A stretch of 39,520 nucleotides of DNA from Sarea resinae (GCA_026026165.1 JAPEUD010000118.1:1-39520); one strand, 5' to 3'; numbered from the stretch's first letter, positions 1 through 39,520 are shown. Numbers and translations: made by a program. The notes: generated by a model not told the origin, from the sequence alone.

Positions 1-49
1 TTTGGCTGGCATTGAGAGCATGCAATTCCTCGAAATGCAAAAAACAAAT

Positions 50-137
50 CTCTCCGACGGGGAATCGAACCCCGGTCTCCCGCGCTCGTACCTAAGAAGA
101 TGACAAGCGGAAATCATCACCACTAGACCATCGAAGA
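50..137 (-). tRNA. tRNA-Asp(GUC) with 16-nt intron (85..100), copy 1
   Basis: The reverse complement reads TCTTCGA TGGTCTAGTGGTGATGATT TCCGC TT GTC A [TCTTCTTAGGTACGAG] C GCGGG AGACC GGGG TTCGATT CCCCG TCGGAGA G. It shows an acceptor stem, A/B boxes, a GTC anticodon, a canonical intron after position 37 and a T-run terminator. Confidence 0.95.
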
Positions 138-719
138 TTGTTGATAGACGGGCTTCTTATTAATCCTATATCCTAGGTCCTCGCTTAGTAACTAATATGC
201 CTACTACTAAGTACGTGACGACGTCGTATGACGTAACGCGCCCTGGCCACAACAAGACTGGCAATTGGCTTCTTAGCATCGTGATGAAAATCTGAAATCC
301 ATATGTAATCGTTCTATGAGTTTAAAACGCGAAAAGAGCTTGATGGTGGTGTTGCGGGTCGAGGGGTCCTATGACACCGTAATGAGAGACTCTCGATAAT
401 TTAGGTGGGCGGCGACGACGCGAACATATAATTCGGATTAATAGTCCCAGGTCAGGAGTGCTCAGGAGGGGCTTACAACATAGATAGAATGACAATATGT
501 AGATATTTTGATACGTCAACAGATCTAGAGCCGCTTTGAACTCGAAGTGCCTATGGTTGGTCTCGTAACACGGTGCGTCTTTTGATACAGGGACGGAGGT
601 TAATTGATATCCACTATTGTTTGTAAAATGCCCGAACTTCTGCTTCACCAATCCAATATACTATCATTGGCGATTCTCCCTTGTACCTTGGGGCCTGCCG
701 TCTGGTCATAAGGAGTAGG

Positions 720-2066
720 CTACATGATAGTACAAGCTGCCACAGCAATTCCCACTGATGCGATTTGGAAAGCAGTGCCTACAACACCAGCTCCAACTCC
801 GATCCGGCTCAAACAAGTGTCCATTCGATGCTTATCGATATTCTGTCGCTTTTGACAAAGATCCAATTCTCTCTTGCAATCGTTGTACTTTTCCAAGAGC
901 CTTGCGGCCTCCTCGGGGTTCTGCGGCATTCCATCGGAAGCTGTTCTTCGAGAGGAAGCCGATCCGGATCCGATCTCGACCCCTTGGTCTCTCAGCCGAT
1001 CCTCCAGCCTACTTATCTCCAACGTCATCACTCTCCGCTGTTGTTCATCCCGTTCTCTGTTCCTCTCCAACCTCTCCAGTTCTTCCTTCAGTGCAGCCTC
1101 GCTCCTAGCATGCAATGCCTCCACATCTCCATGCATCATAGTCAAAGCTCTCTCACTGTTATACAACTGCAAACTTAAATCCTCCTTCGATGCGTCGAGC
1201 GCAGATGCAAGCTCTTTATTCTTCATCTTCGCCGCTCTTCTCGCCTCCCTCCTCGCTTCCGCGAGATTAGATTTGCAAAGCGCTTGAAGACTTAAAACCT
1301 CACCCTGCATCTCAATCCCTGCTTCCGTCTCATTCAAAGACTTATGCTCGTTAACCATCTGATGCTGCAGCGCAAGTGTCTTCTTCTGCCCGTGCTGGAT
1401 AATGTAGTCGCACGCAATTAGAGCAGACGCACGGTCGTTATAAAACTTGAAGGACTTGCTCCCAGCAGCGATCATATCCCCCCAAAGCTCCCGACTGTTT
1501 ATCAACTCTTCTTCCCTTCTCTTCGCAATTGCAAAGTCTTCCTTGTTCCACATCGTCGATCCAAGCAGAACAACAGAGTACGCATCTTCTCCGCAGATCT
1601 TCTTCACAATACGAAGTGCCTTTTTAGCAGAGCCTTGTGCGCGAGGGCTGTTTATGGCGTGCAGGTAGATGATGCCGCTCACTTGGACACCATAGGTATA
1701 TGCTTGGTTCAGGCAAGCTGCAATGTCCTCGAGCAAGAGAGCGTCTGAGGTAGTGCTTCCATCGAAACCGGGCGTGTCGATAAGATGAACCGTGTGACCG
1801 TTACGTTCAAACGTGAACGGCTCCACGAGGGTTGTACCTGTTACGTGGTCAGCCTTTGTCTGCATCTCGAACGAGGTTTGGAAAGCTTACATGCGTCTAA
1901 GTCATGGCCTATTTCTACGTTCTGGCCCGTACACTGGGAAATGAACGTGCTCTTTCCGGCCCCTGTAAGTCCGACAACAGCGATAACGATGTCGTTTGGC
2001 CCGAAGATTGTTAGAGAATCGTAACGTGTCAATCCGAGGAGCACCTTACTTGATAGGAGTAGACAT
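720..2066 (-). CDS. AIG1/GIMAP-like (MMR_HSR1-type) P-loop GTPase A with C-terminal coiled coil, hydrophobic tail and CaaX box; ~414 aa; possibly splice-defective
   Basis: Predicted exons 2066-2050, 2000-1891 and 1837-720. Motifs: IVIAVVGLTGAGKSTFI (G1), GHDLDACT (G2), LIDTPGFD (G3), SGIIYLH, STMW. The protein ends ...GIAVAACTIM. Intron 1890-1838 is canonical (GTAAGC..GCTGAC..CAG); intron 2049-2001 ends in GG rather than AG. Confidence 0.85.
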
Positions 2067-2676
2067 CTCTAGGAGACCTAAACAGTATCCGCTTAATGAC
2101 AGCTTGAGACCGTACAGTTTAAGATCACTTGAAGCTTCGCTTGATCTAAAATAATATTGCGATCTCTTACTCGGAATAGATGCTCGGCCTCACCTGGCAC
2201 AGCGGATTTATTTTTATCTATAGACGGGAGATTTTATGCCAGAGAAGATGGCCGTCCTGATCAAGCGGGTCAACTGTTGTCGAGTGGCCAATATGGAAAG
2301 CGGATATTGTGGTTGCGCACCTGCAGTCAGCACGCACGAGAGATGATCTTCTGCTGCGCCTCTTGAGCTTGAGAGGTTGGGCCGCGCGACAACTGACATT
2401 TGATCTGTCTGCCCCACTCATCACAGCCAAACCAGCCTATGTTAATTCTCATTGGTGTTTCGGCGTGCGCTAAATCCGATGAGTATTGTTGCCTGCACGG
2501 CTGGGGTATATTTGGCCCCATCCACGAAGGCGCAACGTGAAGTCTTATCGTCCTTTACCGTCCTTATAGGCAGCCACATCCCTAGTTGTACACAACAAAT
2601 TCTACCTAAAGTAAGCAATGCCCCTCGGCCCACTTTCACTCGCAATCTTCTCGCCGACAAGAGCACCCAAGTCAAA
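2067..2676. promoter_or_regulatory. Putative bidirectional promoter between the two GTPase genes
   Basis: About 610 bp lie between the divergent ATGs at 2066(-) and 2677(+), with only short non-protein-like ORFs. Confidence 0.55.
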
Positions 2677-4775
2677 ATGCGTTCTTTCTTTTCTGCAAAA
2701 TCCTCAGCGAAGAGACAACCGCAGTATGAAGTTTACGATGACGATAGTGATGACGGCCAATATGAGAGCACCGATGATTCAATCAGTTCCTACGAAGGGT
2801 CAAATTCCGGGTCTGATTCAAGGTTCTCGTCGAAAGATCCCCCCCGTCCGGAGTCGCGACAGTTGGGTCCAGCTGGGATGAACTTTAGCCGACAACAAAT
2901 GTTGGGGCCAGCTCCAGCTGAACGAAGAAGCGATGGAAGTGTGGGAGGGCAAGCACCACCGCAATTCACCAGAGGTCTTGCTGCACACGCTCTCCAGCAG
3001 CCGGTTCCGGAATGGGGCATGCGAAAGCCGGCTCAGAGAGCTCGGAATTCAGATTCTGCTTCTCCTGATCTCGACAACTCTCCGACACGTAGCCCAGCAT
3101 CTGCAAATAATCCATCCACAGTTGAACCTATTCTTCCAAATCCTCGAAGCGTGCCAGAGAGGAATTCTTTCATACCTCGAAAGCCTGTAAATAAGCCTGC
3201 GAAAAGGATACTCATTGCTGTGTTTGGCATGACGGGAACGGGAAAGACTACCTTTATCAAACAACTTGCTGGCGAGGCGGCAAGCCAACTTCGGACTGGA
3301 CATAACCTTGAATCTTGTACTTATTTCGACCTCCAGTCCCTGTATTCCGGCTAATATGCATTAGGCACTCAGGAAATCGAGACCGTTGATTTCAGGCTTG
3401 ACGGTTATGATGTTACACTTGTAGATACTCCCGGATTCGACGACTCGAAAAGGAGTGACTCTGAGGTTCTCACACTCGTAGCAGATTGGCTGGGGAGCTC
3501 CTACAAAGTACGTTCTCGAAACGATGAAGTGACTCTATCGGCGCTCCAGTTAAATTTTCATAGGACGAGACATTACTCTCCGGGATTATCTACCTCCACC
3601 GAATATCAGACGTACGAATGTCAGGATCCTCAATCAAAAACCTTCGAATGTTCCGCAAGCTTTGTGGGGCTGAAAACATGTCCAAAGTGTGTCTGTTAAC
3701 CACTATGTGGGATATGGTCGACCCTCAAGACGGATCAGCAAAAGAAAGAGAGCTACAAGGTCCAGGTTTCTGGGGCACCTTAATTGCTAGTGGAGCCTCC
3801 ATCAGACGACACGATAGGAAAATAGACTCTGCTCGAGATGTGGTACGCAGTATGCTGGTCAACGAGCCAACAACCATCAAGTTGCAAGACGAGATTGTTT
3901 CGGGCAAGACCTTGATCGAGACAGATGCTGGTGGTTTCATTAACGAGGAGATTCTGAAATTGCAAAAGCAGCATGAAGAAGACCTGAAAGTCGTGGAAGA
4001 GGAGCTGCGTTCAGCAATGGAGTCAGGTATGTGTCTTCAAACTCGTATCATTTCTATCACTGATCCATCAACAGGCAATCAAAAACTCCAGGCCCAACTC
4101 GAAGCTCAGTATAAGCAGACTCTTTCCCAAATAGAGCAACAAGCGGAGCAGCGACACAAGCTCGCACAGACCCAAATCAACAATCTCGAGCGCCGGTGGC
4201 AAGACGCAGATAATGAGAGGGAAACACAAGAACGCGAGCTTCGCGCTTCTGCTGCTAGAGAGCGTGAGCGCCGCATCATTGCCGAAAGAGAGCGCGAGCA
4301 GGCCGAACAAGCTTTCGCTGAGAGGGAGAGGGAAAGGGGGCGCGTTGAATGGGCTTCTAGTGCAAGAGAGCGCGAGTTTCGGATGGCCGCCGCGAGAGAG
4401 CGCGAGGAGCTCGAACAGGAAGCGAGGCAAAGAGAGCGCTTCGGACCTGTTAGAGAGAGAGCTGGCTACGAAGAACATTCACGTCGACGAGATGCGGAAG
4501 AAGACCATGATCGACCGAATATCGTGAAGACGAGACGGAATTCTGCACCGGTTCCCTACCCGGCACGCTCTTGGCGCTCTTGGTCTGAAACGAAGCGAAA
4601 GCGGGAGAAACATAATGGACGGCCGTATAAGACGTTTGAATGCTATTATCCTAACACATTCACTCGTTCAGGGTGCGCACGGCCGTTTGATGTTGTTAAC
4701 CCTACGCCGGGAAAAATTCAATGTTGCTATTGTAGGAAGAATTGGACGATTTGGGGAAGGGGGAGGCTTCGCTGA
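2677..4775 (+). CDS. AIG1/GIMAP-like P-loop GTPase B with disordered N-terminus, E/R-rich helix and C-terminal Cys cluster; ~648 aa
   Basis: Exons 2677-3316, 3365-3507, 3564-4026 and 4075-4775 total 1947 nt and are in frame. Motifs: ILIAVFGMTGTGKTTFI, GHNLESCT, LVDTPGFDD, LSGIIYLHRISDVRMSGS, TTMWD. All introns are GT..AG. Confidence 0.88.
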
Positions 4776-5264
4776 CGATCAGAATCCGATCGACTGATCT
4801 TTGAAGTGGCGGGAACAAGCAGTGGCCAATCTTCATTGTGGTCTACTCGTGCAACTGAGATCAATCGTTGATGTGAATAGAAATCTATTGTGATGTAAAC
4901 CGGCGCTGGTTCATGTACACCTCGAGAAGTGCTCTTCCAGTACAACGGTGAAAGAGTAAGACCAACTTATTCCTTGGATACTAAGGTGATGGGGCAGAGT
5001 TTGACCTAGGCGATCGGGGGTGTCGGAAAGTGAGTGGGATAAGCGATCATCGCAAGAATAATGCGGGATTCCTACTTTTCGTCTGAAAATGCTATCTGTA
5101 CAGCTATCATCCCTGGAGTTCCAAGGAATTAGTCACATGAGAATAAATCATCGTTGATCTAGGAATCGGCTCGACCTCTTTCTCGTTCACACGAAAAGGA
5201 GGTAGCTTGGAAAAAACGTTGGGTGGTTCATACCATGGCTAGTGACGCTTTTACTTCAAGCAAG

Positions 5265-5352
5265 TCTTCGATGGTCTAGTGGTGATGATTTCCGCTTGTC
5301 ATCTTCCTAGGTACGAGCGCGGGAGACCGGGGTTCGATTCCCCGTCGGAGAG
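5265..5352 (+). tRNA. tRNA-Asp(GUC) with 16-nt intron (5302..5317), copy 2
   Basis: Same sequence as copy 1 except one intron base (TCTTCCTAGG vs TCTTCTTAGG); followed by an ATTTGTTTTTTT Pol III terminator. Confidence 0.95.
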
Positions 5353-6072
5353 ATTTGTTTTTTTGCATTTTGCCCATCCTGCGACCAACATCGTTTCCCA
5401 TCCTTAGATCGATAGGATTTAATCGCAGTACTGATGCATCAAACGCTCGTAGATCTCAAATGCATCTGCCATTTAGCAAGTGCCTGAAGATCCCCTGAGA
5501 TCGCATGTTACGGCTGAAGTGGAAGAACGACGGCCCCGTCAACAAATCTTGTGCAAAATTTCTCTTTCTTCCAGAGCTTTGTGTAGAAATGGGTCGCTTG
5601 AACCAGATTCTGCCGGAGACGGAGGTCGATAAATTGAGTCTTCTGGTTCAGAGGCCGCTCGGCTCAAAGAATTTGGGAATTCTGGAACTTCTATATCATC
5701 GATTCGAACATAAGCGGACTATCTCAGAAGAATTGTCAGGAATCCTTCGATGTTGTTACTTTGTGCCAACTCTCTCAAGCACAATCTATCTTCTGGCCAA
5801 TCGCAAAATGTTCAGTCAAACATTGATTATCTAGATCGTGTAATTCAACAAAATGATGGTGTGCTGATAGTGAATCATGAGTGCTCAATATTCACCCATC
5901 TGTAGTATGCAGTACCAATCTGGAATTTAGGTAATACAGAACTTTGTACCTTTTATTTACCTCAAGCTATGACGAAGCCAGCCAGGGCCAACTATCAACA
6001 TCAACACTTCAGCTGCACAACATCCAAACCCACAACACCACCGTCACAAAGACCTCCACCGATAACATCAAT

Positions 6073-7477
6073 ATGTTCAGCGTCCGTCGTCTAGCTCCCC
6101 GAGCCGCCGCCCCGCGCGTGCTCCCCATCCCCGCTCTCTCTACTAGTCCACGTTCCTTCCACGCCTCGGCGCCCGCGTTCGTCCAAAAGGGCGATAAGCT
6201 CCCCAACCTCGGCGCGGTCCTGATGGAGGGCTCGCCGGGTAACAAGGTGGATCTCGCGCAGGAGCTCAAGGCTGGAAAGGGGGTCGTAATAGGCGTGCCT
6301 GCAGCCTTCAGTACGTAATGGGTTTCCTAATTTGCGGGTGTTTTGGCTTTGATCAGATTCTATTTCTTCCGTGGATTTCGGATCGTTGTACTAGTGGTTC
6401 ATGCTTGTGTATCTTTTTGTTCTCGGGAAGTGAATTGGTTACCAGCTTTTTGGCCAACTGCGGAAGTTGCCTGCTCTGTCTGTCTGCGTAGTTCACTGGT
6501 TTTTTGTCCCTGAACTTTCTCAAATGGACTGTTTGATTGTTCTACGCCCAACAAAACATAGTTTCTGGCAAATCGTCGGTCTCGACTGATGACGACGGGA
6601 ACGAACAACAGGTCCCTCATGCTCCAACTCGCACATTCCCGGTTACATCCAACACCCGGCCCTCAAAGACGCCGGCAAAGTCTTCGTCGTCGCTGTCAAC
6701 GACCCTTTCGTGTAAGTTCCATCTCTTCTCTCTTTCTCCTATTCCTTTTCCTCTTTGAAAGCAAGAGCTCCTTCGCTGTCTCTAAAATTGAGAAGCCTTC
6801 GCCCCTGAGCCCGAGAACTACGGTTACATATGCAAGACTCCGTCGTCGTCGACACTTGTTCTCATGAATATCTAATACCATACCGGTAGCCACTAACTAA
6901 GCTGACTACGATGGACCGCTCACAGGACTAAAGCATGGGGACTAAGTCTCGATCCCAAAGGAGAGAGCGGCGTAAGTCTCTTAAGCCGTTCCACTCCACT
7001 CCACCACTTTCCTCTCCACTCCACTCCGCTCCACTCGGCCTCACTTCCCCTTTCTCCCAATCATTTCCCACTGACAAAGAACCAAACAACTCAGATCCGA
7101 TTCCTCGCGGACCCCTCCACGGCCCTGACAAGTGCGCTCGACCTCTCCTTCGACGGGACGGCCATCTTCGGCGGTCCGCGCTCGAAACGCTACGCGCTGA
7201 TCGTCGAGGACGGCGTGGTGAAAGACGCGTTCGTCGAGGGCGACAACACCGGCTTGGATGGTAAGCTTTTTCTTTGCTCTTTTCCCCTCCGTCTTCATCT
7301 TGCTTGACCTATCGATTGAGCTCATCCTTTCCCTTCACCTCCCCACCCGCCCACATCATTGACCCCCTCGCACCCGAAAGATCAACTCAGAGAAAGAAAA
7401 GCAAAACTTACTGACGCATGCTCCTCTCCCTTTTTTTCTACCATATAGTCTCAAAGGCGGAAAACGTACTCGGCTAG
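6073..7477 (+). CDS. Prx5/Ahp1-type peroxiredoxin (redoxin family), probably mitochondrial
   Basis: Exons 6073-6310, 6612-6711, 6926-6971, 7095-7260 and 7449-7477 join to give GVPAAFSPSCSNSHIPGY (peroxidatic Cys), VNDPFV..AW, IRFLADP and RSKRYALIVEDG. The N-terminus is Arg/Ala-rich and presequence-like. Confidence 0.92.
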
Positions 7478-8044
7478 CCAGCTTCCCGTTCCGTTTCCAA
7501 TCTGATCTGCCCTCGAACGGCCAAAGGAATGTCCATCTCGTATGTCTGTCAGGTACTTGGATAGATGGATGAATGGCGGGACGGATGGATGGACGGGTTG
7601 CTCGGTATGATAGACTGTTCATCATCTGATCCTTCATTGTGGGGCTTAGTGAGCAGATACAGTTGCCACGCTGGCGACAGTTGGTAGCTATGAAATGACG
7701 AATCAATCAATCAAACAATCCGATTAATAGACGGGAAGCGCCATCTGTAAATTGAAATGAATACTATTCGCAGTCAAAACTCCCCTCTGATCTCCCCCTC
7801 TTCCGCCCCTCTCTCTCCCTCAGACATACACACACACACACATTTATCACGCTGGCATCACTCACACCCCTATTCACTCGCCCTCTCACTCTTAAATCTT
7901 ACTCTCACTGTCATTTTCACTCATCTTCCTAGCTTCTAATCTACATCTTGTTACCGCTCACCCGGTCCCATCCAATCTCATCCCATTCCATCCCGTCCCA
8001 TCATCTATTTTAGCCATTCATGTATATCAGCAATTTCGGGGTCT

Positions 8045-8180
8045 GATTTCGTCTTTCCGTTGCTTTTCTCTTCTCTTCTTTTCTTTTCTTCTCTCATTGC
8101 TCTGCCTTTTTCTTCTCTTCTCTTCTCTCATTGCTTTGTCTTCTTGCCTTCTTTTTGCCTTGCTTTTGCCTTGCTTTCTA
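8045..8180. repeat. Pyrimidine-rich low-complexity tract (TTCTC/TTTTC/TTGCC)
   Basis: Visible degenerate pentamer repeats between the convergent peroxiredoxin and NIF3 3' ends. Confidence 0.7.
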
Positions 8181-8474
8181 CCCACTACCACCGCGGAAGA
8201 AATGAATGAAAAAGGTAGTATATACCATGCAAGCCGCGTGTAGAATATGCTTTCTTTTCCGCCCGACGATCTGATGGGATTAGTCAGAAGATGAGATGCG
8301 TATGTATGTAGGTAATCCAATAAAGCCCATTCCACCAGGCCGCCAGCCCGAAAGTCCTAGCGCCCAGCTACAGTCAAGCACAAACACACATGGACCACCG
8401 GGGCAAGAAAACGAGTTCTGTTTTTGCCCATCCCGAACCATCAAGTGGCTGACCACCTCTCTCTTAAGAATTGA

Positions 8475-10159
8475 TCAAGTATCCCTCGCGATGACGACGC
8501 CAAAGGGATCGCGATCGCGCTCGCTGACCTCGACGCAGACGTCCTCGTCCTCGAGTGCCTCCTCCCACTCGCCCATGTTCATCATCGGCGTCGTGCCTAC
8601 TCCCCCCTTGGCATCTCGCAGCTCCTTGACCTTGTCCTCCCGGAACTCCGTCCAGCGCGCCTTGATCTCCTTCTCGAGCTGCGGCCGGAGCACCTCGTGC
8701 AGGAAGCCGCGTTCGGTGTTGGAGTGGAAGAGCGTGAGCACGCTCTTGCCTTTCTCGATGGCCGCCAGCGCGTCGTGATGCGACATCTCGCCCGTGAAGA
8801 GCAGATCCGCCTCGGCGCCCCCGTCGACCCGATCTAGCTCCTTGAAGAGTCCGGCGCCCGAGCCCGCGCATACGGCCACGCCCCGGATCGAGATGTCCGA
8901 TATAGACCGGCCCTGCGGGATGGCGAGCGGGATGGCTTTGGGCGAGCCCAAGGCTGTGGCGATGCGCGAGATGAGCGTCTCCAGGGGGACCGGCGCCGGG
9001 AAGCGAATCAGGCGACCCATACCTGCGTTTGGAAAATTGGGGTCCGGTGTTATCGTTGTGCGGGTGTGTGTTGTTGAAGCGCTTTGCGGGGTGTTAGTAA
9101 AGGAATCTGAACGGAAGAGAGTAGAGACTTACGAGTCCGCATTATCTGCTGCTGCTGCCGCGGCCGTCACCTCTGAGCCCTTTTTCGTCTGGCGGCGGGG
9201 ATACGTCGGGGAAGAATACCTTGGCGGCTGCGGTTGCTGATCCTCCTGGATCGAGGGCCCGCCAAAGACATCATCGGCGTCAAGGTCTGCGTTCTGAGTT
9301 CCTGGTGTGCTGGGTTCAGACGTCTTGGACTCCTCAGGCGTTTCGGCATCCCCGTTCTCTTGGCCTTCGGTTTCGGACTCTGTAGATTGCTCTTCTTCTG
9401 CTTCTTCTTCTGGCTGGCCAGTGGGGATTCCTGTCACTATGTCTGCGAGCCAGTCACCTAAGCCGCCAGCAGCGGCGTCGATGGCGGTATGGGGCGAGTA
9501 GACCTGATGATTATTCTTAGCTGGTGACTATGGGATGGAGTCAGGTATCGGGGTATTACGCTAATGCCTTCTTGAGCGAGTCTGAGGAGCGAGCTCTGCT
9601 GTGAGTCGGCGAGGGAGAGAGATTTGAGGCCGCGGAAGATGATAGGATCTAGACCAGTATCAATATCAAGGGTATTAAAAAGCCACAAATATGACAGGTG
9701 ACGAGAGGAGAATTGTAACACAAATAGACCAACACATACGATAAGCAATGACGACACTATCTTTCCGTTCAATGGCTTCCTCGGCCACAGCTCGCGTCAA
9801 ATCGACAGTGAGCAGTACAGAATTCATCTGTCGTCTGATGGGGTCGAATGGGGCTTCTAGGAGCACTTTGGACAAAGAAACATCATTAGTATGCATGTAG
9901 CTTCATATGAACGTCAATCTCACAGCCAGTGTTATCCCAGCTCTTGTCAGCAAGCGCTTCAGGATATCTACAGATGAAAAGAGATCAGCCACAAAATCCC
10001 AATAAAACTCACGGGCCGCATGGGATAAGAAGCTTCAGTTGGACTCTCGACGTACAGCTTTCTCATCGAATCAATGACGACCCTTGTGAAAGGAGCGGAA
10101 GAGGCAATTGGGTCCATCTTGGAGACTTGGTGAAAAAGACGGGCTGAGGCACGGAGCAT
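8475..10159 (-). CDS. NIF3: NIF3 (NGG1-interacting factor 3 / DUF34) family protein, multi-exon
   Basis: Fragments YPEALADKSWDN, VLLTVDLTRAVAEEAI..VIAY/HPIIFRGLK, YSPHTAIDAAAGGLGDWL, GMGR, VAVCAGSG, TGEMSHH and HSNTERGFL. Confidence 0.93.
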
Positions 10160-10425
10160 GAGCTAGGAGCTTCGACGGTCAGATATGATCCAGGTATACG
10201 ACGACGGGCTGAGTGGGGTGAAGCTATGACGGTCCTCTGTTCTGAATGGTGACCATAGGTAGACTCCCCAAACTCAATCGAATGCCCGATTTGCTCCTGT
10301 TGGCTCGAGGCTTGGTTCCTCTTCCAAGTTTCCGACTTGTTGTAGTGACTTCGTACATCAACTGTAGAGTATCATAGGGCAACGGCGCCATAACCTTAAT
10401 TGCCTTGCAGATCGCGTGTGTGACT

Positions 10426-10565
10426 TTATCTGATTTCCCTTCCCATCGCCCGTGCCACTAAGGTAATCAGATCCAGTGACGCCATCCACGTCTCCCCCCC
10501 GCCCCACCCCAATCAGATAAAATCTCAATCTACAATCTCAACCTCGTCGCGACACTTTATCTGAT
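10426..10565. promoter_or_regulatory. Three ATCAGATAA GATA motifs (SreA/Sre1-type ATCWGATAA)
   Basis: TTATCTGAT at 10426-10434, ATCAGATAA at 10512-10520 and TTATCTGAT at 10557-10565, in the NIF3/BolA divergent intergenic region. Confidence 0.7.
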
Positions 10566-10708
10566 CTCAAGAGGGCCCTTTATCGAAACATCCTCATTCC
10601 TCATTGCATCTCTCCAAACAGTGCCTCCTTACATCAACCTTTCTTTCCTCACAGTCCTCCCTCCCGAGCGCACATACATCGGGTTACACACTAAGCTCAA
10701 CAGCAATC

Positions 10709-11095
10709 ATGAGCGCACGCTCCGACATGGAAGCGGCCCTCATAGCTTCTACCACCGGCATAACACCGGAATCTCTCCAACAGACCCTGGCCCAAAAACT
10801 GGACGCCACCCACGTCGATATTCAGGATATGTCAGGTACAATAAACCCCCACCGCACATCTCTCAGGTCACTATTCTGTTTGGTCCTCTTCCCAGTCTCC
10901 TGACATCGGCACCTAGGCGGCTGTGGACAAATGTTCGAAGCAACAATCGTGTCACCACAGTTCACGAAGAAAACCACACTTGCCCGTCATCGTCTCGTGA
11001 ACGGTGCTGTGAAGGAGGAGATTGCCGCAATTCATGCGTGGACACCACGTTGCTTCACTCCCGAGGAGTGGGAGAAGAGGCAGATGAGCGCTTGA
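10709..11095 (+). CDS. BOL2: BolA-family protein, Bol2/Fra2 type
   Basis: Exons 10709-10835 and 10917-11095: [32 protein letters not shown]...EIAAIHAWTPRCFTPEEW. Confidence 0.9.
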
Positions 11096-11475
11096 GCGAG
11101 AGGCGAGCTTATGGAATTGAAATCTGGGACATATGTGCACCGAGAGCCGAGGGCGGGGTGGGGGCTCAATGACCATGATCGAAACTATCTGGGAGGAAGC
11201 TATGTCGCCGTGTCTCATAACGCATAATGATGGATTTGGACGATGAAAAACATTCTACGAGGATGATACCTAGTCCCCTTGTTGAAATGATTTTGGGCGA
11301 GATTTTCCATGGTTCTCCGTTATACCAAAGGAATAGAACAGCACAAAAGAGCGATCTATGCGTGGAAAGGTGCCACTGGGTGCGCCGGCACAACGTACTT
11401 TTTTATATGCATATATTCAAGCTTTTAGAGCACTCGTACATTTAAGGGATACCCCAATACCATACATCACCTATA

Positions 11476-13655
11476 TCAGCTCAATAAGACCCTAATCTCA
11501 CCAGTCGTCCTTGGGAACAGCGATCGCAGCGTGACGATGCCCTCTTCATCCTCTTCGTTCTCACCTACTTGTCGGCCCGCCGCTGAGCCCGTAAGCTCGT
11601 CAGCAGCCAAAAGTTTGCCCTCGAGCATTTCAAAGTCTTCGCAGAACTGGTCCGCTGCCATACCGCTCACGTCCTTGGCCAACTTAGAGTTCGACAGCTG
11701 CTTGAGATTTTCGTTGGCGTCGATGATGGCAGAGGGCAAGAAATCGTCCAGTGTCTGACTCGTGACTAACAGGCTCTGATGCTGGAAGGGACCAAGCGTT
11801 GGGATAGACACAATATCCTCCTCCGTATCTGACAGGGAAGCTAGAACTTCGACCAAGGGTTGCAGACCCGAGGAGCGAAGGAAGTAGTTGTGCTGATATT
11901 CGACCAGCTTTCGCGCTTGTTCTTCCATGGTGTCTTCAAGCTCTGCCAATTTCTCGGTAGTAAACGTGGCGGAGGACAAGGTGGTGATAGCGGCTGAGAG
12001 GCAATTGATGCTGAATATAGCGTTTGCTGGTTGTTTCAGGCCCTTGGCTAGCTTGTCGCAACCTTCGAGAAAAGGATCCAAAGCTTCTGCTAAAATTGGT
12101 TGGAATTCTGCTTCTCGACTCGAGGCGGGGCTGAGCGAGCTGTCGTAGCTTTTCATCAACGCCTTCAATTCCTCGAGAGCTTGAGAGAGAAATGCCGGGG
12201 CGTTCAGGTCTGCTGGGGTCTGGACCAACTCTACCTGGAAGGAAGTGACACGGTCTTTCATCGTGGCCCGAAACTGTCTCAGGGCTGTCTCCTCCGACGC
12301 AGCCAAAGTTGCGAGAACATCTGACTGCTCACTTAGAAGCTTTGAGAACATGACTCTATAGAAATTTAGAAGATTCGCAATCTTATACGCCATTGTCGGC
12401 TCCTCCTGACTCTGAATGACTTGTTCTGTCCGTTGTCTTAGCAATCTCGCTACACCCGTAATATCACGGCTGACGAGCTGATTGAGAGCTTTTTGGCCAT
12501 CGAAAACCTCCTCCTCCTCCGCCCCACGTGTCCATGGTTGGTCTTCTCTACCAGCTTGAATCCCTTTCGCTATTTCGTCGCCTTCGGATACAAATAGAAC
12601 TTCAAGAGCTTCGCGCTCGGAGACAGCAGCGGAGTGTGTCCAAGCGAGCATATCGCCGACGTATCTTAGGGGATCATGAGCGACTAGCTCTATGGGTTTG
12701 GCATTTGATACTCGCTCCCCTTGAGAATTACCAGTCAAAGCCGTATAAAACGCATCGGCGAGTACATTTTCCCGGGCCTCGGAGAAGAAGTCTAGGCAAT
12801 TTTGGAAGAGGGTCGGCCTCTCCGCCAGAACTCGCAAGGATCTTCGAATAGATGAGCCTATTTGTGGATTTTCCAGATTTAAAGATTTGAATTCCTTTTG
12901 GACCCAGCGGTAGAGTTTCTGGAAAGCGCCATTGAGAGCTTTGGAGCTTTGGTCTAGAATTTCAAGGCCTAGCCTCTGGTTTTCTGCACCGAGAAGCACT
13001 TGTGTATCCTTTTGAATCCTTTTCACGCGGTTTAGAACTGTAAAAAACTGATCGTTGACTGGCTCAGCCGTTGAAGTAAGAGTGGTCAGATCGTCGTCCG
13101 AGATGACAAAATGCGTATTGAAAGCATCTAGCAGTCGTTGCTTAGTTTCGACCTGTTGCTTCTGCGAGATCAAGGATGAGGCCTCCTCGAGGACAGGGCG
13201 GGTCTCTAGGTGAGCGGCGGATATATGCTGGCGCATATCAACGCAGCATTGATTCAAGCTCTCAATTGTAGTACCGATGCGTTTCAATTGCTAGATAACA
13301 GCGATCAGTAATGGATATGATGACGTATTCCAGGAGCACAAACGTTGGCGATCTGTCCGAATTCCCTAATAATCTCGCCATTGCACTGCAAGACCTCTTT
13401 CTGGACGTCAAGCCTCAATTGCCGCCTAGCGGTCGGTGTGCTCTCGATTCCTCGCGCATCAAGCGTCTCGAGAGCATCTCTGATCTCGAGATCTGCATAA
13501 GAGGTTGATAGAACACTGCTGAGCTTGCTCGAGAGAGCATTAGACCTGGGCGCCGCACCTCCTGAGGGCGTTAGCGGTGTTGAGAGAGGAGATGAAGAGT
13601 CAAGGCGATCCACGGGCGGCGTAGCGACGCGGTCTTGAAGATAATTGTTAGCCAT
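11476..13655 (-). CDS. COG6: Conserved oligomeric Golgi complex subunit 6
   Basis: Exons 13655-13344 and 13290-11476; signature [24 protein letters not shown] and N-terminal RRQLRLDVQ. Confidence 0.93.
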
Positions 13656-14362
13656 AAAGGATAACGGAATTTTCAGAGCTCAGCCACTCTAGCAATTCTT
13701 CATCTTTTACCCATTTCCCGATTGCTAATAAACTCCTCTCACACACAGCCATGGATGCTGTTTCGTTGGCAAGTTGAGCCCGTTCACTTAGCACCCACGG
13801 TTACCCTATGAGCCCTTTATCGAAGTTCTCACAATCCCCGACCACCTCAAGTCAGGAATCGCCAGCCTTCGAGGCGGCAATGCGGCACCAAACCCAATAT
13901 TAGTGATAGTAAAAATGGTGAGAGCAAATGCTCCAGCATTGAAAATGAGGTTTCTTATTCGACTAAATGCCTTAGCCTTCAAATTTACCCAATCTGCGCC
14001 GCCTCTTCGTCGAAGCTCGAACAGACGCGGAAGAGAGCGCATACTCGCGCAATGCGGTAGGCTTCTATCTAAAAACATATGGACAGACCATGTTGACGCC
14101 ATGCAGTTCTACAATCTGGTCTGGTTCATGTCCTCTGTCGCTATATTCAGTCTGGTAGCACAACGCATGAGTGGGGGAAAGACTGCGAAACCTTGAGTGG
14201 TTAAAAGTAGGGCGGCGTGCTTGATTTTGGGTGGCTATATTTGTACGTTTCGGAGGAGCCATTGCTGCAATGGGAACGGAGTTTACTTGGTATTTTCCAG
14301 CGGTCACTGGTGGTATAGCTTTTGAAATATTTCTGGTCCGGACAATAAATCTGGGCAGGCCA

Positions 14363-15564
14363 TCAACCGGAATCCTCTCCTTCATCATCTCCTAAGAAAT
14401 CCAACTCCCTCAAGCCCTTTGCCAACCTTCTCTTTGGCCTTCCTCCTTCTTCCCGATCCTCCGCGTCTTCACCCCATTGCTTTGCACCCTCCTGAACTGC
14501 CTCAAGCTCGGCTTTCAGCTCCCTCTCCTCTTTGATTTGCCTTGCTTTCTCAACTGAATACCTCCCATCCATACCAACATCCTTTAGCATGCCTTTGAGA
14601 TGCTGGATCTTAGAGCGTGATGTATCATAGGGTGCTAACTCTCTATACCAAAGTTTTCTAATACCACATTTCAGCAGCCATGATTGCAGACGTTTGATCT
14701 CAGCTTCTTCTGGGCCTATGCTTGGATCGTCTTTGGTCTTCGCCGGTTTGGATTTTGAGTTTTTCTTTGAGCGTGGAGTGGATGTAGACTTTTGTCTTTT
14801 CCTCTTGGGAGCAGAATCTTCATCCAAAACTACAGACATTTCACTCTCGGACCCGGCGACATCAGGAGTACCTGTTTTCGTTGTGTCATTGGGTACTGGG
14901 GAAATTTCTGTGCTATTCTCTTCCATGGCCTCATCTTTCGTCTCGTCTTCGTTGTTGGCCTTGGTCGGTGCCTTCTTCCTCTTGGTATCCTTAGGTGATA
15001 CTGTCTTCCGCCTCCTTTTAGGTTGTTCTTCCGGTTCCGAGACCTCGACATCCGAGATCTGTTCTGCTACTTCCGAGTCTGATTCTATCAACGCAGCGCT
15101 CTTACGCCGCTTGCGCGGCTCAGGTTCGTCTGGAGAAGCACGCTTGGTGCCCTTTGTTTTCTTTGTGGTGCTCGGCTTCGTGGTATTGGCAGGCTTCAAC
15201 TTCCTTGGCTCTGCCGTTTCCAAGTGCGGGCTTTGTTCCTTTGCCCGGTCTCGCAGCTCATGTTGAGTGTCCTTCACCGAATCCAATCAGCATACTAAGC
15301 TGTAAATACCGATCAGGAGAGGGTCATTACTGCCTCGGCGCTCACTACCAGCTTGCTCTTCGAATTCCATGTCTCGTCATTCTTGTAGAATCCGCCTGGT
15401 AGACCCAATTCCTGCTCCGCAGCTGTGCGCATGCGCTTCACCGTAAGTTCCTCAGGCTGGAAGATTCCGGACTGAAACAGATTCTTGACTGCCGCGCGTA
15501 GAGCCTTCTCCAATACGGCGTTGGATGGTCGTGGCGTAGACAATGATCCCTCGGAGTCGGACAT
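14363..15564 (-). CDS. HIRIP3-like (HIRA-interacting / CHZ-like) chromatin protein
   Basis: Exons 15564-15331 and 15271-14363. It has an N-terminal DEK-C-like ELTVKRMRTAAEQELGL, a charged low-complexity middle with NLS-like runs, and a conserved C-terminal EIKRLQSWLLKCGIRKLW...GMDGRYSVEKARQIKEEREL. Confidence 0.75.
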
Positions 15565-16132
15565 CTTGGTCGCAAGCGTAAATACCGACGCGTCAATGCT
15601 TCGGAGGATTGTCGCGACTGTCGAGACTGACGGGATGGAAGTTCAGTGGCATTACCCATGTAGGTTCAAAGTTCCTTGTACTTTGCGGAGCATCGAGGCC
15701 TCACCATTCTGCACGAAGTATTCGTAGATTAGGGAGGTACCTAGTACCGTGAAGCTATCTTGGGTAACCTTCGGGACTACGTCAACTGCGGCGCTTCCAA
15801 AACACCTGGAGACAAGGCCCCTTGGGCGAAATTCATCTCTCACACAAACGACCCTGGGAACTGCAGTCCACAGCCACTGTGCCTCTATAACAACCTACTT
15901 CATACTTGAACGTGGTTCAAAATTCGATTCCACACTTTCACTGTAGTCTCAGGCTTCGGAGCACTTCCCCATCCTCGGATGTTCCCGCAGTCACAGTCAC
16001 AAAGCACATTGCCGATCTTAGCATTGTCCTCGAATATCTACTCTTAAGGGCCCAGACAATAAAGGATCGAATTTCGCGCCGTAGTTTACATCCTGAACAA
16101 TCAATCTAAAACCTTAAGATGACCATGGAAAA

Positions 16133-17092
16133 ATGTCACCAGCGAAGAAATTCAGGAAGGGAGAAACCTATCCCGAGCCACTCGTCATAGCTCCCGCAGG
16201 ACCACATACTCATACCATTATCCTCCTCCACGGTCGAGGCAGTAATGCCGAACGCTTCGGTCTGGAGTTATTGAAGTCCCGCACATCTGGCGGTCGGACT
16301 CTCCCCGAATTGTTTCCGGGCCTCAAGTTCATCTTTCCCACTGCAAAGAAAAGAAGGTCGACGGTGCTGAAGCGAGTTCCTATAAACCAATGGTTCGACA
16401 ACTATTCTCTTCTGGACCCAGATGAACGGCAGGACTTGCAATACGAAGGCCTGCATGAGACAAGCATTTTCATACACAAGATCATTGCCTCAGAGGCTGA
16501 AAAGGTGACGCTAGGAAGAGTGGTGTTGGGTGGCTTGAGTCAGGGCTGTGCTGCTGGTTTGCAGGCCCTGATGAACTTTTATGATCAGCGAACGCTGTCT
16601 TGGGGATTGGAAGATGACGATTCTGATGTCATCTCGAGATCGCCGCTGAGAATGGCTGGGTTTGTGGGTATGAGCGGGTGGTTGCCCTTCGCCAGCGCGA
16701 TTGCGGACACTAGCTCTCTCCCACCAAAAGCCGACGACGGGGCCGACAACCAAGAGGACGACATCTTCGAACACGGCGGGGAAGGTCAGGATGAAGCTTC
16801 AGCTTCTAGCCTTGCTTTCAACCTCGCTCGTGACATCGCCTCACTCGAATCAATATCCCTTCTTCCGGACATATTGCCACCTTTCGTACACACGCCCATA
16901 TTTCTAGGTCATGGAGCAATGGATGAGAAGGTCTCAGTTCGCTTGGGGGAAGAGGCGCGTGACACCTTAGAGAAGCTGGGGTGTGATGTGCAGTGGAAGG
17001 CCTACGAGGATCTCGGACATTGGTACAAGGTGCCAGATGAAATCGACGATATTGTGGAATTTCTAAAAGCGTTAAGCTTCGGAGTGCGCTAG
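16133..17092 (+). CDS. Phospholipase/carboxylesterase (acyl-protein thioesterase-like alpha/beta hydrolase)
   Basis: Intronless ORF with LLHGRG, IFPTA, QWFD, GGLSQG nucleophile, GHGAMDEKV and YEDLGHW (Ser-Asp-His triad). Confidence 0.9.
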   Translation: MSPAKKFRKGETYPEPLVIAPAGPHTHTIILLHGRGSNAERFGLELLKSRTSGGRTLPELFPGLKFIFPTAKKRRSTVLKRVPINQWFDNYSLLDPDERQDLQYEGLHETSIFIHKIIASEAEKVTLGRVVLGGLSQGCAAGLQALMNFYDQRTLSWGLEDDDSDVISRSPLRMAGFVGMSGWLPFASAIADTSSLPPKADDGADNQEDDIFEHGGEGQDEASASSLAFNLARDIASLESISLLPDILPPFVHTPIFLGHGAMDEKVSVRLGEEARDTLEKLGCDVQWKAYEDLGHWYKVPDEIDDIVEFLKALSFGVR

Positions 17093-17583
17093 AATTTTCT
17101 TTGGCGCTTTTCATGCATAACATCAAACGCGCTGGTGTCGAGAAGATGGGAATAGTTGTGGATGATGCCCATCTCAGGTCCGCGAGATGGACAGCGGGAA
17201 TGGTGATATTGATATCGCGATGTGAAGCATTAGGTGGCCTAAATGGGTGAACAGGATGGTGCGAACTCACGACCAAATATTGTACCAGCAGTCGGAGCGC
17301 ACTCTCAGTCCGTCAGAGCACTTTTCAGTGTCGTGGTGTATGAGGTGCGAGATATATAACATCAGCTACGAGTGGCCCTCTTCCCGGAAGCATCTTGTTT
17401 CAGGGCGACTTTTCGTGGCTGCGCAGCGTCCTGAGAGTACGGTCGTGCCAGCAACAACTCCTGGGCGACAGCTGCATTCAAAACAGATGTGCTCGGTAAA
17501 AGAGGCTTCCAGGACAGCTGTCCTGGGGGGAAGCTCCTAAGATAGACTCCACGAAGAAAGCCGGTGAAGAGCAAATTCTTAGG

Positions 17584-17585
<2 letters not shown>

Positions 17586-17630
<45 letters not shown>
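17586..17630. repeat. (GA)n microsatellite, ~22 units
   Basis: Direct inspection. Confidence 0.97.
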
Positions 17631-17634
<4 letters not shown>

Positions 17635-19904
17635 CCCAGAATATCTTCAGTCTATATCGCGTCAAACCCTAATCCTAGTATCATTCTTCAATTGAAGGGA
17701 GAGGAAAGGAGGAAGGCCTGCCGTGGCCGGGTAACAAATACTGGGAAACTTGGGTAGAATTATATACAGGCAATATTTGAAAAGAGTATTCAAGGCTCGT
17801 CCTTTAAGATTTCCCGCAAACCTGATACGATTCAAAGTCAATAAGTAAATCCGGATGGGAGCGGAGAGGTGCAACGGCGAGGGTCAGGTAGTTTGCCCGT
17901 TGAGCGGAAGGATGAGCGGAAGGTAGGCAAAGCAGCGGGAGCTTAGTCAACAAACACTGAGCACGAGCCGCAGTGGGCATATTTCTGGACTCTATCCATT
18001 CAACTGGTGACAATAGACGGGAGATATGAATGCAAGGTAAGGTAGATCGTTAGAGTGCTGTACACGCCTAGGAGTAGGGGTGGGAACTACGTAGTAAGGT
18101 AGAGTAGTAAGCACTCGAACGAAATCAGATTGGATTGGATCGATGACCAGCATGGATTTAGCGTCCGCTTCCCGCCGTCTGATCAATGTTTCGACTTGCG
18201 AGGCTCAGCGGTAAAGTAAGGTAGGTAAGGTGGGTTCGGGTAGAGTTGCTGAAGGAGATAAGATATCATTTTCCCTCCGGCCAGATGTCCCTCCACCTCC
18301 AGCCTACTCAGCATCCATGACTGTATCTACTCCGGAGTACTCCCTGCTGTCCAGCGTCGCGCATCTTACTGGCTCACGCCAAGGAGGAAGGGAACTTCGG
18401 CTGTCTACGGCGTACGCAAGTGCAGGCAGGATGAGATGCATGGATGGATGTGGATAACATGACGGCAAGTGAATGCCTCACTGTGGCTATTCATTCCACT
18501 TTCAGAAGATAAGCGATTCTCTTTGGTGAGAGATGGATGGCTTTGTTATCAGAGGACGATCCAAGATCATTTGTTCCGTCGACTGTTCGGTGTTGGTGCT
18601 ATGTACCGACACGTCCGTTGCTGGAGATCATGCAAACAAGGCGAAGATCGATGGCCTTCCTTGTTCCCGATTCGACGGTCGTCCGAGGACCAGTAGCATG
18701 AACGGACTCATCCCACGAGGCCAAGGCACCTTAGGTGAAAGAGAAAGCCTCGGAATGAGACAATTGATGGAACTCGGTACTGTATCATTATTCTGATGCT
18801 GCTGGCAATGTCTTGGGGCTTCGGGAAGCCCGAGGAAGCGGAAGTCCGAAGCGTCGACGAGTCTATCGTGGCTTGAAGACGTTGAAGGTGAGGTACTCGG
18901 TCGACATTGGAAGCTCGGAGAGTGCTCCGATTAGGTGTCGTCTGTTGGCATTGGATACTTCGATGTTGACGCTGCTGTTGGGGTACTCTGACTCAGGTCT
19001 CGGCCGTGCCGTGATTGTATGCACCATGTACTTTGCAAATGGTACCTGGTCTAACCTGCTGTCCCGGTTAGAAGGCCGTTCCATATTGTTATTGTCCCTA
19101 CAGTTCTATTTCAGTCGGGTCCATGCGACGAGGCACCCCGTAGGTACGCAGCATGCCATGGTGGATGGCATCCCATGGATGTCAATTACTCCACTGTCAG
19201 TATCCATTATCAATGAAAGAGCCCAAATCATTCACCATCTCTACTCCTCATCACTCCTCCCTCTTCGCTCCTCACTCATCACTCCACCATCTGTTCCGCC
19301 TTAACTCGACCTTACCTAGACCTACCCGCTCCTACCTGACCTAGTAGTACTCCTAGTCGCTTGATCTCCGGACGGCCGCATACCTTACCTTACCACCCCT
19401 CTTACCTCGAGGTACATCGTGTCCGTGTTCCATGTTAGATGCCTCGACGGGAAAAAGGTAGCTACGTGTATTGCGGCATGCCCTGCGTGAACCCGAACCT
19501 GCATCCAACGTCAAGGTCTCGCTCGCCAAGCTCCATCCCTGCTGCCGCAAGCTGCCTAAGAATGCGCTCATAGCCGCTCGAGGCGGTTTCCAACTTCCAT
19601 ACCTACCTAGTAGGTTGCATGCTTAAAATCATCACCTCTTCAAACAGCCCCAATCGACCGTGAATTTCCAGACCCATCCACACCTTGCAAGTGCTCCGAC
19701 ACTTGCCATTGTTGCCGTTCATCCCCGGTCCTTTCCGGTCGACGTTGGGCGAAGAGTCCTCTCCGCACTTCTTTTCTCTCATCTTCTAGAAACTGTCCCG
19801 CAGTGCCACTTTACAGCCCCGCCCCTCAATCCTTACAAACACGAATCTTTCTACCTCACTCTCTGCACCATTGTAGAGAAAAGGAAGTGGAGTGATTATT
19901 CACG

Positions 19905-21686
19905 ATGCCTTCCGCAATTCCAGCTGAGAAGACCGACAAGACCGGGAAGCCCGAGGCACGACTGTTACTTGTCTCAAACCGTCTCCCGATCACAATCAAA
20001 CGATCCGAAGATGGCAATTATGATTTCTCCATGTCCTCAGGAGGTCTTGTCACCGGTCTCAGCGGACTCTCGAAATCGACCACGTTCCAATGGTATGGCT
20101 GGCCCGGTCTCGAGGTCCCCGAAGACGAAATAGAGCATGTCAAGGATAGGCTATTGAAAGAGTATAATGCGGTTCCCGTCTTCATCGCTGATGAGCTGGC
20201 CGACCGGCATTACAATGGCTTCTCCAGTAAGCATCCACCGTTGCTTTTGACCATCTATTCAATTCTAACCTACATGCTGCATAGACTCAATTCTTTGGCC
20301 TCTGTTCCACTATCATCCCGGCGAAATCACATTTGACGAATCGGCCTGGAGCGCTTACCGAGAAGCCAACCGTCTCTTCGCAAAAGCAATCGCCAGCCAA
20401 GTCAACGACGGCGATCTCGTCTGGGTCCATGACTACCATCTGATGCTCCTTCCGGCAATGCTGCGAGAGGAGATTGGTAACACCAAACAGAACGTCAAGA
20501 TCGGCTTCTTCTTGCATACTCCCTTCCCAAGTAGCGAGATCTATCGCATCCTGCCCGTGCGGAACGAGATTCTGCTCGGAGTACTCCATTGCGACTTGAT
20601 TGGATTCCACACATACGACTATGCGAGGCATTTCTTGAGCAGTTGCTCTAGGATACTGTGAGTAGAGTTCCTCTGTGAACCAACGTACCCTGTCTTTATG
20701 CTGATTTTGTAGTGGACTTGCCACAACACCAAATGGGGTTGAGTTCCAAGGGAAGCTAGTCACGATCGGCGCCTTCCCTATCGGAATCGATCCGGAAAAG
20801 TTCACCGAGGGACTGAAAAAGCCCAAGGTCCAGGAACGTATTGCTACTCTTGAACGAAAATTTCAGGGTGTCAAGCTCATGGTGGGAGTCGATCGTCTGG
20901 ATTACATCAAAGGAGTGCCTCAGAAGCTTCATGCCTTGGAAGTTTTCTTGACCGAACATCCCGAGTGGATCGGCAAAGTTGTGCTTGTCCAAGTTGCAGT
21001 TCCTAGCAGACAAGACGTCGAAGAGTATCAAAATTTGAGGGCCGTTGTGAATGAGCTTGTCGGGAGGATCAATGGCAAATTCGGTATGTCTCGAAATGCC
21101 GCTTCGAGCTCTTGTATTGGAACTAATGGCTCTTAGGCACGATCGAGTTCATGCCCATCCATTTCATGCACAAATCGGTTTCTTTTGACGAGCTTATCGC
21201 CCTCTACGCCGTTTCTGATGTTTGTGTGGTATCCTCGACCCGTGATGGCATGAATCTTGTCTCGTACGAGTACATTGCAACGCAGCAAAAACGGCACGGT
21301 GTCATGGTCCTTTCCGAGTTCACTGGCGCAGCTCAGAGCTTGAACGGGAGCCTTATCATCAATCCTTGGAATACCGAAGAGCTGGCCGAAGCATTGCATG
21401 ATGCTGTCACCATGGGTGAAGAGCAGCGCGCCATCAACTTTCAGAAGATGGAACGATATGTAACGAAGTATACTAGGTAAGTTTATCGTTCGCGCATAGA
21501 TTGTTTAGAGCTGACAACATCTCTCTTAGCGCTTTCTGGGGTCAGTCCTTTGTCGGCGAACTCACGAGGATATCAGAGCAAGCAGAGAAGAAGTTGAAGG
21601 GCAGAGGGCCGGCACCGGCGATCACGGAAGGGAGTGATGCTACCGCTCGAGTGGCTGATGCTACCGTGCCAGTGACGCCCCCGTGA
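19905..21686 (+). CDS. TPS1: Trehalose-6-phosphate synthase
   Basis: Five exons; motifs LLVSNRLP, MSSGGLVTGL, HYNGFSNSILWPLFHY, WVHDYHL, GFFLHTPFP, GVDRLDYIKG, RDGMNLV and LSEFTGAA. Confidence 0.97.
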
Positions 21687-22248
21687 GTGCAGATGGGAAA
21701 CAGGTGTTGCAGGCAGTGATGAAGGGACGAATGCATGGGCACTGAGGGCTTTTGATCTCACTAAACAGCGGGCTGGCGCACGGTAAATGGCGAAGCGTGA
21801 TGCATAACTTAGCAACCGAATCGATAGATGGCATGAATGAATCTTACTCCGTATGCATATAAGTCTATTGTGCAACGCGCTACGTGCCTGGATAGATCAC
21901 GTTTTCGGTCTTATTCAGAGGTGTCTTGTATGTCGTGGCCATATACAGTCATGTACATAGCCAAGAATCCGCCATCAGCAACATGGATGGGCCATCGGAG
22001 ACGCTTGATTTCTGCCTCAATTATGCCAGCGCCCTACGAATGACAAGCAATTCGCGCGCGCACTGACGGCCTACAGACAACATCAATAGGCCTGCAAGTT
22101 TGCAGTCGAGCAGAAATATTGTTTAGCGCCATGGCTCTGACTCACTTGATTTCGTCAACTATTTTTGTGCCCATCATCCAGCACCACCTTCTCTTTAGCA
22201 GCTTAATTTTTGGATTCTGAGAGAAGAAACACAGCAACATCAATCGCT

Positions 22249-23145
22249 ATGAAGCTCTCTTACACAATCTTAGACGTCTTTACAACAACCTGCTACGCCG
22301 GCAATCCTCTAGCCATTGTGCGGGTCCCCCATCAATTGCGAGCAGCCCTCACCCAGTCGCAGAAACAAGGAATAGCTAAAGAATTCAATCTCTCGGAGAC
22401 GGTCTTTTTGCATGAAGACGCAGATACCGGTAAAGGGGAGGTGATTGTCGATGTGTTCACTCCCGAAGCCGAAATACCATTTGCGGGACACCCTAGTATT
22501 GGAACCATCTACCATCTCATTCGGCAGAAATCACAGCCCGTCAAGACCCTCCTCATGAAGGCTGGACCTCTATCCATATCCGTCGACAACGATGCCGGCC
22601 TCGTTGGCGCGGAGATTCCTCATAACGTGCATATTCACGGCACCAAACTCGCCAGCGACCTGAGCATCTACAGAGAATGCCCGCTTGTATCAATCGTCAA
22701 GGGGATGAACTTCATTCTCGTTCACCTCAGTGACCTCGTAGCGCTCCATAAAGCCAATCAGAGCCTAAAGCGCCATCCCTATCAGCCCGAAGGACTGGAC
22801 CAAGGCTGGTCGCAGGGTTTCACCGGGACGTATTTCTATGTTCCTTTGGGTGTAGATTCCCGGGGCCGCCAGACCTTCAGGACGAGGATGCTCTCTACCG
22901 AAAGCGAGGAGGATCCCGCGACCGGGAGCGCCGCCAGCGCCCTGACTGCTTACCTTGCTCTCCAAGAGTCGCTGGAGAAGGGAGCGGGTCCATTCGAATA
23001 CGTCCTTACGCAGGGCGTCGAAATGGGGAGGACAAGCCATATCTTTGTGAGTATTCAAAGGAAGCCGAACGGTGATGGTATCGAGACGGTCACGCTCAGG
23101 GGCACGGCTGTCGGTGTTATGGAGGGAACCCTGGAGGTGGACTAG
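22249..23145 (+). CDS. PhzF / diaminopimelate-epimerase-like protein (YHI9-like)
   Basis: DVFT...GNPLA, FNLSETVF, FTPEAEIPFAGHP, EDPATGSA and QGVEMGR; the start is more likely the ATG at 22249 than the TTG in the ORF track. Confidence 0.92.
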   Translation: MKLSYTILDVFTTTCYAGNPLAIVRVPHQLRAALTQSQKQGIAKEFNLSETVFLHEDADTGKGEVIVDVFTPEAEIPFAGHPSIGTIYHLIRQKSQPVKTLLMKAGPLSISVDNDAGLVGAEIPHNVHIHGTKLASDLSIYRECPLVSIVKGMNFILVHLSDLVALHKANQSLKRHPYQPEGLDQGWSQGFTGTYFYVPLGVDSRGRQTFRTRMLSTESEEDPATGSAASALTAYLALQESLEKGAGPFEYVLTQGVEMGRTSHIFVSIQRKPNGDGIETVTLRGTAVGVMEGTLEVD

Positions 23146-23833
23146 GAAAGATGGCCTTCCACGGTAGTATTCATCAATGCAACTCAAAATGATCATCATT
23201 GAAGTTTGTTCATCTTATCATTGACCAAGACTTTGATGGCAAACGACAATCGGCCGAAAAGGCAGTGCTTGGAAATTTACAATCTGTCAATGCTCAGCAT
23301 TCGAGACTTTCATTGCTCATCGTAATCGGTGGCTTTCATCGAGCAATCCAACTTCCATAAAAGCCGCGGCTATGATTTATGTGTATTAGGCGCTCGAGTA
23401 AGGGGAGGAAGATAGCTGACGGGAGGTACAATAGAACCTCAAGCTTTCAACAAGGGTCGAAGGCCTAGACGCGGGGAACGCCGCATTAGACGAAGCCGAC
23501 TGCCCATGTTCACGTCGATGTCACAACCCGGGGATGCAAGTCAAGTGGCCTTCAGGTCATCCTCCAGGCATCATCCAAGCCATCTTTCAGCTGACTACCG
23601 AATCCATCTTCGATCGTGCACAATAACAAGCATGATCTGTGCAGAATCGGCGTGAATGCTACTCAGATGCACTTTCGATCACACTGAAAGCATCTATCTT
23701 GCCTTATGATGCGATAAGCGTCACCTTGTTGACTCCGGGAAATGCCGTCACGGAGTCAGCTCTAGGCTATCGACAATAACTGCTTCTACAAATCTGTCAA
23801 CGCCGTGCGCTGCCAGACAAGAGGACGCCCAAG

Positions 23834-26800
23834 ATGATGGCCTCAAATCTTCTCTCCCGGCTCTTACCTTCGACTGCAGGGTCGCCTTCAGTCTATGAGA
23901 CCCTTCGGCAATACGATCAGACGTCGGATGCTTCAGACGTCGAGGAGCGAGCGGGCATGGTCTTGGACGAAGAGAATCTCGGAGAACGCTTCCATGATTA
24001 CGACTTGGATGACGCCCTAGCTGAGGCTGCCGAAAGCGGTATCGAGACAGAAAGTACTGCGTTTCTTGGACGGGACACTTCTCGGCAACAGCAGCGGCAA
24101 ACGAAGAACAACGCCGGTGGGCTTCGAGGTGCAAGGAGCAATAGCCGGCCGAAGTGGATGGGGTATTCACGTCGATATGAGGGAGAAGAGGGAGAGGACG
24201 ATGTCCCGGCCTCTCTCCTCATTGAGGGCGCTGACGAGGGCGCAGCGACGATGGGTGGTAATAATGATAATCGGGCACACGGTGAACCGCTGTCCATCCC
24301 TCCAATGCCAGGCCCTTCGACCAGGGAAACTAGAGCTCACTGGGAGGCTACGCAGGCGCATCAAAGACTACACCAAGATGAGCAGGGCAACAGAGCCAAA
24401 GGGCCAAAGGTCACTCGGGGTGGGGGAGGCTTGGCCATCATTGACCCTAAAGAAAAGGCCCTGTGGATGTGGGCGAATGTCGACAACCTGGATAACTTCC
24501 TGCAGGACGTCTACGAATATTTCTTGGGAAACGGAATCTGGTGTATTGTTCTCAGCCGCGCCCTCAACCTTCTGTAAGCCGATTATGTGACCGTCTATAG
24601 CCATGGCGCGCTAACCATTCCGTAGAACACTGGGTTTTGTGGTTGGATTTACGTCTTTTCTGACTATGTGCATCGATTACAAAAGCGTGCCGGGCAGTAG
24701 GACTATGTCGCAGATTCTGATCCCGCAATGCACAAAGAAGTAAGTCGACCGCCTATCAGATTTCTTGGGAAGCAACTAACGATAGCGCAAAGGATGTCCG
24801 GCTCAGCGAATCTTCTCCTTTGGCTATTCACCTTCCTTTGGATCGCAAAGCTTTTCCAATATGCCGTAGATCTTCGACGCCTAAAGCGTATCCATGACTT
24901 CTATCATTACCTTCTCGAGATTCCCGATTCCGATATCCAGACTATATCTTGGCAAGAGGTGGTGGCAAGGCTTATGTCCCTGCGAGATTCAAATCCGGTC
25001 ACGGCCGATGGGTTGACAGACAAGAATCGCAGATTTCTGGGCAGCCAGTCAAAGCAGCGAATGGACGCGCACGATATTGCAAATCGGCTGATGAGAAAGG
25101 ACAATTATCTCATTGCGCTTTTCAACAAGGATATCTTGGATTTGACGCTTCCAATACCATTCCTAGGGAATAGGCAGCTTTTCTCCAAGACGCTGGAGTG
25201 GAACCTCAATCTGTGTATCCTCGACTATGTCTTCAACGAGCAGGGTCAGGTTCGGCCATTATTCCTCAAGGAGACACATCGCCGCATTCTCAGTGATGGA
25301 TTACGGCGGCGGTTCCTCTTTGCTGGTTGCATGAACGTCATCTGTGCTCCTTTTATTGTCATATATTTCATGATGCTCTACTTCTTCCGCTACTTCAACG
25401 TAAGAACTCACCCCTAATACTGGCCTGCGAAGTCAACCCTGCGACAGACTTACTGAGACTGATTCAGGAATACCAAAAAAATCCGTCTCAACTCGGTTCC
25501 CGCCAGTACACGCCCTTAGCTGAATGGAAATTTCGGGAATTCAATGAACTGTGGCACCTTTTCCAACGACGTCTCAATATGTCGCATCCTTTCGCATCCC
25601 GTTATATAGACCAGTTCCCCAAAGACAAGACAATTCAGCTTTGCCGATTCGTTGCATTCGTCACAGGCGCTCTAGCTTCGGTTTTAGCTCTTGCATCCGT
25701 CATTGATCCTGATCTATTCCTCGGCTTCGAGATAACTCATGAACGAACAGTGCTCTTCTATCTCGGAGCCTTCACAGCAATTTGGGCAGTTGCAAGAGGA
25801 GCCGTACCAGAAGATAATCTGGTATTCGACCCTGAGTATGCCTTGAATAACGTTATCGAATATACACATTACCTACCCACTCAGTGGCGAGGCCGACTAC
25901 ACAGCGACGAGGTCCGAAAAGAGTTTTCCATGCTTTACCAGATGAAAGTGGTGATATTCATGGAAGAGATGCTGAGCATCATTTTCACGCCATTTGTCCT
26001 TTGGTTTAGTTTGCCCAAATGCAGCGATCGGCTGGTGGATTTCTTTCGAGAATTCACAGTCCATGTTGACGGGCTGGGGTACGTTTGCTCCTTCGCGGTG
26101 TTCGACTTCAAGAAAAGCGGAAACAACATGGCACAGAAGCGGTTGGAACAAGTCGACGGGCAACATGGCTTGCGGGATGAGTACTTCTCGAGTAAGGATA
26201 ACAAGATGCTGGCTTCTTACTATGGGTTTTTGGACAATTATGCCAATAACCCTCGTGCTGGCATGGCACATGCGCATCCGACGGGCATGAAACGGCCGTT
26301 CTATCCTCCTCCAACATTTCCTGGGTTGATGTCTCCTACCCTGGCAGCAGAGATGAGCGGCCCCGGCAGTGGAAGGCAGGACAAATGGGATCGGCAGGGA
26401 AGGGCCCCCGTTCGTGCCGGCAGCCGTGGTGCGAATGCTCACCCAACGCCCAGGTTTCCACTGGGCTCACATCCATCGCCAATGCCTTCTATCCTCCTCG
26501 ATCCTCATCATCAACCCTCTACCTCCGGCTTCAGGGGCGTACCTAGGCCAAGCGCTCAGTCACGGTATCGTGCTCCTCGCGGGCCGTTGGCGGAACCCAT
26601 CGAAGATGACGAGGAGGAGGTACAAGAGAGCTCGCGGCAGCAGAGCGGAGTCATATCAAGCGCCTCCGCTGGACATACCGCATCGGATAGCAATCTGGGC
26701 GGGTCTTGGAAGACGACTCGCGCTGGAGCCGTCGATGAAGAAGGGGACGAAGAGGACCGCGAAGCTGCGGATGGGGAGAAGGGTGCTGGCGTTTTGGGTC

Positions 26801-26859
26801 TCATTTATCAATTCCAGAAGGCTACTCAGACCGAAGGAAGAGGCGGGGTCAATATCTAG
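23834..26859 (+). CDS. ATG9: Autophagy-related protein 9
   Basis: Four exons; [43 protein letters not shown] and [23 protein letters not shown]. Confidence 0.97.
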
Positions 26860-28361
26860 GACATGGAGGCGAGAGACGGAGTTGTTGGATCATTTTACAG
26901 GCGATAGACAGTGCGGCGCTCCTCTGCCGAGGAGTTGCACGAAGGAGGCATTGGAGTATGTTCGAATGAGTGATATCCAGAGGACTAGAATGGTCCGGTC
27001 GGTCTACCATGTACTACCTCATATCATCATAGCTAGGAAAGATCTGGAAGTTTTCGCTGTTCGTTCTCTACCCTCTGTCCTCGCTTCAATTACGCATCGC
27101 TGCGGTCCCGGCTCCACGGAGGAGGAGGCATCCGAGGAACCATGGCCTCGACCGGTGCACGGGCCACATGGAGACAAGTTCCACTGTGCACGATCACAAT
27201 TCGCCGTGACTGATTATCGCGCAGCCGATCCTTGACTCTTGTGTTGGCCTAGGGCATCATTAGTAATACGCCAAATCACTGAGTTGAATCTTCCTCGAAT
27301 GAGATGGGTGCATGAGGGCATGGCTGAAGCGTCGAATGCACCGGCGGAGGTCGACACGAGTAGAGCAGGGCATCATGAACACTCGCACTGAGATCACTTG
27401 TGATTGATGATTACCTAGGTATGGTTTGTGGCAACGAGATTCGCCTTATCTGACTGTAAGATTAAAAGAACCTCGAGGAAGAGGAGCACGCGGGTATTAC
27501 GTATTCCAGAGTATGTACGGAGTAGTACTTTAACGGATGGGAGCTTGTGCAGGGAGGATTGGGGCCAGACCAGGCCTGCGTGACTAAGGCACTTCTCCGA
27601 ATACCTCCTGTTACTGCGTATTCCTCTCAGCACTGCAAGTCTCACAGTACGAAGTCCTTCGTACTTCATGTGTCTTGCCGCGAGGGATCCTCGGCCGCTC
27701 TCCGCCTCACCCCTGTCTCTTCGTCTCCGCGTAAGCCGTATGGAGGTCGGATCTGAACTTGCAGCAGCCGTCGAGGTAGAGAGTACTAGAGGGTACCGCT
27801 CGACTGCACGTTGGCCGTGCTCGAATGGCTATCATCCACACGTATGAAGTACTGCAGAGTACTCCCTACCTCCGCGCATCTCTGATCCTGACATTGATCC
27901 ATTGACCTCCATCCGTAGAGCCAAGCAGCGCAAGCGAAAAGGTCCGCGGCTGAAAATCATCGATCGTCACTACTGCTGCCTCAATCGCCCTAGAGCGTGC
28001 GACCTTAATGACGGGGGAACTTCCTGACTACCGACTGAACGAGACAATTTGCGTTTGCCAGCAGGTAGTCCGGCCGTCCTCCACCTTGACCTACCTTGCT
28101 TGCTCGACCTGACGCTGCTCATACATTTCCAAACCACACACCTCCAGAATCCTCAATCTTCAATCCTTCGCCTTCACCACGACCCCTTCGACGCCAGATC
28201 TCCACCATCACGGCAGACCATTCATCACACATCGTCACCGTCTCGCCATCCCCTCTCGTCGGTTTCAGCTTGGCCCTGCGGTGAGAGAGAGTTGCGCAGT
28301 CACCGTGTCTTCGTCAAAGACTCTACCCGCAGGTTTACCTGCAGCGTCGGAGGCGGTCCAG

Positions 28362-29699
28362 ATGGCCGCCCCCGACACGAGCCCCATTGAGGAGTATGAG
28401 TATGATCTCTTCACCCTCAATCTCTATGGACACGATTTGCTGACGCCTTTGTAGCTATGAGAGTCTTCCGCCGAACTTTTCGCTGGCGTCGAATATGATC
28501 GCCGGCGCCTTTGCTGGTATTGCCGTATGTTTTATCACCGGATCTGATTTCGAAGATGGTAGCTGATCAATCTCCAGGAGCATTCTGTCATGTACCCAAT
28601 CGACCTCCTCAAGGTTAGTACCTTCCAGGGCTGCGCATCCGGAAGAAATCCCACTGACCACTCACCCATCAGACGCGAATGCAAGTCGTCAACCCATCAC
28701 CAACCGCCGTTTATACCGGCCTTACGAATGCCGTGGCGCAGATCTCAAGGATCGAGGGATTCCGTTCATTGTGGAGAGGTGTCTCGAGCGTGATAGTAGG
28801 CGCTGGTAGGTCTCCGTAGTCCGTCAATTGATCTGGAACCGGAAACTCACTTTTTCTGCCAGGTCCGGCGCATGCTGTTTACTTTGCCACATATGAAGCC
28901 GTGAAGCAAGCAATGGGGGGCAATGAAGGCAATTCACATCACCCATTCGCTGCAGGTATGCACCATTAATCGCCATCTCGCGGAACTTGAACGCAGATGC
29001 TGCTAGATGCTGACAATTATATTAGCCACAAGCGGTGCCTGCGCCACCATTTCAAGCGACGCTTTGATGAATCCCTTCGATGGTAGGTTCCGACTGCTCT
29101 CAGTGAACATGAAGCTTTTCTTGCTGACATTGGCTTTCAAGTAATTAAACAGAGGATGCAGGTCCACGGCTCCGTATACAGATCACTCGCCCATTGCGCC
29201 ACGACGATGTATAGGACCGAGGGGCTTAGGGCATTTTATGTCTCATATCCCACAACTCTCTGCATGACAGTTCCATTCACTGCCGCCCAGTTCACCGCCT
29301 ACGAATCAATGTCGAAGATGATGAATCCCTCGAAGCAATACGATCCAGTCACCCACTGCGTTGCTGGTGCCCTTGCCGGAGGTTTCGCTGCTGGCATAAC
29401 TACGCCATTAGATGTCATCAAGACACTGTTACAAACAAGGGGCACTGCTCGAGATGCTGAAATTCGGAATGCAAACGGCTTGGTAGAGGCAGCTGCCATC
29501 ATAAAGCGACGCAATGGCTTGAGGGGTTTCTTTCGCGGACTGAAACCGAGAATCATCTCGACCATGCCGAGTACAGCGATATCCTGGTGAGTTCTCTGTC
29601 CTGCTACTCACCACGTCCACCGTCACTTACATATTGGAATTGAGGTCTGCGTATGAGATGGCCAAGGCATACTTCATTCGACACGCCGATGATATATGA
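28362..29699 (+). CDS. MRS3: Mitochondrial iron carrier (mitoferrin, Mrs3/Mrs4 family)
   Basis: Many short exons join to give [92 protein letters not shown] and PSTAISWSAYE. Confidence 0.92.
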
Positions 29700-31018
29700 A
29701 ACCGCCGATTGCTGCATCATTGCGCCCAGTTTAACTACTTGGACTTCATACTGCCCCCTTGATGGAAGGCCTCGATCCATCCAGCGCAGCCCGTGGAAAC
29801 ATGAGCTGTACAAGTGGCTCTGCTCTCTGAGGAACCCACACCCGCTTTCACTCTCAATTTCCTCCGGCGTTGCTCTCCTCTCACGAAATGGCCACTCGAA
29901 TCTTACTATATTCTCAAACCGGCAGAAAGGTCATGCCTGCTGAACAGATGCGGAGCGATCTGCTCTTTCATGGCCATTGGGCATTGGAAAAGCCTTGATT
30001 TATACTCCGAGCGTTCATGTTTTCTCTTCTTGAATGTACTTTGATGATAGACTGGGCGGGGACGCCTCCTTTTCCGAATCTTCGAGGCAATGTACTTCGG
30101 TGGCGGTCGCTACTGTGGACGAAGGGGATCCTTAAATACTTGCGGGGCGATGGCCGTCTTCATCTCACCCGCTTTCCACATCATGGCATCTTGTTGGTCA
30201 TTGTCAGGCGTTGAGAAGCGTTTCCGTCAAACATGCCGCTTTTTCTCTCGTGTCCAGTCCTATTTTCCGGCATGTACTCATAGTCTGGCGAGGATGCACG
30301 CGGCTTGCGAACCCTACGCAGTTCGCAATCACAAATGAATGAGAGCTTGCCAGTGTCTTCCATGGAGATGTGGATGAGATGTTGTGTGTGAAGTGCTCCA
30401 GTGGGGGCCTGCGGTGGTGCTACGAAGGGAAGTCTAAGCCACATGGAGTGATGAATGGCCTGTGGCTGTGGGGAAGGGGCTCGTACCTTACCTAAACTGC
30501 TGTGCCTTGTGTACGAGGGACGAAGTACTACTACGTAGTACTCGTAGGTTGTTTTGATGTAAGGCGGGGGCCTTGTCCGGTTCGAGAAAGGTACCAAGTG
30601 TCTGATGATGGAGGGGTGAACATGTCTAGGTACTGGCTTGTGTGCTCATCGTGAGCCGCCTTCAAGGTAGCGATACCTAGCCCGTACTCTAATCACTGCC
30701 ATGTCGTACCCCTCTACACCGTACTAGTACCCTCTGGGTCGATAATTAGGTACCTCGTACGCCCAAGCTGGCGCTGGCTGGCTGGGCTGAGCTCAACACC
30801 GTACTCGTAGAGGAAGGAAACGGTCACAAGCGTGTGGTCGACCTGACATACCTACTTGACCAGAACATCATTGTGATCTGTATCACTGTATCACAGTATC
30901 ACCGTCACCCATTCTACTCCCTCCATCACTCAATCTCTACTCTACTCCACAGCGACACTTCGACATTGTGATCTTCTTGTCAACTTTCCGGTCGCAGCTC
31001 AAAGGTCGCCAAGGTACC

Positions 31019-31044
31019 GAGAGAGAGAGAGAGAGAGAGAGAGA
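31019..31044. repeat. (GA)13 microsatellite
   Basis: Direct inspection; upstream of the AAA ATPase. Confidence 0.95.
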
Positions 31045-31269
31045 TCACAATCGATGGGACTGACGTCTTTGCCCGCTTAATTTGCCCGACCGGACTGGCA
31101 ACCCTCGATCCAGCCATCCTCCAACTCTACCTCTGCCTCTACTTCCCTTCCGCCCTTCCTTCCTTTCACGGCCGTATGTTTTGATTTCTCTTTGAAGTAA
31201 AACACCTCCAAGGCACACCTTCTACGATTAGCATACGTGCGGCCCAATGTGGGCACGAGGCCGTATCAG

Positions 31270-34069
31270 ATGATGCGGAGCAAACATGCGTCTTCTCTTC
31301 AGAAGACCTACGACGAGTGCTATCTGGTGTGCTCCACGGCGGTATACTTCGAGGGCCAGGTGCGTATTCCCAAATCCGGCAGTCGCTTTCTCTTCACCAT
31401 GACAAGTGCTCGCGTTCTAACCTCTGTTCGTGTTGAAGAACAACGAAGCAGAAGCACTTCGCTCGTGGCGCGATGCTCTCGACCAGATCTACTATCACAA
31501 TGCCTACCGCGTCCCTCCGAATTACAAGCCCAAGTCCGAGACCGAGAGAGCGCTGATGGATTCCCTTCGCGAACTGGAAATGCAATGCAAAGAGCGAGTT
31601 GACCTCTTGGAGGCTCTTCGACAAAGCCGCTTGGGAGCCAAAAGCAGTGAAGAGAACTTGCCTAATGGACACTCGCCGCGCGGAAAGCACTCGCTGTTTA
31701 CGAGTCCACGGGAATCTTCAGGGCCAGAAAAGTCGGCCGCGATCGGCCAAGGGACTGTCCCGACGGTCAGCTATTCAGATCTATCGAGACCCACACCGAT
31801 ACTGCCACAGCGACCCCCACCGATGATCCCGAGAAGCTCGACACATGAGGCGCCGCGATCACGCAGTGTACCTAAAACAAGCAAGACTTCGAGGCCATCA
31901 ACATCGCCACAGAACCTTCCTATCCCGAATGTCACTAGCTCCAGAAGCCCTAGTCCTGATAAAAAGAAGGGGATGTTGATGACGTTGAGGAAAAGCAAGG
32001 ATGGGAAGAAGTCTCCAAAGGCTGCAGGGACGATGCGATCTCGGCCACCGGCTGCCGCGAAGGCGGCTACACAGGCCTGGAGTTCGAAATCTCGGGCTGA
32101 TAGGGATAGGCTGGGGCAGAGCCTGGCCGACGCAGGAGCCAGCACGACGACAGTCGATTCCTTCTATCGAGATAGTCACGCGGAAAGTCCGATGCCGAAG
32201 GAGGACTCTGGAGTGGGGCAAATGCCTGATCTAGGAGCACGAGCAACTCCGTTACTCACCCCGTCGGGTCCTGACTATATGCGAGTCCAAGACAGTTCGC
32301 GCCCAGCGGACACTCTGAGACGTAACAGCCACAATGCACCCTATCCAGTATGGCCTAAAATCCCATCTCCCTCGGCGTCCTCGATGCAGCTTACGGAAGA
32401 TCAAGTCTCCCCAAATCCGCCTACGCCACCACCACACAGATCTCTTGAAAAATTGCCCATTAGGAAAAACCCGAATGCTACGTCGTTGGAGCCAAGTATG
32501 CGGCTGGGTATGGACTCTCTCCCATATAAGGGAGGTTCCCCTTCGGTCAATGCCAGTGCGAAGAAAACGCCTCCTCTACCAATGAAACCACCTAGATTGA
32601 GTATAGACGCTAGCAGATCAGCGTCAAGCTCCAGCTATCCCTCTCCACGGACAATCACCAATCATAAAGTACGTTCCTCGGCTCCTCCAAACAGCTCTTC
32701 GAAACGCGCCCTGGCCAAACCTCCCACGGCTCGGCGCGGGCTACCTTCACAGTCCGAACCACGCGACTCTGATATCTGGGGGAGTGGAGAGGAGAGCAGC
32801 AGTGACTATCATCCATCTTCGACGTCAGGACCACGCTCCCGCAAGCACAAAGAAGAGCCACTTCTGGCGGGGTCACCGCCTACTCCAACCTCGACTTCCT
32901 CGGAATCTTCGGATCTGTCTCCAGCGGAAAGAGAATGGAAGGCGCGTGTCGAGCGCCTCATGAATAACCTTCCTAAGGGAGTCGACCCAGCGGCGGCGAG
33001 TCAGATTTTCAATGAAATTGTTGTGAAAGGAGACGAGGTGCACTGGGATGATGTGGCCGGTCTCGACGCTGCGAAGAATGCATTGAAGGAGGCCGTTGTC
33101 TACCCTTTCCTGCGTCCAGATCTCTTCATGGGTTTACGAGAACCCGCCAGGGGAATGCTTCTGTTTGGTCCACCAGGTACGGGGAAGACCATGTTAGCCC
33201 GGGCTGTCGCCACAGAATCACGTTCGACGTTTTTCTCCATCTCAGCAAGCAGTCTCACGAGCAAGTATCTGGGCGAGTCCGAAAAACTCGTCCGTGCCCT
33301 ATTTGCAATCGCAAAGGCGCTCGCTCCTTCTATCATCTTCGTCGATGAAATTGACTCGCTTCTATCCTCACGTTCCGGATCAGGAGAACACGAAGCCACG
33401 CGGCGCATCAAGACGGAGTTTCTGATCCAGTGGTCTGATCTCGCTCGCGCCGCAGCTGGCAGGGAGCAATCTGAACGAGAAAAGGAAAAGGGCGATGCTA
33501 GCAGGGTGCTTGTCCTTGCAGCAACGAACTTGCCCTGGGCGATTGACGAGGCCGCTCGTCGTCGCTTCGTTCGAAGACAGTATATCCCGCTACCGGAGGG
33601 GCCTGTACGAGCCATGCAGTTGCGGACGTTGATGGGACATCAGAAGCATGAGCTCAGTGATGAGGACATCGAGGTCTTAGTGCAGCTGACTGATGGTTAG
33701 TTTTCTCTCTCCCTCCCTTGCCTTTGCTTTTCTTCATTGTTCCAGTGACCCCTGAAAGGCGTTCGCTTCCTTTTGTTCTTACACTATCCACCCACCTTCT
33801 ACCTATGCTGCGTAACAACCGCAAAAGGCTGACGTTGTCCAAACTCAGGCTATTCCGGCTCAGATATAACTGCCCTGGCCAAAGATGCTGCCATGGGCCC
33901 GCTTCGCAGCCTGGGCGAGGCTCTCCTCCACATGTCTATGGATCAGATCCGCCCGATCCAATGTGGTGATTTTGAAGCCAGCTTGGTCAATATCAGGCCC
34001 AGTGTCAGCAGCGAAGGCCTCAAGCAGTACGAAGAGTGGGCTAGACAATTTGGTGAGAGGGGGGGTTGA
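31270..34069 (+). CDS. Meiotic-clade AAA ATPase (Yta6/Sap1, spastin/fidgetin-like) with N-terminal MIT-like domain
   Basis: [47 protein letters not shown], then a last exon [33 protein letters not shown]; long Ser/Pro-rich linker. Confidence 0.92.
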
Positions 34070-34612
34070 GCTTTTTTTGGTGGTGGCGGGCTCTGTTGAT
34101 CGGTGGTGAGGTATCCTGGGCCCCTGGTCGTGTTATTGCCACGGACCTTTCGGACGCAGCAGGGACGGGAAACGTTTTGGAGCTTGCAAGGAATGATTGG
34201 TATAAGACTGATGCTGCAGTTCAGCTGTTCGATTGATGTGTTGGTCGCAAGGAAAGGAATGGAAAGGAAAGGGAAACGGAACGCATTGGTCTGGAGTCGT
34301 GATGCTCTGCCCTCGAGGCAGGCACCTTTTTGGGGTTTTCGAGGATGATTCAATGGTCAGCGGGGCAAGCAACAAATGGCATGGTGTTCAGGCAGCGAAA
34401 GTGTTGAGAGTAGAAAAAGAATATCAAAGTAGAAAAAAAATGAAAATCCTAACCAATTTAAATGAAGATGTGTCATTTGTAGATGTGATGAGAAAGAGAA
34501 AAGTAGGTAGGTAGGTAGTCTACATGTAGAATTACAGATGCAGCGTCTGCCTCCGTTCCTCTGCCCTTTGACAATCAACCGGCTAAAGCGAAAATTTGGT
34601 AGGCTCCATTTA

Positions 34613-34645
34613 TACAGACAGACAGACAGACAGACATGACATGAC
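34613..34645. repeat. (ACAG)n tetranucleotide microsatellite grading into GACAT units
   Basis: acagacagacagacagacagacatgacatgac. Confidence 0.85.
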
Positions 34646-34738
34646 GATCTCGGTCTTTGACACTTTCTTTAACTTCTCACGCCCCAACCCTCCTCTTCCT
34701 TGGTCCTCTCCCCAACCATCCATCCATCCTCAGCGATC

Positions 34739-35392
34739 TCATACTCTCTTGACCGCTGCAGCTGCGGCCTCCTTTCCCTTCGCCTGCGCTTTCGGCTTCG
34801 CCTTCCCCTGGCCCTGTCGCGCGCTCCGCCGTCCGGCCGCCGCCTGCTGCTCCGCCACGATCAAATCGCTCTCGACGACCTCGCCCCTCGCACGCATGGC
34901 GCGGCGCTCCTCCTTGGCGTCGCGCTTGCGGGCGCGCTGGGCGAGCAGGTCCAGCAGCGACGGCACGGGCGGGCGCGCCGCGATCGGCGTCCCGAACGGC
35001 GACACGATCGATGCGACCGTGTGGTGCACGGTCTTGGAGACCCGTGGCCCGCTGTGCAGGCTGATGATGTCGCCTTCGCGCGTGCTGGCTGCGGGGTCGG
35101 AGACCAGGATGTGTGTGCGGGTCGGGAAGTACTGTAGTGGGCGCCACGGGTGGGGGAGGTCAGTTTTGTTTGGGCTGCCTTGTTCTTTTGTCTTCTGTTT
35201 TGGTGGGGAGGGGGGATGGAAGGGGATGATGGGGTCGGATTGGGATGGATTGGGATTGGGATGTACCTTGCGTAGGTGTCTGTTCCAGACTTGTTGTGCG
35301 ACTCGCACTTTCACCGTGCCTGTCATTCGGCCCGCGGAGACGACGACGCCCGACAGCGAGGCCGATGCGAGTGAGGGGTGTGGTGCGGGCAT
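34739..35392 (-). CDS. MRPS17: Mitochondrial ribosomal protein uS17m
   Basis: GVVVSAGRMTGTVKVRV..WNRHLRK|YF..THILVSDP..REGDII; intron 35266-35132 (GTACAT..CTGAC..CAG). Confidence 0.88.
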   Translation of the reverse strand: MPAPHPSLASASLSGVVVSAGRMTGTVKVRVAQQVWNRHLRKVHPNPNPSQSDPIIPFHPPSPPKQKTKEQGSPNKTDLPHPWRPLQYFPTRTHILVSDPAASTREGDIISLHSGPRVSKTVHHTVASIVSPFGTPIAARPPVPSLLDLLAQRARKRDAKEERRAMRARGEVVESDLIVAEQQAAAGRRSARQGQGKAKPKAQAKGKEAAAAAVKRV

Positions 35393-36244
35393 TTTGGGGT
35401 GGTGAGTGAGGTTCTTGGTGATCTTGGTTGGTTGGCTGGTATGGCCTCAAGGTGCGGGATACGGTGCGATGATCGAGGTCGAAGGAGGGGCTGGGAAGGC
35501 GTTAAGACGTAGGGGGTCTGGTTCGGGCAGATGTTGCGGTTGAGTAGGGGTCCCGCTGGGAGGTCGATGATGAGAAGGAAGAGAGAGGGCTTTGAAGATG
35601 CCCCCGGACCGGCCCTGCTGATGCAGATCGGGACGCCCACCACAGTCTAGAGGCGGCTTTTTCTCGCTCCTGGGAGACTCGGGCTCGAGTGTCTGGATGA
35701 CGGCGATGACGCTTTGGCTCGTGGGATGTTCAATTGGTGTCGTGGTCGTGCTATGGGCGGTCTTGCTTGTCGAGATATATCGTGAGCTGGGGGACTTTTT
35801 GGAGGTTTGATAGATACTCTTGGCTCGATCGCGCTCGTTTGCATTGTTTGCACCGTTTGCACCACCGGCGAAAGTACGAGGACGGGCTGGTACGGTATAC
35901 TGCGTCGCTGGTATGGCCGTGCGGCTCCCTGAGCCCTGGGTAATCGTAGAGTACGGACTTACTGCGCAGTAACTCACATTGACCTGACGAGCCATGTGCG
36001 CCGATCAATGAACAGACAACAATCCCCCTTCGCACCACTGCCTGACCCTCTTGTCTGTGGCTACGACTTCTGATCTCAACTCCAGCCTGAGATCGACCCT
36101 CCTAGTATTACTGACTGGTCCATCGAATCCTCATCTCCCCTCTGCCAGCATTGCCACGGACGGATCTCGACACAGGGAGAGCAGCCTAGGCGGGTGTATG
36201 AGGGGCTCGACCTGGCTGGTCTTCTCTACCGTTCCGACTGAGAG

Positions 36245-38938
36245 ATGGCGGTGAACAGGATCAGAGGCGCCTTTGCGGTGCCGAGGAAGGGCGAGACGTT
36301 TGAGCTGAGAGCCGGGCTTGTGTATGAGCATTCCATCTTGAACTGCTGTTCTGTTCTGTTCCGCGGCTGACTGACCGCCCGCCACAGATCGCAGTATGCT
36401 TATGAACGGTATGCGGTCTGGACTCGAACGACCATCCGGGAACGGGAACTGACGAAGATGATAGAAAGGAGGCAATCCAGAAGACGATCATGTCGATGAC
36501 CCTGGGCAAGGACGTCTCGGCGCTGTTTCCGGACGTGCTCAAGAATATCGCGACCGCCGATCTGGATCAGAAGAAGCTGGTCTATCTCTACCTCATGTAT
36601 GCTTGGCTCCGTCGAACGGTGGCAGGCTTGGACAAGGGCTGATGAAATTACGGTTCGATACAGGAATTACGCCAAATCGCATCCCGACCTCTGCATTCTC
36701 GCCGTCAACACCTTCGTTCAAGACTCCGAAGACCCAAATCCTCTAGTCCGTGCTCTGGCTATTCGGACAATGGGATGTATCAGGGTAGACAAGATGGTAG
36801 ATTACATGGAGGAGCCTCTCCGCAAGACTTTACGAGACGAATCTCCATACGTTCGGAAGACGGCCGCGATATGTGTCGCCAAACTGTTCGACCTGAACCC
36901 CACCTTGTGTCTGGAGAATGGCTTTCTGGAGACTTTACAGGAAATGATCGGTGATCCGAATCCAATGGTGGTAGCCAACTCTGTCACCGCGCTCGCGGAA
37001 ATCAATGAGGCGGCCCCGGCGATGAAGGCCCTGGTCATTACACCCAATACACTGAAGAAGATGCTGATGGCTCTCAATGAGTGCACCGAATGGGGACGAG
37101 TGACGATACTGACGACTCTGGCGGACTACCATGCGGCGGACGTGAAAGAGGCCGAGCATATCTGCGAGAGGGTCGCGCCTCAATTCCAACACGTCAATCC
37201 GAGTGTCGTCCTCGCCGCTGTCAAGACTGTGTTCCTACAAATGAAGAATATCAATCCGGATCTGTCGCGACAATACCTGCGCAAAATGGCTCCTCCACTC
37301 GGTATAGTCTGATCCTCGTCTATCCCATTACAACCTTTTTCTAATTTCTATCAGTCACTCTTGTTTCCTCTGCGGCCGAGGTCCAGTATGTCGCCCTCCG
37401 AAACATCGACCTTCTTCTACAAAAACAACCCGATATCCTCAACAAAGAGCTGCGAGTATTTTTCTGCAAGTACAACGACCCGCCATACGTCAAACTTCAG
37501 AAGATCGAGATCATGGTCCGGATCACAAACGATAAGAACGTCGATCAACTGCTGGCCGAGCTGAAAGAATACGCGCTTGAAGTCGACGTCGACTTTGTCC
37601 AACGCGCCATCAAGGCCATCGGGCAAGCTGCCATCAAGATCGAAAGCGCGAGCGAAAAGTGCGTCAACACGCTGCTGGACCTCATCAATACCAAGGTAAA
37701 CTATGTCGTGCAAGAGGCTATCGTGGTCATCAAGGATATCTTCCGGAAATATCCCGGGTATGAGGGCATCATCCCGACGTTGTGCAAATGCATCGACGAG
37801 CTTGACGATCCGAATGCGAGAGGCTCTTTGATCTGGATCGTTGGAGAATATGCCGAGAAGATCAACAATGCGAACGAGATCCTGGCTGGATTTGTTGAAG
37901 GCTTCAACGAAGAGTTCACCCAGGTCAGCCATTCTTTTGAGTCTGTTTGATTCGTACTAACATGGGTAACACGGCGTATAGACACAATTGCAAATCCTGA
38001 CAGCTGTGGTGAAGCTGTTCCTAAAGAAACCAGACCAATCCCAAGGCCTCGTCCAAAAAGTACTCCAGGCTGCCACGGCGGAGAACGACAACCCTGACAT
38101 TCGAGATCGGGCATACGTATACTGGCGGTTACTTTCCAGTGATCCCCAGATAACCAAGGTCAGTACACGTTTATGTCTGTCTCAAGTGAGCTAACCAGAT
38201 GAATCTATAGAACATTGTCCTGTCGGATAAGCCACCCATCACCTCCACCATCCAGTCACTCCCGCCATCCCTCCTCGACCAACTCATCAACGAGCTTTCA
38301 ACTCTCGCCTCCGTCTATCACAAACCACCTGCCACCTTCATCGGCCAAGGCCGCTTCGGCGCCGAAGCCGTCCACAAAGCCGCCATAGAGTATGTATCAC
38401 CCTCTCATTTCCTTCTGCCGTGTCTGACGAAAGCGTCTGCAGGGAACAAATGCAAAATGCTCGCGAGAACCCCATCGCCGCCGCCGCCGCGGTCGCCGGA
38501 GGCCAAGCCCCTGGCACGGGAACCCAGGCGAACAACACCGAGTCTCTTCTCGACATTGACTTCGACGGCGCGGCCCCGGCTTCGGCGCAAAAGGAACCCG
38601 CCTCGGGCCTCTCGGGGCTGGAAGGTCTGGCGGGCACGCCGCAGCGCGTCGCCTCCCCCTCTGCCGTCCTCGGCGGCGGCGGCGGCGGCCCTACCGCGCC
38701 TCCATCCAGCGCCGCGCCTCACAACAACCTCGACGACTTACTAGGCGTGTTTGGCGACGGAGGCGCGGCCAACGGTGGTGGAGCAGCGGGCGCCGGGCTG
38801 GCGCAGGATATGGCGGACGGGTTCGCCGGCCTGGATCTGAGCGGTGCGGCGGGTGGCGGCATGAGTGCGTCACAGCCGCCTCCGCCGCCGGGCCAGCAGA
38901 TCAAGAAGAATAATGAGGATATCTTGGGCTTGTTCTAG
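36245..38938 (+). CDS. APL2: AP-1 adaptor complex beta subunit (beta-adaptin)
   Basis: [76 protein letters not shown] and [16 protein letters not shown]; clathrin-box-like LLDID and C-terminal DILGLF. Confidence 0.95.
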
Positions 38939-39460
38939 TAGCTCTGATGTTGTGCTGATGTTAATGTTGTTGTTGTTGTTGATGTCGGTTGCACGGCATG
39001 TTGATCGGATGGGATCGGACGGGACGAGCGATGCGGGATGAGCGACAAGGGGCAGGGGACCGCGATGAGGGATGGATGTGCAATGAGCAGCGACCATGGG
39101 AAAGCGATGACGGCCGAGCGATCAAGAACGGGGGTGTCTAGTACCTACGTACCTACCTACCTACTCTTCTATCTCTGCGACAGCCGCATGACCCACCATC
39201 CATGGGCGTTTTTCTTTTTACTCCCCCAATGAAAGGCATGAGGGGCCAAATAGGCAGGCCCAAAAAGGCAGAAAAGCGGCTGAATGAAAGAATGGGAGAA
39301 ATGAATCCATCTATGCGATCCCATCTATGCAATCCCATCCCGTGCGAAGCCATCTATGTAATCTATCATCATCATCATCATCATCTTTCATCTTCTTGCT
39401 ATTTCTCTACAGTAAGAGACTCGAGCGTACGATGCGTACAAAAGTACCATACATAGAACC

Positions 39461-39461
<1 letters not shown>

Positions 39462-39508
<47 letters not shown>

Positions 39509-39520
39509 CCCCCCCCCCCC
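39462..39520. repeat. Poly-C run at window end (possible sequencing/assembly artefact)
   Basis: About 59 nt of C with a single G. Confidence 0.85.

Follow-up and report, generated by a model that had tools for sequence, protein, structure and literature searches.

A divergent pair of GIMAP/Toc-like GTPase genes between inverted tRNA-Asp genes in Sarea resinae

Two P-loop GTPase genes transcribed away from each other lie between two inverted tRNA-Asp genes at the left end of a Sarea resinae contig (GCA_026026165.1, JAPEUD010000118.1:1-39520; this whole stretch of 39,520 nucleotides is referred to as the window), which raises the question of what kind of locus this is and how it came to be there. 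The sequence-only reading had proposed an accessory cassette for defence or non-self recognition, and the present analysis supports that interpretation in part. The explanation favoured here, at a probability of about 0.55, is that two GIMAP/Toc-like (“paraseptin”) GTPase genes form a conserved module, most likely acquired horizontally, which is situated between the tRNA genes by chance or as a result of local duplication.

The two genes and their tRNA bracket

Gene A (720-2044, minus strand) comprises 423 codons in two exons, the first of which (2044-1891) carries the P-loop and is separated from the second (1837-720) by a 53-nt GT..AG intron (1890-1838). Gene B (2677-4775, plus strand) comprises 648 codons in four exons (2677-3316, 3365-3507, 3564-4026 and 4075-4775). 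A and B have one intron position in common, which splits an equivalent Cys codon past the exon with the P-loop. The head-to-head arrangement of two intact genes was as described, while the gap from start to start (2045-2676) measures 632 bp instead of the ~610 bp given earlier; related metagenome contigs preserve part of this shared upstream region, matching 1900-2232 and 2478-2905. An alignment of the orthologues P0002 (A) and P0045 (B) covers 266 residues, of which 33% are identical (E 6e-37), in keeping with the description of the two genes as paralogous but highly divergent.

Both tRNA genes, at 50-137 (minus strand) and 5265-5352 (plus strand), score 46.3 bits with Rfam. Default ARAGORN settings gave a Gly-tcc identity, which was replaced by tRNA-Asp(GUC) for both copies once introns were allowed, each gene being interrupted at 37/38 by an intron of 16 nt; the Asp identity given by the sequence-only reading is thus correct. 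The genes lie within the arms of an inverted repeat (39-137 and 5265-5363) of 99 nt, 99% identical, the sole mismatch falling inside the tRNA intron. Neither the left (138-719) nor the right (4776-5264) spacer holds a credible gene by ORF, Pfam and metagenome contig comparison, and the four other ORFs between the tRNAs (322-651, 4727-4945, 2327-2521 and 2157-2366) have no Pfam match at E <= 0.01, which leaves A and B as the only convincing genes there. Part of the left spacer, ~297-447, recurs in numerous metagenome contigs, each time in other surroundings and with C>T and G>A changes, and appears to be the relic of a repeated element. To the right of the second tRNA housekeeping genes resume with a peroxiredoxin-like gene (5944-7307, plus strand; Redoxin domain in exon 6906-7307), NIF3, Abhydrolase_2, PhzF and COG6 being identified as well. 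The observation of two intact, divergent, paralogous GTPase genes between inverted tRNA-Asp genes is therefore confirmed.

The role ascribed to the bracket fared worse. A tRNA-targeted integrative or mobile island was considered and rejected, since no integrase or transposase gene was found within 138-5264, both tRNAs are whole, inverted genes and not the direct repeats of a tRNA 3′ part expected of such an island, and no credible tRNA occurs in 70 related loci, where the two ARAGORN calls require “introns” of 860 and 1271 nt. The bracket is not a recurring feature, and its reading as an integration or recombination site gained no support. Likewise, neither an empty site nor an inversion junction was seen in run X1, the single run containing the flanks, so that the supposed variation in presence or orientation of the cassette is not supported either.

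The window’s contig reaches just 49 bp past the left tRNA, the junction falls at a repeated, conserved tRNA and the source record is labelled a metagenome-assembled genome, all of which would suit an assembly artefact in which the left 5 kb of another fungus in the sample had been joined through the conserved tRNA-Asp sequence. In run X1, however, the word depth inside the cassette (356-379) equals that outside it (346.6 in the right 9.9-kb contig, 364.1 in the left 2.1-kb contig), which argues against a chimeric contig, and the doubled depth of the tRNA unitig at 54-137 (700.9 versus ~360 for its neighbours) fits two copies in one genome. An artefact of this kind is considered highly improbable.

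Architecture and fold of the encoded proteins

In the product of gene A the G domain is followed by a stalk of three helices and then by a hydrophobic tail rich in Gly and Ala, and the chain terminates in CTIM. The top 19-residue hydropathy window of the tail spans residues 402-420 (mean 1.78), and CTIM has the make-up of a CaaX box (Cys fourth from the C-terminus, two mostly aliphatic residues, then M/S/Q/A/C or L), from which prenylation is predicted. Of 13 A homologues aligned, 11 terminate in C-x-[IV]-M and the remaining two break off before the tail; the variants among homologues are CTIM, CTVM, CSIM, CNVM and CVTM. Taken together, the Gly/Ala-rich stretch and the CaaX box probably direct this end of the protein to a membrane. 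The codon at 2044 is GTG where orthologues have ATG, with no in-frame ATG upstream of the P-loop, and the G4 motif reads TMWN. In guanine-specific GTPases this motif is [NT]KxD, whose Asp reads guanine; the Asp is present in nine of 13 aligned A homologues, the exceptions being P0002, P0005 and P0003 with Asn and P0015 with Gly. With GTG as its start and Asn where the G4 Asp would stand, gene A of Sarea resinae may be weakened or decaying.

Gene B encodes a disordered N-terminus of ~175 residues, a G domain, a long helix of ~130 residues and a C-terminal four-Cys knuckle. Its G4 motif is TMWD, and in a profile-to-PDB search the B-family TTMWD lines up with NKWD of EngA. The public model of the window’s B (P0043) splices away the Cys-rich end, which orthologues retain.

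As to family, the threshold of MMR_HSR1 (PF01926; 21.9 bits) is exceeded by P0002 (42.0), P0043 (40.8) and P0045 (36.1), all of which score above the single exons of the window. None of the A or B proteins tested reaches the AIG1 (PF04548) cut-off of 27 bits, A-type proteins scoring 20.9-24.5 and B-type ones 18.1-23.9, with no AIG1 match at E <= 0.01 for P0066; some relatives at 30-35% identity do exceed it (e.g. P0291 with 108 bits and P0305 with 62). Structures were modelled with AF2 for the Seiridium orthologues P0002 and P0045, which stand in for the window’s own spliced proteins; pLDDT was 83.6 for P0002 and 65.4 overall for P0045, in which the G domain and helix lie in the 80s and 90s. 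In Foldseek searches against the PDB, ranks 1-15 for A were all GIMAP7/2/1/5 or Toc34/33 (E 1e-10 to 1e-7), and all 16 matches listed for B through rank 21 were GIMAP or Toc proteins. The profile-to-PDB search also matched GIMAP4/7, septins and Toc33/34. On these models A and B appear to be GIMAP/Toc-like GTPases by fold; the earlier assignment to AIG1/GIMAP-like proteins hence holds at the level of fold and of MMR_HSR1, and falls short for the AIG1 family itself.

The P-loop and DTPGF are invariant or almost so. Two arginines, R117 of A (among 52 aligned sequences) and R282 of B (among 32), both in orthologue numbering, are nearly invariant and may correspond to the arginines of GIMAP7 or Toc33. 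Arginine fingers are recorded for TOC34/159 and AIG1/GIMAP (PMC11238149). Assignment of A and B to the fungal NLR (STAND) proteins was rejected, since NB-ARC, NACHT and nSTAND Pfam matches were sub-threshold only, at P-loop level, and no C-terminal repeats are present.

Distribution and origin of the pair

A search with A returned only 42 matches among 5.8 billion proteins, scattered in their distribution. For nine of 19 A-type matches (P0002-P0020) a B-type match lies on an equal-sized longest contig, indicating a shared contig, and in two genomes the locus tags are adjacent (GCG54_00006934/35 and PAC_05885/86); linkage in these named genomes is read from locus tags and contig sizes, which do not show orientation. 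Among more distant relatives, 11 of 70 metagenome loci yielded 12 pairs arranged head-to-head, the genes lying 551-1290 bp apart, with a CaaX member beside a Cys-rich one; for six distant pairs a membrane-directing end like that of A is predicted, CaaX ends among the distant pairs being CVVM, CSVM or CTVM. Related loci also contain tandem arrays of family members. The sequence-only reading had named a lack of linked pairs elsewhere among its grounds for refutation; this ground falls away, as A and B travel together in other fungi. In the tree, however, the minus-strand partners of the distant pairs form a separate clade which does not join that of B, and their plus-strand genes join the A clade with 86% support only, so that recurrent pairing within the family is established rather than an ancient A/B pair.

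The A protein is 90% identical to its counterpart in Seiridium (Xylariales), 83% to that of Colletotrichum and 46% to the Leotiomycete copies of Phialocephala and Acephala, while B is 73% and 61% identical to the Seiridium and Colletotrichum proteins. The lower identity of B lies mostly in the disordered and helical parts and, on this distribution, need not imply diversifying selection. By comparison, for COG6, which lies on this contig too, the top match apart from itself reaches 66%, the other 118 matches listed falling at 57-65% and no named one coming from Seiridium or Colletotrichum. Horizontal acquisition of the pair by the Sarea resinae lineage is inferred from the contrast between 90% for A and at most 66% for COG6, the one housekeeping gene used as a reference, and is regarded as most likely. 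Together with the few, scattered orthologues, this contrast agrees with the earlier view of the pair as accessory. Moss and soil metagenome contigs extend over A and B with a nucleotide identity of roughly 88-97%, and in one of them the next 152 nt directly past the B stop codon are unlike the window. Likeness to related contigs is limited to 711-4783, i.e. the two genes and parts of the shared upstream region.

These data also bear on a vertically inherited, lineage-restricted GTPase pair for membrane trafficking or an organelle, held under strong purifying selection, with no role in conflict and with the tRNAs as chance neighbours. The reading frames of the two genes are intact, that of A being highly conserved; the GC and GC3 values for A and B, 0.55 and 0.475, are ordinary for the window and not foreign; an AU test did not reject a Sordariomycete clade of Seiridium and Colletotrichum excluding the window (p 0.177); and the closest folds include Toc33/34, paraseptin GTPases with housekeeping roles. 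Against this stand the identity of A to a fungus of another class, so far above that to the Leotiomycete copies and above anything seen for COG6, the scarcity of A matches, the divergence of related contigs straight after the B stop codon and the presence of relatives in NLR-like and HET-containing architectures. A vertical origin is accordingly rated as unlikely, though less so than the artefact, and, with the linked pair recurring in unrelated fungi at an unexpectedly high identity, the locus looks like an accessory two-protein switch and not a housekeeping one.

Possible function and relation to known systems

Under the favoured explanation, B would be a soluble, faster-changing sensor or regulator and A its membrane-anchored partner. 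The two might pair across their G domains by analogy with other paraseptin GTPases, with R117 of A and R282 of B, the conserved arginine of each, acting in trans, and such pairing could switch the assembly of A at the membrane to give a defence-like or cell death-like output.

Some vertebrate GIMAPs are C-terminally membrane-anchored, and such an anchored protein is switched on by a soluble family member through G-domain dimerisation. The GIMAP/IAN proteins (GIMAP2, GIMAP7, GIMAP1 and GIMAP5) are the best structural matches for both modelled proteins and share with them the P-loop, DxxG and helices extending past the G domain, to which the arginine that follows strand 4 may be added. A and B differ in being fungal, in scoring below the AIG1 threshold, in a G4 motif of TMW(D/N), in the CaaX box and much longer stalk of A, and in the four-Cys knuckle and long disordered N-terminus of B. 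Toc33/34 are as close by fold, judging by the models. In the Toc system a small tail-anchored GTPase (Toc33/34) pairs through its G domain, with an arginine finger, with a larger paralogue (Toc159), which has an acidic disordered region before the G domain; this layout is paralleled by the small A with its membrane end and the larger B with its disordered N-terminus. Fungi, however, have no plastid, A and B are patchy and not universal in distribution, and B ends in a helix and Cys knuckle, not in a membrane barrel, while A has a CaaX box. In the guanylate-binding proteins GBP1/2/5 the GTPase domain bears a long stalk of helices, and a CaaX box at the C-terminus leads them to membranes in cell-autonomous immunity. 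They gave weak sequence and fold matches, with stalk and CaaX in common with A, but their G domain is dynamin-like and GIMAP and Toc rank clearly above them. The GIMAPs themselves are described in PMC7053062 as lying in gene clusters and as patchily distributed, representative fungi, yeast for instance, being said to lack them.

The wider family, 5832 representative clusters at E <= 1e-3, leads to the fungal NLRs. Among 21 of 150 listed clusters, picked by length for a domain scan, eight carry PNP_UDP, ANK, HET, Pkinase or WD40 beside the G module, while between two and four G stretches occur in 13. In the fused layouts (PNP_UDP-G-ANK, G-WD40, G-HET and kinase-G) the G-plus-stalk relatives form the central NTPase and occupy the place of NACHT or NB-ARC, between PNP_UDP, kinase or HET and ANK or WD40; the family also resembles fungal NLRs in its size and in its tandem arrays. 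NWD2/HET-S is a sensor/executor gene pair, which the present locus resembles in that a sensor-like gene adjoins a membrane-directed one. A and B nevertheless differ from fungal NLRs in lacking above-threshold NACHT or NB-ARC and repeats, and no amyloid motif was seen. A 2025 survey of Sordariales NLRs excluded an orthogroup with exactly the Pfam signature of A and B as having no systematic repeats (PMC12258605). By analogy with the NLR-like fusions, an immune-like sensor/executor role of the pair is plausible; defence, allorecognition, toxicity and balancing selection may only be surmised.

A selfish addiction or drive element would have A as a membrane-active killer and B as antidote or regulator, or the reverse, and would spread since losing one gene harms the bearer. 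Such an element would account for the close head-to-head linkage maintained through transfers and for likeness confined to 711-4783; the Gly/Ala-rich tail of A resembles a glycine zipper, and the damage to A in this fungus (GTG start, G4 Asn) fits disarming. Yet no toxin or antidote domain was recognised in A or B, neither terminal repeats nor a mobility gene was found, and two full GTPases of one family correspond to no known toxin-antidote design, which makes this a rather remote explanation, less probable than vertical inheritance. Broader, and offered tentatively, is the idea of a free-standing, horizontally spreading Pezizomycotina sensor/executor module for immunity or addiction, in which the Cys-knuckle protein B would control the prenylated, glycine-zipper-tailed A at the membrane and the same G-plus-stalk unit would provide the NTPase for oligomerisation in a hitherto unclassified class of GTPase-centred fungal NLR-like receptors (PNP_UDP-G-ANK, G-WD40, G-HET).

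GIMAP/AIG1 GTPases are tied to animal and plant immunity by a poorly understood mechanism, and a compact fungal two-gene version would be a tractable system for paraseptin GTPase signalling. The appeal of the pair lies in the way the work is probably split between a protein anchored in the membrane and a soluble one with a Cys knuckle, in its recurrent pairing and in its relatives among NLR-like and HET-containing proteins. It would also extend the catalogue of fungal non-self recognition and defence genes past the NACHT and NB-ARC receptors and, should its horizontal spread be borne out, would provide a small, well-defined example of gene transfer between classes of fungi.

Gene models and family membership of the divergent pair

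On the minus strand, gene A is made up of exon 1 (2044-1891), a 53-nt GT..AG intron (1890-1838) and exon 2 (1837-720), the exons giving 423 codons without internal stops. The codon at 2044 (2042-2044) is GTG and falls exactly at the Met start of the Seiridium orthologue (P0002), with which the product of the window is collinear from residue 6 onward. There is no in-frame ATG before the P-loop of gene A. An ATG further upstream (~2066) was rejected as the start, being out of frame and followed by a stop after 6 codons; splicing from it was discarded as well, since use of the single AG acceptor further on would remove the first strand and disrupt the frame. Gene A may thus use a non-AUG start or have lost its start recently. 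Among 42 matches for A, no NCBI-named protein of this contig was present, the gene being represented by a bare ORF only.

The most hydrophobic 19-residue window of A is its last one (402-420, mean hydropathy 1.78); it is Gly/Ala-rich, and the protein ends with CTIM. Of 13 aligned A homologues, 11 share a C-x-[IV]-M end, which has the shape of a CaaX prenylation box, and the remaining two stop short of the tail. The family TTMWD motif aligns with NKWD (G4) of EngA. In textbook GTPases, replacement of the G4 Asp by Asn weakens or alters guanine binding. This replacement is seen in A of the window, P0002, P0005 and P0003, while Asp is retained in nine of the 13 aligned homologues and P0015 has Gly; hence A may be the "degenerate" half of the pair. 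The GTG start and the G4 Asn may weaken A in this genome.

Gene B is encoded on the plus strand by four exons (2677-3316, 3365-3507, 3564-4026 and 4075-4775; 648 codons). Its public model, P0043, closes with a predicted intron (in the region 4620-4775) that removes the last 40-odd residues; the read-through frame yields a four-Cys knuckle end, kept in the Seiridium orthologue (P0045) and in the B-type homologues P0048 and P0052. Judged from these sequences, the annotation of B is corrected here by restoring the C-terminal four-Cys end relative to P0043.

The two genes are divergently transcribed, as the sequence-only reading had it, with their starts separated by 632 bp rather than the ~610 bp given there. 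Its description of two paralogous, highly divergent P-loop GTPases is borne out by the comparison of P0002 with P0045 (33% identity over 266 residues, E 6e-37). Directly behind the P-loop exon, A and B each have an intron that splits the same Cys codon, which fits a common origin.

Single exons of the window produced weak Pfam matches only, and it was the full-length homologues that passed the suggested MMR_HSR1 (PF01926) check: P0002 with 42.0, P0043 with 40.8 and P0045 with 36.1 bits. All A/B proteins tested against Pfam AIG1 remained below the cut-off (18.1-24.5 vs 27 bits). A profile search of PDB sequences with alignment A1 returned coiled-coil matches only, because most A1 rows lack the P-loop exon, and was replaced by searches with alignments A2 and A3. 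There, EngA/Der matched the G1-G3 part alone; GIMAP4, GIMAP7, septins, Toc33/34 and Toc120/90 were also matched, GIMAP7 and Toc33 over the longest stretches.

Structures were modelled for the Seiridium orthologues, which are 90% (A) and 73% (B) identical to the window proteins. The A orthologue model (pLDDT 83.6, pTM 0.74) comprises a G domain (19-215), three long helices (223-335), a further helix (357-392) and a low-confidence tail. The B orthologue model (pLDDT 65.4) is disordered over residues 1-173, followed by a G domain (181-376), a single helix (385-513), a disordered linker and a small beta unit (590-631). In Foldseek searches against the PDB, GIMAP7/2/1/5 or Toc34/33 took every one of the first 15 ranks for A and each of the 16 hits listed up to rank 21 for B. 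On these predicted models, the proposed "GIMAP/AIG1-like" label is correct for A and B as regards fold and broader clade; strict membership of Pfam AIG1 does not hold.

Alignments of A (52 sequences) and B (32 sequences) show little or no variation in the P-loop, in DTPGF and in an arginine that follows strand 4 (A, R117; B, R282; orthologue numbering). Arginine fingers are present in TOC34/159 and AIG1/GIMAP according to passages of a paper on septin origin (PMC11238149), and R117/R282 would be the same arginine.

Origin of the pair and its tRNA-Asp bracket

A shares 90% identity with its homologue from Seiridium cardinale, 83% with that from Colletotrichum gloeosporioides and 46% with those from Phialocephala and Acephala. 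The corresponding values for B are 73%, 61% and 46-57%, with 63% for Lachnellula; the lower B identities stem mainly from the disordered and helical parts, the G domain being 80-90% and the Cys end 82-100% identical to homologues. COG6 of the same contig has its best non-self match at 66% (Pycnora), the other 118 matches listed lie at 57-65%, and Seiridium and Colletotrichum are absent from the named COG6 matches among those listed. As COG6 does not exceed 66% identity to any listed match, the host is without a close sequenced relative. Yet, by these identity values, a protein of a different class is almost the same as A.

In the careful A tree, a crown clade of 10 sequences (support 100/100) has short tips on a stem of 0.57. 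A Seiridium plus Colletotrichum clade was not rejected by the AU test (p 0.177); the case for transfer therefore rests on identity levels and not on topology.

Contigs of a moss metagenome (run X2) span 1027-4783 and those of a soil metagenome (X4) 711-4421. Compared with the window they are ~95-97% identical at the nucleotide level in A and ~91-95% in B, falling to ~88-90% near the 5' end of B, and the likeness stops within 10 bp of both stop codons; beyond 4783 one X2 contig goes on for 152 nt that bear no likeness to the window. In a wood-decay metatranscriptome (X5), RNA contigs match the 3' part of A at 99% (671-826, 869-1185) and the 3' end of B at 93%. The cassette is not set apart by GC3 or RIP indices, nor does its base composition look foreign. 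The contig is unlikely to be a chimera, as the depth in the probable source run (X1) is equal inside (356-379) and outside the cassette (346.6 to the right, 364.1 to the left), with the tRNA unitig doubled. We conclude that horizontal acquisition, with A and B moving together, is the most likely origin of the pair. Neither a mobility gene nor terminal repeats were seen.

The bracket of two inverted, near-identical tRNA-Asp genes stands as first read. Rfam places tRNA genes at 50-137 (minus strand) and 5265-5352 (plus strand), and intron-aware ARAGORN identifies both as tRNA-Asp(gtc), interrupted at the canonical 37/38 position by an intron of 16 nt; the Gly-tcc identity called by ARAGORN without introns was overridden by the intron-aware run. 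The inverted repeat (39-137/5265-5363) comprises 99 nt at 99% identity and extends 11 nt beyond the tRNA 3' end, its sole mismatch lying inside the tRNA intron. A and B remain the only convincing genes between the tRNAs, since none of four other ORFs tested there had a Pfam match at E ≤ 0.01. Right of the bracket, housekeeping genes resume as described: peroxiredoxin (Redoxin), NIF3, carboxylesterase, PhzF and COG6, along with housekeeping-looking ORFs. In the peroxiredoxin gene an X5 RNA contig omits 214 nt with GT..AG ends (in 6711-6926), consistent with intron splicing in a related organism.

No credible tRNA was found in any of 70 metagenome loci carrying relatives of the family, so the bracket is peculiar to this contig. 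The preferred reading of the tRNA genes is that they flank the A/B pair by chance or through local duplication; a barrier or recombination role is speculation, and the significance of the bracket is unproven. Alternative joints indicating an empty site or an inversion were absent from X1, the single run that contains the flanks, a result limited to this one probable source. No X2 or X4 contigs cross 4915-6552, which is missing cover and not evidence of missing flanks. A 2145-nt X1 contig ends at window position 68, so that the sequence extends ~2.1 kb further left than the window, and loose ends in X1 at 5263, 5315 and 5360 point to more tRNA copies in other contexts. The left-spacer stretch 297-447 matches many moss and soil metagenome contigs with differing flanks, at a depth above that of the genes and with differences mainly of the C>T and G>A type, and resembles the remains of a repeated element that underwent RIP-like mutation.

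Recurrence of the pair

The 19 A-type matches (P0002-P0020) show 43-90% identity, and nine of them are paired with a B-type match whose longest contig has equal size. The paired carriers are Seiridium cardinale, S. cupressi, Colletotrichum gloeosporioides, Phialocephala subalpina, Acephala macrosclerotiorum and four Logan contigs. Locus tags are consecutive in two genomes (GCG54_00006934/35 and PAC_05885/86), adjacency being read from the tags alone.

The 70 metagenome loci came from a contig scan (relatives at 28-44% identity) and were then searched by tblastn with the A and B proteins. Twelve head-to-head family pairs with gaps of 551-1290 bp were detected in 11 loci, in addition to four looser head-to-head pairs (2.2-2.6 kb apart), two tail-to-tail pairs and 12 same-strand neighbours, mostly in arrays. 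A hydrophobic stretch with CVVM, CSVM or CTVM ends one member in six of the 12 tight pairs (L001, L003, L007, L009 and both pairs of L070), the ends being off the contig or hidden by introns in four of the 12. In L001, L003, L005, L007 and one pair of L070, the helix of the partner is followed by a Cys-rich segment. In L030 (3513-5771) a plus-strand member fused to WD40 repeats stands head-to-head with another member. Same-strand arrays of two to three B-leaning members per contig, spaced 0.5-7.6 kb, occur in L029+L034+L037 (one contig), L031+L038+L060 (one contig), L051 and L065, and represent a locally expanded family.

In a quick family tree (93 rows, SH-aLRT support only), eight of 10 plus-strand genes of tight pairs join the A clade (only 86% support), and five minus-strand partners make up a separate starred clade (99) at a distance from the B clade. 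By this placement, the conserved feature is the design, a CaaX-type plus a Cys-rich member, and not demonstrably the same two orthologues. Linked pairs were thus seen elsewhere in both surveys, and of the original interpretation a real, recurrent, accessory GIMAP-like module is retained, the tRNA bracket being the part that does not recur.

Domain context and proposed working of the pair

An exhaustive search with P0002 retrieved 5832 representative clusters (E ≤ 1e-3), of which 671 reach E ≤ 1e-30, the matches typically covering residues 15-335, i.e. the G domain and stalk. When 21 of 150 listed relatives, picked for great length, were scanned with Pfam, eight carried further domains beside the G module: PNP_UDP_1 + G + ankyrin (P0325, P0332), PNP_UDP_1 + G (P0299), G + ankyrin (P0345, P0362), G + HET (P0350), protein kinase + G (P0371) and G + WD40 (P0416). 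Two to four G stretches per protein were found in 13 relatives, some of which may be merged gene models. The domains joined to the G module are the partner domains of fungal NLRs.

PMC7053062 describes representative fungi, yeast for example, as lacking GIMAPs and refers to a fungal kinase fusion. Our literature search found no paper on an A/B-type pair or on a GTPase-centred class of fungal NLRs; a match of PMC8857920 to "fungi" proved to be the coral genus Fungia.

A and B are co-located, divergent and co-inherited paralogous GIMAP/Toc-like GTPases, A having a membrane-directing end and B a Cys knuckle and a disordered N-terminus. Paraseptin GTPases are generally switches that pair across their G domains, as in GIMAP7/GIMAP2 and Toc159/Toc34, and for this reason A and B may likewise form a heterodimeric switch. 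Complex prediction for the G-plus-stalk parts of the orthologues, run with alignments unused, gave a score of 0.01 (mark 0.34), which speaks neither for nor against such pairing. An immunity role of the pair is unproven. In such a switch B would be the sensor or regulator and A the actor at the membrane, and, because the family is used in NLR-like and HET proteins, its setting may be non-self recognition, defence or cell death.
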